Source: an uncultured Nitrososphaeraceae archaeon (GTDB lineage Archaea > Thermoproteota > Nitrososphaeria > Nitrososphaerales > Nitrososphaeraceae). Taken from it: a stretch of 64,000 bases of DNA. A model generated the notes under the pieces. It searched no databases, was not told where the DNA came from, and saw only the letters and a list, made by a program, of their open reading frames with translations. Shown piece after piece: positions 1 to 64,000 of this stretch. The first letter of the stretch is position 1, and every line of letters begins with the position of its first letter. The stretch lies in contig CAVSMN010000020.1 in the NCBI GenBank assembly GCA_963729045.1, positions 182,080 to 246,079 on the forward strand, written 5' to 3'. The translations under genes were made by a program, and so were the position numbers.

Positions 1-558
1 ATGATAGATGTGAAGATCAAAGGTATTTGAACCCACTTTAAAAGGAGCAATATTAAAATTAAGAACTACATTGTCAGTGGTTGTAATATTAGTAGAATAA
101 TCGGGTGATATATTTGATATATTATCTGATGGTTGTTGGGTTCTACTGTTGTTGTCTTCAACTGAAAAGACATATGAGCCTTTTGTAATATGCCCGTCGT
201 CTTTAGACAATACAAGCCAATTGACGGTGTAAACGCCCGGGATAACTTTAGATGAGTCTAAAGTAACAGAAAGTGACTTATTTGAATCAGATGCCCTTAA
301 ATCGTTGTTATCGATTCTTTCATTATTAGAATTCATTATTTTGATACTACTTGCTCTTGGCTCTGGATTTTCCGTAAATGCGATAGTTACTTGGTCAGGT
401 ACTGATTTTGGAGAATCGATTATTTCATTGGGTTCAGGCAAATAAGTTACAGGACTTGCGTGACCGAATACGGGTAATAATGATACAGATGTCAAAATCG
501 ATATACCAGTTCCTACTATAGAAACCACAGCAACAAACAAAATTGCTGAAAAATTCAT
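1..558 (-). CDS. copC: Copper resistance protein CopC with additional C-terminal domain (runs off window start)
   Basis: Not in ORF track; manual translation from ATG at 558: signal peptide ...LLPVFG|HASPVTYLPEPN...PDQVTIAFTE...GVYTVNWLVLSKDDGHITKGSYVFSV, the CopC His1 and W-x-V-x-S-x-(D)DGH pattern; frame open to base 1. Confidence 0.9.
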   Translation of the reverse strand, partial: MNFSAILFVAVVSIVGTGISILTSVSLLPVFGHASPVTYLPEPNEIIDSPKSVPDQVTIAFTENPEPRASSIKIMNSNNERIDNNDLRASDSNKSLSVTLDSSKVIPGVYTVNWLVLSKDDGHITKGSYVFSVEDNNSRTQQPSDNISNISPDYSTNITTTDNVVLNFNIAPFKVGSNTFDLHIYH

Positions 559-767
559 AAACTATATTTACAATTAAGATATAATATGATTATTGTACAA
601 ATGTCGAAGTCGCTAACGTATATGGTTTCAAAATCAATAGCTGAATTGTGAGTTTTCATTGGACATAAGATCGTGATTATACAATTTTGCATCAAAAATT
701 GGAGTTAATCTATACGTTCGAAGATTGTACAACAATTGTTATAATAAACTTTAAACATAAACTCTTT

Positions 768-1385
768 ATGAATAAAAATCATCTGATTCTTTTGGGAGCT
801 GTAATAGCAGTCTCGATGTTAGCAGCTCCTGTGTTGCAAATGTCATATGCTCACCAAAGAGCCCTTTTTAACATAAACGGGAAAGATTACTTGTTTGTTA
901 TTGGTTCTGCAAATGAACCATTATATGTAGATGATAAAACTGCAGCTACACTTGATGGATACTGGCCAAATGCTTCAGATCCAACCAATAGTAGAGCAAA
1001 CGGGACCCAACCAATTACTGGACTAGAAAACATGTTAAAGGTGGAAATATTAGCCGGTGACAAGAACATGACATCTAATTTGGATCCTGCATTTGGTGAA
1101 GTAGGAAAATATGAATCAGAGACATTTTATCCAACAGTTGCAACAACATTTGACTATAGAATTTATGGAAACATCAATGGAACGAACTTTGATGTAACAT
1201 TCTCATGTCAACCAGCAGGAGGAGAATCTGCATCTTCTGATAACTCTACAGTCGATATTTCCGAAAATGTGGTAAGAAAGGCACTGCAAGGAGGTTTTGG
1301 ATGTCCTGAAGATAGAATAGGATTCCCCGAACCCTATATTTCACAATATGATCTAAGCCAACAACTGAATAGGACCTCTACTTAA
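768..1385 (+). CDS. Secreted hypothetical protein with predicted mature N-terminal His
   Basis: ORF track 687..1385; ATG at 768 gives a signal peptide MNKNHLILLGAVIAVSMLAAPVLQMSYA|HQ; two Cys; T-rich run after the stop. Confidence 0.75.
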   Translation: MNKNHLILLGAVIAVSMLAAPVLQMSYAHQRALFNINGKDYLFVIGSANEPLYVDDKTAATLDGYWPNASDPTNSRANGTQPITGLENMLKVEILAGDKNMTSNLDPAFGEVGKYESETFYPTVATTFDYRIYGNINGTNFDVTFSCQPAGGESASSDNSTVDISENVVRKALQGGFGCPEDRIGFPEPYISQYDLSQQLNRTST

Positions 1386-2000
1386 TTTTTTATTTATTTT
1401 TATAAATATTGTAATACATATTATGCTTTTGAATGATATTTGTTTTTATTCTCTCATTTGATACATCATTTGACCTCTTAACTAATATTCCAAATTTCCA
1501 TTGCTCAGTAAGGATCTTATCACCATCGCCTCCTCAAAATCGGTAACGTCCACAAACAATGCAATAGCTAATGCAGTATCGATTGTATCCTAGGTAGCCG
1601 TCACATGATTAACCTGCAACAAAATATTTTATAAACCTCTAAACTATTTGAGGAGTAAATCCTGAAGAGAAAATGGAAGATGAGAAATAATTGTCATTTT
1701 CCAAGCTCAAATCATTCTTAAAGCTAATCACATTATCCGCGACAGCAATTACAGTTGCATCTATATTATAGTTATTTTCTCAAAGTATCCAAATTATTAG
1801 TCCGAGACAAGAACTGCAATTATGATAAGTAGATTTAACTCTTGATTAACGATTTAGGATTATAGAAATTATAGATCAAATATTCAATATTGATAGGAGA
1901 AAGGAACGGCTGGTGGTGTTTTTGGTAATGGAGAGATGAGATATAAAAATACATAAAAATATTAACGTATAGTCCAATACGATTCAGAAAGGCGTTTAAT

Positions 2001-3002
2001 TTGATCCAGATAGATGAAGACAGAATTTTTGATATCATTAGAGAGAGAAAACCTCGTTCCGTAGCTCTGAATGGTCCTGAACCCCTATTACCAAAAATTC
2101 AAAAAGTTTCTGAAAAAATTGAAATTGAATTCAACATAATATCATATATAATAGGAGATAAGAGCTGGGGTTCTTGTGATCTTAACACACATGCTGCAGA
2201 GATGCTGGGTGCAGACATATTATTTAACGTAGGGCATACTATAACTATAGAAAATTTTGGAGAGAAAGTATTCATGATAAATGCTTTTGATACCATAGGG
2301 TTTGATAATGTTGCACTAAAATGCGCAACGGAATTAAAGGGGCGATTTAAGACTATATCATTAGTTACAGACAGTCAGCACTTGCATCAAATTGACATGG
2401 TCAAAAAGATTTTTGAGGATAACGGTTTTGTCGTGGTAAAAGGGAAAGGCAAAGGACAATTGAATGATGCACAAGTCTTTGGTTGTGAATTTCATCCACT
2501 ACACAACATCAAAAGTGAAATTGATGCTTTTATTTTTCTTGGCCAAAGTAGATTCCATTCGATAGGGATAGCCCTTTCCACAGAAAAACCAACATTTATG
2601 CTAAATCCATATTTTGAGGAATTTTTGCAAATCAATAACGAAGCAGAAGTTGTCAAGAAGAGAGCAATACTCTCTGTGTACAAGGCACTCGATGCAAGAA
2701 CATTAGGGATAATAATAGGATTAAAAGAAGGGCAATTTGCAAATATTAAAGCTTTAGAATTTAAGAAAGAGCTAAGTAAATTAGGAATTAATGTACAACT
2801 TATAGCTTTGACCGAGATTTCAAATGAGAAGTTAGAAAACTTTAGAGAAATTGATGCTTTTATTCAAGTAGCATGTCCACGATTAGGAACTGATAATTAT
2901 TTTTCCAAACCAGTACTATCAGTTCCACAAGGATTAGCTTTGATAAAGTTATTAAAGAAAGAACCCATCGAAGAATTTTTCAAAATTCAGCATTGGTTAT
3001 AG
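2001..3002 (+). CDS. dph2: Diphthamide biosynthesis enzyme Dph2
   Basis: WGSCD, QVFGC and ACPR Fe-S cysteine motifs. Confidence 0.95.
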   Translation: MIQIDEDRIFDIIRERKPRSVALNGPEPLLPKIQKVSEKIEIEFNIISYIIGDKSWGSCDLNTHAAEMLGADILFNVGHTITIENFGEKVFMINAFDTIGFDNVALKCATELKGRFKTISLVTDSQHLHQIDMVKKIFEDNGFVVVKGKGKGQLNDAQVFGCEFHPLHNIKSEIDAFIFLGQSRFHSIGIALSTEKPTFMLNPYFEEFLQINNEAEVVKKRAILSVYKALDARTLGIIIGLKEGQFANIKALEFKKELSKLGINVQLIALTEISNEKLENFREIDAFIQVACPRLGTDNYFSKPVLSVPQGLALIKLLKKEPIEEFFKIQHWL

Positions 3003-3264
3003 GATAAGTTTGGATAACACCACAATTCCGAATCATTTGATATTAAACTTGTGGTATATATTAGATATACAATACAATTCTTCTGCATGAGTGACATTTT
3101 ATTGAGATTACCAATCAATCTCCTAATCAATAGGTTTAATAAAAAATAAACAATAGCATAAGTAGCATTGTTTGGTTTTTCAAACAATAATTATTATCCC
3201 GAATAATTGTTGCAGTAGAATTTGTAAAGATTATATTTAATCATCTGCTATCATAAGCAAATTT

Positions 3265-3732
3265 ATGGTAGTTATATCAAAAAGGCTTTCCCTGATAATA
3301 TTTTTTATTGCAGGATTCATTTTTATTGGGATAGGTATTGTTTCAATTATTGATTCGAACATCCCTAGATATGTAGAAATTACTGAGATGATAAAACCAA
3401 ATCAATCTGGAATATTCACTCCAGATATGAATTCGGGTAACATCGCAAATATTTATGTTAATGGATCTGAATCTACAGTACTAATGATAGACCCCAACAA
3501 TAAATTGATAATGAATAAAACTGGAAATACGGGGGTAATGAATGAAACTGTTACGTCAGAAGTAAATGGTAAGTACAAAATTCAGGTTATTAATGAAGGA
3601 GAAAATACATTGAATTTGAATTTAGGGGCATTTTCGAAGGCCAGTCCACTTGCGTTTAGTGGCCAAATGATGTTGATCATAACAGGTGTTGTAATATTAG
3701 GATTAGGAATCAGAACCAGAATGCAGTCATAA
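3265..3732 (+). CDS. Hypothetical membrane protein (N- and C-terminal TM helices, beta-rich extracellular domain)
   Basis: 155-aa ORF with two hydrophobic segments. Confidence 0.7.
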   Translation: MVVISKRLSLIIFFIAGFIFIGIGIVSIIDSNIPRYVEITEMIKPNQSGIFTPDMNSGNIANIYVNGSESTVLMIDPNNKLIMNKTGNTGVMNETVTSEVNGKYKIQVINEGENTLNLNLGAFSKASPLAFSGQMMLIITGVVILGLGIRTRMQS

Positions 3733-4563
3733 CTACCTCATTTCGTCTTTCTTATACGAACCTAATAACTTAAAGAATATAGTAGCGGACTTGACAGATA
3801 AAAGAGAGGCAGAAATTTTATCATCATTAACGTTTCCCTCTAAATCTACAAAAAAATAATACTCCCAAGGTATATTTTTCGTAGGTCTTGATTCAATTCT
3901 TGTTAAATTAATGTTTCTTAATGCAAACTCTTGGAGTATAGAATATAATGATCCAGGAGCATGAGGGATAGAAAAAATAACTGATATCTTATTGTCATCG
4001 GCTTTCATATCATAACTTTTGGAAATTATTAAAAATCTGGTAAAATTATTAGAATTATCCTCGATATCTTCTTCTACAACCTTCATGTCATAGATTTGGG
4101 CTGCATGTTTGCTAGCTATCGCCGCTGCGCTAGTATTATGAGTTTCTTTAATAAATTTAACAGATCCTGCAGTATCGTACATAGGGATTGATTCTAAGTG
4201 TTTCTTTTGGATATACTTTCTACACTGAGCTAACGCCTGTGGATGAGAGTAGACAACAGAAATTTCGTCTGGAGACGAATTCTTATCGATGATTAAACAA
4301 TGATGTATTTTTTGATATATTTCCCCGATAGCGTAAAGAGGTTTTTCAACTAGTAAGTCATAAGTTTCATTTATACTTCCTTCTGTAGAATTTTCAATAG
4401 GAACTACTGCCAGATCCACGACAGAATTTTCAACACCATCAAACAATTCACGAAATGATCTAAATGGAATGAATGAATAATTTGGATCAGGATATTGAAT
4501 ACGGGCAGATGCTTCACTGTAAGATCCAGACTCTCCTTGAAAACCTACCTTGAAGGCATTCAT
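3733..4563 (-). CDS. pheA: Prephenate dehydratase with ACT domain
   Basis: VPIENSTEG, SHPQALAQC, NFTRF and ESRP motifs. Confidence 0.97.
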   Translation of the reverse strand: MNAFKVGFQGESGSYSEASARIQYPDPNYSFIPFRSFRELFDGVENSVVDLAVVPIENSTEGSINETYDLLVEKPLYAIGEIYQKIHHCLIIDKNSSPDEISVVYSHPQALAQCRKYIQKKHLESIPMYDTAGSVKFIKETHNTSAAAIASKHAAQIYDMKVVEEDIEDNSNNFTRFLIISKSYDMKADDNKISVIFSIPHAPGSLYSILQEFALRNINLTRIESRPTKNIPWEYYFFVDLEGNVNDDKISASLLSVKSATIFFKLLGSYKKDEMR

Positions 4564-5187
4564 GTCATAGGAAATTGTTTATCATATAAAACTGTAAAGG
4601 ATTCTTTTCCATAATCAATTGAAACTTTCCTGTCTTCAAAGTTACCACAGGAATTGCATTTCAATCCTCCTGGTACTTTGACAAATTCATTTCCACAAGA
4701 AAAGCAAATTGTATACACAACTCCCAAGTCTCTGTCCTCTAACGTCAAATGAATTGAAGAATTCAATAAGCTGAATACTCTTCCTCTTATAATATCACCT
4801 ACCTTAAAAACAAATTTACCTTTATAACTTCTCTCACGCCAGCCTGAACCATAGTTTCCACCCTGAATTAGACATACGAGTGGAGGCTATCGCAGAAAAA
4901 CCAGATTTGGAATATTTTTCATTGATATAAACAATCCTTACCGATATCATATTTCCAAATAGCATATCGATATATCCAACAACAATATCACCAATCTTAG
5001 GTATCATAGGGGGATTTTTTTGTTTGACACTTAATATACGATCGACCATATTAGCGCTAGATTTTCCAATAACAGAAGATCTAACCTCACCCTCATCTAA
5101 ATAGGTGTTTTTACCCGCATCAAATTCCTCAATTATAGCTAACGATTTTCCAGGAATAATATGATCAATTTCATGAGTTTTATTCAA
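4560..5187 (-). CDS. csl4: Exosome RNA-binding subunit Csl4, split by a +1 indel near 4862
   Basis: ORFs 4834..5187 and 4560..4766 join if one G of TCAGGGTGGA is removed (SGGNYGSGWRERSYKGKFVFKVGDIIRGRV); C-terminal DLGVV..CFSCG..CNSCG..EDRKVS zinc ribbon. Confidence 0.9.
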
Positions 5188-5245
5188 ATCAAATCAAACG
5201 ATATTTGTATTCTAATAGTTATAATTGTTACATTAACTCAGATAT

Positions 5246-6115
5246 CTAGTGGATCATTTCGAGCATTTCTATTGCTTGTCTAGTTTCTTTGACATTATGA
5301 GTCCGTACCAGAGAGGCGCCATTCATCACGCTATACATCTCAGCAATAATTGAAGGAATCAGTCTATCTTCCACAGCTAAACCAAATAAAGATCCTATAA
5401 ACGATTTTCTGGAAATTGAAACACATATTGGTTTTTTCAAAGACATTAGCAATTTAATATTAGCAATTATATCGATATCACGTACGTACCAATCCATTCC
5501 CAGAGTTTTGGAATAAAATGGATTGAATCCTTCTTTTCTAAAAAAACCAATCGAAGGATCGATGATCAGTTTATCATCGTCGATTTTACATTTCTTGGCA
5601 ATTCTAATACTTTCGGCTAATAAAGAACTAGTATCTTGTATGTCTCCATCACCATAAAGATTTTCTCTATCTGACAAGTAAGCGCCAAGGATTACAGGAA
5701 GATCTTGTTCAGAAGCCAGATTAGGCATTTTTTTATCATATTTTAAACCAGTAACGTCGTTAATCGCATTCACCTCTAATTTCAATAAGGATCGGATTAC
5801 GTCGGATCTAACTGTATCAACAGATATAGGAATATTGCTAATTTGTCTAATAGCTGAGATAGCATTGTGCAATCGTTTTGATTCGAGATCCTTCGGAATC
5901 AGTGTTTTCAAGTATGGAGCAGTTGACATACCACCAACATCCACTATATCAACTCCATTATCCTGCATTCTAAGGATTGTATCTTGAATCTCGTCTTCTT
6001 GACGTTTGATCGAGTCTTTGTAAAATGATTCGGGACTCACATTAATGATACCCATAATCCGAGTCTTTCCATATGGAGTGACTGAAATATTACCGACAAT
6101 TGTCAACAAATACAA
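5246..6115 (-). CDS. folP: Dihydropteroate synthase
   Basis: IMGIINVSPESF, SVDT, INDVTG, SRKSFIG and RTHNV motifs. Confidence 0.95.
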   Translation of the reverse strand: MYLLTIVGNISVTPYGKTRIMGIINVSPESFYKDSIKRQEDEIQDTILRMQDNGVDIVDVGGMSTAPYLKTLIPKDLESKRLHNAISAIRQISNIPISVDTVRSDVIRSLLKLEVNAINDVTGLKYDKKMPNLASEQDLPVILGAYLSDRENLYGDGDIQDTSSLLAESIRIAKKCKIDDDKLIIDPSIGFFRKEGFNPFYSKTLGMDWYVRDIDIIANIKLLMSLKKPICVSISRKSFIGSLFGLAVEDRLIPSIIAEMYSVMNGASLVRTHNVKETRQAIEMLEMIH

Positions 6116-6634
6116 ATAGATTTTTTTCTTTTAAAAACATTCAGATGGATCTATTAAACCATTGGATGATTATCAAATATGGACCAAGTATCACAAATTT
6201 CAGAGAATTTTTTGAAAGACTAGCAAAGGTTTAGAAATGAAAATAAAAAGAATTCTCCATAATACGATTAACTATTGCTATTAATTAATTATGAAATTGA
6301 TTAAACAATATCATCGTCACTGAGGACGAGTATTTAAGTTTTTATTGCATTATACCAGTAAAATGGGGTTTTTGATTCAGTCTACAAATTGTTAGATTGG
6401 AAAAAGATTCAATTTATTGAATAGGAGTAAATGTTAATATTTAATTCAATTCAATTCCTTTTCATGCAGTTAAACATTATAGTTTATTAAATCCAATAGT
6501 AACATAATATTATCCGCTTGAATGTTACCTTAAACATAAATCGCTATGAATGACTTTTGTCTGTTTTACACAGACCAATCTTGATCTTGGTTTTTTATTC
6601 TCGTTATTTTCGTATATTGGTTGTTAATGCTGGA

Positions 6635-7051
6635 CTAGTTTACTTTGAAAAGCTTTGAAAAGAAACCACTAATCGACGGCATTATTTTTTCCATGATTAA
6701 ATTATCAAAATCATCTGTATGTGGATCTAATGTAAAGATCAAGAGATACTCTAATCTATTTTTTTGATTTGTAATTGGTATCGTAATCCGCAAAATTTTT
6801 TCATAAAGAGAGCAGGTATAATTTAGTTTTCCAAGTATATCTTGCCACCTTAACCTAGTATATTGTCTGGTAGAGGCAGTGATAGCATATTGCTCAGTTT
6901 CTTCATCGCTTAAAAGTGGAATTATTCCTTTACGTTCTGCAGTAGTAATAATTATTCCATGCTTGTCAGCAACCCCAATGAATCGTATTCTCGAATCGAT
7001 TTGCACAATTTCATTGCAAAGGTTTTTGAAATCGGTAACATATTTTTCCAT
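6635..7051 (-). CDS. Roadblock/profilin-like hypothetical protein typical of Nitrososphaerota
   Basis: LCNEI..IDSRIRFIGVADKHG pattern, also seen in ORFs 34939 and 48484. Confidence 0.7.
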   Translation of the reverse strand: MEKYVTDFKNLCNEIVQIDSRIRFIGVADKHGIIITTAERKGIIPLLSDEETEQYAITASTRQYTRLRWQDILGKLNYTCSLYEKILRITIPITNQKNRLEYLLIFTLDPHTDDFDNLIMEKIMPSISGFFSKLFKVN

Positions 7052-7087
7052 GATTTATTATTATTGGTGTTTAAACAATGTATTATT

Positions 7088-7301
7088 TTAATTTTTTTCA
7101 TATAGTAGTTGTCCCTTTAATTCAATTCTTGTTATCCTTGACGCAGGGATTGTTTGAAAATTTTCAGAAATTAAGATGAAATCTGACAAGGTCGATTAGT
7201 TTATAATTTTCGTAATCCCTATATGTTACAAGATACGAGGATGCATCATCTGCATAGAGTGCTTTACTGATAATTTCTTCTAATTTACCCTTCTTAGCCA
7301 T
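7088..7301 (-). CDS. DUF504/MJ1316-like small protein, +1 indel near 7190
   Basis: Missed by ORF track; corrected translation MAKKGKLEEIISKALYADDASSYLVTYRDYENYKLIDLSDFILISENFQTIPASRITRIELKGQLLYEKN with the IP-x-x-RI...G..LYEK signature; span 214 nt = 3n+1. Confidence 0.75.
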
Positions 7302-7608
7302 TAATTATAATTTATTTACATGTCATATATACGCCATCAAACGGTCTTTTCACCTGATCTGTATAGAGGACACTGATGTATGAATACGATATACAGATAC
7401 GGTACGTTTTTAATAACCTGTCCTATGATTAGTTCTTATCAAATCTATGTTATTCGTATTTAATAGGATGAAAGTAGTGATCAATAAATCAATGATTCAT
7501 AAAGGAAGATAGACAGTTCTGAAATTAACAATAACATATTTATTTCAATAACAAATTTTCAAAAGATTTAATATTGAACTTAGAAATAATGTAGTAGGCA
7601 AGCTTAGT

Positions 7609-8463
7609 ATGACTCACTGTATAGCAATACATTCCTATAAGGGAGGCACTGGTAAGACCACAATAGCTGCTAATACCGCAGCATTACTTGTAAAAATGGG
7701 GAAAAAGGTTGCCATACTAGATTTAGATGTCTATGCACCCAGCTTACATAATTATTTTAAGATAAATCCAAAAAAATGGATAAACGACTTTTTGGATAAT
7801 AATGCAGATATTTATGAATCGATAATTGATATGACTGAAATTCTTTTTAAAGATGACCAAAAGCAGGACAATTTTACAGGGAGACTCTATACGGGATTCT
7901 CTAATCCTAGCAGAGATGCGATATTTAAATTTGAAATGGGTAATGGAACAGATTATTGGAAAAAACAGTTTAGGAAATTAGTTTTTCTTAGAGAACAAAT
8001 TATTACAAAGCTCGATACAGATTATATCATTATTGATACGAGTCCAGGAATAAGACATTGGTCCATTAATGCCCTATCAATAGCTGATAAATTAATACTT
8101 ACTATGAAAATGGATGATTTGGACATTGAAGGAACTAAAAAACTACTGTTTGAAATTTATACAACATTTGTACGATTTGGTGCTATTTCTTATATATTGC
8201 TAAATAGGATATCAGGATATTGTATTCCGACTACCACACTCGATTCAAATATCGAAGAAAACCAAGATCATAAGAAAGTTTTGGAAGAACTTCATGCTGT
8301 TACTGGTGCAAACTCTCTTTCCCCACTGCCATGTTATTGCGACATACAATTTAGTCCTAGAGAGTTTTTGACAGTAATTAACAATCCAAATCATCCATTT
8401 TCTTTAAAATTAAGAAGCATCATAAGCGAAATGACAAATAATACGCAGAATAACAAATATTAA
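7609..8463 (+). CDS. MinD/ParA family ATPase
   Basis: Deviant Walker A HSYKGGTGKTT, DLD and DTSPG motifs. Confidence 0.9.
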   Translation: MTHCIAIHSYKGGTGKTTIAANTAALLVKMGKKVAILDLDVYAPSLHNYFKINPKKWINDFLDNNADIYESIIDMTEILFKDDQKQDNFTGRLYTGFSNPSRDAIFKFEMGNGTDYWKKQFRKLVFLREQIITKLDTDYIIIDTSPGIRHWSINALSIADKLILTMKMDDLDIEGTKKLLFEIYTTFVRFGAISYILLNRISGYCIPTTTLDSNIEENQDHKKVLEELHAVTGANSLSPLPCYCDIQFSPREFLTVINNPNHPFSLKLRSIISEMTNNTQNNKY

Positions 8464-8501
8464 TTTTAAATTAGAGAGCATATCAGTAGAGTTACGATAG
8501 A

Positions 8502-9134
8502 ATGAGCAAGAAGAAAAAGAATTCAGACGTTGATAGTAACAAGAATAATGCTCCTAACAAGGATGATAATAACGATAGTAGTTATTTTGCAAGAGGTCGT
8601 AAGAAAAGAAAACAATATTTGAAAATAATAGTTCCTGTTGTTGTCGGGATAGCAGCTCTTGCAATTGTGTTAGCAATATTTTTTCCCAGTGAAAATGTAG
8701 CAGCCAAATATGGTGCTCTAGGATCAGCACATGAACATGCAGCATTATTGATTAACCTAAATGGTACAAACTTGGATCTAGCACAACAAAAATACATGGT
8801 GAGGTCTAACTATATTCACGTAGAAACATACAATGGCACACTGGATGGAACAACAATCCATAAACACTCGTCTAATGTTCCAATTGGTGAATTCCTCAAA
8901 AGTATTAGAATGGACGCTTCCAATGGGTGTTTCATTACAGATAGTAACCAGCGCTTTTGCGATAACGACCAATATAAACTAAAATTCTATGTTAATGGTA
9001 ATCAAACTAAAGACATAATGAGCTATGTAATAAACGATGACGACAGAATATTGATAACATATGGAAAGGAAAATACAACTGAGATAAATAGACAACTACA
9101 AGAATTAAACAATCTTCCAATTAATAAAAAATAA
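8502..9134 (+). CDS. Membrane-anchored His-motif hypothetical protein
   Basis: Basic N-terminus, one TM helix, HEHA / YIHVE / TIHKH motifs, C-x9-C pair. Confidence 0.75.
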   Translation: MSKKKKNSDVDSNKNNAPNKDDNNDSSYFARGRKKRKQYLKIIVPVVVGIAALAIVLAIFFPSENVAAKYGALGSAHEHAALLINLNGTNLDLAQQKYMVRSNYIHVETYNGTLDGTTIHKHSSNVPIGEFLKSIRMDASNGCFITDSNQRFCDNDQYKLKFYVNGNQTKDIMSYVINDDDRILITYGKENTTEINRQLQELNNLPINKK

Positions 9135-9198
9135 TTATCTCCATTTTTTATTAGAACATTTAGCTTATTCATCGGAAGGTAAAACGTCAGTTATCATA

Positions 9199-10002
9199 TT
9201 AATTCAATTCAACTGGAAGTGTAGGATTATTACCCCATTCTCCCCAAGAACCCAGGTACATTCTTACTTTGGGATATCCAAGTTGTTTAAGAGCAAGATA
9301 AGTATTTGCAGCTCGGTAACCACCTTGACAATACGTTATAACTTCTGTTTCTTTTGATATAAAGGAATATAACCTCGCCAAAGCGTCAAATTTTAAGAAT
9401 TTCTCATTGCTAAGATTGTTTGACCACTCAACATTAACGGATTTAGGTATATGCCCCCGGTGAAAAGCACGGGCAATAGAGCCGTTGTACTCGGCCTGGG
9501 AACGGCAGTCAATAATTGCCACATCCGGTGAATTTTTATCTACACAGTTTTTCATATATTCCAAATCAGCTAATATCGCCCTATTCGTATAAAAATTGAA
9601 TGCGGAATGTGAATATTGGTTTGTCTTCATTTCAACTGGATATTTAAGTTTTGACCAGTTTTCAAACCCACCATCTAACATAAATGAATTAAGATGAGAG
9701 AAATAATTCAATAGCCAAACACCCCGAGAAGCGGTAGGACCTGAAACATTATCATAAAAAATAACCCTATTTGAGGGATTAATACCTAGATAATTTAATA
9801 GTAAACCCATTTGTTTTTCAAATTGCAAAATTCCCATTGTAGAAGTATCAAACCAATGGAAATGCATCAAATCGATATTAATGGCACCAGGGATATGACC
9901 CTTAGCATACTCAGCAAATGATCGGGTATCAACAAGTATCAAATCAGAGTGTTGACCCCGGATTAAATCAAGTAAAGATTCACCATTTATAACGGTGTTC
10001 AA
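9199..10002 (-). CDS. Tandem-domain rhodanese/sulfurtransferase
   Basis: GHIPGA, LDGGF, YCQGGYRA and YLGSWGEW motifs. Confidence 0.95.
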   Translation of the reverse strand: MNTVINGESLLDLIRGQHSDLILVDTRSFAEYAKGHIPGAINIDLMHFHWFDTSTMGILQFEKQMGLLLNYLGINPSNRVIFYDNVSGPTASRGVWLLNYFSHLNSFMLDGGFENWSKLKYPVEMKTNQYSHSAFNFYTNRAILADLEYMKNCVDKNSPDVAIIDCRSQAEYNGSIARAFHRGHIPKSVNVEWSNNLSNEKFLKFDALARLYSFISKETEVITYCQGGYRAANTYLALKQLGYPKVRMYLGSWGEWGNNPTLPVELN

Positions 10003-10107
10003 GGACCTAAGTATACGTAATCTTATAGATAATGCTTTCTAGAAGCCCAAAGATAAATTTGAAAAAGTTTTTAATAAAAAGTCACTAGAATACATAACGG
10101 GCAAGAA

Positions 10108-10545
10108 ATGGCAAGAAAAGCGGCAAAGACAAAATCAGAGGAGAATGGTCTTCCCGAATGGGCTGACAATGAACTGAAAAATGCAAATTTTCAAATACTA
10201 GACACGATTAATAGAACAGGTTATTTTCTAGACATCAATGAACAAACCAAAAAAGCAGATATCCAGCTCTACGAATCACTACCCGACGGTAGAACAATAA
10301 TTGAAGAAATCGATTTAGTAGATGATTTGAAGGTTTCAGAACTTATGAAAGGTTTCGTATATGAGTATAAAATCAAAATATCAAAAGCCAAACTAAGTGA
10401 TCAATTATGTGAATTATTAAAAACCAAGTATCAAATTGATATGGATGAGATTTTTAAATTTGATTTGGAGAGTGCACAAATGATGGATGTAGAATCAGAT
10501 TTTGATCCAAATAAGAAGGACAAGGATGAAGATGAAGAGGAATAA
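10108..10545 (+). CDS. Acidic hypothetical protein
   Basis: 145-aa ORF with ATG start and TATA-like TTTTAATA about 30 nt upstream. Confidence 0.75.
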   Translation: MARKAAKTKSEENGLPEWADNELKNANFQILDTINRTGYFLDINEQTKKADIQLYESLPDGRTIIEEIDLVDDLKVSELMKGFVYEYKIKISKAKLSDQLCELLKTKYQIDMDEIFKFDLESAQMMDVESDFDPNKKDKDEDEEE

Positions 10546-10555
10546 TAAATTCAGT

Positions 10556-11359
10556 TCAGCTAAGATTTTTACGAAATTGGCGCTCAATAATTGAATCAAT
10601 TATCGCAGGAAACCAACCTTTGAACGGTACGGATAATCCAGCTATCGGGGGTACAAAAATTTGAAAAGAATCGGATGTAAGCGAGTTTAATACCGCCTTG
10701 GAAACAGTTTCCGGATTTAACATATATTTCATCGGGGTTTTATTATTAAAATATTCATTATTAAAAAAATTAGTCTTTACACCTATTGGACTTATAACAG
10801 ATATCTTTACACTTGTTTTTCTTAATTCCCGACGTAAGGACTCAGAAAAACCCAACATGGCAAATTTTGATCCACAGTATGCGGCCATCCCAGGTATACC
10901 AAAACTGGCAGCTAAGGAGGCAATATTAATTATATGACCACTATTTCTCCTAATCATTGAATCAAGAAAAATTTTTGTAAAATAAATCATGCCAAAATAG
11001 TTAGTGAAACTGACTTTTTCGATTTCCTCAATGGATGTTTTTTCAACCGTCCCAAATATGCCAATCCCTGCATTATTGATTAAAACATCTACGTACCCAT
11101 ATCGTTCGAGGATCAGATCACCAATGCGCTTAACTTCTTCTTTTTTGGACACATCACAACTCAGCGGTAGTATTTCAAAGTCCCTTTCCTTCATCGATAT
11201 AACAGAATCATTCAGTCTATCAATATTTCTGGCAATTAGAATCAAGGATTTCAAACCAAATTGTGAAAAATCACTTGCAATGCATCTACCTATTCCGCTT
11301 GATGCACCAGTAATAAGGACTATCTTGTTATTTAGTAGGTCGGTTAAAATTTTCACCAT
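10556..11359 (-). CDS. Short-chain dehydrogenase/reductase
   Basis: TGASSGIG, NNAG and YCGSK motifs. Confidence 0.95.
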   Translation of the reverse strand: MVKILTDLLNNKIVLITGASSGIGRCIASDFSQFGLKSLILIARNIDRLNDSVISMKERDFEILPLSCDVSKKEEVKRIGDLILERYGYVDVLINNAGIGIFGTVEKTSIEEIEKVSFTNYFGMIYFTKIFLDSMIRRNSGHIINIASLAASFGIPGMAAYCGSKFAMLGFSESLRRELRKTSVKISVISPIGVKTNFFNNEYFNNKTPMKYMLNPETVSKAVLNSLTSDSFQIFVPPIAGLSVPFKGWFPAIIDSIIERQFRKNLS

Positions 11360-11392
11360 ATAAAAAAGAAATAATCATCATTTAAAATGCTA

Positions 11393-12454
11393 TCAATCAG
11401 CTCGACTATCAGGTGTAGTGGAAGAGGGTGAGGTAGGTTTTGAATAATTAGTTCCCAATGCTAACCTCATCAATGCAATCCACATTATTACTAAAGGCAA
11501 ATAGTAAGAAGCAATCCTCCATGCAATTATGACGTTTAATTGATCGATATCATTTACTATGTTACCAATTTGAGAAACGTTATTTAATTGATTGATATAT
11601 GCCCATAATCCCCACTCAGCTAAGCCTGAACCTCCTATTGTGATGGGAAGGGTACCCAAAATTGTAGAAGAAGCCGTAGCCATAAATGACAAGAATAGAC
11701 CTATGTAAATATCTACAGAATGTGTTAAAACTAGAAATGAAAGACCTTGGAAAATAAATGCGACCACTGTAATTGCAATGCCCACGGAAAATATTTTTAC
11801 AGATTTAAATGAACTAAAGTTTTCTCTGCTCATTATACACAAATCATCCAATGCTTTATTAACAGAATTGATCCCCCGCTGTGCTTTTTGTTCTGAAATA
11901 AATTTCTTCGCCAATTTTAAAGAAAATGAAGGTAATCGGATATTTTTTTTTGCTGAATATATCAAGATAAAAAACCAAAATCCAAATGTAGGAGCAGCAA
12001 TCGCAATAATTAACAGACCAATAAACATGGAGCCGTTAGCTATTGCAACAAATCCAGCGATAAAAGCTAAGATTGTACCAACAAATACATCGGCAATAAT
12101 TTCCATGGTAGTAACCCATGCTGCTCGTCCCGCTGGTACACCACTCTTGGTTAAAAAAGCAATTCGAACTAGTTCACCTCCAATATAAGAAGGAGTAGTT
12201 TGAGTTACAAATTCTCCAGCTAACCTGGCAAAAATAATTTTCCAAAATGTACTGACATTCTTTCCAATAAATTTTCGAACAAAGTAATAAAACCTAATTG
12301 CTTGAAGAAAAATTCTTATCATTGTTGCAAGAAAAGAAAGCAAAAAAGGGATAACACCTACAGATAAAACATCATTTAGCGAAACAGGAGTAAATAGAAA
12401 AATAAGCATTATAGGGATAACACTTACAAGAATGAAAATTATTCGCCAATTCAA
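11393..12454 (-). CDS. Flippase-like membrane protein (lysylphosphatidylglycerol synthase TM/UPF0104 family)
   Basis: Multi-TM; TPSYIGGE, PITIGGSGLAE and WRIASY motifs. Confidence 0.85.
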   Translation of the reverse strand: MNWRIIFILVSVIPIMLIFLFTPVSLNDVLSVGVIPFLLSFLATMIRIFLQAIRFYYFVRKFIGKNVSTFWKIIFARLAGEFVTQTTPSYIGGELVRIAFLTKSGVPAGRAAWVTTMEIIADVFVGTILAFIAGFVAIANGSMFIGLLIIAIAAPTFGFWFFILIYSAKKNIRLPSFSLKLAKKFISEQKAQRGINSVNKALDDLCIMSRENFSSFKSVKIFSVGIAITVVAFIFQGLSFLVLTHSVDIYIGLFLSFMATASSTILGTLPITIGGSGLAEWGLWAYINQLNNVSQIGNIVNDIDQLNVIIAWRIASYYLPLVIMWIALMRLALGTNYSKPTSPSSTTPDSRAD

Positions 12455-12539
12455 GGTATATCAACTAGTTCAAAAGAAGGAATATAATAATCATACAAAT
12501 ATAACAATAAAATTAGAATAGCAATTAAAAATTTTTGAA

Positions 12540-13304
12540 ATGCATACTATATTCGTGACTGGTACGGCCGGTTCAGGGAAAACACTATTGACTTCGAGAT
12601 TGTTGGAATGGTACCACAACAATGATGTCTCACCAATTTCAATTAATTTGGATCCAGGAGTATCTAGTTTACCGTATGATCCAGATATAGATGTGAGAGA
12701 GTTTATTGATTTTTATTCGATAATGGATGATTACAAATTAGGACCAAATGGGTCATTGATACTGGCTAATGACTTGATATCGACAAAAATAGATGAAATC
12801 CAAACTCAGGTTCAGGAACTTAATCCCGATTATGTAATAATCGATACTCCCGGACAAATAGAACTGTTTGCTTTCAGGTCTAGTGGTCCTTACTTTGTTT
12901 CAAATTTTTATTCAGATTCTAAAGTAACACTATTTACCATAGATGGTACATTAGCAATGTCTCCAATTAGTTTTGTTTCTTTGATGTTTTTGTCACAATC
13001 AGTCAGATTACGTCTAAACATTCCACAGATTAACGTCCTAACGAAACGAGATAAAATAATTGAGAAGTTGACAGAAATTTTGAATTGGTCCAACTCCATT
13101 ACCTCACTTCAAGACTCCCTAAATCTAGAAAAAGATTCAGAACAATCTTTATTGGGTAAGGACATTATAAAAACACTTTATAAAAGTGGAAATATGTTGA
13201 GCCCCATTGCAGTATCTAACTTAACTATGAATGGAATGATAAATTTAACTGCAGCATTATCAAGGATATTAACACAAGGTGAGGAGGAGCAGAAACACGA
13301 ATGA
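12540..13304 (+). CDS. GPN-loop GTPase
   Basis: GTAGSGKT, NLDPG, LGPNG and DTPGQIE motifs. Confidence 0.95.
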   Translation: MHTIFVTGTAGSGKTLLTSRLLEWYHNNDVSPISINLDPGVSSLPYDPDIDVREFIDFYSIMDDYKLGPNGSLILANDLISTKIDEIQTQVQELNPDYVIIDTPGQIELFAFRSSGPYFVSNFYSDSKVTLFTIDGTLAMSPISFVSLMFLSQSVRLRLNIPQINVLTKRDKIIEKLTEILNWSNSITSLQDSLNLEKDSEQSLLGKDIIKTLYKSGNMLSPIAVSNLTMNGMINLTAALSRILTQGEEEQKHE

Positions 13305-14293
13305 AAAAAGAAAGGTATGAAATTGTAGCTGAATATCTAGAATGCACTGCTACTGCATCTGCGTCAACTGCAAATTTGGGTCCCGGATATGATGTATTTG
13401 GGTTAGGCCTGGATGTACTACAGGATACAGTATCCATCAAAATAGAGAGAAAAACAATAGCAAACAAAAACAATGTAAAAATAATAATGAAGGGTGATAT
13501 GGGCAAGAGTATTCCAAATGATCTTGACTCCAATTCTGCAGGCAAGGTAGCAAAAAAAATTATATCAGATTATGATTTATATAATTACAACTGTTTAATA
13601 GAAATTAGAAAAAACATTCCACCAGGGTATGGGATGGGAAGTAGTGGCGCATCAGCAGTAGCAACTGCAGTTTCACTAAATGCATTATTTGGCCTGAATA
13701 TTGAGGATACCAAATTACTAGATTATTCCGCCGAAGGCGAACTCGCAAGTGCGGGTGTAAAGCACTTCGATAATGTCGCAGGCTCGTTTTTTGGAAATTT
13801 TGTAATCGTTAAGACTAATCCAAAATTAGAATTTATCAGGATAGAATCGCCAAATAATCTATCTATGGTTATATGCGTACCACTTATTCAAGTTCCTAAA
13901 ATGAAGACAGAGTTTTCAAGAAAAGTTATTCCTCAACAAGTACCTTTGGAAAAAATGGTTCATAATGTAGCTAATGCATGTTCCGTAGTTGCAGGCTTTT
14001 ATCGCAAGGATGTAGAAATGATTTGTAATGGTATAAATGATTGTATCATAGAACCCGCCAGAAAGAAATTGATCCCAGGATATGAAAAAATAAAAGAAAG
14101 ATCCTTAGAAGAGGGAGCAATGGCTTTTACCATTAGTGGAGCCGGTCCTTCTACGGTAGCTTTTTTAGATTCAAACAAAAAGGGGCTGCGCATATCAGAA
14201 GTCATGGAAGAGGAATATGATAAAATAAATATCAAATGTAAAACATTTATATCTAAATCCGGTAATGGATCAAGAATAATTTCGTTGAAATGA
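13301..14293 (+). CDS. thrB: Homoserine kinase
   Basis: STANLGPGYD, PPGYGMGSSGAS, HFDNVA and SGAGPS motifs. Confidence 0.95.
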   Translation: MKKERYEIVAEYLECTATASASTANLGPGYDVFGLGLDVLQDTVSIKIERKTIANKNNVKIIMKGDMGKSIPNDLDSNSAGKVAKKIISDYDLYNYNCLIEIRKNIPPGYGMGSSGASAVATAVSLNALFGLNIEDTKLLDYSAEGELASAGVKHFDNVAGSFFGNFVIVKTNPKLEFIRIESPNNLSMVICVPLIQVPKMKTEFSRKVIPQQVPLEKMVHNVANACSVVAGFYRKDVEMICNGINDCIIEPARKKLIPGYEKIKERSLEEGAMAFTISGAGPSTVAFLDSNKKGLRISEVMEEEYDKINIKCKTFISKSGNGSRIISLK

Positions 14294-14319
14294 AAATCCG
14301 TGCTTTGAAGAAAAATAGA

Positions 14320-15186
14320 TCATTTTTTAGTATTTTTATTGAGGAATGCACTCATCATTTTCTGTCTATCTTCATGAGCAAAACACAAAGCCCAGCCATA
14401 AATTTCCAGCCTCAAACCAGTATCAATATCCGCATCCATACCTTTATTAATTAGCATTTTACTGATTTTTACAGCATTAAAGCTATTTTTAGTGATTTCG
14501 CTAGCAAAAGTAATACAATGTTCCAAAAGTTTTTTATTTAGTAATTTTGAGAGTGCAATACTTTTCTCCTTTTCATTATTTTGATCGATAGATGGATCTA
14601 AATTACGCTTTTCCTCATCTGATAAAGTAATAACTTGGTTAACTAACCCAATAGTGGCAGCTTCTTGTGCGGCAATCATTTTCCCGGTAAAAATCATTTC
14701 TTTAGCTTTTGCGGGTCCAATTACCCTAAGTAGTCGCTGAGTACCACCCCATCCAGGAGGAATACCAATAGTTACTTCTGGTTGACCAATCTTTGCATTT
14801 TCAGATGCGATCCTTATATCACAAACTAAAGATAGTTCACATCCACCACCAAGTGCAAAACCATTTATTGCAGCAATTACAGGTTTCTCCATCTTTTCAA
14901 TTTTATTTAGCACGGATTGCGCAGATGAGGCATATTTTTCAGCAGTTATGGCGTCAATATTTACCATGTATGAAATGTCAGCACCAGCACAGAAAGAGCG
15001 TTCTCCTGCCCCGGTAATTATTAGTACTTTGATTCCCTCATCTGCGGAAATTATGTCAATTGCTCTGGCCAGTTCGAATATTACATCAAGATTCATCGCA
15101 TTCAAAGCTTCAGGTCTATTTATCCTCAATATTGCAATTTCATTAAGTAAATCTATTTGAATATATTTCATGGAAGACATAAACAA
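14320..15186 (-). CDS. Enoyl-CoA hydratase, probably the 3-hydroxypropionyl-CoA dehydratase/crotonyl-CoA hydratase of the 3HP/4HB cycle
   Basis: FCAGADI, GFALGGGCE and PEVTIGIPPGWGG motifs; pathway role inferred from the AOA context. Confidence 0.85.
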   Translation of the reverse strand: MFMSSMKYIQIDLLNEIAILRINRPEALNAMNLDVIFELARAIDIISADEGIKVLIITGAGERSFCAGADISYMVNIDAITAEKYASSAQSVLNKIEKMEKPVIAAINGFALGGGCELSLVCDIRIASENAKIGQPEVTIGIPPGWGGTQRLLRVIGPAKAKEMIFTGKMIAAQEAATIGLVNQVITLSDEEKRNLDPSIDQNNEKEKSIALSKLLNKKLLEHCITFASEITKNSFNAVKISKMLINKGMDADIDTGLRLEIYGWALCFAHEDRQKMMSAFLNKNTKK

Positions 15187-15222
15187 ACTTCAATGGTTCT
15201 TTAAAATAAATCTTATCAAATT

Positions 15223-15804
15223 TCATTCAATGAAATCTATATCATTGTTTTTATCATCATCTTTTTGCAAAAATTCTCTTCTCGCATTGTTCATGAGTTT
15301 AAACAAAGATTCTAGCGATTTGATATCAACATTGGGACTATTTGGATTTTTCATCTCTCGAAGTTGTTTAGTAAATTTTTTGGCAATATCATATAAATTA
15401 ATTTTTTCGGCTAGATTAATGAATTCTTCTTTTTCGAAAGGTTTTGGAAGAACTTCAGGTACACTTTTTAGAGTAGAAACGTATTCGACGAATGCTTTTT
15501 TGGGCCAGGCGGATGCGAACATTATTCGTTGATCGCCTTTTAATTCCAAAATTTCTTTTGCAATGTGTAAGCCATTTTGGTTGGAAGACATATCTTTTGA
15601 TGGTAAATCGTAATCAAGGACAACTAAATCGAAAATAGTATTATCAGATTCATAATCTTCGTCACCTTGTTGAATCGACTTTTCGTATGCGGATATCCCA
15701 TCTTCATAGTTTTTTGCAATAATGTATTCATGTCGGTTTTCTTCTAACCATATAGAATACAATTGACAAATATCATCATCATCCTCAATGATTAGAACAT
15801 TCAT
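15223..15804 (-). CDS. Response regulator (receiver domain plus short C-terminal helical region)
   Basis: LIIEDD, LVVLDYDLP (phosphoacceptor Asp), SA and KPF motifs. Confidence 0.9.
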   Translation of the reverse strand: MNVLIIEDDDDICQLYSIWLEENRHEYIIAKNYEDGISAYEKSIQQGDEDYESDNTIFDLVVLDYDLPSKDMSSNQNGLHIAKEILELKGDQRIMFASAWPKKAFVEYVSTLKSVPEVLPKPFEKEEFINLAEKINLYDIAKKFTKQLREMKNPNSPNVDIKSLESLFKLMNNARREFLQKDDDKNNDIDFIE

Positions 15805-15861
15805 GTTAACCCAGTTAAAGCAAACGAATAATAAAATTTTACTATGATGTGATTAATATTT

Positions 15862-17394
15862 TTAATTCACGTGCTCATTTCGTAGAATTTTTACAATTGC
15901 ATTGAGAGAAAGCGGTTTATAAATAAAGTGATCATACATCATATTATTATTCAAAAATTCCATAGCTTCCTTATTTATTTTATTAGAGGACATAAAATAA
16001 CCCTTAATTTTCTTATCTCTTTTTTTTAGATCATCATATAGGTCAAAGCCGTCTAGCCCTTTGACATTAATACCTAAGAAAACCAGTGAATATTTTCCTG
16101 GAACAAATTTTTCTATCGCATTATAAGGATCTTCAAAATAATCAATATCGTATCCCAAACTTACGATTGATTCTTTGACCGTTTCCAGGTTTTCTGAAAA
16201 ATCGTCAATAATTAAGAGTTTAAGACCATCGGTAGATTTATTGTCGTCAGCTTGACTAAGCACATTTGTCCCTTTCAGTGGGATTTTAATAAGAAATTTC
16301 GCTCCGATGTCGTCTATCCTATTTCCAACAACAACATTCCCCCCATGGATTTCCACAATCTTTTTTGAAATGAACAATCCAAGTCCGGCCCCTCCAGAAT
16401 TTGGATAGAATTTAGTAAAGATTCTTTCTGGATCATCGTCTGGAATACCAGGTCCTTCATCTTCTATTAATACATTAGCATAGAAATCATCATCATCCTC
16501 AAAGACACTGATAATAATCTTATTCCCTTCATTCTTTTTTGTAAAAAAATAAGAATTATTTAGAATGTTTTCAAATGCTTGTTTAATGTATTCCTTATCA
16601 GCCTCTATAAACACATTAGGACGTCCTTGAAAAAGTATCCGAATGCCTGAAGAGTCTTTGTTTGAAAATTGATTATAATCTCTAGCAATAATCTCCAAAA
16701 GTTCGCATAGATCAAAAATTTCGAAATCTAATTTCAGCGGATTTGCTTCAATTTTAGAAATATCCAAAATATCATTTGCAATATTTTTCAGTTTTTCAGC
16801 ATTCTTTATAATAATATTGAGATAATCCAACATATCAGGATCTTCAATTTTTGATTTTAATGTTTTAGAAAATCCTATGATGGGTAATATAGGATTTCTT
16901 AATTGATGGGAAGCAATATCAACAAAATCCTGTTGAAAAATATTACGTTTTTCGAGGATGATATTTTTATCAATAGTGCTCCAGATATTGACAAAAAGGG
17001 TATAGAAAAAAGTAACAATATCACCAGTAAGCGAATCGGATAACTTACAGGTAAACATTCGCTTATCAGTGTTGTAATCTATTTTAAAAAAAGCAACTTG
17101 ATTTTGATTAATAATAATTGTAATCATGTGTTCGGTGGGTTCAGTCGATATTAAGATATTTTTTACTTGTACATTCTTGAAAGGCTTGAAAAAATCCACT
17201 ATCGAATCATATTGATCGTTGTCCATACATGAAATCAACAGTCGTATGACAGGTGAATTCGCATCACCTTTTGCTTTTAAAAAATCGTAGAATGAATTCT
17301 TTTTTAAAAAAAGAAATGAATAATAAGAATTTAAAAAAATATCAACATGTTGTTGACCAGACCCTTCGAATACCTTATCTAAGTTGAAATCCAA
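15862..17394 (-). CDS. Hybrid sensor histidine kinase with degenerate C-terminal receiver
   Basis: H box SHQLRNP, N box ENILNNS, DEGPGI and GLGL; receiver has LVFLGINV in place of the Asp. Confidence 0.9.
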   Translation of the reverse strand: MDFNLDKVFEGSGQQHVDIFLNSYYSFLFLKKNSFYDFLKAKGDANSPVIRLLISCMDNDQYDSIVDFFKPFKNVQVKNILISTEPTEHMITIIINQNQVAFFKIDYNTDKRMFTCKLSDSLTGDIVTFFYTLFVNIWSTIDKNIILEKRNIFQQDFVDIASHQLRNPILPIIGFSKTLKSKIEDPDMLDYLNIIIKNAEKLKNIANDILDISKIEANPLKLDFEIFDLCELLEIIARDYNQFSNKDSSGIRILFQGRPNVFIEADKEYIKQAFENILNNSYFFTKKNEGNKIIISVFEDDDDFYANVLIEDEGPGIPDDDPERIFTKFYPNSGGAGLGLFISKKIVEIHGGNVVVGNRIDDIGAKFLIKIPLKGTNVLSQADDNKSTDGLKLLIIDDFSENLETVKESIVSLGYDIDYFEDPYNAIEKFVPGKYSLVFLGINVKGLDGFDLYDDLKKRDKKIKGYFMSSNKINKEAMEFLNNNMMYDHFIYKPLSLNAIVKILRNEHVN

Positions 17395-17416
17395 TGTATT
17401 TTGAGGTTATTTTTGT

Positions 17417-17839
17417 CTACTTTATTATTTTCTTTTTTGTGTCAAAAACATCATCCAACATTACTTCTAGATCATCTTCAAACTTCTTCAATATTCTTCT
17501 TAAACTCTGTTCTAATTCCTTTACACGTTTTTCCGTTTCGAGTTTAAATATTTCTCTAGAGATGGCAGAATATACATGGAAATGTCCTCCTTCTTTCAAA
17601 GTTCTGCTTTCTTTTACACATATTCCCAATCCTGTTAACTTTTGTAAAGATCTAAATACCGTACTCTTGTCACGATTTACAGCTTTAGACAAATCTTCTA
17701 AAGTCATTTGTTTATTATTATGTGCTATTAAGGTAAGCAATAAATCCATATCTAGTGGTGACAAATCATAGATATAAATAAAAAGATCCTTTAAGGTTGC
17801 ACTCATACGAGTAATTGCATTAATTGATGACGACGGCAT
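17417..17839 (-). CDS. Winged-helix transcriptional regulator (TrmB/MarR-like)
   Basis: TLEDLSKAVNRDKSTVFRSLQKL HTH followed by GGHFHVY. Confidence 0.85.
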   Translation of the reverse strand: MPSSSINAITRMSATLKDLFIYIYDLSPLDMDLLLTLIAHNNKQMTLEDLSKAVNRDKSTVFRSLQKLTGLGICVKESRTLKEGGHFHVYSAISREIFKLETEKRVKELEQSLRRILKKFEDDLEVMLDDVFDTKKKIIK

Positions 17840-17987
17840 TTTACATATATTACTACACTTTCAAGCTATTTAAAATTATCTACAAAAACATCTATAAGAA
17901 TCAATTTAAAGTTGCGAAACGGAAGATCTAAAAATCTAAAAAAATTATTAAATATAAAAAATTAACTTTTCAAATGAAGATTGGTTT

Positions 17988-19697
17988 TTATGCACCGGCC
18001 ATTCCATTTCGGAGCTCAACTCCTCGGTGTTCCTCATTTGATTCTGCTTCTGCAGCTGCTTTATGCATCTCAGACATTGCACATCCCATTTGAGCCTCTG
18101 GTTTGCCCTTTCTCATTATACCACGATACAACCCGGCTTCTAATGTCTGTCCGTGCTCTTTTTCCCAATCTTCAACTGGTACACTGTATTTCTTCTGTAT
18201 CCTATCTCGGTACCATTCAGGTATTACATTAAATGCACAGAATGGTACTATACGCAAATCAGGAGTCAAATAGTGAATGTCACATCTCTGTAATCTTTCT
18301 AGATCCTCATTATACTTATCTTGGAAATGCATCATTCCTAAGAATAATGATCTTACATGCCATGAACCTACAGAATCAAAATTCTGTTTGAGAAGAATAC
18401 TTGAAAACATTCGTCCCAAATCAAGTCCGTAGGGTTGTTTACTGCGATCTACAAACTGGTTAAGCTTTCGTATCACTTCCAACATAGTCCAATACCTATT
18501 CGATCCTGATTTAATCTCTTCAGTTTTTTCTTCGAAATACTCCAAGAGACCTTTTATGTCAACAAAGGAGGTTAAAGGTGTCAGTTTCTTTGTTTGAACA
18601 TCTTCAAAAACGTATGTTCCAGCACCACATGCAAAGTGGATGGATAATTCATACTTTGGTTTCTTGCTAAATGCCTCTATCACATTTGTTAAAGGCATAC
18701 ATGATGGAACTGGAAACCAGCCATCTTTTGATATTTCACCGTTAGTTTGTTCTTCAATTCGTTCAATGCAATCAGGTATTGTAATTCTATACTTTTCTCG
18801 TTCTTTTTTACTCATTCTACCGGTCAGTGAAACAGGCTGGAAATTTACAGCATGTACTACATCCATATTTTTTTGAGCAAATCGTATTATGCCACCTAAC
18901 TCATGATCATTAATAGATTTTATTACAGTTGGAACAAAAACAACAGTCATTCCACATTTCCTTGCTGATTCTAGTGTGTATGGAACTTCCCAGTGGTTTT
19001 TGGGGTTTGTTCTAGCCGTCACTCCATCGAATGACAAATAGAGATTACTAACACCTGACATTCTAATTTGTCTCATTGTTTCTGGTGAAAGTGCCAGTTT
19101 AATGCCATTAGTGTTGAGTTGTACATGATCTACACCCTCTTCTTTCATTATTTTGATTAGTTCTGTTATGTCGTCTCTTAACATTGGCTCACCACCTGTA
19201 ATTTGAATAGAATTGCCTGCTATAGGCTTCTCAGCCTTTAAGGTTTTCATCATCGCACGTACTTGTTCATGTGAAGGTTCGTACAGATAAGCACCCTCTA
19301 ATCCCTTTTTAACATAAAAGAAGCAATACCAGCAGGTAAGATCACACCTGTTAGTGACTATAATATTTGCTAACCCAGAATGTGAAAGATGGTTAGTACA
19401 TAAACCACAATTAGTAGGACAGGCGCATTTATCAACCATCACATTTGGAGCTTGTGCACCTTTTCCATCCATCCAATAGGTACTGAATTTCTTGTACATT
19501 TCATATGAGCCAAAGTATAATTCCTCACATTCACCATGGCTAGGACAAGTTTTTGTCATGAAAACTTTGCCTTCTCTTTCAAAGACCTCAGCGTCTAGAA
19601 TCATATTGCAATCTGGGCAGATACTTTGAGTATACCTAATGGTGCGTTTAGAACCAATAGTTTTACTAGTTAAATTGGAAATTTGTATTAGATCCAT
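17988..19697 (-). CDS. tes: Tetraether lipid synthase Tes (radical SAM)
   Basis: N-terminal CPDC...CPSHG rubredoxin-like site, CPTNCGLC, CDLTCWYC SAM motif, GGEP, C-terminal RCDIHY..PFC. Confidence 0.88.
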   Translation of the reverse strand: MDLIQISNLTSKTIGSKRTIRYTQSICPDCNMILDAEVFEREGKVFMTKTCPSHGECEELYFGSYEMYKKFSTYWMDGKGAQAPNVMVDKCACPTNCGLCTNHLSHSGLANIIVTNRCDLTCWYCFFYVKKGLEGAYLYEPSHEQVRAMMKTLKAEKPIAGNSIQITGGEPMLRDDITELIKIMKEEGVDHVQLNTNGIKLALSPETMRQIRMSGVSNLYLSFDGVTARTNPKNHWEVPYTLESARKCGMTVVFVPTVIKSINDHELGGIIRFAQKNMDVVHAVNFQPVSLTGRMSKKEREKYRITIPDCIERIEEQTNGEISKDGWFPVPSCMPLTNVIEAFSKKPKYELSIHFACGAGTYVFEDVQTKKLTPLTSFVDIKGLLEYFEEKTEEIKSGSNRYWTMLEVIRKLNQFVDRSKQPYGLDLGRMFSSILLKQNFDSVGSWHVRSLFLGMMHFQDKYNEDLERLQRCDIHYLTPDLRIVPFCAFNVIPEWYRDRIQKKYSVPVEDWEKEHGQTLEAGLYRGIMRKGKPEAQMGCAMSEMHKAAAEAESNEEHRGVELRNGMAGA

Positions 19698-19828
19698 AAT
19701 GTTGACCTTTAATACTGCACTTGATTAACTTTATAAAGATGATCTGACAAATCCTACGGTGTTTAGTTAGTAAAGTACAGTATAGATGAAAGATTTAATA
19801 TCCAAGTTTCAACTAGTCACATAAAACT

Positions 19829-20602
19829 ATGGAAATTAGCGACAAGGCCAAGAAATCTATGGAAAGCCTTGGATTAACAAATTACGAAATTCGAGTATAT
19901 ACTTCGTTGTTGTTTGCCAGTTCAAATACGGCATCAGAAATCAGTAAGAAATCAGGAGTACCATATTCAAAAATCTATGATGTTCTAAATAGTCTGTATG
20001 TAAGAGGATGGATATATTCGGATAACCAAAGGCCACAGAATTTTTTTCCTAAATCACCATCAAATGCAGTGGAAGCCATGATGATAGAAATGGAGAACAA
20101 TTTAAGGAGTAATAAAAATGTCATTATCAATGAATTAATGCCGATCTACGAAAAAACTGGACTAAAAGAGAAACCAGATATCTGGGTGGTAAGTGGATTA
20201 TACAACATAGCAATAAAAGTTACTGAAATAATCCAATCGACAAAGGAAGAACTTTTAATAGCCATCCCCAAAATTCCAGAGAATGTCGTAAAATCGATCC
20301 AACCAGTACTTCGAGAACTCTTCGAAAAAGGAGTAAAAATTATTATTTTGGCGTCCGATGAAACTAATAGTGAAACCGTAAAAGCAATGTCTAGAGTAGC
20401 TGAAGTGAGGCTCAAGAATGATATGTTTGGTGGCGGAGTCATAGGAGATTCCAGACATGTATTAATTCTACTTGGAGAAGGAAAAAATGATCCAACGACA
20501 ACCTCCAGCTATGACACTATAGCCATATGGGCAGAGCATACAGGATTGGCCAGTTTTGCTAAAGACTATTTTCATTATTTGTGGCAAGATGCAAAAGGAT
20601 AG
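19829..20602 (+). CDS. TrmB family transcriptional regulator
   Basis: LGLTNYEIRVY...SGVPYSKIYDVL HTH plus C-terminal effector domain. Confidence 0.92.
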   Translation: MEISDKAKKSMESLGLTNYEIRVYTSLLFASSNTASEISKKSGVPYSKIYDVLNSLYVRGWIYSDNQRPQNFFPKSPSNAVEAMMIEMENNLRSNKNVIINELMPIYEKTGLKEKPDIWVVSGLYNIAIKVTEIIQSTKEELLIAIPKIPENVVKSIQPVLRELFEKGVKIIILASDETNSETVKAMSRVAEVRLKNDMFGGGVIGDSRHVLILLGEGKNDPTTTSSYDTIAIWAEHTGLASFAKDYFHYLWQDAKG

Positions 20603-20646
20603 GTTGGACAGCTAAAGCCTTATAACAGAATAGTTTAGAAATAGTA

Positions 20647-20714
20647 AGGACAAACAATGATGTGAAAAGCCCTACTGAGTAGATGAAGTAGATCTTGAGT
20701 AAAGAGTTTGTCCT
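20647..20714 (+). ncRNA. Putative C/D-box methylation guide sRNA
   Basis: 9-bp terminal stem AGGACAAAC/GTTTGTCCT enclosing C (ATGATGT), 11-nt guide, D' (CTGA), C' (ATGAAG), guide TAGATCTTGAGT and variant D (AAGA). Confidence 0.65.
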
Positions 20715-20808
20715 ATTTAATTTGTGATTGTTTGTAAAAATTTGAATTTAGATTTAGATTTCAAATACATATATTCATTGTATTAATAACACATAGTGTA
20801 GAGTAGTA

Positions 20809-21216
20809 GTGGTTCACATAGAAACTACGTCATCATTGGAAAGTTTTAGAAAATTTATGATTTTCAGCACTTGTAAATCATTCATTCCTAGTAATTATAA
20901 TAGAGATCCAGACATGTTTCCCGAAAGAGATACCGGACCAGGCGATATTTATATTGAAGCAGTAGATAAACTCATGGTAAAAAAATTAAGAGAAATTACA
21001 TTTGTAAATGCAAAAGAAATATTTGGAATAATCTATTCATCGAAAACTGGAAATATCATTTTGAAATGGAGACAGTTAAAGAACAAGAATGGAAAAGTTA
21101 TAGGCGAAGCATCACCTGGCGGATTAGCCAATTTGGTGGAATCAGGAGTTTTAACCAAACACTGGTTTGAACACTATTTGAAGTCTCAAAAACAAGATGA
21201 AGAATTGGTTAAATAG
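20809..21216 (+). CDS. Hypothetical protein upstream of pelota
   Basis: 135-aa ORF, GTG start, ends 14 bp before pelota. Confidence 0.75.
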   Translation: MVHIETTSSLESFRKFMIFSTCKSFIPSNYNRDPDMFPERDTGPGDIYIEAVDKLMVKKLREITFVNAKEIFGIIYSSKTGNIILKWRQLKNKNGKVIGEASPGGLANLVESGVLTKHWFEHYLKSQKQDEELVK

Positions 21217-21230
21217 GATACAAATAAAAA

Positions 21231-22304
21231 ATGAAATTCACTAAAGTAAAGGATTCAGAAAACAAAATAGTCTTAACCTTAGAAGAACCAGATGATCTTT
21301 TTAGTCTAAGAAGAGTAATAGACATAGGAGACAGCATTATTGCCGATACTACTAGGGTAATCAAACAGGATAATGAATACGCTAGACCAGACAGAGGAGA
21401 AAGAATTAAAATCAGGATAATTTTAAGAATAGAAAAAATTAGTTTTGATGATGCAATAGACAGATTGAAGATATCAGGAGTAATAATTACTTCAAACAAT
21501 GAAAACATACCTAAGGGTCTGCACCATTCTATTAACGTAAAAATCAATGATACGATCATCCTAGAAAAATCAAATTGGAATGAAAACTATATAAAAATAC
21601 TATCAAAGTCGGCTCTTGAATTTAAATATTTATTTATCTCAATAGACTCACAAGAGACAGCTATTGCAAAATTAACTGGAACAAATTTGAAAATAACTCC
21701 TAACATACATTCCGGAAAGAGTGGCAAAAGATACGTTACTGATCAAAGAAATGAATCAAGCAATAAGATCTATTTTGAGAATATAAGAACTGCCTTAGAT
21801 ATTTATTTAGAAGAACAAGGAATCAAAATAGTAATATTTGGTCCCGGAGAGACAAAGAGAAGATTCCTTAATCATCTAAGGGAAAAAAACGAAGCCTATC
21901 AAGACAAAGATTTTGTAATTGCGGACGGTATTGAAACGGCTGGTGAAGACGGGATTTATGTATTTTTGAGATCAGAAGCCATGAAGGATCTTATGTCCAG
22001 TAGCAAAATTGCCATGGTTTCGACGATTCTGGATAGAGTGATGCAACAAATAAACAACGGAGAAAAAAAATATGCAATGGGAATAGAAGAGACAAAATAC
22101 GCTAATTCATTAAATGCCATTGATTCGCTGGTTTATTCTGACAAGGTTTTTTCAGAAATAAAAGAAGACGAGTTCATAAAACTACTAAACAATATGGAAT
22201 ATAATAATGTAAAAATTTATGCAACTGATTCAACTACCGATATTGGATTAAGGGTGTCATCACTAGGTGGAATAATTGCATTATTGCGATATCGAATAAA
22301 TTGA
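21231..22304 (+). CDS. pelA: mRNA surveillance/ribosome rescue protein pelota
   Basis: EEPDDL, RLKISG, SGK, FGPG and LGGIIALLRY motifs. Confidence 0.93.
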   Translation: MKFTKVKDSENKIVLTLEEPDDLFSLRRVIDIGDSIIADTTRVIKQDNEYARPDRGERIKIRIILRIEKISFDDAIDRLKISGVIITSNNENIPKGLHHSINVKINDTIILEKSNWNENYIKILSKSALEFKYLFISIDSQETAIAKLTGTNLKITPNIHSGKSGKRYVTDQRNESSNKIYFENIRTALDIYLEEQGIKIVIFGPGETKRRFLNHLREKNEAYQDKDFVIADGIETAGEDGIYVFLRSEAMKDLMSSSKIAMVSTILDRVMQQINNGEKKYAMGIEETKYANSLNAIDSLVYSDKVFSEIKEDEFIKLLNNMEYNNVKIYATDSTTDIGLRVSSLGGIIALLRYRIN

Positions 22305-22458
22305 AGTTTGATTTGGATTCACATAACACAATGACGTATTATGAACCAATTCAAAAAAAGACTTTCAATATGCATATATTTTATTTAAAGTGCACACAAT
22401 AACAATTTATTCATTAGATTTTGAATGCTGAGACGTAGAAAAATTCAATAGCATAGTA

Positions 22459-22829
22459 TCAATCCAAATTAGAAATTAGGATTACCCTTGCGTGTATTGT
22501 TAATAATCCATGAAAGATATTCCAATGAAACATCATCCATCTTAATAATGACAATTTCAGGTACTTTATATGGATGATGGGCTAGAATTTCAGCCTTCAA
22601 TGCTTGGATACAACTCGAGGTAGGTCTTAAAAAAAGCGATAATTTCTTCTTCTTGTTTTAATTCAGATTCCCAAACATACAAAGAATTTATTCTTGTATA
22701 ATTTACGCACGCACATAATTTCTTCTCCACCACAAGTGTTTTAGATAGATTGATTAAAGATTGTTCATCGGTGAAGGTAGATATCAGAATCATACCATTA
22801 CAACTAGACCGTTCATCTTGCATTTGCAT
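22459..22829 (-). CDS. cutA: Divalent-cation tolerance protein CutA, +1 indel near 22623
   Basis: KKLCACVN..SLYVWE; after removing one C the frame continues KTT...HHPYKVPEIV..EYLSWI to TGA at 22459. Confidence 0.88.
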
Positions 22830-23023
22830 TCATTTATTTGATATAATAAATTCTATTTATTGGTATACAATATGGGCCCATTCATATGGAACCAGTTATT
22901 TGGGTAGACACCATTCCTTGAACAGCAAAAGGTTATGCAGTAAACTTATTTTGAAATTTATGAGAAGGACCAAGAATGCAAATATAAATAAGGACACTCT
23001 AATCTAATTTTTACAATCAATTC

Positions 23024-24465
23024 ATGAAAATAGATAATATAAGGAACATATAAGAAAACGCTCACATAATTCAAAATGAGGAAACATATTACCAATTTGC
23101 AGGTCTAAAGTATAATCCCGCCATAATTCAAGAAATATCAAAATTGAAGATTCAAGGTTGTCGGTTATTTTTGAAATCGTTTGATACCCTAGAGAATTGT
23201 TTTTGTCATCCTTAGAAAGTCTTGCAGAAGATAAAACTAAAAGTTTAGAGCGTGAATTACATGAGATCAGAAATAAGAAATTGGTGGACAAGAGATACAG
23301 GATTGAAGATAACTATGTAAACTGGAGCAACTGGAGACAATTTAACGCGATAGAAACAAATCATAATTATAGAAAGAATGTTTTTGATTGTTTTATTGAG
23401 AAAACAGAATTGATAAAACCAGTTATAGAAAAGAGGTTCAACAAAATTAGGAATATTTACGAATATGAGGGAGGAATGAATCCTCTGCATGGGTATTTAG
23501 AAAGTGAAGGAGTATCATATGATAAGTTAAAAGAATTTGTAGAGAATTTAGCAAATTCAACAAGCAAACTATTCAGCGAAAGACTAGTTACTCTATCTAA
23601 TAAAATTTTTGATAGAAATCCAGAGTATTATGATGATTTTTACTATTTTAGAAACAGAGTTTTTAAAGATATCTCAGATGAATTTGCTAAAGTAAATCCT
23701 ATTTCAACTGTTATCAAGACTCTAAGGGATTTAAAAATGAATGTAAAAAAAATATCCTTTGATTCAGAGGATAGAAAAAATAAATATCCATCCCCCATCT
23801 GCTTTTTTATACACATTCCTTCAGATATAAGAATTCTTTATAGAGAAGAAAGTCCATATTTTGATTTTCAAGGATGCTTTCATGAATCAGGACACGCGAT
23901 GCATGCCACCTCAATTAATCCCAGTTTAGAATATGAAAAAAAATACCACATCCCAATGGGAATTAACGAAATCTTCTCAATCTTTTTGGAAAGACTAACG
24001 AGAAATAAGAAATATTTAGAAAAACAATTAAAGATATCAAATAGAGGAAAGCTGGATAAAATAATTGAACTAAATAATTTTATGGAATTATTTTTCGTGA
24101 CTTTCTATTCTGCAAACTCTTTAACAAAAATGGATTTTTGGGTGAATAAACGGTCCATCGAAAATACAAATAAAATTTACTCATCGATGATGAAAAAATA
24201 TACAAATATAGAAATGCCAGGGCAGTACTGGATGCTTCACCACATAATGCCAGAATCAATAATGTACGTACCAAGTTATTTATTAGCTGCTGTAAGAGCT
24301 GCAGAGTTAGAAAAAAAAATTGAAGAATTATACGGGGAAAATTGGTGGGAATCAGAAGAAGCCGGAAAATATTTAAAAAGCATGATGAAAGATGGTGCAA
24401 ATATTAATTTTCAAGAATTTTCTAAGCTAGATTCAAGAGTGTTCTTAAAAGAGATCACTGGGTAG
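23024..24465 (+). CDS. M3/M32-like (gluzincin) metallopeptidase with disrupted 5' end
   Basis: FHESGHAMH zinc motif plus downstream NEIFS; ORF 23197..24465 extends upstream via a -1 indel near 23187 and an in-frame TAA at 23051 to ATG 23024. Confidence 0.75.
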
Positions 24466-24785
24466 GAAACTATATGCGATATTTCCCATGGTCAGGGAAA
24501 TGTTCTCTTAAAAATTCATCGGTTGATAAATTTTTAGACCAAATATTAAAGATTAATGTAAGCTTTGATTTCATAAATTGAGAAAGTTGAAGCTCACCGC
24601 ATGCATAAAACGCACTAATAGTTACTGTAAAAGGAACATTTAAAGTGCGTGTGCCACTAAACTCGATAAACGCAACTTCCAGTCGATGATATGTGGAAGA
24701 GGCCACGGATTTATTGTTTGAGATTGATCTTTAATACATAAAAGTATATATTACTAAATTAATATCTTGAAACAACTTTTTTAGA

Positions 24786-25724
24786 TCAGAAAGGTTCTTC
24801 ATGCAGTAATGCGGACAATAAAGCTGCCCTTAACTCTTTTCCGTAAGCAGCTTGTTTAAAATAAAGAGCATTCACAGTATTATCAATTGATGGAGATATT
24901 TCATCAACTCTAGGTAACGGATGTAAAATAGAAACATCAGGTTTTGACTTTTTCAAGATATTTTCATCAATAGTATACAATCCTTGAATTTTTTTATATT
25001 CTTGAAGATCCGGAAATCGTTCTCTTTGGATACGTGTTACATATATCACGTCTAATTTTTCTAACAAGTCATCAGATAATTCAATATGATGATACATTTT
25101 TACCTTAGTTGAGATATCGTATATCGATTCACTTCGAACTTTTAGTACAGATGGAGAAACAAGATGAATTTCGACTTTATAATTAGATAGGGCATAGATT
25201 AGAGAATATACCGTACGGCCATACTTTAGATCTCCTATTATTCCAATAGATAGACCATCAATTCTTTTTTTTTCTTTGAATATGGTGTAAATGTCCAACA
25301 TAGCTTGAGTAGGATGTTCTTCGCTACCACTACCTCCATTTATCACAGGTTTTTCTGATATTTCACAAGCATATCTACTCGAACCATCGGAAGGATGACG
25401 TATTAAAATGATATCGGAGTATAATGAGATGGTCTTAATGGTATCAGCATAACTTTCGCCTTTCATGATAGATGAAGAATCCACATCTGATATTCCCAAA
25501 GATCTGCCCCCAATGGAGGACATAGCAGATTCGAAACTTAACCGGGTTCTAGTACTATACTCATAAAAAATATATCCAAGAATTAAGCCTTTTGCGATTT
25601 CTCCACGCTCTCTAGATTTCAATGTTCTTATTTTATCAGTAATATCAAAGAGAAAAGTAAAATCATCTATATTGAAATCGCGAATGGACACTATATTGCG
25701 ATTAAAAAATCTATTTTGAATCAT
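24786..25724 (-). CDS. pyrB: Aspartate carbamoyltransferase catalytic subunit
   Basis: STRTRLSF, HPTQ, GDLKYGRT and HPLPR motifs. Confidence 0.97.
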   Translation of the reverse strand: MIQNRFFNRNIVSIRDFNIDDFTFLFDITDKIRTLKSRERGEIAKGLILGYIFYEYSTRTRLSFESAMSSIGGRSLGISDVDSSSIMKGESYADTIKTISLYSDIILIRHPSDGSSRYACEISEKPVINGGSGSEEHPTQAMLDIYTIFKEKKRIDGLSIGIIGDLKYGRTVYSLIYALSNYKVEIHLVSPSVLKVRSESIYDISTKVKMYHHIELSDDLLEKLDVIYVTRIQRERFPDLQEYKKIQGLYTIDENILKKSKPDVSILHPLPRVDEISPSIDNTVNALYFKQAAYGKELRAALLSALLHEEPF

Positions 25725-25789
25725 GAATAACCATGTAATTAATACTTTCTAAAATATACCATCATTCAGTAGACAGCAAGGATAAAAAA

Positions 25790-28543
25790 TCATCCTGAGC
25801 CACAACTACTAAATCCACATTCAATGCACATATTACAGCCTTCTGTAATAATTAAGTAATTTTTACAAACTGGGCATGCTTCTTTATCGCTTTCTGTTCT
25901 TGTAAGAGTGTATGGGTCAGGTTTGGTAGTAATTGATACAGTATTGGATTCAAAACTATTAGGTTCTAGTTGGTTATCGACTGTATTAGTTGCTACGGCA
26001 TATTGATCACTTGATTCATAATCCTTAAAAATTGGATTTACCTGATCAAGAACATAAGGTTCATGTATGTTTGTTAAAATATAATCATGCAAATACATAC
26101 TTGGTTTAACTTGGAATCTTTTTTCACGATCATTACCAGTAATATGTAAAACTTGTTCATTCCTAGAGCCATCTCTATAGATAGTCACCCCTTTTAATCC
26201 AAATTCATGAGCAAGTAGATATGCACATTTTACATCCTCAACCGTAACATCTCCAGGCATGTTGATTGTTTTTGCAATCGCGTTACTGATCCATTTTTGC
26301 CACACAGCTTGAGCCATTATATGATCGGTCCAATGAATATCTATGGCCGTAACAAATAGCTTTTGTATCCATTCAGGTATTTCATTTATGCCACGAACGG
26401 ATCCGTAATTATTTGCAATTTTTATCAAAATTTCATCAGTGTATAATCCATGTTCTTTCAAAACATTCTCAAAAATCTTGTTTGTATAGAAGAACCTACC
26501 AACAGTAACACGTTTTTCAAACACCAAAGCAAAAACAGGTTCAACACCATTAGATACATCCGAAATCATTGATAAAGTACCAGTAGGTGCGATAGTAGTA
26601 GTCCATGAATTCCTGATTCCATAGTTTTTAATTTTTTCTATTAAGGAGTCCCAATCATAATAATGTGAATCCTTAGGGATCTCATGGTAACCCGACAGCG
26701 GAATATCTCCATTCTTATACTCAGTCTGATCAAATAACGGGAAAGCACCTCGAGATTTTGAAATGACAACACTTTCATCCATACTAAAATACGACAAAGT
26801 TTCAGCTAGTTTACTCATGAATTCATATCCTTCCTTTGAATCATAGGGGATTTGTAACATGAATAATAAGTCTGCTATACCCATAATCCCCAATCCTATT
26901 CGCCTGGTTAGTTTTGTATTGATATCTATTTCCTCTACAGGATATTTATTGACGTCAATAACATTGTCCAAAAATCGTGTAGCTGTTCTAATGGATTGTT
27001 CATATTTGGGCCAATCAAATTCATACATTCCATCTGCTTTTCGTTTTACAAATTTGGATAAATTAATGGATCCGAGATTACAGGACTCACATGGATACAA
27101 GGACTGTTCGCCACATGGGTTAGTTGCTCTAAGTGGTCCCCCTTTGGCATCGATGCAAGGATTGTATTTATTTATATTATCAAAAAATATGACACCAGGT
27201 TCAGCGCTCTTCCATGCACTCAATGCTATTAGCTCCATTAATTGATGAGAATCGATATTTTTCACATTAGCCTTGGTTCTGGGATTTTTCAGAGAATATT
27301 TATGATCCGCTTTATTTACTAATGATTTCCAAAAATCTGACCAGATACCTACACTTACGTTAAAATTTTCATACATCCCTGGTTTAGTTTTCATTGTAAT
27401 GAATTTTTCGATATCTGGATGCCAAGATTCCAAAATACCCATATTTGCGCCACGCCTTTTTCCACCTTGTTTAACTACGTCTGTAATTGAATCGATAATT
27501 TGCATAAAAGAAGTTGGTCCAGATGCAACACCACTAGTAGATGCAACTATATCCCCTTCGGGCCTTAAGTCAGAATAATTTATTCCAACACCTCCTCCAG
27601 ATTTAAAAATCATTGCTGCGTCAGTGGATGATTTCATAATAGAATACATATCATCAGGCATATCAAGAACAAAACAGGCAGATAGTTGTCCCAATCTGGC
27701 ACCAGCATTCATAAGAGTTGGCGTATTAGGAAGAAATTCATTAGAAACCATCAAATTGTAATATTCCGTTATTTTGTTGCCATAATTGCTCATTTTTCCT
27801 TCTGCAATCAATCGTAAAAGTTCTTTAAAGCTTAACTTCATTCTTCCCAGTTTGGCCTCATCAATATATGATCTGATTAATGCTTCAAAATGATATTTAT
27901 TAAAATAATAACTTCCAATTTTTAACTTGCTATCGAAATCGTCTAATTTTTTATAATATAATTCTGCTTCAGATAAAGTCTGTGTATGATTATTGTGAAA
28001 ATCATAAACTCGAGAGTCATGAATAATATCCGATATAGCAACCAATATTGCGACTCGTTCAAATAATTGCTTTGGACCTTCGATAATTTCACCACTATTA
28101 TCCCTCAATAAATATCTTGAAGACAGAACACGCAGAGAATTGACATCCAGGGTTTTATCCACTTCGTCAAGATCTTTTTTATTTAAGATCTTCATTTTCA
28201 TTTCCCTTAATTTTCTTCTTTCATGACGATATAGGATGTAAGCCTTAGCGGTCTCAGCCAGACCTTCTTCAATTAAGATTGATTCAACCATATCTTGAAC
28301 ATCTTCGACGCTCAAAACATGATCTCTATGAATGGACTCCAAGTATCCATTTTTAATAATTTTATTTACCAATTTTGATGCAAGTAATTCAGCCAATTTA
28401 TGATCGGGTTTACCAGCTGCAACCAATGCTTTGTAAATTGCATTCGATATTTTTGATTGCTCAAAATCCACTATTGTACTATTTCTTTTTTTAATATGTA
28501 CAATGGTTTTATTTTTTGAATCATGAAGATCAGTTTCAGCCAT
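25790..28543 (-). CDS. nrdJ: Class II (adenosylcobalamin) ribonucleotide reductase with N-terminal ATP cone
   Basis: ATP cone, PNTPTLMNAG, TNPCGEQ, CNLGSINL, IAPTGT, C-terminal zinc ribbon ending SSC. Confidence 0.95.
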   Translation of the reverse strand: MAETDLHDSKNKTIVHIKKRNSTIVDFEQSKISNAIYKALVAAGKPDHKLAELLASKLVNKIIKNGYLESIHRDHVLSVEDVQDMVESILIEEGLAETAKAYILYRHERRKLREMKMKILNKKDLDEVDKTLDVNSLRVLSSRYLLRDNSGEIIEGPKQLFERVAILVAISDIIHDSRVYDFHNNHTQTLSEAELYYKKLDDFDSKLKIGSYYFNKYHFEALIRSYIDEAKLGRMKLSFKELLRLIAEGKMSNYGNKITEYYNLMVSNEFLPNTPTLMNAGARLGQLSACFVLDMPDDMYSIMKSSTDAAMIFKSGGGVGINYSDLRPEGDIVASTSGVASGPTSFMQIIDSITDVVKQGGKRRGANMGILESWHPDIEKFITMKTKPGMYENFNVSVGIWSDFWKSLVNKADHKYSLKNPRTKANVKNIDSHQLMELIALSAWKSAEPGVIFFDNINKYNPCIDAKGGPLRATNPCGEQSLYPCESCNLGSINLSKFVKRKADGMYEFDWPKYEQSIRTATRFLDNVIDVNKYPVEEIDINTKLTRRIGLGIMGIADLLFMLQIPYDSKEGYEFMSKLAETLSYFSMDESVVISKSRGAFPLFDQTEYKNGDIPLSGYHEIPKDSHYYDWDSLIEKIKNYGIRNSWTTTIAPTGTLSMISDVSNGVEPVFALVFEKRVTVGRFFYTNKIFENVLKEHGLYTDEILIKIANNYGSVRGINEIPEWIQKLFVTAIDIHWTDHIMAQAVWQKWISNAIAKTINMPGDVTVEDVKCAYLLAHEFGLKGVTIYRDGSRNEQVLHITGNDREKRFQVKPSMYLHDYILTNIHEPYVLDQVNPIFKDYESSDQYAVATNTVDNQLEPNSFESNTVSITTKPDPYTLTRTESDKEACPVCKNYLIITEGCNMCIECGFSSCGSG

Positions 28544-28778
28544 ATAACATTTATATATTATTTATAGATCGTTTATATTAATTTCGATAGCTTATTTTAT
28601 AAATTAGCGAGTTTCAAATAAGAACTTACATCCAGGCTTAAAGTATACCATATGTAATAGACAGTCGTATTATAATGGACTGGTATTAAACAATTATGAA
28701 TAATCTAACAGATATACAAAAAAATGACTAAAGGACTAAATGGATGGAGTTTATTCAACATGTGCTGAACAATGGATA

Positions 28779-30830
28779 TTAGTTAAATGTGACAATATTT
28801 CGAGATCCACATATAGAACAAACATCACTACTAGCCACTCGAGTTCCGCATATAGAACATATGCGATTCTCTTCAAATATATCAAAGTAGGGGATAAAAT
28901 TAGTGGATTTTTGTATCAATTCCACCATTTCCTGAGTAGGAACATCACTAGTGAGTAGTTTTACGTACAAACCTCCAGCCATAAGATTATCCAATTCAAT
29001 TAGATTTCTAGATAATGAATCTTCATCATCAAGCATTTTTTTGGTAATAACTAGTCCTTGTGAATATGATCTAAAATCATGAGTCAGTTTACCAAATTTC
29101 TCGGAATCGAGGTTAACAAATCTTGTTGAACTAGAATCATTTATAATGGAAACGCCAAATTTGTCTGTGTTATGTTGGCCGAAATCAATTAGGACGTCAT
29201 TAGCCGTTTTAACCACTTTCTTTACAATATCAAATCCCACATCTTTAGAAAATCCCAAAATATCATGAATAGATTCATCTAATCCAGTCAAGTTAACGAT
29301 TATAGAAGTAGAACCCAATTGTGGAAAGCCCATAGTATGGGATAGAGCAGGTAATATATCTTGTCGAATGTTTTCTAATAATATCTCCTTCTTTAGTAAT
29401 AAAGTACTTACTGAGGGCCTCATTAACAAGGCTAATTTAGTCCTAAAATAGGTTTCATCTTTATTTGATTGATAAGCTAAACGGGGCAAATTTATAGAAA
29501 GGGAATGTAGTGCGACGATCGGCAACCCCATATCTTGATGCATCTTATGAATACCTCTACTACTACGAACCGATTTTTGTGAGAGAGATATTCGACCACC
29601 TAACTTTATGATCTTTGTAAGAAGGGACAACAAGTCATTAGATAAAGAATTTGCAAAAGTTATAAAAAGTCCAAAATTGGGCAGAGATACTTGCTCTATA
29701 TAAGACAAATATCCACTTAGCATTTGAAGCAAACGCTCGCTATTTTCATTTCCACTCAAAACTAGCGTTATAAATGGAGATCCTGCATACTGCATTGAAA
29801 CAGAAGATGAAATCAGTGAAAATGAAAAATATTCAGATATTTTATCAATAGCATAATCACCAAAAATTTTATCGATGTTTTCTATGACTATCTCTCTGGA
29901 AACCTCTCTTTGAAGTAATGAAACCATGATAGGCAATGTGATATTTAATTTATGAGCATGTGTATTCCTAGGTAAAAAAAGAAAATGGCTTTTGAGATTC
30001 AAGTTCTTGTTTACTTGCTCGATATCAACAAAAATAGTATCAGCGCCTATACCCCAATGACCTAATGCATCTAAATGAACCTCACCACTATAATGCATAT
30101 CCATAATATCTTTTTGAAAATTATTTGCAAAATAATCAGAAAAAACTTTTTCCGAAATATCTGTAATTAGGTCATTTATGCCATTTCTTAATGAATTATC
30201 ATTATGATGGAATTTTTTATTTAAGTCAAAAATGGGAACTCCGATTCTAATTAACTTATTCATTTGTTCCTCTAAACCATGTTCTAACAATACATTATTT
30301 ACACAATCTCTTATTAGTCTAGATGTCAAGTAAGAGGTTGAGAGTTTATATATTTTATTTTCCACCTCTTCAGTAATTTTTGTAGCTTGTTCTAATGACA
30401 TATTTGCTTCTCTAACCAAGGATTGAATTATTTTGTGTGGATTGAATTCTTCGATGGTTTGATGGCTGGTTCTAACATACATTTTCCCACTTTCAATTAT
30501 AGACTTTTCTTCTATCTGTCTAGCCAAGTTTAACACCAATTTACCTAGATTAGTAATGGTATACCTCCTTTCACCCTTATTTAGACCTACCAATGATTGT
30601 CTCAATAGTTTTCTTAAATGATATGCAAATTTCCCAGATTCTTTCTTTGATTTAAATCCTGCTAGTGATTTTAATTCAGAGTAGGTTAGAGGTCCTTTAT
30701 TATTAAGAATGCGCAAGATATCAATTCGATTAGGACTGGCCATTACTGAAAAAATCATTCTTACTCGTTTGGATGTGGATTCCAAAACTCCGCGTTTAGT
30801 TTCGGATGGGGGCAGATATGTATACCTCAA
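28779..30830 (-). CDS. ArsR-like HTH + ATP cone + degenerate class III RNR (NrdD-like) fusion protein
   Basis: PNRIDILRIL..LTYSELK..FAYHLRKL HTH; VRTS..EEFNPHKIIQSL ATP cone; HYSGEVHL, SINLPRLA and terminal CxxC-x9-CxxC; no glycyl-radical loop. Confidence 0.85.
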   Translation of the reverse strand: MRYTYLPPSETKRGVLESTSKRVRMIFSVMASPNRIDILRILNNKGPLTYSELKSLAGFKSKKESGKFAYHLRKLLRQSLVGLNKGERRYTITNLGKLVLNLARQIEEKSIIESGKMYVRTSHQTIEEFNPHKIIQSLVREANMSLEQATKITEEVENKIYKLSTSYLTSRLIRDCVNNVLLEHGLEEQMNKLIRIGVPIFDLNKKFHHNDNSLRNGINDLITDISEKVFSDYFANNFQKDIMDMHYSGEVHLDALGHWGIGADTIFVDIEQVNKNLNLKSHFLFLPRNTHAHKLNITLPIMVSLLQREVSREIVIENIDKIFGDYAIDKISEYFSFSLISSSVSMQYAGSPFITLVLSGNENSERLLQMLSGYLSYIEQVSLPNFGLFITFANSLSNDLLSLLTKIIKLGGRISLSQKSVRSSRGIHKMHQDMGLPIVALHSLSINLPRLAYQSNKDETYFRTKLALLMRPSVSTLLLKKEILLENIRQDILPALSHTMGFPQLGSTSIIVNLTGLDESIHDILGFSKDVGFDIVKKVVKTANDVLIDFGQHNTDKFGVSIINDSSSTRFVNLDSEKFGKLTHDFRSYSQGLVITKKMLDDEDSLSRNLIELDNLMAGGLYVKLLTSDVPTQEMVELIQKSTNFIPYFDIFEENRICSICGTRVASSDVCSICGSRNIVTFN

Positions 30831-30912
30831 CTACAAAGAGCAGTCTTATTATTAGTATATAAATAAAACTATCGGTCAGGATAAGGATAAGATGCTCTGG
30901 TTTGATGAGAAC

Positions 30913-31563
30913 CTAGCTTTCTAACAACACTTGTCCGCTGTTAAGTATATCATCCTTTAAATTAATACTAGGTCTCTTTGAAATGACAGAAACTGGAACT
31001 TCGGGTAGTTTTTCTTTTGCCTCGTCTTCCAAACTATTTTGAACATCACTTAATATGGCCAAAGCATCTTTATCGATCACAGATGCTATTTTACCAGCAT
31101 CGGTGTCAATATTAGAATTAATTAATACATCACCAGTTAGTGTATGAATGTCATTCAAAACATCAGTTGCAGACGGAACAGCCTTTGAAAGATCTTTCTG
31201 AATATCTTGGAGCATTTCTACAGTCGGATTAATTGTATCCATAATAGTTGAGAATTCGGTTATTGTGGTGAATCGGATTGCAACGACTTCTAAGGCCGTT
31301 GTTGCATTGTGAGTGTTCTTTCTAAGTCTTCTCATAGCAGATAACTCATTTGCAATGATATTTGCACGTGCATTATTTCCTGATTTTATATTTTGAGTTA
31401 TTTTGGAGCTAAAATTAGCATCAATATTAGAAAATTTTTTATCCATTAATTTGAGTTGCGAAATTTGCGTATTTATCACAGAGATAGCGCTGTTAACATC
31501 ATAATAGAACTGGCCACTTTTTTCCATCAAATCATCAGTAATCAGGACATTTGTTAAAAACAA
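30913..31563 (-). CDS. ESCRT-III/Snf7 family protein (CdvB paralog)
   Basis: Helical Snf7 pattern ARANIIANELSAMRR..ALEVVAIRFTT, C-terminal KEKLPEVP. Confidence 0.75.
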   Translation of the reverse strand: MFLTNVLITDDLMEKSGQFYYDVNSAISVINTQISQLKLMDKKFSNIDANFSSKITQNIKSGNNARANIIANELSAMRRLRKNTHNATTALEVVAIRFTTITEFSTIMDTINPTVEMLQDIQKDLSKAVPSATDVLNDIHTLTGDVLINSNIDTDAGKIASVIDKDALAILSDVQNSLEDEAKEKLPEVPVSVISKRPSINLKDDILNSGQVLLES

Positions 31564-31623
31564 ATGTTAAACTCTGTAAACAAAAAGGAGGATTAAATTT
31601 AGCTAGGGTGTTACGACATTAAA

Positions 31624-32019
31624 CTATTGATATTTTTGCAATATTAAACCATGTTTTTCGTGGAAATCAATCACTTTGATTTTAGAACCCAATGGTAGAT
31701 CAGAAGGTGAAGATATTCCAGGCAGAAACCCGGAAACATTTATGTCACAATCATCTAATTTAAAAATAACCCAAGCATACGAATTGACATCTTCAAATCC
31801 TTCTGGTGCTACTGCTTGGATTGTAAATGTTACAACTGTGCCCTTACCGCTGTATGATATTTGTTTAAAAGAGCTAGAAAAACATTTATCACAATAATAT
31901 ACGGTTTCTAATATAATATTATGGCATTTATTGCACTGATTAAGAATTATGTTCCCATTCTTCGCAAATTCGATGAACCGGTCTCGGGAGCTTTGATTTT
32001 TTGACTTTGATTGGGTCAA
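31624..32019 (-). CDS. DUF35 Zn-ribbon/OB-fold thiolase partner
   Basis: CNKC..CDKC, GKGTVVTFT; directly downstream of thiolase. Confidence 0.9.
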   Translation of the reverse strand: MTQSKSKNQSSRDRFIEFAKNGNIILNQCNKCHNIILETVYYCDKCFSSSFKQISYSGKGTVVTFTIQAVAPEGFEDVNSYAWVIFKLDDCDINVSGFLPGISSPSDLPLGSKIKVIDFHEKHGLILQKYQ

Positions 32020-32034
32020 TTACAATATCACCGT

Positions 32035-33195
32035 CTATTTTATTTTCTTGAATATATGTACAGCTGCGCTAGCCCCGGTAGCACCAAAATTATGAGTCAT
32101 GGCTATCTCAGCATCTTTAACCGTTCGTTCTCCAGCTTTATTCGTAAATTGTTCAAATACTTCTACAACTTGACCAACACCAGTTGCTCCTATTGGATGA
32201 CCTTTAGATTTTAAACCTCCAGATGGGTTAACAGTAATATCGTTATTTAATCTGGTACGTCCTTCTCTAACAGCCTGAGCAGCAGATCCCTTGGGAAAGA
32301 ATCCTAGATCTTCGATGTCTATTAATTCGGCAATGGTAAAACAATCGTGCACTTCAACAAAATCAATATCTTTTGGAGACAGATTTGCCATTTTATAAGC
32401 TTGACGGGATGCTTCAACGGTACTTGGAATCGTGGTAATATCTTTTCTAGATTGGACTGAAGCGGGTGATGCACCCCTACCTGAACCCACTACTTCCATA
32501 TACGGATTTCCGCTTTTTTTTGCGAATTCCTCATTACATAGTATGACAGCTGAGGCACCATCAGAGAAAGGACAGCAATCATATAACTTTAGTGGAGATG
32601 CGACCACAGGAGATTTTAACACATCTTCTATAGTAATTTTCTTCCTAACATGGGCTTTTGGATTAAGAAAACCATTTTCATGATTTTTAACAGCGACTCT
32701 AGCCAGATCCTCCTCTGTCGCTTTATAAGTAGCCAGATATGCTCTAGCCATCGAACCAAAAAGACCGGGAAATGATGCTCCGTTACCCCCCTCATAAAAA
32801 AAATCAGAACAATAGGAAAAGAGTGTTGTGCTTTCAACTGTACTGGTATGAGTTACTTTTTCAACCCCCAGTGCTAAAACACAATCATAAAATCCAGCAG
32901 ATACATTTGCAAATGCTTCTCTAAACATTACAGAGCCAGAACCACATGCAGATTCAATAGTAAGACCAGGTACATCAGGGATCCCAAGGTTACTCATAAT
33001 TACCGGAGCCATGTGAACCTGTTTATCAGCCACACCAAAGACGTTTGAAATATATCCTGCTTTCACGTCTCTTGGAGTTATACCAGCTGATTCAATGGCA
33101 TCTCTTGAAGCATTCAAGGCTATCTCAATAATACTCTCATGTAATTTGCCATACTTTGTACTGCCAGCACCAAGTACATAGACCTTTTCACCCAT
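32035..33195 (-). CDS. Archaeal acetyl-CoA acetyltransferase (thiolase)
   Basis: ESACGSG, EVHDCF and GHPIGATG motifs. Confidence 0.95.
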   Translation of the reverse strand: MGEKVYVLGAGSTKYGKLHESIIEIALNASRDAIESAGITPRDVKAGYISNVFGVADKQVHMAPVIMSNLGIPDVPGLTIESACGSGSVMFREAFANVSAGFYDCVLALGVEKVTHTSTVESTTLFSYCSDFFYEGGNGASFPGLFGSMARAYLATYKATEEDLARVAVKNHENGFLNPKAHVRKKITIEDVLKSPVVASPLKLYDCCPFSDGASAVILCNEEFAKKSGNPYMEVVGSGRGASPASVQSRKDITTIPSTVEASRQAYKMANLSPKDIDFVEVHDCFTIAELIDIEDLGFFPKGSAAQAVREGRTRLNNDITVNPSGGLKSKGHPIGATGVGQVVEVFEQFTNKAGERTVKDAEIAMTHNFGATGASAAVHIFKKIK

Positions 33196-33468
33196 ATATT
33201 AGAAAGGGCTCTAGCATAATAAAAATGTAAAGTGGATGCATAAAATCTCAAAATGATTGATTCTGTTTTTGTTTTTATTTGAACAATACCTAAGTAATAA
33301 TCGGAAACGTCCATTGTAGTGACCTTTTTTTGGTAACAGATTTAAATTTGTTTTCACATATTACATGTAACTCAAGAAAAGAGAAAATTATTTGGGTCAA
33401 GTTCAGTAACGCTTTACACAATTAATCCTAATTCAGAAAGTCTCTGATACCGTCAATTCAATTACTAT

Positions 33469-34326
33469 CTAGTGTATATGGTACAAATCCTTTCGCCTAT
33501 TCTTTAACAATGGAAGGCTTTTTCTAACCACGCCAATCCTAGATAGATCCAAATCTATAAACTCAAAGCCTTCTGAATTACCCATATCCATAACAACAAC
33601 GCCAAAAGGATCAACAACTAAACTGCGACCACAGAAAATATTGCCAATTTGGTTAGGGGCAATCAGATAAACTCCGTTCTCTATTGCTCTAGCTCTACAC
33701 ATTATTAACCAATGATCTTCTTTCATTGTTCCCTGCACCCAACCAGATGGAGCTATCAATGCATCAGAGCCCTTAATGGCAAGGATTCGAGAAAGCTCTG
33801 GGAATCTCAAATCATAACAAACCAAAGTTCCAAGTTTACCCAAAGGAGAAATAACAGGAGAAAATAGTTTATTTCCTGCCAATAACTTGGTGGATTCCTT
33901 AAAACCTAGTGCATCATAAAGATGCAGCTTCCTATAATAAGAAATTAATTTTCCCTGTTCATTTATTAATACCACTGTATCATAAACACGATAAGAATTT
34001 TTGTTAATTTTACTCTCCTTCTCCTGCTTTGTATTGGTTGTTATTAGATTTGTATGCTCATAAATGGAACCAACAATAAAGATATTGTTTTCTCTGGCGC
34101 TTTTCTTCAATTGCTTAACAAAATTACCATTCAGGGATTCGGAAATCGAAAACAATTCTTTGCTAGATTGTGATTGGGGAGAAAACGACATCTGGAATTC
34201 CGGGAAGCAAATAATCTTCGCTTCTTTTCTTGCAGATTGCTCAATTTGTTCCAAAGAGAAAGCCAGATTTTCTTCTTTGTCTGGTGACGACTTCATTTGG
34301 ACAATCGAAACCCTTACCATAATCAT
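33469..34326 (-). CDS. Carbon-nitrogen hydrolase (Nit/nitrilase superfamily)
   Basis: FPE, YRKLHL and VCYDLRFPE catalytic triad motifs. Confidence 0.93.
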   Translation of the reverse strand: MIMVRVSIVQMKSSPDKEENLAFSLEQIEQSARKEAKIICFPEFQMSFSPQSQSSKELFSISESLNGNFVKQLKKSARENNIFIVGSIYEHTNLITTNTKQEKESKINKNSYRVYDTVVLINEQGKLISYYRKLHLYDALGFKESTKLLAGNKLFSPVISPLGKLGTLVCYDLRFPELSRILAIKGSDALIAPSGWVQGTMKEDHWLIMCRARAIENGVYLIAPNQIGNIFCGRSLVVDPFGVVVMDMGNSEGFEFIDLDLSRIGVVRKSLPLLKNRRKDLYHIH

Positions 34327-34588
34327 ACAAAAGAGTAATGAAGTTTAATATTAAATTAGTTGTCAGTGAATAGAATTAGTTGACTTAAATTCACTCAAAG
34401 AATTGAAAAATCATCTACTGTTATATCCTTACTTTCGTCTCAAAAAATAGTATTAAGATACCTCACTCCGTGAATCAAAGGTACATGTACACGTTATTAC
34501 TAATCTATTTACTTGATTAATTCCAAATTAAAAATACCGGGGTTAACGGTTCAACAATGTTTAATAATTTTTGCACTCTTAAAGTTTC

Positions 34589-34852
34589 ATGGAAGACTTT
34601 GAAAAAGAGATAAAGGATTTAGCAGGATGGGAGAAAGTAGTTAATAAACTAAGTAAGAACTTTAAATTTAAAGATTTTATTGAAGCTTTTAGTTTTGTTA
34701 CGAGGATTGCAATGATATCTGAAAAGATGAATCATCATCCAGACATTACAATATCATATAATAGTGTTCATATCGATCTAACAACGCATGACATAAACGG
34801 TATAAGTAAAAATGATATAATATTAGCAAGAAAGATTGAGGAATTAATATGA
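34589..34852 (+). CDS. Pterin-4-alpha-carbinolamine dehydratase
   Basis: NHHPDI and LTTHD motifs. Confidence 0.93.
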   Translation: MEDFEKEIKDLAGWEKVVNKLSKNFKFKDFIEAFSFVTRIAMISEKMNHHPDITISYNSVHIDLTTHDINGISKNDIILARKIEELI

Positions 34853-34938
34853 ATTGATAAACTCCCCAATCCAATCCGACAATAATTCATTCAATAAAAG
34901 AATCTAAATATAGTCCTAATTGTAAAAAAAATAAAGCG

Positions 34939-35457
34939 ATGAGCGTGAGAGAAGACCCTAATGTAATTTTACAGCGTGATTCAAGAATAAAATTTATTGG
35001 AATATTAAAAAATGGTAACCAAGATATAAGTTTTAGCCAAGATAACAAAATTGATGAGAATGATGTTAAACTAAGTATGATTCAAACGCCTATTATACTG
35101 GAAGCTGGAAAAAGGTTTACGGACTTGGGAAATTTGGAGTCTGTAATATTCGAATATGACAAAATGAAATTATATAATTTGCCTATGGGCGAAGAAACAG
35201 TCATTTTCGGAACCGATAACGAGATTAATAATGAGGAGATAATGAAATTGGTTTCCAACAATATAACAGGTTTTCAAAATGAATCAGGGTCTCAGTATCT
35301 AGGACAAAAAGGCCAAACAGATCCAGGTCAATTTGAAAACCCATGGCAAAATTATATTTCTAATTTAATTGAATTTTGGAAGGAGTTTGCAATAACTTCT
35401 ATCAGAATGAATGAAAAAATGGTTGAAGAATTTTGGAAAATTTTTAGTAATAAATGA
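34939..35457 (+). CDS. Roadblock-like hypothetical protein with C-terminal helical extension
   Basis: DSRIKFIGIL..G pattern as in ORF 6635; Trp-rich helical tail. Confidence 0.65.
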   Translation: MSVREDPNVILQRDSRIKFIGILKNGNQDISFSQDNKIDENDVKLSMIQTPIILEAGKRFTDLGNLESVIFEYDKMKLYNLPMGEETVIFGTDNEINNEEIMKLVSNNITGFQNESGSQYLGQKGQTDPGQFENPWQNYISNLIEFWKEFAITSIRMNEKMVEEFWKIFSNK

Positions 35458-35514
35458 TTCCGATCACATTTATGCTAATTTGTTAATCAAAAGTTGAAAG
35501 TGTTCATTTTATTT

Positions 35515-35874
35515 TTATTTTAGAAAATCAACGCTTTCCCATTGAGGTAAAATGAAGAAATTTATTATATAATTTCCAAAAATAATTGAATTGTTGTTAA
35601 CATTACATTCTATATGAGGATGAACAAACGAAAGCAATGGATAGCTGTTACTTATTTTTTCAGACATTTGTATAAGATTACGTATTTCAGCTCCACGAAT
35701 TTTTGGTATTTTTGTGCTAGATTTTACTTGGATCAACAAGAAGGTGTTGTTCCGGCTGGCTACTATGTCAGCTGGTCCTCTACTACCCTTTGAAAAAAAT
35801 ACGGCCCAACCATAATTAGTAAGACATGATCCGGCAGCATATTCTGCTTCGCGTCCAAATCCACTATAAGACAA
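35515..35874 (-). CDS. Holliday junction resolvase-like PD-(D/E)xK nuclease
   Basis: GREAE...SKGSRGPADIVA...LLIQVKS. Confidence 0.75.
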   Translation of the reverse strand: MSYSGFGREAEYAAGSCLTNYGWAVFFSKGSRGPADIVASRNNTFLLIQVKSSTKIPKIRGAEIRNLIQMSEKISNSYPLLSFVHPHIECNVNNNSIIFGNYIINFFILPQWESVDFLK

Positions 35875-35998
35875 AACTAGAATTTTTTAGCAGTCAAATT
35901 ATAATAACTTTTTTAATCAATAAAATAATGCAATATCGTATTACAAGTTTACGAGTAATGTAGATATACTTTTAATCAAAAAGAATATAAAAAAATTA

Positions 35999-36547
35999 TT
36001 GAAAAGAGGATTGTACATAGGGAGATTTCAACCATTCCACAAAGGGCACTTAAATTCGCTCAAATGGTGCAGCGATAAGGTAGATGAATTGATAATTGCT
36101 GTGGGAAGCTCAGATAAAAGTTTTGAATTAAGAAATCCTTTCACCGCTGGAGAAAGAATAGAAATAATTAGAGAAAATATAACCGCTGGGATAAAAGAAA
36201 AACGTGATAAAATCATTCTTATCCCAGTTCCAGATGTAGGAGTACACTTACTATGGACATATAACATAGATCTATTAGTTCCTAGATATAATACTGTATT
36301 TACAAACGATCCCTTTACTAGTATGTTATATAAGGAAAGGGGAATTGAAATCATACATCCGGACTTAATTAGTAGAGAAGTCATGTCTGCCACAGAAGTA
36401 AGGCACAGGATTGCAAGTGACAAGAACTGGGAAGAGTTAGTACCCACTCCCACAATAAAACTGATTAATGAAATCGAGGGGGTAGACAGGGTAAAGAATT
36501 TATACAACCTAACAAAATCACATGTTACCACAGAATATTATCATTAA
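35999..36547 (+). CDS. nadM: Nicotinamide-nucleotide adenylyltransferase
   Basis: GRFQPFHKGH, NPFTAGER and SATEVR motifs. Confidence 0.95.
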   Translation: MKRGLYIGRFQPFHKGHLNSLKWCSDKVDELIIAVGSSDKSFELRNPFTAGERIEIIRENITAGIKEKRDKIILIPVPDVGVHLLWTYNIDLLVPRYNTVFTNDPFTSMLYKERGIEIIHPDLISREVMSATEVRHRIASDKNWEELVPTPTIKLINEIEGVDRVKNLYNLTKSHVTTEYYH

Positions 36548-36583
36548 GTCAGATTGGTTGGAGTTTTGAGGAAATAGTTGTAA

Positions 36584-37651
36584 ATGTTGTCAGTAGATGG
36601 TTCAACCGGCGAAGGAGGTGGACAGATTCTTAGAAGTGCAATAACTATTTCAACAATAATCGGGAAGCCAATAAAAGTGACAAATATAAGATCAAATAGA
36701 AAGGATCCTGGTTTGAAGCATCAGCATGTCTTAACAATTCAGTTACTTTCAAGAATATTTAATGTACATACCGAAAATGTAAGTTTGGGTTCGGAATGGA
36801 TCAGGTTTGAAGCATCTAAAGATAGTAGATTCAACGAATATGATAAACCTGCAAATGATGTCATAATTGCAGACATTGGAACTGCGGGCAGTATACCATT
36901 ACTATTGCAGACATTAATTCCGACAGTAGCAATTTCTCAAAAAGACTTGGTAATTAGATTGTCAGGCGGAACCGATGTGAAATTTAGTCCAACCATAGAT
37001 TACATAAAATATGTATTAAGAGATGCATATTCTAAAATTGGAATCGTATTTGACATAAATGTCCTAAAAAGAGGATTTTATCCCCGAGGACAAGGAGTCG
37101 TCGAAATCAAAATAAGAAAAGCCATCGATCTTCATCCAATAGAGTTTTGTAATTTCAAAGAAATTGAACCAAACATAATAAGCATAGCAGCAAGATTGCC
37201 AAAACACATTCCAGAGAGACAAATTGGAAGTGCAATAGCAACTTTGGAGAAAAAAGGCATAAGATACTCCAAACACAAATCTATCTTAGAAAATTCAGAG
37301 AGTCCAGGATCTTCAATTCTAGTATACACTACTTCAGAATCAGGTATATATTTGGGGGCGGATTCTATCGGCGAGAAGGGCGTCAAAGCAGAAGTAATAG
37401 GCAATAGAGCTGCAAAGAAATTCATAGACGATTATGAATTTCGCGCATGTATTGATCAACATTTAGCGGATATGCTAGTCCTGCCATTAAGCTTTGTTGA
37501 TGGGAAATCCAGGTACAAAATATCAAGAATAACGACACACCTATTAACAAATTTGGAAGTGATTAGAATGCTCAATTCTATAGAGTATCATTTTGAGAAA
37601 ATCTCTGAAAACGAATTCATACTATCGATTGAAGGTAATCCAGTTATTTGA
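36584..37651 (+). CDS. rtcA: RNA 3'-terminal phosphate cyclase
   Basis: DGSTGEGGGQILR, GGTDV, RGFYPRGQG and HLADML motifs. Confidence 0.95.
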   Translation: MLSVDGSTGEGGGQILRSAITISTIIGKPIKVTNIRSNRKDPGLKHQHVLTIQLLSRIFNVHTENVSLGSEWIRFEASKDSRFNEYDKPANDVIIADIGTAGSIPLLLQTLIPTVAISQKDLVIRLSGGTDVKFSPTIDYIKYVLRDAYSKIGIVFDINVLKRGFYPRGQGVVEIKIRKAIDLHPIEFCNFKEIEPNIISIAARLPKHIPERQIGSAIATLEKKGIRYSKHKSILENSESPGSSILVYTTSESGIYLGADSIGEKGVKAEVIGNRAAKKFIDDYEFRACIDQHLADMLVLPLSFVDGKSRYKISRITTHLLTNLEVIRMLNSIEYHFEKISENEFILSIEGNPVI

Positions 37652-39101
37652 AAAATTTTTTTGTTTCTCCCAGAGTCATCATATCAACTGGATTTATTTT
37701 AATCACCATTGGCAAATTTGATACGGCCTTTCCGATTGCCAAACAATTTCTATGGGAAAGTGTCTTGACCAAGGACTTGATAGTTGAGGAGTCTACTAAC
37801 GACACCTTTGAAATTTTTTCTAGATCAGAATCGTTTGTAAAATTGAATAAAAAAATATTATCAACCTGTCTATATATGGTATCATTTATAGCATCTGGCT
37901 GATTTGTAATAAATGTAGAATAAATTCCAAAATGTCTCATCCTTGTTATTAGATCTTCCCAATATGTATCACGAATATATAATTGAGCTTCTTCAGCAAA
38001 TATAAAAATTGGTGGAATTAGAGATTTTTCTAATAATTCAATTAATTTATTCATCACTAGCTCAACAATCATTCGTCTTACTACTGGAGATATCCTGCTC
38101 ATATTCACTATCATAGCAGCACCCTTTGGTTTGGTTTTTATTACATCCTCAAATTGAAACCCTCTTTCGTTAACACCATTGGATGAAAACAGTCGAGAAG
38201 AATTAATCATGTGGAATCGGGATAATAGTGCATCCCTAACCAATTCATTAATAGTCCAAGTTCCAAAAGCTTTACCAAGCTCAAATAGACTAAGTATCTT
38301 TTTATTTTCTAACGAATCCCATATTCTAAAAAATTCTCTTAGTGAAGCAGAAGGCATATCTAATGCATTTTTTAACATATTAGAAATAGAAGGTTTTCCA
38401 AAATATGTTAAATTGAATTTCAATTCTCTTCCAGGATTTAACAAAAGAAGCTTATCACTGATAGATGAGGGCGTCCCATCAACATTAGAGGATAGCCCAC
38501 TATACTCATTATTTAAGTCAAATACTATTACATAGGCTCCATACTGTATGAGAGAGTTGATCAGTATTTTTGAAAGATGAGATTTACCGGTTTCTTTCTT
38601 GCCCGTGATTATATTTAACTTACCATCTAGATCTTCAGCAAAAATTTCAAAGTTTTGATTATCAGATCCGCATCTACCTAAGGAAATTGGATATTGCATG
38701 TTTTTCTTTAATAAAGCCTTTATCTCGTTTAGACCAATTTTGACAATCTTGGAGTTTACTCTTGATGGTACCCAGTCTACATCGGTTGATATTTGATTGT
38801 CATTGTCAATAGAAGCCCTTATTTTAGTCTTAAAGATCCTGACATCCCGTATTGTTTGAGATAGATTGGTAATCTCCAAAGGATCAAAAATATTTTCAGC
38901 ACTAAATTTAGAAATCACCTCATCCTTAATTATCTCCTCTACAAGGGACGATGATGAAAAATACTCTTCGTCATAGAATTGAACTAGTAGTTTCTTATTA
39001 TTGTTAAAATCTTCAATAACAAAGTAGTCACCCTTATTTGCAAAATCATTTGTTACCGCGAGTAAGAGAATTTCATCACCTGTTTTTGATAGAATTTTCA
39101 T
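37644..39101 (-). CDS. HerA/FtsK-like (DUF87) ATPase, divergent
   Basis: N-terminal barrel-like region, Walker A GKKETGKS, VFDLNNEY, Walker B IFAEEAQ, TRMRHFG. Confidence 0.85.
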   Translation of the reverse strand: MKILSKTGDEILLLAVTNDFANKGDYFVIEDFNNNKKLLVQFYDEEYFSSSSLVEEIIKDEVISKFSAENIFDPLEITNLSQTIRDVRIFKTKIRASIDNDNQISTDVDWVPSRVNSKIVKIGLNEIKALLKKNMQYPISLGRCGSDNQNFEIFAEDLDGKLNIITGKKETGKSHLSKILINSLIQYGAYVIVFDLNNEYSGLSSNVDGTPSSISDKLLLLNPGRELKFNLTYFGKPSISNMLKNALDMPSASLREFFRIWDSLENKKILSLFELGKAFGTWTINELVRDALLSRFHMINSSRLFSSNGVNERGFQFEDVIKTKPKGAAMIVNMSRISPVVRRMIVELVMNKLIELLEKSLIPPIFIFAEEAQLYIRDTYWEDLITRMRHFGIYSTFITNQPDAINDTIYRQVDNIFLFNFTNDSDLEKISKVSLVDSSTIKSLVKTLSHRNCLAIGKAVSNLPMVIKINPVDMMTLGETKKFFK

Positions 39102-40153
39102 CTCCAGGCAGTCCCTAAAACGGATGATCTAGCATTCTCATGAGAGATTTCTCTAACAGAATAATTAGACTTTATGAAACTCTTTATACTTGCCAAGTCC
39201 GTATTTGAAAAAACAGAGACATAATGTGAAAGTTGGAGAGTGCTTGGATAACCAAAATGAATTAATTCGTTATATAGTAATGTTCCTAAAGTACTATTCA
39301 CATCATTATTATATGATACTACATCGGCCCTTAGTATGTTTGAGTATTGACTGTTAGATAACTTTACTAGAAGATGTTCTCCATGTATCCTAGATATCAA
39401 GCTTCGAATAACCAGGTTTATATCAACATAGGAACAAACTTTAGATCTTATCAAAGGATATGACAAATACTTTAGTATCTTTATTTTGGAGTTTTTACTT
39501 ATTCCAATTAATGAATTTTTATTGATAACAGAATTTTCTATGGTTTTTGAAATATCATAAAAATGATTCTCAAATATTGAAGATTTCAATGAACCATCAA
39601 TGAGTATTATAGAGTTTGAAACCAATTTTGATAACCAAAACTGAATATACCTTTCTATATTTACTCTCAAGAATTTTTTTGCATAATCATCATTAAAGAG
39701 TATTAGTTTGGATACATTGTGCTCAAGTCGAAGATTCTGAAGAGCTTCTTCGTTAAGATAAAAAATTAACGGGCCTATTCTTAAATGAGCAGCAGGTTTG
39801 CCCTTAAAAGATATACATATGGATCCCTTTACAGCATATAATCCACCATCCTCGACTTCTGCAACCTTAATACAGCTAGAATCAATACCAAAAACTAACT
39901 TTTCCTTTTGCACTAATTCGATTTCATTTATTTTCTGGTTAGCATACCTTTCTGAATGAATTCCCCAATTTTGTATGGGTACGCCCTCGTCATCGTCTAC
40001 AAAAACCAGCTTTTTATTTTCAATTAAATTTCTATAGTCCTTACAAAAGTAGGAATTACTAAAGTTGTTAATTAAAGATTTTTTCATATTCTCTATATTT
40101 GATTCCAGATCATGGAGATTTAATTGATTGTGCATGTTGTTCAACAACAACAA
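39098..40153 (-). CDS. NurA-family nuclease
   Basis: GIDSS, LIDGSL, IGISK and GYPSTLQLSH motifs; 4-bp overlap with the HerA-like gene. Confidence 0.82.
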   Translation of the reverse strand: MLLLNNMHNQLNLHDLESNIENMKKSLINNFSNSYFCKDYRNLIENKKLVFVDDDEGVPIQNWGIHSERYANQKINEIELVQKEKLVFGIDSSCIKVAEVEDGGLYAVKGSICISFKGKPAAHLRIGPLIFYLNEEALQNLRLEHNVSKLILFNDDYAKKFLRVNIERYIQFWLSKLVSNSIILIDGSLKSSIFENHFYDISKTIENSVINKNSLIGISKNSKIKILKYLSYPLIRSKVCSYVDINLVIRSLISRIHGEHLLVKLSNSQYSNILRADVVSYNNDVNSTLGTLLYNELIHFGYPSTLQLSHYVSVFSNTDLASIKSFIKSNYSVREISHENARSSVLGTAWR

Positions 40154-40198
40154 GATGCTAATAAATGTTGTTCATGATGTGCATGTTGTTCAACAACA
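40129..40198. repeat. Two 21-bp direct repeats, each containing the palindrome TGTTGTT-C-AACAACA
   Basis: TGTGCATGTTGTTCAACAACA at 40129-40149 and 40178-40198; partial ATGTTGTTCA between them. Confidence 0.9.
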
Positions 40199-40234
40199 CC
40201 TTTATCAGACAGGAAGTATATACAAATATCAAGC

Positions 40235-40747
40235 ATGAGTGAAGCGGTATCGAAATTATCTTTGGAGACAAAGATAAAATTGAAATATAAAGAATGGGAA
40301 GTCGAAATTACATGTGTAGAAGATAAAGTTAAGAATGTAGTGGAGAATGTCCTTACCGGAATAGATATCGCCTCGCTCTCAAGTACAAATACCAATAGTG
40401 AAATTGAAAAATTAAAGACTGAAATTGATTTATTAAAATCAAAAATTGATGGAGACAGTAATTTGCAAAATATGAATCAAAGAAGAAACAATGTTTCATT
40501 AAAGGAACTTGCAAAGAATGGAAATACGTGTAGAAGTTTGATGGAAAAGATCTTTTATGAGAAATTTTTTGAAAGTGAGAGACTACTTATAGAGGTTCAC
40601 CAAGAGTTGTCAAGAATTGGATATAATTACGATAAAACAGCAGTATCACATTCTTTAAGTGACATGGTAAGAGAAGGGATATTAACTCGTGTAGGAACTC
40701 TAAGGAACTACAGATATATTCAGAAAAAACCATTGTTTGAAAAGTAA
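40235..40747 (+). CDS. Hypothetical protein with C-terminal winged helix
   Basis: EVHQELSRIGYNYDKTAVSHSLSDMVREGILTRVG..YRY. Confidence 0.8.
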   Translation: MSEAVSKLSLETKIKLKYKEWEVEITCVEDKVKNVVENVLTGIDIASLSSTNTNSEIEKLKTEIDLLKSKIDGDSNLQNMNQRRNNVSLKELAKNGNTCRSLMEKIFYEKFFESERLLIEVHQELSRIGYNYDKTAVSHSLSDMVREGILTRVGTLRNYRYIQKKPLFEK

Positions 40748-40752
40748 CTATT

Positions 40753-41298
40753 TTAGAGTAATTTTTTTGCCATAATATCATTTAACCATTTAATTCCTAT
40801 AGTGGTAATCCCATACACTACTGATTCTGATTGATTTTCCTTACTTACACTTTTTACAACATATCCAACTTTAACTAATTCAGACAATCTTGAACTAATA
40901 GATTTTGGATTTAGGTTTGTTGTAGATTGGATTTCGGATATAGGAGATGATTTTTCCGAAATCTTGCCCAATTCGAATGCTATTTTTGACCCTAACAAAA
41001 ATAGCATGACTATTTCCTTATCGGAAAATTTCTTATTATGAATCTCTCCAAGGTTGGGTAATATTTTGGGCCCCTCAGGGGTAATTTTGATTATAGATGA
41101 ATACATCTCGATTAATTCGGACACAGAGTAATTTAAGGAAATTTTCTGAGCCAAGCGTATCTCTGGAATATTTTTGGTAAGAAAAGAAATAGTAGACAGA
41201 AGAACATTCTCAGGCTCCCCACTAAATTGCACTTTTATATCGTTATATTGAATTGAGATATTTACAATATTATTCTTGTTTGGATCATCGTAAACCAT
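40753..41298 (-). CDS. Hypothetical protein with C-terminal winged helix
   Basis: ISEIQSTTNLNPKSISSRLSELVKVGYV..YGITTIG. Confidence 0.8.
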   Translation of the reverse strand: MVYDDPNKNNIVNISIQYNDIKVQFSGEPENVLLSTISFLTKNIPEIRLAQKISLNYSVSELIEMYSSIIKITPEGPKILPNLGEIHNKKFSDKEIVMLFLLGSKIAFELGKISEKSSPISEIQSTTNLNPKSISSRLSELVKVGYVVKSVSKENQSESVVYGITTIGIKWLNDIMAKKLL

Positions 41299-41450
41299 GT
41301 AAATATATTCAATAAACTGATAAAATGTTATAAACTTATGAATGTATATCTATTACCCTTGTTATGAACTTTTATCAAAGTAGTTTAGGAAGTAGATGAA
41401 AAGTACATTAATGGATGAAATGCCAAAGGTCTTAGGTCAAATTACTAGAA

Positions 41451-42074
41451 ATGTCTAAGGATAATGATAATAAAAATAATTTCATTAAAATAGGATTTAC
41501 CAAATTATTAAAACCATTTGAGGATTCAATGAACGAAGTAGAAAAAATTTCGAAAGCCTTCGGATTAGCATTGAGGATTTACAGTAGCATGACGAGAAAA
41601 TATCAATATGATAAAATTGAACCTCAAATAAATCATTCACTAAGAGTAGCATTAATTCTAAACGAAGAGATGAACTCAGATAATTCAGATCTGGTTTGTT
41701 CCGCACTACTTCATGATATTTTCAATAAACAAGAAGTATCCAAAGAGACGAAAGACTATATAAAAAAAGAAATTAGCGAAAAAACATTTACAACAGTATC
41801 GTTTTTTAACAAATATACCAATTTAGAATCCAATAAAAATGAAGAATTAAAAATAGAAAAACAGTTCGGCAAAATAAAGCAATCAGACAACATGATAAAA
41901 AACATTATCCTGGCTGAACGACTAGATGAACTTCGATCTTTGAAAAATTCAAGAAGGAAGGACAAAATAGCAAGAATTAAGGAGGAAACTCAGAAATATT
42001 TTGTACCATTAGCAGAGACAACTAACGAAAAAATTTTGTTAAAATTAGTGATAGCGCTTTATGAATTGAAGTAA
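41451..42074 (+). CDS. HD-domain protein resembling small alarmone hydrolases (RelA/SpoT HD), degenerate
   Basis: KAFGLA, PQINHSLRVA, ALLHD, LAERLDELR and ETQKYFVPLA segments. Confidence 0.75.
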   Translation: MSKDNDNKNNFIKIGFTKLLKPFEDSMNEVEKISKAFGLALRIYSSMTRKYQYDKIEPQINHSLRVALILNEEMNSDNSDLVCSALLHDIFNKQEVSKETKDYIKKEISEKTFTTVSFFNKYTNLESNKNEELKIEKQFGKIKQSDNMIKNIILAERLDELRSLKNSRRKDKIARIKEETQKYFVPLAETTNEKILLKLVIALYELK

Positions 42075-42413
42075 GAGACTAGTGATTATGGTTTATTACA
42101 GATACCGTTATTTTCCTTATGACCCGTCCAATGAGAAAAACAGCCGAAAAGAGAATGACCAGAGCATCCACATATTATGCATTTCTTATTGTTTTTATTC
42201 AAACCTATTCAATATATCCAATTCATCAAGATAGTTAAATTTATTTGATAATAATTAAATTGACGATGAGAAAATCCAAGGGTTGAATTTATGCGGATGA
42301 CGTAATACGATGTGATTCATATTTTTTCAGTGAAGAAACATGATATAAGTTCAATGTGAAGATGATTACAAGAAGACGTTTGATAGAAAAAAGTCATAAT
42401 AAAAGCAAAGTAT

Positions 42414-43064
42414 CTATCTTCTTGGACTAGCCATACCAGTTTCGATATAATTAACTGAATCTGCAATATAGCATGCATGATCAGAAATGCGTTCCAAATA
42501 TTTTAGAATTAAAGCAGTGGAGATATTGCATCGGTTATCTGAATAATTATTTGTGGTGACAATTTGAGATGATTCACGCGTACTTTTTCTGTACAACATA
42601 TCAACCATTTCCTCCATTTCATAAATTTTGGCTAAAATAGAATTATCCCGTAATCGTAATGCAGATATCCCAAGATCCATCATCTCTAAAACAAGTTTTG
42701 ACATGCGCATTACTGAAGACTTATCGCACAATTCTAACGGTCCAAGAATTTCTAATACTGTAATAATATCAAAAGCATATCTACCAAATCTTGAAAAAAC
42801 GTAAGATAGCTCCATGCAAGATTTTATGTATCTCAAGTCTGTTGCCACAGGCTGGAATCTAGCGATTAGTTCTATACATAATTCCGATACTTCATCCTGA
42901 AGAAACCTCAATTTTGCAGACGACTCAAATATTTGATTTTTTGTGGAGGTATCATCATCCTTATAGGATGTAATAGCCTTGGACACTGTATTTTCAGCTA
43001 AACTAGCCATATCAAAAATAATGCTGCTAACCTTAGTCAGCCCCAAATCAAGTAAGCGTACCAA
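42414..43064 (-). CDS. phoU: Phosphate signalling protein PhoU
   Basis: ARFQPVATDLR and LERISDHA motifs. Confidence 0.93.
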   Translation of the reverse strand: MVRLLDLGLTKVSSIIFDMASLAENTVSKAITSYKDDDTSTKNQIFESSAKLRFLQDEVSELCIELIARFQPVATDLRYIKSCMELSYVFSRFGRYAFDIITVLEILGPLELCDKSSVMRMSKLVLEMMDLGISALRLRDNSILAKIYEMEEMVDMLYRKSTRESSQIVTTNNYSDNRCNISTALILKYLERISDHACYIADSVNYIETGMASPRR

Positions 43065-43099
43065 TTTGATTAAAACGTTAAAAACTTATATAAATAAGC

Positions 43100-44028
43100 C
43101 TATCCGAATTTGCCGGAAATATATCTTTCAGTTAATTCTTTCTTTGGATACTTAAATATTTGATCGGTTGGACCGAATTCGATTAACTCTCCTAAATACA
43201 TAAATGCAGTATAATCCGAAACTCTGGCCGCTTGTTGCATATTATGAGTTACAATTATCACAGTCAAATTCTTCTTAAGATCATTCATCAACTCTTCAAT
43301 TTTTGAAGATGCAATAGGATCTAAAGCAGAAGTAGGTTCATCCATCAAGAGAATTTCAGGTTGCATCGCAAGGGCTCTGGCAATACAAAGTCTTTGTTGT
43401 TGGCCACCAGACAAACTTATTCCTGGTTTATCAAGATCATTTTTTACTTCTTCCCATAACGCTGCTCCCTTCAAACTATCGTGAACTATATCCTTTATCA
43501 AATTTTTATCCTTAATGCCATTGAGTTTCAAGCCAGCTGCTACATTATCATATATACTCATAGTAGGAAATGGATTTGGTTTTTGAAAGACCATCCCCAT
43601 TCGTCGCTTTATAAGGACAGGATCTGATTGTTTATCATAAATATTTAAATCGTCTAAAATAATTTTGCCATCAGCTGTTGCATTTGGGGTTAAATCATGC
43701 ATCCTATTAATGCATCTTAACAGGGTTGTTTTACCACATCCAGATGGACCGATTAATGCGGTGACACAGTTTTCCTTAACATCAAGATTAATACCCTTTA
43801 AAGCTAGTTTGCCACTAAACCAGGCTTTCAAAGATTGGATTGATAGTTTAGGATTCTCTATTTTGAATTCTGAATCAAATTTGTGCTCAGTTTTAGCTTT
43901 AATAGAAGGTGAAATCCCATCTTCAGTGGTAGTAGTGGTAGTGTAGTATCAGTTTCGGCCTTGGTTTTAGTGTACTCTGAAATATCATCAATTTCATCTT
44001 TAATAGAAGACTTTAAGGAGTTGTCCAA
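43100..44028 (-). CDS. pstB: Phosphate ABC transporter ATPase; acidic Thr-rich N-terminal extension with -1 indel near 43943
   Basis: [23 protein letters not shown] and DEPTSALDP; probable TTG start at 44028 joins after restoring one base in the ACTACC repeat. Confidence 0.9.
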
Positions 44029-44121
44029 GTTACCCACGAGATATCTTTATTAACCAAAAAATCATAATATTTGTTTTCTATACGAAATATATAGTATTAT
44101 ATAGATAAGGTAGAGAAATTA

Positions 44122-45040
44122 TCACGTAGTTCGCTTTAAACACGTAATACTCCTTTTTTGTGCAAACATCCTCAGGGCAACGCTTAACGCCAATATGAGC
44201 AATATAAGCACCAATGCAGCACCCCAACCCTGTTCATGAGCTGCTGGATATGGTTGTGAAGCCAATCTCCAGATTCTTAAAGGTAATGCATCAACAGGGG
44301 AATTAAAGCCGCTGAAAAATAGACTTGTTCCTAAAATAGTCATTATTAATGGTGCCGTTTCACCAGCGACTCTAGATATGGCAAGTACAATGCCTGTTAA
44401 TATACCGCTTTTGGATCCCTTTATCACAATATGCCATACCACCTTCCACTTTGGAAGGCCTAGACCATATGCTGCCTCCCTTAGAGTGTTTGGTACTAGT
44501 TTCAATGTTTCTTCAGAGACCCTTGCAACAATAGGAATCATTATTATAGATAAAACAAAGGCTCCTGCCATGATTGAAAATGAGCCAAGTGTTAATACAA
44601 GTGCGATATATCCCGTAATTCCTATTACGATAGAAGGAATACCAGTCAATACATCATTAAAGAGTCTAAGGAAATATGCAAAATGATTTGCTAGAACTGG
44701 AATATTCGGATAGGTAAACCCCTGCCAGAACTCCAACAGGGGCTCCAATTAAAGAGGCAAGTCCTACAGCTATCAAAGTTCCTTGGATGGCTGGACCAAT
44801 ACCCCCATCGCCTGAACCGAATGCACCCGGAGGACTGAATAGAAACTCAAAGCTTAGAGCGCCAACACCATTCTTAAACACTTCAAACAAAATGGAGGCT
44901 AAAGGTATGATCGCAATTATTACAAAAACAAATAACAAAACGGTCATAAAATTATTAAAGACCTTTCTTTTTATGGAATTTTTCGCAATACGTTCCTGAA
45001 TGATTGATGTGTAATCTTTAGTTTTGTTGTCTTTGATCAT
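44122..45040 (-). CDS. pstA: Phosphate ABC transporter permease PstA, +1 indel near 44685
   Basis: ORFs 44666..45040 and 44122..44748 join after GVYLSEY; GIPSIVIG, LREAAYGLG and GETAP motifs. Confidence 0.92.
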
Positions 45041-45041
45041 A

Positions 45042-46043
45042 CTATTCCCTCAAGTTAGAATAGGATTTGGAAACCTTTGAAATTATATAGATAGCAGCAA
45101 CATTTATGAAAATAGTAATTACAAAAAGTACCAACCCCAAACCAATTAATGCTGAAAGATGGAGATCGTTTGATGCTTCATTAAATTCATTGGCAATAAT
45201 ACTAGAAAGAGTTTGACTTTGAGAAAACAAAGATGTCGGAATAGCAGCCAAACCAATTGCATTTCCTATAACCAGTGTCACTAGCATGGTTTCTCCAATA
45301 GCTCTTCCCAATCCCAAAAATGTTGCTCCCATCAAACCAGTTTTTGAAGAGGGTAGAATAGCAGTTTTGACCATTTCCCATCGTGTTGCACCCAGTGCGT
45401 ACGCGGCTTCTTTCTGTGAATGAGGAATAGCCTTAATGACCTCCCTCGATACGGCTGTAATGATAGGAATAATCATTATCGCAAGAATTATTCCTGCCGT
45501 AAAAACATCCAAACCAAAAGGAGCTTGGGCAAAAAGAGAAAAATCTCCTAGTGTGTTATGAAGAGGCTCCTCTACGTAGTCTCTAATCCAGAATCTGAAT
45601 ACAAATAATCCCCACAGACCATAAATAATACTGGGGACAGCTGCTAAGAGCTCAACTATAAATGATAAAATGGTTCCAAGTTTGTTTTTCATCATTTCTG
45701 TAATAAATATGGCTATTCCTATGCTGATAGGAACCGCAATAGCCATTGCAATTGTTGAGCTAACAAGCGTTCCTATTATGTAAGGCAAGGCTCCAAAGGA
45801 CTCTCGCCCCTCAACAGCATTCCAATCAGTTCCTATTACAAAGTTAATGCCTTCTTTAAGAAAGATAGGTACAGAGCCTTCAGCTAAGGCAAAAAATACA
45901 AGGGCAACCATAAACAGAGTATAAACAGATGCCCCAATTACCAATCCTTTGAAAAATTTATCTCCAAAAAACGATTTTCTGGATTGTAAATCTAGTTTCT
46001 TTACTAGCTCGGCATGCGTATTTTTAGAATCTTTTGGAGGCAA
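45042..46043 (-). CDS. pstC: Phosphate ABC transporter permease PstC
   Basis: ELLAAVPSIIYGLWG, EAAYALGAT and RAIGETM motifs. Confidence 0.95.
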   Translation of the reverse strand: MPPKDSKNTHAELVKKLDLQSRKSFFGDKFFKGLVIGASVYTLFMVALVFFALAEGSVPIFLKEGINFVIGTDWNAVEGRESFGALPYIIGTLVSSTIAMAIAVPISIGIAIFITEMMKNKLGTILSFIVELLAAVPSIIYGLWGLFVFRFWIRDYVEEPLHNTLGDFSLFAQAPFGLDVFTAGIILAIMIIPIITAVSREVIKAIPHSQKEAAYALGATRWEMVKTAILPSSKTGLMGATFLGLGRAIGETMLVTLVIGNAIGLAAIPTSLFSQSQTLSSIIANEFNEASNDLHLSALIGLGLVLFVITIFINVAAIYIISKVSKSYSNLRE

Positions 46044-46133
46044 AGTATATCAATAAAGTAAAACTATTCAATAATATATTTTACATATATAATCAATATA
46101 GAACATATATTCTATATAGAAAAAAAATAAAAA

Positions 46134-47226
46134 TTAGTTGGTGAGTATTGGGTTTCCATTAAAAGTCAGTGATTTCAATGTTGCTTCATTGACATCAACG
46201 ACAGATTGAGGTAATGGAACATATCCCAATGATTCTGCGAACTGTTGTCCGTCAGTTACGGCCCACTCCACGAATTCAACAATTGCTTTTGCTTTTTGTT
46301 CATCTATCGATGGATTAGTGCTCAAGTCTTTATAGAGCAAAAGGTAGGAGAAACTAGAGATTGGGTAGGAATCAGGTCCTGGTGCATCTGTTATTGTTAC
46401 ATTAGACCAAGATTCTGAACCGCTAGGTAACGTAGATGCTTCTGCGCTTACTGCTGCTGCGGTAGAATTAACTGATGGCAAAATGAAATTACCCTCTTGA
46501 TTTTGTACTGCTGCATAATTCATCTGTGTTGTTAATGCATATGCTAATTCGACATATCCAATGGTATAAGGTGTTCCTTGAATTGATGCGGCCACACCTT
46601 CATTTCCTGGTGCGCCTATACCAGATGGCCATTGTACTGATTTGCCCTTACCAACAGTTTGATTCCATTCAGGACTTACTTTTGATAGATAATCAGTAAA
46701 TACAAATGTTGTACCAGAACCATCAGAACGATGGACTGTAACTATATTTTCAGAGGGCAAAGTAACACCCGGATTAAGTTCTTTTATCTTTGGATCATCC
46801 CATTTAGTGATTTTTCCTAAAAATATGTCTGCAATAACGGGACCTGTAAGATTGATAGGTGTAGTTACTTCTGGAATATTATATGCAAGGACAACAGAAC
46901 CTAGGGTTTCTGGAATGTGAACAGCACTTCCTGCTTTTTGGAATTCGGTTTCCGAAAGAGGAGCATCAGAAGCACCAAAGTCAACTGTTTTTTCAGTGAA
47001 CTGTTTAATTCCTCCACCACTCCCGATAGAAGCATAATTAAGATTAACATCAGGATTTACTTTTTGATATTCTACTCTCCAAGTATCTATTAAAGGATAT
47101 GGAAAGGTTGCTCCAGCTCCATTAATAGCAACTTGTGCATGTACCTGAATTCACATAAACTGGGACTAATAGCGATACGGCTAAAAGTGATATACCTAAT
47201 ATCCTATAGTTGATTAATTTATTCAT
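46134..47226 (-). CDS. pstS: Phosphate-binding protein PstS, +1 indel near 47149
   Basis: Frame open upstream of ORF 46134..46760 through GAGATFPYP, GSGGG and DFGASD; signal peptide from ATG 47226 in a shifted frame; RSDGSGTT. Confidence 0.93.
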
Positions 47227-47591
47227 CAAGTTTGTATAATTATATAATTATTAATCAATTGTCTATATATTATTCATATACTATATAGAATAGATTAATG
47301 TAGTATAAAAAAATATTTGTAAGATATTATATAATAAAATATCTCTCTCTTGATATAATAAAGGCCATCATAGTATTAATACCTCCATAAATAATTTCTA
47401 TGCAAAACAAGTTTTTCTAATCTTATTACTGCCGAACCCTCCAGGAGATCGTGCTTTGAAAACAAGAAACAGACCATCCAATAACAGCTTTTGTGAATAT
47501 TAAAGAACTACCTCTATATAGAAAACTATAACAAGTTTTAAGTTTGACTGAATTAATAATCAAATTACCTTTTTCCTTCTGCAATCACACT

Positions 47592-47628
47592 TAGTGACCA
47601 TTCCTCCCATGTCGTTGAATGGTCACTA
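47592..47628. repeat. Perfect 12-bp inverted repeat (hairpin)
   Basis: TAGTGACCATTC-13 nt-GAATGGTCACTA. Confidence 0.85.
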
Positions 47629-47864
47629 TTTTCTACCTCAACTTTGACATGCCATAAATTGTTCATCATACATTGTTCATTGTTTATCAAAATCGATAGC
47701 AGAGCATAACAATATCGATTCTCGTAAGTGTTATCCTATTTTATAACAGTTTATGATCATCGTCGATCAACAAGCACCTCGAAGATCAATAGATAAAGTT
47801 CATACATTTTATAGTAACTATATAGATAATGGTTATATCATGACATGGATTATAGTAAAGTAGA

Positions 47865-48332
47865 TTGCGCAAGATACAAATCGCAATTGATGTAGACGGA
47901 TCACCATCGGGATACATTTCCTGGCATAACCATTTTCAAAACAAAAGCAAAATAAGAACACTAAAACCTTACAAGAAGAACGAAAGATATGGCGTTCAGA
48001 GAATGGAAATGCTAGCAGTATATTTTGCAATTTCAGATAATCTCAAAATATTTAAGACCAAGCTAAAAAAAAGAGGAAAAAGAAAAATAATAGTTATTAG
48101 AAGCGACTCAAAATCTACAATAGAACAACTCAACAAAAGGTCAAAAGTGAAGGACGAGATTATCAAGCGAGTCTACAATTCAATAATAAGAATTATAGAA
48201 AAAATATCCTGTACTCTAGTATTTGATTATTTGAGGAGAACGAGCAACAGAGCCGGAAAAATTCTAGAACTTATCAGAAAAGAAAATAGATATGGGTATT
48301 ATTTCCCTCATGTAAAAAATACTACTAGTTAG
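47865..48332 (+). CDS. RNase HI-like fold protein, very basic
   Basis: IDVDGS, RMEMLAV, IRSDS and SNRAG segments. Confidence 0.75.
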   Translation: MRKIQIAIDVDGSPSGYISWHNHFQNKSKIRTLKPYKKNERYGVQRMEMLAVYFAISDNLKIFKTKLKKRGKRKIIVIRSDSKSTIEQLNKRSKVKDEIIKRVYNSIIRIIEKISCTLVFDYLRRTSNRAGKILELIRKENRYGYYFPHVKNTTS

Positions 48333-48483
48333 TAACTTAACTCTTCCTACTTTTTTTGCATTTTGTAAAATCGGTCAAGTCAATAACTCTACAAAGTGAC
48401 ACATATTATATGTTATCTATGATAATAACATAGTTCATATTTCGTATTTTCGTATTTGTAATTTAATAGTGACAATTGCATTT

Positions 48484-48909
48484 TTATGAAAAAGTAGTAT
48501 CAAGTTTTAAGAGAACATCTTCTAAATATTCATCAGTTCTAAAATAGATATAGAGGAAGCGATCGTTTAGTTCATTTATTGGGATATATGCCAAAAAAAC
48601 ATCCTCATATAGATTAATTAGTCTGAATTCTGCATCTTCATCAATTAAATTGGATTGGAGAGATACTATACTTTTTATATTATTTGATGACAAGGTTTTA
48701 TCTTTAAAAAGTGGGTTACCATAATGGTTGGAATTTCTAAAGGAAGAACAAGTAATTTTCCTTTTTGAGAAATGGGGATTATGACGTATATTTCTTGATT
48801 TCCCTACTAGCAATTTTCCATTAGAGTCAATAATGCCAGCAAATTGTATAGAAACATCAACATGAAGTGCAGTAGTGCACAATCTATGGAGAAATTGTCT
48901 TTCTTCCAT
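48484..48909 (-). CDS. Roadblock-like hypothetical protein
   Basis: LC...DVSIQFAGIIDSNGKLL pattern. Confidence 0.65.
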   Translation of the reverse strand: MEERQFLHRLCTTALHVDVSIQFAGIIDSNGKLLVGKSRNIRHNPHFSKRKITCSSFRNSNHYGNPLFKDKTLSSNNIKSIVSLQSNLIDEDAEFRLINLYEDVFLAYIPINELNDRFLYIYFRTDEYLEDVLLKLDTTFS

Positions 48910-49599
48910 ATCCGATCTTATTCTATAATATATTAATTATTTATCTAAATGTTCACTATAGTATATGGATCGATGATTTAATGCTAAAAACGATTCTTCT
49001 GCAACCTAAATTCTAGAAGTATGATAGAGTAAGGGCTATTGTAATATCATGTAGCCTGTGAAAGTCTCATGGATATATGAATCGATATTCAACATTAATG
49101 GTCCACTTCCAAGTAGTAAAGAAAATATCGATATTATAAAACTAATGATCCAAATATATTGAGAATAATTTTTCAAAAGCATCAATAATTGATTATGTAA
49201 CTTGTTGATCTTGATCAATAAATTGGAGATTTCATTCTTGGTCTTGTCCAAAATGGTTTGGAATTACAACCATAATATCAATAAATTAGTTTTCGATAGA
49301 GTATATTACGATCATTTTCTCTTATTTCACCTAACAAGTTGTTTTCTTCAGTTAGTATAAGATAGATTTCATACGACTTAAACTATTGATTGATTTTCAA
49401 AATGTAATAACGTTTAACAATGAGGTCACTTATTCCCTATCATTTTATTTCTCCTCCAACATTTTTTATAGTTTCGTTACTTGTTCGGATCTATTAACAC
49501 TATTAGAATATCAATATCATGAATTGATAGTATTTGAGTTCATGATTCTTTTTTTATTTACAATATTCATCTATATTGAAAACATAAATTAAATCGAAA

Positions 49600-49737
49600 T
49601 GGAAATAGGATAGTCTGACGACCCGTTTGCGAGATGAGGTCCTATCCTATTTCCACAAGATCATCGCGTAGTTTGAGTAAGATGAGTATACAAGGAATAG
49701 GATATATCCATATCCTATATTATCTAAATGAAATATT
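49600..49737 (-). ncRNA. Hairpin element A (putative small RNA with promoter-like motif)
   Basis: 14-bp perfect stem TGGAAATAGGATAG/CTATCCTATTTCCA, 28-nt loop; TATCTAAATGAAAT motif at 49721; strand inferred. Confidence 0.5.
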
Positions 49738-50041
49738 AACACCGAAAACTTGTTTTCTTATATGTAGGTTGTTATGCCTAAATTAGGTACGCAATTGCAC
49801 ACATATACATGCATGACCTTTCGGTTTTGTTTTTAACCCGCGTATGATGGATTAGTAAGAAAATTGCATCATTATATTACATAAAATATTGCCAGATACT
49901 ACTTTTTAATATTGTTACCACATCACTATATAATGAATTTGGTATTTTATTATTAAATAACGTCAATAGAAATAATAACAAGATTCCTTGAATAATAAGG
50001 AATAATTTAATATAAGACACATCATCTCATAGAAATCATAG

Positions 50042-50197
50042 ATTAGAAATAGGATAGTAAATAGAGTGGGGACAGATCGAGATAACAAACACTCTATATC
50101 CTATCCTAATACTGGAGGAGGCATGAGCCGGTTGAACCAGAGATCACCTATTCTGCAAATCTGTTTTTATTTTTATACTATAGTATCTAAATGAAAT
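50042..50197 (-). ncRNA. Hairpin element B
   Basis: ATTAGAAATAGGATAG...TATCCTATCCTAAT with inner ATAGAGTG/CACTCTAT; same motif at 50184. Confidence 0.5.
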
Positions 50198-50430
50198 CAG
50201 TTCAAAAGGCAATCCCCTCTATAAATCATAATTTGTCTTGATCAATTCAAAGACGGAGTGAACTTCACGGTTTCTTTCTTTTAGATGACTACCATTCGAT
50301 ATTTAGGTGGTCCGACGATTATTGTTGATGAAAAATTCAATACAAAGACTTGATTAAGAATGATCCCTTATTAAAGGTCATATTATTACTTCAAAATATT
50401 ATAATATTCTTGAAAGTCATCAGGTGAATT

Positions 50431-51249
50431 TCAAACTATGATGAATGAATATATTAATAATATTGCTCCTAGTCCTAAACAGTAATATGCGAAATAGTAA
50501 AGCTTTCCTCTGTTTATGATATTTATTAACAGTTTGATTGTTAAATACCCAATTATTGCGGATGATAAAAATCCAACCATATAAGAAGAAAAGGGGATTT
50601 CCCCTATCGCAGATAGCTGTGTAGTATCCATTAGAACAAAATCAAATACAGAGCCACCTACAATGGCTGGAATGGATAACAGGAATGAAAACCTGACCAA
50701 TTGAGTATGATCAATTTGTCTTATCATTCCTAAAGAAATTGTAATACCGCTTCGAGAAATGCTTGAGAATACAGAGAATCCCTGAGCTATTCCGATTAAT
50801 ACAGCATCAATCTTACTGATATCTCTGGAACCTTTCTTGAAATATTTAGTGATATAAATGAATATACCGCTTATCAGAAATCCTATAGATAATAGAAAGA
50901 AATCATAAAATGAAAATTCGAAGAAGGACTTTAGTGCAAATGCGATAATTGCAGTTGGAATGGTTCCAATTATGATAAGCATCAATAGTTTTCTATATTC
51001 TTTGACAGCTTGCAAAGACATGGAGCGAGAATAGAAAACAGACCTGAAAATCATTAACAAATCAGTTCGATAAAACCCTATGAGACCTGCTAGAGTTCCT
51101 ATATGAAGAATCAAATCAAAGAAAACAGGTACATGAATATTAAGTAATAATTGGGTTAGTGCTAGATGTCCTGAGCTAGATATTGGCAACCACTCAGTTA
51201 TTCCTTGCACGATTCCCAAAATTAAAGATTGAACGATATCCACCGTCAT
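50431..51249 (-). CDS. uppP: Undecaprenyl/polyprenyl-diphosphate phosphatase
   Basis: QGITEWLPISSSGHL, ISRSG and FSFLLSIP motifs. Confidence 0.93.
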   Translation of the reverse strand: MTVDIVQSLILGIVQGITEWLPISSSGHLALTQLLLNIHVPVFFDLILHIGTLAGLIGFYRTDLLMIFRSVFYSRSMSLQAVKEYRKLLMLIIIGTIPTAIIAFALKSFFEFSFYDFFLLSIGFLISGIFIYITKYFKKGSRDISKIDAVLIGIAQGFSVFSSISRSGITISLGMIRQIDHTQLVRFSFLLSIPAIVGGSVFDFVLMDTTQLSAIGEIPFSSYMVGFLSSAIIGYLTIKLLINIINRGKLYYFAYYCLGLGAILLIYSFIIV

Positions 51250-51355
51250 TTTTTATCTACTGGGTGATAGTGATTACTCATTTGCTATAAAATGTTTACA
51301 TTATCCACAATACATTATCGCCAAAAATAAATAATTCTTTGACAACGATTTGTAC

Positions 51356-52181
51356 ATGGGTGAAAAGATTCTAGTTACCGGGGCTACCGGTTCTCTGGGA
51401 AGTGAAGTTGTAAAGCAGCTCTAAAAGACACCTCAGATATCAATATTAGGGCAGCAATTCATTCATTTGAAAATATAGGCAAAGTACGATAACCAGGAGT
51501 TGAGGTAATACAAATTGACTACCGCTGATCATGAAGTTAATTTGGTTAATGAGACAAAAAAATGTGGAGTAAGTCTTATAGTAAAGCAACCGTAATGAGG
51601 GCCCGATTTGAAGGCAGACATAAGAACAATGAGATTGCATCGTCAAGCAGAAAAGATAATTGAAGAATCAGGAATTGGATATATTTTTCTGAGTCCAAAT
51701 GAATTCATGCAGAATTTCATAAATTTTCATAGCCCGTCGATTAAGAGCAATAATGTATTCTACTTACCAGCGGGCCACTCGATGGTCAGTATCTTGGCGT
51801 TTGTGATTTTGTAGTTGTAGCGGTGAAAGCACGTGGTCAAAATAGACTTGCAAAGTATCACAATAAAACAACGATGCTAACAAGACCCGGAACCCGGTCA
51901 TGTGACAGAATGGTCGAATACTTTCTGAAGTAACAAATGAAAAAATAGAATAATTTGATACTTCAGATGACGAGGCCAGAGGAGGAATGAAAGAAATTGG
52001 TATGGATGATCTGCATGTCGATGCTATTTTGGAATTAAATAGCTATTTTAGAAAAGGACACGCTTCACAGGTTTCTCCTGCAGTAGAAGAGGTAACGGGT
52101 ATTAGACTTACATCATTTAATCAATTTGCAAGAGATTATGCGGAATTTTTTAGACAATATTGGAATCGAACTGAGAAATAA
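51356..52181 (+). pseudogene. NmrA/atypical SDR family pseudogene
   Basis: MGEKILVTGATGSLGSEVVKQL* then several stops and shifts; fragments HRQAEKIIEESGI..PNEFMQN and VEEVTG..SFNQFARD. Confidence 0.85.
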
Positions 52182-52439
52182 TAAGAATTCATTTTGATAT
52201 GTTTTAAAGATTTTTATATATTCTATAAAAACTCTAGTAAGAAGAATCAACTATCAAGCAATTCTCGATTGTCAAAACTTCATAATCATTTTAATGTAGA
52301 ATGTCATAAATATCTTTTATTAGATTTATCCTTATACTATACAATCTATAAATAAAATATACACAAGATATTTTTGATATATTGTCGTCGTTGAAGTACA
52401 GTAATATATTTTACACGACCCAAATGACGACCATTTCGC

Positions 52440-52490
52440 GATGGGGTAGGATACAGCAGTGCCAATGTCATTACTCAATTCTACCCCATC
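52440..52490. ncRNA. Hairpin element D
   Basis: GATGGGGTAG(GATA).../CTACCCCATC, 10-bp perfect stem related to elements A-C. Confidence 0.4.
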
Positions 52491-52904
52491 TTCTCTTCTC
52501 AAATATATTCGAAGAGAAAATACTATATTAAATATTATATGACAAAATAAGAGTTGTTACTGTAAACAGTATTAATTTGAATCCGGGTTTAATTTTTGGA
52601 TAGAATCGCAATTATTATTAGACCTAAATAATTTGTCAGTTAGGGCATTTTTTAGCTCAGCATTGTAATCCGAAGAGATATCTTGTATTAGTTCAGTATC
52701 ATAATTGTTATTTTAAATTGTCCGCTATCTAAGTTTTAATAAAGCGTCTCATGTTTCTCAGGGTGCATTTAATATTTGGCTGGTATATTGCTGGCTGTTT
52801 CTACATCTCTTATCTGATTAAATTTATTGCTAATAATCAAATGCAATGGCGTCTAGTAGCATGGCATTTATCCTTTGAAGCTAAATAGTTCATACTGTGA
52901 TAAC

Positions 52905-53060
52905 ATTGGGATAGGGATAGATAGAATAAAGATAGTAATGCAATAAAATCCATCCTCTTTTCCTATCCCAATAACAAATCTTTTGCAAATTTAACAGTGC
53001 TTTATTGTTAGTAGGTAGTATTGCTTTTATCTTTATACTATGATATATAAATGAAATATT
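52905..53060 (-). ncRNA. Hairpin element C
   Basis: ATTGGGATAGG.../CCTATCCCAAT; TATATAAATGAAATATT motif at 53044. Confidence 0.5.
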
Positions 53061-53352
53061 CGGAATCTTTCAGGTGTTTCATTATCCTGCGTTGTCTACT
53101 TGTTCCTAATAACGTATTGAACCCCAATGCATTTGATATTCTTGCTAATAATCATTTATCTTGGTAGTTTCTCAACTTCAACCATCTAGTAATATTGAGG
53201 CAAGAATATGAGATAAACATGTTTTTAAGATCCAAACTGTAATAGAACTCAGCTAGTTTTGATTTAAAGTAGACATTAATGATGTATACTGATCTCTATA
53301 CATAGAACATATTTTTAATAAAGAAAGAGATGGGGTTAAAAATCATCAAATA

Positions 53353-53508
53353 TTATTTAAGGTTATAATTGTACTGATTACAATTACATCCAAGTTTCAT
53401 GCATGGGTGAGTAGCATTATCCTGGTGCTCATAATATAGATGATCTTCTTTTGTATGAAAACAATTCATACATGGTTTATATAGATCAGCGCTGTTTCTA
53501 CTGGCCAT
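53353..53508 (-). CDS. Small Cys/His-rich putative zinc-binding protein (51 aa)
   Basis: ATG at 53508; CMNCFHTKEDH...CMKLGCNC. Confidence 0.65.
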   Translation of the reverse strand: MASRNSADLYKPCMNCFHTKEDHLYYEHQDNATHPCMKLGCNCNQYNYNLK

Positions 53509-54342
53509 AGTCTTTATCAATATAGATAACCAAAATGTCAATAGATGTCAATCTAATATAATAGTTATGACAATTCCAATGAAAAACTTTTTGATAATTC
53601 GAGGAGTCGAAGAGCAAATTCCCGAGATTTTAGGTTTGGATCAGACGAAAATTCTTGTTTTATAGCTATTGTCGAGAATGTCTAGGCTGCTGATTGATTG
53701 ATCAGAGTGGAATAAAATAAAAATTATTAGTCTATTCAAACTTTACAATTGCATAATGCTATAACGACTAAGTTAATTATAGTCTTACAATGAGAACCAA
53801 CATTTTCTCTAGATTTGATTTTGCCTACAACCAAAAAAAAATTATTGAATAATAGCAATACATACAACATATGGGGTTATTTTGATATCCTCTCCCTCTA
53901 CATTAATTGTCCAAGTGTTATTTAGTATATTGGGTATACTTTCGATTTCATTTATTTACCTATAATTGTCATCCAAAGTATGGGAAATCTGAGGTTCTAT
54001 CACATTATGATCTATCAAAGTTCTCTTCCGAGTTCTACCTTTCAGAGAAGCTAACGATGAGTAGGTTTATCAAACAATACAATGTTTACTAAACTCGACA
54101 TCAAAATCAGAATGTTATTTAGTTAATTAAAAAGATTCCTGAACATTCTCAAATATGAGGACTATAGAGAAACTCATAGCAGATCTTATGAGATAGATTT
54201 CCGACAGAATTCATCAGAGACTTGTATTATGTCTGCCATAGTACCTGTAGTGCATGAAATTAGTAATTATTTGTATATTAGTTACAATTTCTGATAGTTT
54301 CATTATGAAAGCAGTCTTTTATTTTATTTTTCCTAATTAAAA

Positions 54343-54810
54343 TTAATTTTTCTTTGTATCTTTTGATGACCAAAAGGTTTGTTTTGTTAGTTTCCATTTC
54401 TTGTAGTCTTCAAGTATTTTTTTATGATCAAATCCAAAGCTCTCCTCGTCCATGGTTACAAGATCTACCCATTTTAATGAAGTTGCATCATCCCCTGCCA
54501 GTAATTCTTTTTTGTCGCTATTATCAGAGATTTTTCCAATAAATACTGTCGATATCCGGTGTTCCCTTGGATCTCTATCAGGATCAGAATAAACACCTAA
54601 GATGCTATCAAGTTCTACATCTAAGGAGGTCTCTTCTTTTACTTCACGTATCGCCGCATCTTCTACTCTTTCACCTACATTTAGAGATCCTCCTGGAAAT
54701 ACCATCTTTCCTTTATATGGCTCATTCCTCCGCGTAACAAACAAAATTTTAGTTACATTAATGGGTATCTTACCTTCAAAAAACCAACGCATTTCTGTGG
54801 ACTTTAGCAT
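54343..54810 (-). CDS. Nudix hydrolase with atypical N-terminus
   Basis: Nudix box GGSLNVGERVEDAAIREVKEETSL; SDPDRDPR, AGDDA and FDH motifs. Confidence 0.88.
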   Translation of the reverse strand: MLKSTEMRWFFEGKIPINVTKILFVTRRNEPYKGKMVFPGGSLNVGERVEDAAIREVKEETSLDVELDSILGVYSDPDRDPREHRISTVFIGKISDNSDKKELLAGDDATSLKWVDLVTMDEESFGFDHKKILEDYKKWKLTKQTFWSSKDTKKN

Positions 54811-55334
54811 TTAATTTATCTGAATGTTTAAAGGTAAATTAATCTATTTCCAGTAAAGATAAATGTATATAATATTTATCAAAAAGAACTCATTGATTAA
54901 ATGTTACAATACGTAATTAGAAAATGAATTGAATTTCACTCCTATCTGCAACTATACGTTGATTAATTTTCGCTAATTTATTATCTTTTTCAATTATAGG
55001 TGCTAGGGATACAGATGTAATGTTGTTATTATTCATCAAGATTGTATTACCTTGTGTCATTGCATGTTGTGTCTTATTCTCACTACTGTCATCCATAGTT
55101 ATTGTCAAATTCTCTACCATTGCTTTCCTACTGTAGATGTAACCAAGGCTATTTTTGCTTAAATAATAATATAGATACAATTTCTGAATTGTTTATAGAA
55201 AGTATATCGATTCATTCGATATATAATCATCTGATCATTACCTAAATTCTGATTGATAATATTTAGAGTTCCCATAGTATCAGTCATTACTATTGGTATC
55301 TATTCAACATCACATGAGTACCTATTTGGACATG

Positions 55335-55781
55335 TTAATTTTGTCGTCTGATTTTAGGAATATGAGGGACGCCTACGGCAAAAGCTATTGAAACTATTGC
55401 TACAAAATAAAAGTTAAACCCTATTGCCATTCCGATTGCACCAGAAAACCATATGCTTGCTGCGGTAGTCAAATTCAATACTTTAGTATGACTAGAATCA
55501 ACCGTATCCTTTTTATCAAAAATCTCATCCTTTAGTATTATCCCTGCTCCAAGAAACCCAATTCCTGTTACGATTTGGGCAGCAATCCTTGTTGTAGAGT
55601 TTGGATCAACTAATGCAGAAAGATAAGTAAATATCATTGAACCACCAATAACAAAACAATGTGTTCCAATTCCAGAGGCTTTCCCCTTCAATTCTCTATC
55701 TGCACCAATTAATACACCGGCAAGTAATGACAAGCCAATATTTATTAAAAAATCAACTTCCTGAATACCGGTTATGCTCAT
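55335..55781 (-). CDS. MgtC/SapB family membrane protein
   Basis: IGADRE, RIAAQIVTGIGFLGAG and LTTAASIW motifs. Confidence 0.93.
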   Translation of the reverse strand: MSITGIQEVDFLINIGLSLLAGVLIGADRELKGKASGIGTHCFVIGGSMIFTYLSALVDPNSTTRIAAQIVTGIGFLGAGIILKDEIFDKKDTVDSSHTKVLNLTTAASIWFSGAIGMAIGFNFYFVAIVSIAFAVGVPHIPKIRRQN

Positions 55782-56159
55782 CGTTAAATCTTCCCCGTTT
55801 TTAAAATATCATAGTTATTTAAAAACGTGTAGAAGATAAGTGATTCATCTAACAATCAAAACAGTTTCTATCTTATATTTTATAATTTAATAGTAGAAAT
55901 TTTTTAGGATGATTATATCGTATTAGTGGAAAATATTTTTAGGACAATAAATTATAACTCCTTCCTACAGAAACCATCAGTTAACAATATTCATTATCTG
56001 GAAAGTTCAAAATTCATATGGTCTAGATTTGATATCGTTAATGCATACAACCTAATTAAGTGTTCGAGCGTAAGTAACGTGAATGGTACTTACATAAAGA
56101 GAAATATTGCGATCTGCAATGTTATCACTTATTTAAATATAGAATTAGTGAGCTTTATA

Positions 56160-56837
56160 CTAGTGAATGTTTTCAGACAACCATTCTTTTGCGTCTAATA
56201 TATCTGACTCTGTAAGATTATGACCTGATTGTTGCCATTTCAAAGTCACATTTGCTCTACTTTTTTCTAGAATATCAAAGAGGCTTCGTGTCTGATGTTC
56301 TGATACTATAGGATCAAACACTCCTGCAGATAATAGTACCTTTTTATCAGATAGATCGAGTGGAGAATCTGGTATAAAAGGAACCATCGCTCTAAACAGG
56401 ATCGCACCCATAAGGGTTCCTGGATAAGAAAGAAGAAGACTTGCTGCTATATTTGCGCCATTAGAAAAACCTACTGCAATTGTCTTGCTTAAATCAAAAC
56501 TGTAAATGCTCGATGCCTCCTTAACAAAATCAGCCAATTCTCTGGTCCTAAATTTCAAGTCCTCCAAATCAAATACACCTTCAGCGAGTCGTTTAAAAAA
56601 TCGAGGCATTCCATTTTCCAACACCTTTCCTCTAGGACTTAATAATGATGCAGAAGGTGATATCATTTGACCAACTTGTATCAAATCATCCTCATTTCCA
56701 CCTGTGCCATGAAGCAGTAATAAAGTCAAAGTTTCTGATTGATTATCTTTGGGTCCATATGCTTGATCAGAATTGTCTGCATCATGCTGCTGTGATGGGG
56801 AAGGAATAAAACGGTATTTAAAATCAGGTTTACTCAT
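56160..56837 (-). CDS. Alpha/beta hydrolase (MhqD-like carboxylesterase)
   Basis: LLHGTGG, RFFKR, GFSNGA and GH motifs. Confidence 0.92.
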   Translation of the reverse strand: MSKPDFKYRFIPSPSQQHDADNSDQAYGPKDNQSETLTLLLLHGTGGNEDDLIQVGQMISPSASLLSPRGKVLENGMPRFFKRLAEGVFDLEDLKFRTRELADFVKEASSIYSFDLSKTIAVGFSNGANIAASLLLSYPGTLMGAILFRAMVPFIPDSPLDLSDKKVLLSAGVFDPIVSEHQTRSLFDILEKSRANVTLKWQQSGHNLTESDILDAKEWLSENIH

Positions 56838-56867
56838 TATCTTTCACTTTGAGTATTACTAGTTTGA

Positions 56868-57941
56868 TTAGAAGATAGAAGAAGAAAATTTATCAAGTGA
56901 TGGTGTACTAATTTTGGGAAGCACTTTCTCAAGATATTTGCGGTCAGGTTCTAACCATTCAGGTAGTAAGAGCTTTTGTCCCAGCTCCTCCTCTTTTTGG
57001 TCTACCATAAAACCAGGCGGATCAGTTGCTATTTCAAATAGAATACCGCCAGGTTCTCTGAAATATACTGAATGAAAATATGTTCTATCAATTACAGGGG
57101 TAGCATCCAAACCTGTATTGATTATTATTTTTCGCATATCTAACTGGCTTTCATCAGTTGGAGTTCGCCATGCAATATGATGGACAGTACCCACTCCCAT
57201 AGAACCTCGTTGAGTATAGGGTAGACATACGAGGTCCACAGTAGATGGAGAATTCAAAAGATCAAGTTCTCTTTTTTGCTTGTTACCATAGAAATCATCT
57301 ATTATTTTTTCTTTATCTTTAATTTCAAATCGGAATCTACTTCCCTCAGTCTTAGTTTTTGAGAAACCCATGTTTTCAGTTAAGAGATCTGCTGTTCGTT
57401 CATATCCTTCCAAGGAAAGAGTTGCTGAATAAAATCCTCTAGTAGCATATTCTTCTGGAATAGGGCCCTTTCTCCAAACATGATCTTTTTTAGTCTCAGC
57501 GTCCTTATGTGCAACAAGTTCTATTTCCATACCATCTGGATCATAAAGTGTAATAACTTGTTCAGTATCATCTTCGAACCTCTTGGTCGGACCGGTATAA
57601 CTAACCCCTTGACTTTTTAGTCTGTTAACCCAATATTCTATGGAATTTTCAGGTATCAAAAAAGATGTAGTAATTACTTGGCCCGTTCCCCTAAAACCTC
57701 TTGGCATGCTCTGCCAAGGGAAAAATGTCAGGATTGTCCCTGGTCTTCCTATATCATCTCCATAATAGAAATGATATGTTTGTGGATCATCAAAGTTAAC
57801 TGTTAATTTTACAAGTCGCAAACCTAAAAAACCGGTGTAAAAGTCAATATTTTTTTGGGGGTTACCTGCTATAGCCGTGATATGGTGTATTCCAAGAATA
57901 CTTTGGTGACTCTTATCCCTAGTCATAGTAGTATTTTCCAA
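56868..57941 (-). CDS. Ring-cleaving dioxygenase/glyoxalase (MhqO-like)
   Basis: GIHHITA, TVNFDDP, VHHIAWR and DRTYFHSVYFREPGGILFEIAT motifs. Confidence 0.93.
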   Translation of the reverse strand: MENTTMTRDKSHQSILGIHHITAIAGNPQKNIDFYTGFLGLRLVKLTVNFDDPQTYHFYYGDDIGRPGTILTFFPWQSMPRGFRGTGQVITTSFLIPENSIEYWVNRLKSQGVSYTGPTKRFEDDTEQVITLYDPDGMEIELVAHKDAETKKDHVWRKGPIPEEYATRGFYSATLSLEGYERTADLLTENMGFSKTKTEGSRFRFEIKDKEKIIDDFYGNKQKRELDLLNSPSTVDLVCLPYTQRGSMGVGTVHHIAWRTPTDESQLDMRKIIINTGLDATPVIDRTYFHSVYFREPGGILFEIATDPPGFMVDQKEEELGQKLLLPEWLEPDRKYLEKVLPKISTPSLDKFSSSIF

Positions 57942-58079
57942 TTATAGTATAAATATCTGCTAAATTAGGTAAAATCAAAATTAACAATCTTATTACTTGA
58001 TGTTTGATTTACTACTGTATCTATTAAAAAATCTATACATATTTCATATGCAAAAAATATTTCCGAATTGTCTTGGCAA

Positions 58080-58391
58080 CTAAATTTGAAGATCAGATAC
58101 CTCATAACCTCTTCTTTCAGGTAATGTTTCAAAAATAGGTTTAAGTTTTTCAACCAAATCAGATAAAAGGCGATTATCTATCTGATAAAAATTATCCATC
58201 TCTTCTTTAGTTTCCCAAAAAGTAAGGATTATGGATTCAGATGGGTCTTCTAGACTATCCATTACTATAAATCCTTTCATTTTACTTTCTTGTGTTTGAA
58301 CCTTTTTGAAAAATTCTGAAATCGCCTTGGTACTATGATCTCGTTTACCCGGTTTTAATAGGATTTTATTAGATTTTACATATTGTATCAT
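58080..58391 (-). CDS. ABM (antibiotic biosynthesis monooxygenase)-like alpha/beta barrel protein
   Basis: LKPGKR...MKGF...LTFWETKEEM pattern. Confidence 0.75.
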   Translation of the reverse strand: MIQYVKSNKILLKPGKRDHSTKAISEFFKKVQTQESKMKGFIVMDSLEDPSESIILTFWETKEEMDNFYQIDNRLLSDLVEKLKPIFETLPERRGYEVSDLQI

Positions 58392-58878
58392 ATTTTTTGT
58401 TATTCAAACTTCAAAATAATCTTGTCCTTTGTTTATCATTTTCCGGCTAATGTGACGTTGTAGAAAATGTATGTCATTATTTGAATAGATTACTACTAGG
58501 GTTCTAAAAAGTAAGAGATATCAAACGGGCAGGTGGAAATGCATTCACGAGTTTATTTTGAATAAGTATGATTACCAAAAAAATGTACGGGATTATAGAA
58601 TTAACAACCCAAATTGAAAGTAGTAAACAGAAAAATCACAAATGAAGTGAGGTTTGAGTATGATATTAGAGAGTACCTTTTCTACTATTGATAGGAACGT
58701 TAAACTAGTGAGAAACTTCAAATAATGTTATTACCATGGTTTGTCTTGAAGAAAGATATCTTTTATTCTGCAAAAGATCATTCGTCAATCTATTCTACAA
58801 TATGGCTTTGTATAGTATCCTTAATACAAATTAGAATAGATTAGAAGATTATGACTATTGCCTCTTGTATTGGAAAGT

Positions 58879-59178
58879 TTAGTCTTCCACGGTGTCTGTA
58901 TGTTCATCAAAATATTGTACAAGTCTATTTTTAGTAAATTCGTCCAGATTCACCATACCGTCATGAAAAGAGATCAAACCAAGTTTTATTATCCAATCCA
59001 TATCCTTTACGAAATGTTCAGAACTTAACCTAGTTTCTTTTAGCCTTGGATCGTCAAATATTTTATTATATAATTCATCCATTGTCCAATGGGTCTTTTT
59101 AGGATTATAGTTCGCTTGTAACTGATTGCATATATCAAGTATTTCTTGACTCGGTTGTGTGTTGTCCTCAAGACTCAT
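58879..59178 (-). CDS. Hypothetical protein
   Basis: 99-aa ORF with ATG start. Confidence 0.65.
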   Translation of the reverse strand: MSLEDNTQPSQEILDICNQLQANYNPKKTHWTMDELYNKIFDDPRLKETRLSSEHFVKDMDWIIKLGLISFHDGMVNLDEFTKNRLVQYFDEHTDTVED

Positions 59179-59794
59179 AATAAGAATTTGTATTTCTGTC
59201 CTTAAAAGATTTTTTATAATCTAATTCTTTCTTTTTAGTTCTTGACCATCATGTTAATTTTATGTAGTTACTGTATTTGGGTAATGGAATTTCATAATAA
59301 TTGGACATATAAGATGGATAATTTTGGCGTTTGATACTAATCCCTAGTATGGATTTTTATCAAATTCTATTCTTTATGTATTGATATGAAGTATCATTTA
59401 TTAAGATATTATTTCCCGGCTAAGCTTCATATTTTCTTAAAACAATAGTCATTTTATCAAAAAAGTTCATACTCAAGTCTAACGAATAATTCTTAATTAC
59501 AGAATTCATCTATCTTAAATATTAGATAAATGGGTCATTATACATGAAAAATTATGTAGGAAAAGAACACGTTTAATTGTTATACAAACTTTTTTTATAA
59601 TATTTATAGGATTTAGATCAGCCAATATGTTTGTCAACAGCAAGTATCTCTATATTGAGACAGGAACAAACGAGCCAAAGTCTTTTGAAAAAAATACTAC
59701 TATGAAATGAATGAGGAAAAAGTGATTAAAATTTAAACAAAATATCATTATTTTAATAACTGCAATTATAGCATGTACTTTAATTATTAGTTAT

Positions 59795-60949
59795 TTGACA
59801 TACTCCCCATTTCCATTCACGGTTAATGCAGGTACTAACTCGGATGGAAAAATTTTTCCAAAGTATGCATCATTAATACCACAGATTGACGAAAAGAAAG
59901 TATCAGGCAATAAATCTCAATATAAAATTGCACCTGAATTTGAAAAACCTGGTGAAGGTATAGATATCATCAATATCAATGATGGTAAGCCGCTAACAAT
60001 GACTAGTTTAAAAGGAAAAGTGGTACTTGTCAATTTTTGGACTTATAGTTGTATTAATGTACTAAGAACCGTTCCGCATATTATAGATTGGAATACAAAG
60101 TATGCGGATAAAGGACTGGTAATAGTTGGAGTACATACACCAGAGTTTGAATTTGAAAAAAATATTGATTATGTAAATACTTCATTACAAAAATACGGCA
60201 TAAAATATCCAGTAATACAAGACAATGACCATAAAATTTGGAATGCCTATGAGAATAATTATTGGCCCAGGATGTATATTGTCGATCCTCAAGGGTATAT
60301 AGTGTATAACAAAATAGGTGAGGGAGAGTATAATCAAACAGAAAAGGTAATTCAATCACTCTTAGCTGAAAGAAATGGTAACAAAGAAATAGAAAATATC
60401 GATCTAAATACAACCTTCCCCTATGAGAACAAATCTCAATTTAATTCTACCAATAATATTAATAATTTTCTTAAACAGCCTGTTGAATTTTCAAAAATTA
60501 AAACACCAGAATTGTATTTTGGAAATCAAGGGTCAAATTCAGCAATAGGAAATTCCGAAGGAGTTCATCCTGGACAAACTGTAACCTATGCAATACCATC
60601 ATTGAATGGATCAATCAAACCTAATACAATATATCTCGAAGGAAAATGGAAAATCAATCATGATAATGTTGAATTACAAAGTGACTCAGGCCGCATTGGT
60701 TTACTCTATTCTGCAAAGTCTGTAAACTTGGTAGCAGGAGGTAAAGGTCAAGGAATAGTTAATGAGGATAATTCCTTGTTATCAAATTATTCCAGAGGTG
60801 TAGATACAGAAAGTGATTCTCAATTCGTAATTGATTACCCTAGGTTGTACAACATAGTAAATCATCAATCATATGATGATGACTTTCATTCATTAATAAT
60901 AGATGTTAAAGGAAAAGGATTTCAAGCTTATGTATTTACATTTGGATAA
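59795..60949 (+). CDS. Redoxin with DipZ-like C-terminal domain
   Basis: NFWTYSCINV, GVHTPEF, NNYWP, TPELY and terminal FTFG; an in-frame TM helix extends upstream to about 59726. Confidence 0.88.
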   Translation: MTYSPFPFTVNAGTNSDGKIFPKYASLIPQIDEKKVSGNKSQYKIAPEFEKPGEGIDIININDGKPLTMTSLKGKVVLVNFWTYSCINVLRTVPHIIDWNTKYADKGLVIVGVHTPEFEFEKNIDYVNTSLQKYGIKYPVIQDNDHKIWNAYENNYWPRMYIVDPQGYIVYNKIGEGEYNQTEKVIQSLLAERNGNKEIENIDLNTTFPYENKSQFNSTNNINNFLKQPVEFSKIKTPELYFGNQGSNSAIGNSEGVHPGQTVTYAIPSLNGSIKPNTIYLEGKWKINHDNVELQSDSGRIGLLYSAKSVNLVAGGKGQGIVNEDNSLLSNYSRGVDTESDSQFVIDYPRLYNIVNHQSYDDDFHSLIIDVKGKGFQAYVFTFG

Positions 60950-61061
60950 GAAATCTTCTCAATGATGCTAAAATAATGATCACTCAAACGACACCTCATA
61001 ATTTCTCATGGTTCTATCATAACCTTAAGTATAACAAGTTTCTTATCGTCTTAAACTCAAA

Positions 61062-62396
61062 ATGACCACTGTAAATAAGCAGGTTTCAATTTTTCCATTA
61101 TTATTATCGAATTTTATTGGAACTATGGGTTTTAGCATAGTTTTGCCTTTTTTGGTATTTTTAGTTATAGATTTTGGAGGTAATTCTCTTGTGTATGGGA
61201 TATTGGCGGCAATTTATCCTGCGTTTCAACTCATTGGAGCTCCACTATTAGGAAGATGGTCTGATACTATCGGAAGAAAAAAGGTCTTACTGATAAGTAA
61301 TGGCGGTACATTCGTAGGTTGGGTAGTTTTTCTTATTGCACTTTTTGTACCTGTCTGGAATATTTACAGTGTTAATTCGATCATTCTTGGAACTTTTGTT
61401 ATTACACTTCCTCTAATAATATTATTTTTAGCAAGAGCATTAGATGGAATAACGGGCGGCAATATTTCTGTTGCAAATGCTTATCTTGCAGACATTTCAA
61501 CAGATAAAAGTAGAAGTAAAAATTTTGGCAAGATGGCAATATCATCTAATTTGGGTTTTATTGTTGGACCTGCGTTGGCGGGGATTTTAGGCTCTACTGT
61601 TTATGAAGAGATACTACCTGTGTTGGCGGCAGTCTTTATTTCTTTAATCGCATTAATTGTAATAGCCTTTATGCTAAAGGAATCGAAAGTAACGACAACA
61701 GCGACAACAGCGACAACAACCACCGCTTCACTGGTCGAAATTTCAGAAAAAGAATCAATTAGAAAAGTCTTTTCTTGTGAACCAAAGGAGTGCTACAAGA
61801 TTCCAAATCCTAAAAATCTATCATTCTTAGACGTCTTCAGATTAAAAGATATATCCTTTTTGTTAGTATTGTATTTTTTTATCTTTCTTGGATTTAACAT
61901 CTATTACACCTCCTTTCCAATACATGCAGTATCAGGTTTAAAATGGACGGTAACAGAAATGGGTATATTTTATTCTGTGTTGAGTGGCGTAATGATTCTG
62001 GTACAAGGTCCGGTGCTTAGAAAAGCTCTACAAAAATTCTCTGAGGAAAAACTAGTTGTAATTGGGAGTTTAATTTTAGGTGTAAATTTTGCACTGTTCA
62101 TGTTTAATAGCACCGTATTAGTTTATGTGGCGTTAGTTTTGTTTGCACTCGGTAATGGTCTTATGTGGCCATCTTTTATGTCTATACTTTCAAAGCGTGC
62201 TGGAACTGTTCACCAGGGAGTAATTCAAGGTGTCGGAAGCAGCATGGGAAGTTTGGCCAGTATTATAGGGCTAATCTTGGGTGGATTATTATATAATTTA
62301 ATTGGTCCAACTACTTTTCTTATTTCTGCTGCAGTAATATTCATGGTTTTTGTCATGTCATTTAGACTATTGAAAGTGAAGAAGCCGGCTCGATAG
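61062..62396 (+). CDS. MFS transporter (TetA/DHA1-like)
   Basis: GRWSDTIGRK, DGITGGN and GFIVGP motifs; about 12 TM helices. Confidence 0.93.
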   Translation: MTTVNKQVSIFPLLLSNFIGTMGFSIVLPFLVFLVIDFGGNSLVYGILAAIYPAFQLIGAPLLGRWSDTIGRKKVLLISNGGTFVGWVVFLIALFVPVWNIYSVNSIILGTFVITLPLIILFLARALDGITGGNISVANAYLADISTDKSRSKNFGKMAISSNLGFIVGPALAGILGSTVYEEILPVLAAVFISLIALIVIAFMLKESKVTTTATTATTTTASLVEISEKESIRKVFSCEPKECYKIPNPKNLSFLDVFRLKDISFLLVLYFFIFLGFNIYYTSFPIHAVSGLKWTVTEMGIFYSVLSGVMILVQGPVLRKALQKFSEEKLVVIGSLILGVNFALFMFNSTVLVYVALVLFALGNGLMWPSFMSILSKRAGTVHQGVIQGVGSSMGSLASIIGLILGGLLYNLIGPTTFLISAAVIFMVFVMSFRLLKVKKPAR

Positions 62397-62850
62397 TTCC
62401 GGTAATAGGGATTAGATAAGGAGGACGATAACTATAACGTTAACGATTCATTGAGCGATAGTAATGAACAAGATGTTGAAAAGAAATACGGTACGTAGGC
62501 ACATAGCGAAACAAATGACATTTTCCATTTCAAATAGTATTTCCATTAAACTGTGCAGAATTTCAATTTCATCGTCCGTTATTATCTAAAAATGATAGTA
62601 AGAAATCAACTTATAACAATCGATAGAAATAGTCAAATCTAAATACCATTGTATTATAATAGAAATGGCAGCAATGTCTGTAATTTATGTGATAATAATT
62701 CATCAAGGATTGCTTTCCACTCGTTTGAACGCTTGAAACAGATACAAGTGCTATGTTGGAAAGTGAGATTTTCAGCATCCCAAATGATGAGATTTGTAAT
62801 TGATTTTATGTTTACGATATTGAAAAATATACGGTAAGTGCGGATGATAC

Positions 62851-64000
62851 CTAGATAAATAATAACTTGAATAATACATACATATAGCTATAGCGAAGTA
62901 ATAAGATCAATGAGTAACACCCTTTACATCTGGTTACTGCGATCATAATTACTATGAAGGCAGAGATAAATCTATAGAAAAGCCATTTTAATCCAATCTT
63001 TCTTGAAGAATTTGCTTCAAAGGTTACAAGATGAAGAAACCCCATGGAAAAGAGACATAGCGAAACAGAACCACATATCAACCATAATTCTGAAAATGGA
63101 ATAATAAGATTTTGATCGGCTTTAATTACATGAGCTATGCCATCGCCCATAGCAGCAATACCAATCAGTAATGGAAAGTGTAAGTAAAGCCAAGACAAAT
63201 AGATTCCTATTCTGTTATTTACCCTAAGGGCTCGTACAGCAGAACCATCTACGGTATCAAAGTAGATCCACCAAAGACCAAATGCAATAGTTATTCCTGT
63301 TCCCATACCTATTACGGTTGGAATAGACCATTCTAGTGGGGATAAATTAAAAACTAAACCAAATATTGTTTCTCCCAGAACTATTATAACAAATAATCCC
63401 ATTCGCTGAGATAAGTGAAATGCATTAGGAGGCAGGTTTACATATTTTCTGGTTATAGATATTGTTACTACAATATCTGTAATTACTGCTAATATCCAAA
63501 CGATGAAACGTAATGGCTCAGGAACAAATAGAGAAACTAACCACAAAAAAGTAGTAAGAAAGAAAAACCAATGCTATATTTACTTGTAAGCGGACAAGCA
63601 TTCGTTATTTTTTTCCCTGTTCTTAGATATTCTAGTATTAGAAAAGACCTAATTGCTACATAAGAAATTATAAAACCCATGGAAGTTTCATCAAAAGCCT
63701 GATTTGAATTTACAGCTTAAAGATACTGCTCCAGCCATCTGCAAGAGGATTAATATCCTATGAACTAGATCATCTACATCAAACCTCGTGGCGTAGAATG
63801 TTGCCCCTGTCCAAGCCCAACATACGATTATAAATAGTATAACATATTCAACAAAGCCCTTGTATGGATAAATCATGAGTTAGATTTTGACCTAATTGAG
63901 CAATTGCAGCAGCATATACCAAATCATAAAATAGTTCTAACCAGCTAACATGTCGTTCCTCCTCCTCCTTCTCCTTCTTTCCTTTTTCTGGGTTCATTTC
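62851..64000 (-). pseudogene. ltrA: Low-temperature requirement protein A family, several frameshifts, 5' end at window edge
   Basis: RHVSWLELFYDLVY, HLSQRMGLFVIIVLGE and LWWIYF motifs; at least three indels between 63550 and 63860 (decay or assembly error). Confidence 0.8.

Follow-up and report, generated by a model that had tools for sequence, protein, structure and literature searches.

R, a working name, is a 683-residue protein encoded in the window, the 64,000-nt stretch of DNA from an uncultured Nitrososphaeraceae archaeon analysed here. It combines a winged helix-turn-helix (wHTH), an ATP-cone and an apparently dead body related to NrdD, the class III ribonucleotide reductase (RNR). 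As a first-pass annotation of this DNA had stated, the R gene lies directly upstream of, and is co-oriented with, an intact class II RNR gene, nrdJ (TIGR02504, 744 bits), from which it is separated by a spacer of 235 nt. The features of the locus, in window positions, are as follows.

24786..25724, minus strand: aspartate/ornithine carbamoyltransferase gene (pyrB-like; OTCace_N and OTCace), co-oriented, downstream of nrdJ
25790..28543, minus strand: nrdJ, class II (B12-dependent) RNR, 917 aa (PF02867 500.8 bits, TIGR02504 744 bits), presumed target of R
28544..28778, minus strand: R–nrdJ spacer, 235 nt, whose nrdJ-proximal ~110 nt (28544–28653) are nearly invariant among close relatives
28779..30830, minus strand: R gene, open reading frame with TTG start, 683 aa; domains by Pfam, homologues found
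28809..28859, minus strand: zinc site CxxC-N9-CxxC of R (C658, C661, C671, C674), the only invariant Cys in the homologue alignment
28881..30233, minus strand: NrdD-like α/β-barrel body of R, aa 200–650, without catalytic residues (profile against the PDB, AF2, Foldseek)
30246..30482, minus strand: ATP-cone of R, “VRTS” type, aa 117–195 (PF03477 44 bits, cut-off 25.8)
30495..30755, minus strand: ArsR-like wHTH of R, aa 26–112 (Pfam DUF7347 / HTH_20)
30831..30880, minus strand: putative R promoter region, with an AT-rich TATA-like stretch at ~30856–30868

The TTG start of R and about 50 nt 5' of it are kept in 21 of 21 metagenome relatives, including those whose protein identity is as low as 60%, and the sequence diverges further upstream; residues 10–29 are conserved at the protein level in the homologue alignment. 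The near-invariance of the nrdJ-proximal spacer was found by comparing six relatives of 91–95% R identity that hold nrdJ. In relatives of 60–65% R identity the spacer is 53–79 nt long, with a short common core just upstream of the start. NrdJ bears its own canonical ATP-cone (65 bits), the only one in this genome besides that of R (PF03477 scan). A Snf7-family gene lies directly upstream of R in the window and in close relatives, and mevalonate-pathway genes flank R in both Nitrososphaeria and Bathyarchaeia. RNA-library contigs from four runs of four studies cover nrdJ almost fully and R partly, a presence of sequence that does not amount to proof of transcription. Those with the 5' part of R continue into the Snf7-family gene. 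The spacer is bridged by no contig of the four runs, the nrdJ contigs ending at 28502–28536, which does not show separate transcription of R and nrdJ because contigs cannot reveal transcript ends.

Domains, catalytic residues and predicted fold of R

The wHTH is recognised by Pfam at residues 26–100 (DUF7347, 40.2 bits, cut-off 27.6; HTH_20, 28.3 bits, cut-off 27), and the NCBIfam model HTH_metalloreg reaches 22.3 bits, under its cut-off of 55. PF03477 matches residues 117–190 (E 3e-11; 49.2 bits in the genome scan) and the NRDD family PF13597 residues 408–678 (55.3 bits, cut-off 26.2, E 6e-15). This last match covers profile positions 260–531 of 562 and thus stops short of the glycyl loop; with the NCBIfam NrdD model R reaches 54.5 bits, far below the cut-off of 326. 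R contains five Cys in all, C176 in the ATP-cone and the four of the zinc site, which align to C644, C647, C662 and C665 of E. coli NrdD. R has retained this site as well as the NLPRxA motif. Mean pairwise identity among 13 Nitrososphaerales homologues falls from 95% in the HTH (minimum 92%) through 82% in the cone and 52% in the body to 40% in the tail; by this measure the putative DNA-binding head is the most constrained part of R.

The thiyl-radical Cys of class III RNRs lies on the finger loop, at C384 in E. coli, C330 in T. maritima and C290 in T4, and the glycyl-radical motif RVxGY holds G681 of E. coli. The thiyl-radical Cys is absent from R, which has no Cys between residues 177 and 657, and the RVxGY motif is likewise missing, the protein ending 9 residues past the last Cys of the zinc site. 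All 13 sequences in an alignment of the window R protein with 12 homologues end within ~9 residues of that Cys. In a profile alignment against the PDB, the position of T. maritima C330 (SCCRL) is occupied by Ile or Val in the R family. Among 100 R-family representatives, a Cys at the position of E. coli C384 is found in 2, a Gly at that of G681 in 3, and both in only 1, so the family, too, generally lacks the pair of residues that the first-pass annotation had found wanting in R. The HxHD motif, described in PMC11226230 as binding the substrate triphosphate in class III RNRs, is intact in 1 of the 100 representatives and reads VHLD in the window protein. The same annotation had remarked that no gene for the activase NrdG lies nearby; in a profile scan of the whole genome (2.85 Mb, 87% complete, so that absence is unproven) no NrdG model reached its cut-off, the best scores being 43.8 bits against 131 for TIGR02495 and 35.1 bits against 126 for TIGR02491. 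R is the only PF13597 match of this genome. Judged by its sequence, R is homologous to class III RNRs but catalytically dead, and not an enzyme, as had been proposed at first sight.

In a profile search of the PDB the R body matched NrdD of T. maritima (E 5.5e-8) and T4 (E 4.9e-5); in single-sequence searches the whole protein gave NrdD at E ~0.6 and the cone alone nothing beyond chance matches. The AF2 model built from a 98-row alignment (pLDDT 88.7, pTM 0.82), which supersedes a poor one from 13 sequences (pLDDT 52), has class III RNRs without exception as its top Foldseek matches (E 6e-20). The predicted fold is thus confidently that of a class III RNR with the catalytic residues missing, in agreement with the earlier reading of the letters. 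The R body is also predicted to pair (ipSAE 0.81 against 0.00 for the best control, partner pLDDT 85, three runs agreeing in at least 85% of contacts); in calibration, 20 of 30 homodimers of solved structure and 1 of 23 proteins with a single-chain structure came up to this ipSAE mark. Since solved structures of NrdD dimers exist, the pairing score may simply echo the likeness of R to NrdD.

In a gap-free alignment of the cones, T121 and S122 of R occupy the positions of K7 and R8 of E. coli NrdD, with R120 just before them. These two positions hold Thr-Ser in 69 of the 100 representatives and Lys-Arg in none, and the preceding Arg is present in 96. Lys7 and Arg8 are among the phosphate-neutralising residues described for P. 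copri NrdD in PMC11226230. An alternative register may apply, in which a two-residue-longer hairpin would place R120 on the canonical Arg. The first-pass view that R keeps its nucleotide-binding sites fails for the substrate site, whose motif is broken, and finds no support in the cone, where Thr-Ser stands for Lys-Arg; because of this change, sensing of ATP/dATP by R is only presumed in what follows.

Distribution, gene order and origin of the family

A census of 151 Nitrososphaeria genomes found R in 136 of them, and in 108 of the 110 that are of high quality. In the ammonia-oxidiser order (families f1–f3) it lies directly upstream of nrdJ and co-oriented with it in 81 of 87 genomes, or 80 of 86 without the unpublished genome G132. 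The two genes are adjacent and convergent in 8 of 9 genomes of family f4 and in 1 of 2 of f12, and unlinked in families f7 and f9, where the listed matches are on different contigs; these orientations were read by eye from two match tables. Longer dead relatives are widespread in Bathyarchaeia. An invention of the family within the Nitrososphaerota is excluded, the family being older.

Among the Bathyarchaeia loci with at least 2.5 kb of sequence downstream of R, an RNR gene is found there in 21 of 53 (16 nrdD-like and 5 nrdJ), and R is unlinked to an RNR gene in the remaining 32. The 15 NrdDs translated from these downstream genes all retain the CC finger loop together with the glycyl motif SR[VI]xGY, and the VRTS cone is present in 6 of the 15; the nearest intact relatives of R are Bathyarchaeia NrdDs with this same cone. 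Where no RNR gene is adjacent, pyrB or pyrI adjoins R in 8 of 16 loci, pyrB in Bathyarchaeia being mostly convergent with R. In a quick IQ-TREE analysis of 53 rows the R clade has a support of 99 and the short forms (support 100) branch from within the long ones, which suggests one origin for the family. The gene order first seen in the window is therefore that of most f1–f3 genomes, and linkage to an RNR gene extends across two archaeal classes. Part of this adjacency may be old synteny, because pyrB and mevalonate genes also belong to the conserved neighbourhood.

Searches for an operator

In 795 kb of Bathyarchaeia sequence, an 18-nt motif has 31 sites of at least 12 bits in the 700 nt that follow the R stop and 12 in the 300 nt that precede the R start, with 9 at other positions. 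The sites upstream of R were not among the seeds of the motif, and at 12 bits they are present in 12 of 80 loci only. The motif is a candidate operator in Bathyarchaeia; given its T-run and its TATA-like half, it may also be a core promoter or terminator element. The complete Bathyarchaeia chromosome G151 has no motif of at least 9 bits at its unlinked class II RNR gene, and only a half-site-like stretch upstream of that gene. The matrix is not enriched in the Nitrososphaeria loci, with 2 occurrences in spacers, 1 upstream of R and 12 elsewhere.

In Nitrosopumilaceae, a Gibbs sampler yielded, upstream of nrdJ, a conserved block of ~30 nt (about −105 to −70). Of 30 loci, 24 score 16 bits or more with its matrix, which was itself built from 16 of these loci. 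Upstream of R the block stays at background level in 30 of 30 loci (at most 7.8 bits; background maximum 11.1), and it is missing from the window and from three other Nitrososphaeraceae loci. As an operator of R it was rejected. Its 15-nt IUPAC form occurs at about chance frequency in 5 complete genomes. Identical extra copies of this 15-nt motif fall inside a tRNA-synthetase gene. The k-mers common to the R and nrdJ promoters are AT-rich words only, and a shared R operator in the window's lineage was found neither by Gibbs sampling nor with the Bathyarchaeia matrix nor by k-mer comparison.

Proposed role and related systems

The domains of R, its loss of catalytic residues, its fold, its conservation and its gene-order link were computed here; DNA binding, targets, direction of control and effector are what we infer. 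The reading that we favour, with moderate confidence, is that R is an RNR-derived pseudo-enzyme transcription factor, functionally analogous to NrdR of bacteria. It would go back to an ancestral class III reductase, composed of ATP-cone and NrdD, that was duplicated in an ancestor common with Bathyarchaeia. The duplicate would have acquired an N-terminal ArsR-like wHTH and shed its radical chemistry, and in the oxygen-exposed Nitrososphaeria R would later also have dropped the remnant of the glycyl-radical domain. The NrdD-like body would keep R dimeric and thereby pair two HTH heads. These would bind at or near core promoters, namely that of the RNR gene (nrdJ in this case) and, in some lineages, that of R itself. 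DNA binding would be tuned to the nucleotide pool by the ATP-cone and perhaps also by the former specificity site, which would lie at the dimer interface. Control of nrdJ transcription by R we infer from gene order only. A bolder version, tentative and on balance doubtful, has R read the nucleotide pool through two inherited allosteric sites, the VRTS cone (ATP versus dATP) and, at the predicted dimer interface, the specificity site of NrdD (dNTP balance), as the general RNR regulator of Thermoproteota lineages devoid of NrdR, born from duplication of the gene that it controls. If true, a whole allosteric enzyme would have been converted into a gene switch.

R might instead bind DNA as the regulator of additional or other genes (for pyrimidine synthesis, replication or the cell cycle), its adjacency to RNR genes being mostly inherited gene order. 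Such a role, which we consider quite improbable, would suit the neighbours of R, namely pyrB or pyrI in half of the RNR-less Bathyarchaeia loci and pyrB after nrdJ in the window, the mevalonate-pathway genes in both classes and the Snf7-family gene. It would also suit the unlinked loci of Bathyarchaeia and of families f7 and f9 and the missing 18-nt motif at the unlinked RNR gene of G151. However, the gene immediately downstream of R and co-oriented with it codes, in two archaeal classes, for an RNR of one class or the other, pyrB is mostly convergent with R in Bathyarchaeia, and R descends from an RNR and retains an RNR-type ATP-cone. It is very unlikely that R works mainly by contact with other proteins, such as NrdJ, whose partner or allosteric modulator it might be, with the HTH serving for tethering or in some other role. 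ATP-cone-driven oligomers are described as regulating RNRs (PMC11226230), both R and NrdJ carry ATP-cones, and the R body has the size and the conservation expected of a folded protein; yet the most conserved part is the HTH and not the body, and a protein partner would not be constant, because the Bathyarchaeia neighbour is often a class III enzyme. That R should still be an RNR with some unfamiliar chemistry, or the product of a recent truncation or assembly error, is scarcely credible. The database name, the zinc site and the NLPRxA motif would fit an enzyme, but the barrel Cys, the glycyl loop, HxHD and an activase are lacking, and these organisms also carry an intact nrdJ. Active RNR, local truncation and decaying pseudogene are all rejected because of the conservation of R, the ending shared by 13 of 13 aligned homologues and the presence of the gene in 136 of 151 genomes.

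As a regulator, R would most resemble NrdR, described in PMC9110341 and PMC12176259 as a bacterial RNR-specific repressor of ~150 aa with a Zn-ribbon and an ATP-cone. In both, a DNA-binding domain is fused to an ATP-cone and the gene is linked to RNR genes, and by analogy the logic would be shared, nucleotide binding to the cone setting DNA binding. Where NrdR has a Zn-ribbon, R has a winged HTH; R also carries a whole dead reductase of ~480 aa, and its cone, being of the VRTS type, lacks the canonical Lys-Arg. The two proteins are analogous and homologous in the cone only. A TIGR00244 scan for NrdR in the genome of the window gave nothing above 18 bits, the best match being in another gene than R, and the N-terminus of R contains no Zn-ribbon. 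With NrdD, R shares the homologous PF13597 body, the fold, the Cys4 zinc site, the N-terminal ATP-cone and, in the model, a predicted dimer through the helical face; it differs in the missing glycyl loop, thiyl Cys, HxHD and activase and in the extra wHTH. An enzyme-derived transcription factor is also known in NrtR, in which a Nudix-like effector domain is joined to a winged HTH (PMC2330246). Here, too, a metabolic enzyme fold is kept as sensor or scaffold, fused to a wHTH and mis-annotated as an enzyme, whereas the enzyme fold, the domain order and the pathway are others, NrtR is bacterial and there is no homology.

No description of the R family was found in the literature, and R is probably an undescribed switch for DNA-precursor supply. 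To our knowledge, the control of RNR genes in archaea is largely unknown. The RNRdb paper reports NrdR in only 6 archaeal entries (PMC2795772). R provides a near-universal, strongly conserved candidate RNR regulator in ammonia-oxidising archaea, also present in Bathyarchaeia, and would make archaeal RNR control testable with one recombinant protein and two promoters. Should the regulator reading hold, as seems somewhat probable, R would clearly exemplify the duplicate of an enzyme that has come to regulate the gene from which it arose. Ammonia-oxidising archaea are major nitrifiers, and an annotation error that makes these aerobic organisms seem to encode an oxygen-sensitive “anaerobic RNR” is widespread and is corrected here. 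As the first-pass annotation foresaw of automated pipelines, databases label the homologues of R “anaerobic ribonucleoside-triphosphate reductase”, a name that can mislead metabolic reconstructions.

Architecture and neighbourhood of the pseudo-reductase gene

The gene R encodes a winged helix-turn-helix (HTH) domain, an ATP-cone and a part related to the class III ribonucleotide reductase (RNR) NrdD. It lies directly upstream of nrdJ, the class II RNR gene, in the same orientation and with a spacer of 235 nt, and a pyrB-like carbamoyltransferase gene comes after nrdJ.

25790–28543, minus strand: nrdJ, intact class II reductase with a canonical ATP-cone (TIGR02504, 744 bits)
28779–30830, minus strand: R, open frame of 683 aa with a TTG start
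R residues 26–100: ArsR-like winged HTH (Pfam DUF7347, 40.2 bits; HTH_20, 28.3 bits)
R residues 117–190: ATP-cone (Pfam, 44 bits)
R residues 408–678: second half of NRDD, the class III reductase family (Pfam, 55.3 bits)
30913–31563, minus strand: Snf7-family (Cdv/ESCRT-III-like) gene, directly upstream of R

The first-pass annotation had described this open frame, its domains, its ending at a zinc site and the downstream nrdJ, and was right in every point that could be checked. The NRDD match spans positions 260–531 of a 562-position profile, so the glycyl-radical loop is not reached, and R scores 54.5 bits against the NCBIfam NrdD model, whose cut-off is 326. Of its five cysteines, one (C176) is in the cone and four (C658, C661, C671, C674) form a CxxC-N9-CxxC site, after which only nine residues remain. 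Mevalonate-pathway genes flank R in both Nitrososphaeria and Bathyarchaeia (a thiolase and its OB-fold partner at 31624–33195, minus strand, in the window; HMG-CoA reductase in two Bathyarchaeia loci, L044:4535–5875 and L045:1559–2821), which suggests a conserved neighbourhood of great age. In L127–L147, metagenome contigs that are Nitrosocosmicus-like, R is likewise preceded by the C-terminus of the same Snf7-family protein.

Loss of catalysis, predicted fold and the ATP-cone

R was aligned with 12 homologues. No cysteine other than the four zinc ligands is invariant, and all sequences stop at most about nine residues past the last of them. A PDB search with the profile of that alignment retrieved NrdD of T. 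maritima (E 5.5e-8) and T4 (E 4.9e-5); Ile or Val stands opposite the thiyl-radical Cys330 of the former (SCCRL). A wider census comprised 100 representatives of 560–830 aa, drawn from the best 150 of 1370 matches and aligned to E. coli NrdD. Cys at C384 was found in two and Gly at G681 in three, both together only in P0178, which itself lacks HxHD. This substrate-triphosphate motif, named in PMC11226230, is whole in one of the 100, and all four zinc cysteines are kept in 76. The genome of origin (87% complete) gave neither a second PF13597 match nor an NrdG above cut-off. It is close to certain that R is a dead class III reductase and no enzyme, as the first-pass annotation had proposed; the substituted radical Cys, the match ending before the glycyl loop and the missing NrdG hit all bear it out. 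Its further claim that the nucleotide-binding sites are kept fails for the substrate site, which is degraded.

Modelling with 13 sequences as input gave a poor result (pLDDT 52). AlphaFold2 with a 98-row alignment gave pLDDT 88.7 and pTM 0.82, and the top Foldseek matches were without exception class III reductases, including those of S. thermophilus (9dca, E 6e-20), T. maritima (4coj), P. copri (8p28) and T4 (1h79), at 9–15% sequence identity. Judged from this model, the predicted fold is real. Two copies of the body (residues 200–683) are predicted to pair through helices at about 213–230, 279–309 and 333–347, with an ipSAE of 0.81 (best control 0.00), a mark that 20 of 30 solved homodimers attain, as does 1 of 23 proteins whose solved structure is a single chain. 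The contacts agree by at least 85% across three runs, with a partner pLDDT of 85. Because NrdD dimers have already been solved, the score may merely reflect likeness to them.

Although the cone matches its Pfam profile well, it is non-canonical: in a gap-free alignment, T121–S122 lies opposite K7–R8 of E. coli NrdD. At these columns TS is found in 69 of the 100 representatives and KR in none, and the preceding residue is Arg in 96. In the P. copri cone, according to PMC11226230, phosphates are neutralised by Lys7, Arg8, Arg87 and Arg91, and Tyr83 stacks the second nucleotide. A VRTS cone like that of R is present in 6 of 15 translated NrdDs encoded downstream of R in Bathyarchaeia (L043, L057, L060, L083, L092 and L101); in these six, apparently intact, VRTS replaces the canonical KR(D/N)G hairpin. 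No description of the variant was found in the literature. Since intact reductases carry the same cone, that of R is probably functional, and nucleotide sensing through this putative sensor is plausible.

Among 13 Nitrososphaerales homologues of R, mean pairwise identity is 95% in the HTH (minimum 92%), 82% in the cone, 52% in the body and 40% in the zinc tail. The best-kept part being the DNA-binding head, R is most simply read from this conservation as a DNA-binding protein. That it is a DNA-binding regulator tied to RNR genes we consider reasonably probable. RNR regulators bearing an ATP-cone are already known; R differs from them in having another DNA-binding domain and a whole pseudo-reductase, which is what would be new. 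A full-text search, with coverage outside subscription journals and supplements, returned no account of an HTH-cone-NrdD fusion, nor do the matching passages of PMC3019208, PMC2795772, PMC9531940 and PMC11226230 mention one.

Distribution and family history

R is present in 136 of 151 sampled Nitrososphaeria genomes (108 of the 110 with completeness of at least 90%) and nrdJ in 144. Gene order was compared by eye between two position tables. In the window's order (families f1–f3), 81 of 87 genomes have R immediately before nrdJ on one strand, or 80 of 86 without G132, which is flagged unpublished. The exceptions are G012 (adjacent, divergent), G100 (5 kb apart, divergent), G117 (2 Mb apart) and G064, G070 and G113 (separate contigs). 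The two genes are adjacent and convergent in 8/9 genomes of f4 and 1/2 of f12, and on separate contigs in f7 and f9 among the matches listed; matches in f5 are weak and at HTH level only (6/14 genomes). Genome G008 has, 6 kb from its intact R gene, a second copy of the HTH region (C1:1091136–1091393; 86 residues, 87% identity, three in-frame stops), probably a decayed partial duplicate. In some Nitrosopumilaceae, nrdJ matches fall in two pieces within frames of 1045–1266 aa (G053:C6:6567–10124, G084:C79:65114–68008), as expected of an intein; the distant NrdD representative P0251 contains an intein with a LAGLIDADG domain.

Many representatives of 700–800 aa share the HTH and cone of R but match far more of the NRDD profile (in P0163 up to position 562 of 562), and they likewise lack the thiyl Cys and radical Gly. 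They have at least 592 genomic relatives, the best 80 nearly all from Bathyarchaeia or Hecatellales metagenome-assembled genomes, so that the family is older than first assumed. Where the sequence continues for 2.5 kb or more downstream of R (53 loci), an RNR gene follows on the same strand in 21 (16 nrdD-like, 5 nrdJ); among the best 80 as a whole, many of which end early, it does so in 25. The finger loop with its CC and the glycyl motif SR[VI]xGY are kept in all 15 translated downstream NrdDs, and a small glutaredoxin gene precedes some of them. A scan of 42 neighbouring ORFs in 16 loci from Bathyarchaeia where no RNR gene adjoins R placed pyrB or pyrI beside R in 8.

In a quick IQ-TREE phylogeny rooted on E. 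coli NrdD (53 rows, excluding fragments shorter than 560 aa as well as the majority of the 100 representatives), R forms a single clade (SH-aLRT 99) with the intact Bathyarchaeia NrdDs outside it, and the short Nitrososphaeria forms (support 100) are nested within the long ones. The simplest history would be duplication of nrdD, gain of the HTH, loss of the chemistry and later loss of the glycyl-domain remnant.

Candidate operators and intergenic spacers

An 18-nt element with a consensus near GTACAGTTTTTTAAACAA was found in Bathyarchaeia. At a score of at least 12 bits over 795 kb, it gave 31 hits no more than 700 nt past the R stop, most of them at a distance of 17–19 nt, 12 hits 47–80 nt before the R start and 9 elsewhere. 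The matrix was seeded on nine downstream sites, for which the result is circular; the sites upstream of R and those in loci lacking an RNR gene are non-seeds. Because the element includes a T-run as well as a TATA-like half, it may belong to a core promoter or terminator that these sites share. One complete Bathyarchaeia chromosome was tested, and the element was absent at its unlinked RNR gene. The motif occurs twice, 17–18 and 77–78 nt past the R stop, in L052, L055 and L087 (8265–8360 in L087), and only the first copy is seen in L065; none of these four loci has an RNR gene downstream of R. The next large gene in L087 and L055 is a convergent pyrB, and L087 has an 85-aa Cys-rich ORF near the sites.

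No element common to the R and nrdJ promoters was found in Nitrososphaeria. In close relatives, conservation of some 50 nt ahead of the R start extends down to 60% protein identity, and that of about 110 nt before the nrdJ start is seen among relatives of 91–95% identity. RNA-library contigs (four studies) cover nrdJ together with portions of R, although such contigs neither prove transcription nor show where transcripts end; some extend from the 5′ part of R into the Snf7-family gene. In relatives of 60–65% identity the R–nrdJ spacer is only 53–79 nt, and in L137 it contains a tandem duplication of the AT-rich element of about 25 nt that precedes nrdJ in this group.

Follow-up and report, generated by a model that had tools for sequence, protein, structure and literature searches.

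Intergenic, trans-acting small RNAs (sRNAs) are known from other archaea, including Methanosarcina, Haloferax, and Sulfolobus. The units described here resemble them in being candidate stand-alone genes, about 100 nt long, that carry a TATA promoter of their own and often a U-rich end, but they form a tandem array of several types with a near-invariant promoter, which is unusual. A second comparison is offered by LhrC1-5, a sibling small RNA family of Listeria monocytogenes (PMC5880928). LhrC likewise comprises several homologous small RNA genes per genome, with single-stranded or loop regions that differ or pair with targets and with a terminal hairpin. The present units differ in that, being archaeal, they have a TATA/BRE promoter and lack the logic of an Hfq-type or Rho-independent terminator; their paralogs also share a promoter and a stem core rather than the pairing regions.

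The source genome (2.85 Mb) is that of a Candidatus Nitrosocosmicus, a soil ammonia-oxidizing archaeon. Literature searches turned up no account of a small RNA in Nitrosocosmicus or other ammonia-oxidizing archaea, and none of a small-RNA family in Nitrososphaeria. Within the window (the whole 64,000-nucleotide stretch analyzed here), three paralogous units of about 110 to 130 bases, designated A, B, and C, are neighbors on the minus strand. We consider it probable, at somewhat under 60%, that these are three independently transcribed candidate sRNA genes ("sibling sRNAs") belonging to a lineage-specific family. Each unit follows one plan: a near-invariant ATTTCATTTAGATA promoter comes first, some 45 nt of leader follow, and the leader gives way to a hairpin built on a GGAUAG/CUAUCC stem core, often with a run of U behind it. 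The four hairpins of the locus (A to D) and the motif shared beside three of them are far beyond chance. Perfect inverted repeats of at least 14 bp were 18 of 5,955 in the genome, hairpins carrying the family stem core were found genome-wide at the A/B/C locus alone, and TATMTAAATGAAAT occurs three times in 2.85 Mb, always at this locus and on one strand, compared to about 0.6 occurrences expected from composition.

The left arms of all four hairpins begin where the initial annotation had placed them. Unit A (49583 to 49742, minus strand) contains a promoter, leader, hairpin, and U-rich tail, and scored 150.3 bits (E = 9e-27) with our covariance model, R2. Its hairpin (49600 to 49655) has a 14-bp lower stem in which 49600 to 49613 pairs with 49642 to 49655 at 14 of 14 positions around a 28-nt loop; within that loop lie a 5-bp upper stem (GACCU/GGGUC), a 6-nt bulge on the 3' side, and a 12-nt apical loop. 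The promoter core (49721 to 49734) reads ATTTCATTTAGATA on the minus strand, with the TATA box at 49721 to 49728. Orthologs of unit A are present in six relatives (G004, G002, G032, G033, G035, and G031), and the U·G pair of the upper stem is U-A in G002, G035, and G031. Unit B (50028 to 50205, minus strand; 93.2 bits; TATA box at 50184 to 50191) has its hairpin at the expected place, but the structure is less regular than first described, with an outer stem (50050 to 50057 with 50101 to 50108) and an inner stem (50061 to 50068 with 50090 to 50097) separated by a 3×3 internal loop. Compared to G004 and G002, its promoter is 100% identical and its leader 96% identical. Unit C (52889 to 53065, minus strand) scored 50.0 bits (E = 3e-8) and has orthologs in G002 and G037; its hairpin joins 52905 to 52921 with 52956 to 52972 (88% paired), including 11 perfect bp at 52905 to 52915 and 52962 to 52972, and its TATA box (53044 to 53051) reads TTTATATA. 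Shuffle z-scores of single folds were modest for B and C (−1.3 to −2.0).

Hairpin D (52440 to 52490, strand uncertain) has a similar stem motif that the model does not support. It pairs 52440 to 52464 with 52466 to 52490 at 76%, including 10 perfect bp, and is kept in G002 and, with a T·C mismatch, in G037, but the family motif is absent at the family distance to its right. Because D falls outside the model, what had been annotated as a family of four has three members in this genome. To the left of D lies a promoter-only copy of the family motif (52296 to 52366, minus strand) with no hairpin behind it, which scored 29 bits for its promoter part only and carries a 2-nt insertion in the TATA region.

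Scanning relatives with R2 extended the family to 33 units, spread over 9 of the 34 genomes available for the genus; the other 25 had 0, and the closed genome G032 carries five units. These units fall into seven paralog types, most of them clustered at the same locus. A strict promoter-plus-stem pattern gave 22 matches in 8 of the 34 genomes, while its reversed-pattern control gave 0. In three further species (G015, G006, and G017), a more diverged unit (promoter, leader, 12- to 15-bp stem, and U5) lies between the same two genes in a spacer that is otherwise barely alignable, and the inner stem of unit B is homologous to this same-position unit. Across the seven types, loops are 27 to 40 nt long in most units (20 to 52 nt overall) and the spacing from hairpin to motif stays within 58 to 71 nt; despite this constancy, leaders and loops are unrelated between types. 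When metagenomes were scanned with the promoter-plus-stem pattern, at least 119 stretches matched, and among the 80 loci listed, 2 looked like clear members (107 and 94 bits); 9 further loci among those 80 scored 24 to 43 bits, values that preselection by the pattern could explain. The metagenome scan brought no gain in power.

Conservation follows the anatomy of the units. Between G000 and G002, identity is 98 to 100% in the promoter, 88 to 92% in the hairpin, and 85 to 96% in the leader, compared to 66 to 84% in the flanks, and the promoter segment is 98 to 100% identical among G000, G004, and G002. These values support purifying selection on the units relative to their flanks. The compensatory stem changes noticed at the outset were also borne out: in an alignment that was fitted to the structure and contains two rows that are not units, 92.8% of stem cells were paired compared to 83.3% in shuffles, and 10 pairs had changed on both sides compared to 4.9 in shuffles, with none of 500 shuffles reaching either observed value. 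Slid controls were 41 to 51% paired. The proposal of a homologous family with covarying stems and type-specific loops was upheld, with units of about 110 to 130 nt. Small peptides were ruled out as the conserved product, as reading frames differ between units and orthologs differ by 1-nt indels.

The shared motif occurs in three copies (49699 to 49734, 50162 to 50197, and 53022 to 53057), located 65, 75, and 71 nt to the right of hairpins A, B, and C, respectively, in agreement with the 65 to 75 nt first reported; copies B and C are 86% alike over 36 nt. Over 28 aligned units, the promoter core TTTCAT.TA.AT is invariant. Its interpretation as an archaeal TATA box on the minus strand is backed by the neighboring minus-strand protein gene (ORF 48484 to 48909), where a TTTAGATA TATA box at 48943 to 48950 sits at the expected distance, 34 nt ahead of the ATG. 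Seven other loci conserve this box, which serves as an orientation reference. Similar TATA boxes precede the tRNA genes of this genome, ending about 25 to 30 nt upstream. Units A, B, and C each have what reads as a promoter of their own, at the distance and in the orientation expected of a stand-alone sRNA gene.

Three clues point to the minus strand: the orientation of the TATA box, the U-runs, and an excess of G·U pairs. Archaeal termination is reported to require a poly-U stretch (PMC7289017). On the minus strand, 15 of 28 units have TTTT within 24 nt of the hairpin 3' end, compared to 3 of 28 on the plus strand and a frequency of 0.20 in background windows. By type, a run of four U follows the hairpin in A, E, F, and G and in none of B, C, and H. 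Among stem mismatches in structure-blind alignments, 12 distinct states were G·U on the minus strand and 4 were A·C (P = 0.04), and the model-fitted alignment gave 19 G·U cells and 2 A·C cells; this excess is modest, and the counts are not independent because the units are related. Folding energy was rejected as a basis for strand assignment and gives the minus strand no support, since the whole-unit fold was lower on the antisense strand in 19 of 29 units.

These strand data bear on the opposite reading, in which the motif would be a plus-strand promoter (TTTAT..TTATAC) and the hairpin would end the preceding plus-strand transcript. In its favor, TATA-like plus-strand sequence makes up the left half of the motif, folding is often slightly better for the antisense strand of the units, R2 places hairpin D best on the plus strand (52404 to 52509, 25.4 bits, compared to 8.8 bits on the minus strand), and the block left of D (52314 to 52417) is also kept in G014 and G008, upstream of a plus-strand gene. 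However, the part of the motif that is invariant is the minus-strand ATTTCATTTAGAT, and the plus-strand TATA-like half is replaced in type A. Conservation falls to the right of 49745, beyond unit A, where neither a plus-strand gene nor conserved sequence is present. Taken with the scarcity of plus-strand U-runs and the direction of the G·U bias, this makes a plus-strand origin very unlikely.

Guide RNAs of known classes share a constant scaffold and a variable, guide-like inner sequence with these units. Box C/D sRNAs carry C (RUGAUGA) and D (CUGA) boxes beside a terminal stem, with a K-turn, and H/ACA sRNAs have a two-sided single-stranded pocket, a K-turn or K-loop, and an ACA after the stem. 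Rfam 15 gave 0 matches in the whole window at gathering thresholds, and at E values up to 10 (48500 to 53500) gave four weak hits, of which one, sno_ncR4, fell on a hairpin with 18.9 bits against a threshold of 103. Box C/D membership was rejected on this score and because the boxes are absent or not conserved across types: the unit A loop contains CUGA and GAUGA, but on the plus strand alone and in the wrong order, and other types have neither. Tandem G·A pairs of a K-turn could be drawn in type A alone, with a 6-nt loop. On reading the minus-strand stems for H/ACA features, the bulge was one-sided, with no two-sided pocket and no ACA following.

The content of the array varies between close relatives. 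G014 lacks 49034 to 50215, a 1.2-kb deletion that holds A and B; the stretch from 51512 to 52308 is missing from G002 and G014; and types E, F, and G are present in other relatives. Such turnover is what a DNA-level element might produce, either a recombination or cassette junction signal or a protein-binding palindrome, with pairing kept in the DNA. The deletion edge at 50215, about 10 nt from the upstream edge of the B promoter, and the near-palindromic shared motif also fit an element of this kind. Pairing in DNA would not produce a G·U bias on one strand, however, and no recombinase or integrase family was found among 19 ORFs scanned from 20 kb around the locus; other indel edges (49034 to 49140 and 49506 to 49532) are off the unit borders, and orthologs conserve both leaders and loops. 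We regard a DNA-level role as quite unlikely.

Described elements of this kind differ from the units in specific ways. In T4-type phages, PeSL joints mark the borders of variable DNA segments with a recurring hairpin-promoter combination similar to that seen here, but the units are chromosomal rather than viral, their promoter precedes the hairpin in the direction of transcription by only about 45 nt with no gene between, and their strand-biased G·U pattern points to RNA. Integron attC sites have R''/R' core sites (RYYYAAC / GTTRRRY) and an integrase nearby; no such core sites were seen in the arms, and the ORF scan described above argues against this assignment. Replication-origin boxes were dropped because the loops are not AT-rich and no Orc1/Cdc6 gene was among the ORFs scanned. 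The initial annotation had named decayed MITEs, or a small mobile element with the hairpin arms as terminal inverted repeats, as its alternative. The short inverted repeats, their common core, and their patchy presence among relatives are indeed MITE-like, but the three copies in this genome lie within 3.5 kb in one orientation instead of being dispersed, and the stem core ATAGGATAG is not enriched (32 occurrences genome-wide, 36 expected from composition). In every copy, a promoter also stands a constant distance beyond the supposed repeats; what G014 has lost is a 1.2-kb segment rather than an element cut out at its arms; no empty site with exact borders was found; and a nonsystematic reading of the flanks recognized no target-site duplication. 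With no MITE feature, this origin is extremely unlikely.

Genes flanking A, B, and C lie on the same strand as the units, which raises the prospect of action in cis. Here, a promoter-hairpin module would tune the next same-strand gene by premature termination or transcriptional interference, with no diffusible RNA, and its targets would be ORF 48484 to 48909 and an undecaprenyl-diphosphatase gene (50431 to 51249). Both genes are covered by metatranscriptome contigs. In favor of cis action, about 75 nt separate the end of the diverged unit in G015, G006, and G017 from the TATA box of the ORF-141 homolog, and five genomes conserve the promoter-only copy that lies ahead of the diphosphatase gene. 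The downstream genes, however, have conserved promoters of their own, placed between unit and gene, and the distance from unit A to its gene ranges from about 200 to 690 nt among close relatives. Some arrays have no genes between units (G then E; B then A), and type H is solitary with no ORF of at least 70 aa behind it. These observations leave cis action unlikely. The units themselves had no usable contig cover: one contig, from a run guessed to be RNA, spans unit A plus flanking DNA, and a 174-nt contig of an RNA run shares just 18 to 19 nt. These contigs speak neither for nor against transcription of the units.

As sibling sRNAs, the units would each be driven by their own strong archaeal promoter, with a TATA box TTTAGATA or TTTATATA preceded by ATTTCA, and with initiation predicted some 24 nt beyond the TATA box. 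The transcript is predicted to cross the type-specific leader of about 45 nt, mostly unpaired, and to stop at the stable hairpin or shortly past it. The GGAUAG/CUAUCC core is retained in the lower stem of this hairpin, and its inner loop is type-specific; in four of seven types a U-run comes next. RNAs of about 105 to 130 nt produced in this way would most likely act in trans, through pairing of the leader or loop with mRNAs. The proposal of an undescribed family of about 110-nt RNAs stood as to the family itself, its minus-strand promoter, and the absence of an Rfam match. A guide or antisense role for the loop is more tentative: in 3 of 7 types the leader is the better conserved of the two, and the complementarity searches found no conserved target.

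The one notable match was to the C leader, which agrees at 20 of 21 nt with codons 2 to 8 of a secreted-protein gene (contig C12:47994; E = 0.016), but only 18 of those 21 positions agree in G002 and 14 in G037. Units A and B had no target match beyond 15 nt. An RNAduplex search of 2,389 ORF starts returned long, unrealistic duplexes with no outlier, and when the G and E units of G032 were compared with their own genome by BLAST, the matches were at chance level, with a best antisense hit of E = 0.08. Small secreted repeat proteins form a very large family in this archaeon. A more specific scenario, which we hold to be distinctly unlikely, is that the array represents diversifying sibling antisense RNAs whose leaders or loops address different small secreted repeat proteins; new specificities would arise by local duplication, the one shared promoter would mean one regulatory input, and the C-leader match could be a young or decaying example. 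The units are also enriched in CCUC (26 seen compared to 7.6 expected, carried by types A, B, and F), which recalls the CU-rich regions of LhrC. A role as anti-Shine-Dalgarno mimics was rejected despite this enrichment, as the Shine-Dalgarno signal of the genome is almost absent (peak of 4% of 711 starts), which also makes blocking of ribosome-binding sites unlikely.

Ammonia-oxidizing archaea drive soil nitrification, and their posttranscriptional regulation is nearly unexplored. Our claim is modest, with a family limited to part of one genus and a transcription and function that are both inferred. If transcribed, the units would be the first candidate sRNA family for ammonia-oxidizing archaea, and their very well conserved promoter of about 40 bp could serve as a reference or expression tool. 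They would also show, in a natural setting, how sRNA genes multiply and diverge in place while compensatory changes preserve their stems.

The left arms of all four hairpins (A, B, C and D) begin exactly where the initial annotation had placed them, and its observation of a hairpin family was confirmed overall. In hairpin A, positions 49600-49613 pair without mismatch to 49642-49655, giving a 14-bp stem that closes a 28-nt loop. Perfect pairs number 11 in hairpin C (52905-52915 against 52962-52972) and 10 in hairpin D (within 52440-52490). Hairpin B lies at the expected location but is more complex than first described: it is interrupted by a 3x3 internal loop, which leaves an outer stem (50050-50057/50101-50108) and an inner stem (50061-50068/50090-50097). 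In a genome-wide inverted-repeat survey, perfect repeats of at least 14 bp made up 18 of 5,955, and hairpins with the family stem core were found at this locus alone. To the right of A, B, and C lies a shared 36-nt motif (49699-49734, 50162-50197, and 53022-53057), whose 14-nt end, TATMTAAATGAAAT, has three copies in the 2.85-Mb genome, all at this locus and on a single strand, compared with about 0.6 copies genome-wide expected from composition. A weaker copy lies to the left of D (52325-52360).

Close relatives carry the same units as the window, plus additional types. The order of parts on the minus strand is identical in every unit: a promoter-like block (ATTTCATTTAGATA-N-TATAGTATAA-N-GATAAAA in every unit), a type-specific leader of about 45 nt, a hairpin, and often a U-run. 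The lower stem of the hairpin always contains GGAUAG/CUAUCC, while its inner part is type specific and mostly 27 to 40 nt long (overall range, 20 to 52). Spacing between hairpin and motif is 58 to 71 nt across all types, with intervening sequence unrelated between types, and an alignment of 28 units has the invariant columns TTTCAT.TA.AT. In unit B, the promoter motif (50161-50200) is also a 23-nt near-palindrome centered on CTATAG, 83% complementary, with TATA-like halves pointing in both directions.

A covariance model of the family, built first from type A and then rebuilt on 18 units covering all types, detected 33 units in 9 of 34 genomes of Candidatus Nitrosocosmicus, the genus to which this genome appears to belong, and none in the remaining 25. 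Searching the 34 genomes with a strict promoter-plus-stem pattern yielded 22 hits, spread over 8 genomes, compared with 0 for the reversed control. The family had no match in Rfam at Rfam thresholds, and raising the E value to 10 returned noise only. The window's own genome contains exactly three units by this model, A (150 bits), B (93 bits), and C (50 bits), rather than the four members first proposed. D was not accepted, scoring at best 25 bits on the plus strand versus 8.8 on the minus strand, and is treated here as a look-alike or degenerate relative. The motif to its left has no hairpin following it and aligned with the model solely over the promoter portion, where the TATA region carries an insertion of 2 nt. 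The surrounding block (52314-52417) is also conserved in two relatives, G014 and G008; there, the ORF that comes after it (268 residues) lies on the opposite strand, so the block may have a different or two-way promoter role. Contigs from two soil or rhizosphere DNA runs matched only the 33-nt promoter core of unit B (50165-50197) and differ from the window on both sides of the match, so related soil organisms carry further units in different surroundings.

Conservation follows the anatomy of the unit. Between the window's genome and G002, another Candidatus Nitrosocosmicus genome, identity is 98 to 100% in promoters, 88 to 92% in hairpins, 85 to 96% in leaders, and 66 to 84% in flanks. Within types A, F, G, and H, loops are the better-conserved part (90 to 97% versus 75 to 88% for leaders); the opposite is true of B, C, and E. 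In the model-fitted alignment, which leans to structure and includes two non-unit rows (one antisense hit and one chance hit), 92.8% of stem cells were paired versus 83.3% in shuffles, and 10 pairs were changed on both sides versus 4.9, with 0 of 500 shuffles as high in either case; slid controls were 41 to 51% paired. Decayed MITEs, the alternative offered in the initial annotation, are very unlikely as the origin of the units: the three copies are clustered in the same orientation, the stem core is no commoner than expected (32 observed versus 36), the promoter lies at a fixed distance outside the hairpin arms, and the absence of units in G014 reflects a 1.2-kb deletion, not excision.

Three clues favor the minus strand as the RNA strand. 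First, TTTAGATA of the units recurs 34 nt ahead of the start codon of a conserved hypothetical gene (48484-48909, minus strand), where it is conserved in seven other loci. Second, the minus strand has TTTT no more than 24 nt from the 3' end of the hairpin in 15 of 28 units and the plus strand in 3 of 28 (0.20 of background windows); archaeal termination depends on poly-U stretches (PMC7289017). The hairpin likely also serves as the 3' end of the putative RNA. Third, stem mismatches read on the minus strand are G·U in 12 distinct states versus A·C in 4 (P = 0.04, per-type structure-blind alignments), and 19 versus 2 cells in the fitted alignment. Against this strand, 19 of 29 units have the better whole-unit folding energy in antisense orientation, and types B, C, and H have no stretch of four U.

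Most units form one array around an undecaprenyl-diphosphatase gene (50431-51249, minus strand), with type H located elsewhere. The surroundings are ordinary chromosomal genes, including a phosphate-transport operon, an RNase H-like ORF, and NUDIX and MgtC genes. A DNA-level junction signal is possible, given that array content is variable and one deletion edge falls close to a unit border, but the G·U pattern is strand biased and no recombinase family was found among 19 ORFs scanned around the locus. It is also possible that units act in cis on downstream genes, although those genes own separate promoters and units succeed one another without intervening genes. A broken NmrA/SDR-like gene (51350-52181, plus strand) begins MGEKILVTGATGSLGSEVVKQL and continues, judged by translation only, with stops and frame changes; the stretch 51512-52308 is missing from G002, G014, and G008. 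A 62-residue cysteine/histidine-rich ORF (53353-53541, minus strand) matched no family in a Pfam search, and the DNA at 53256-53644 is 83 to 86% conserved in two other relatives, G032 and G033. In the phosphate-transport operon (44122-45040 and 46134-46760, both minus strand), one permease is represented by two overlapping ORFs and the binding-protein ORF matches its Pfam model in the C-terminal half only, which may reflect frameshifts or wrongly chosen starts.

An older relative of the unit, organized as promoter, leader, hairpin, and U5, was observed in three more distant Nitrosocosmicus species (locus L008 at about 1100-1260, and L006, L007, L075, and L076), and is absent or unrecognizable in the N. 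agrestis-like locus. This one unit is the exception in an otherwise barely alignable spacer that separates the diphosphatase gene from the counterpart of ORF 141 in G015, G006, and G017. Its parts are a TATA-like block (TTTTTATAGTATAATAA), a leader containing AATCTAGAATCCAC, a 12- to 15-bp stem (AAAUAGAGAUGG/CCAUCUCUAUUU), an apical extension, and five U. Stem pair 8 is G-C, G·U, or U·U across these genomes, and the apical extension covaries (GGAG/CUCC versus GGAAU/AUUCC). The stem of the older form corresponds to the inner stem of B, so unit B is its ortholog and has an outer stem in addition. When searched for as a pattern, the older form was mismatch free in these three genomes only, with a possible fourth at three mismatches.

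In the contigs of a metatranscriptome run and of another run presumed to be RNA, only neighboring genes are covered. A genome-wide complementarity search gave one notable match: the unit C leader is complementary at 20 of 21 nt to codons 2 to 8 of a plus-strand gene (contig C12, 47994-48446; E = 0.016), with similarity stopping abruptly at 21 nt. The match drops to 18/21 in G002 and 14/21 in G037, so this pairing is not conserved, and units A and B had nothing longer than 15 nt. The C12 gene product is a small secreted repeat protein with dozens of paralogs in the same genome and no Pfam family in a Pfam search; family members combine an N-terminal signal-like segment with GQSQ/NVQNQENEGNNVA-type repeats. 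CCUC occurs 26 times in units versus 7.6 expected, but there is almost no Shine-Dalgarno signal in this genome. A guide role for the hairpin loop is hypothetical. No description of small RNAs from Nitrosocosmicus or other ammonia-oxidizing archaea was found in the literature searched. The best-supported reading, and the main proposal of the initial annotation, is that the units represent an undescribed family of small, putatively transcribed RNAs, for which the closest analogy is with bacterial sibling sRNA families such as LhrC1-5 (PMC5880928).
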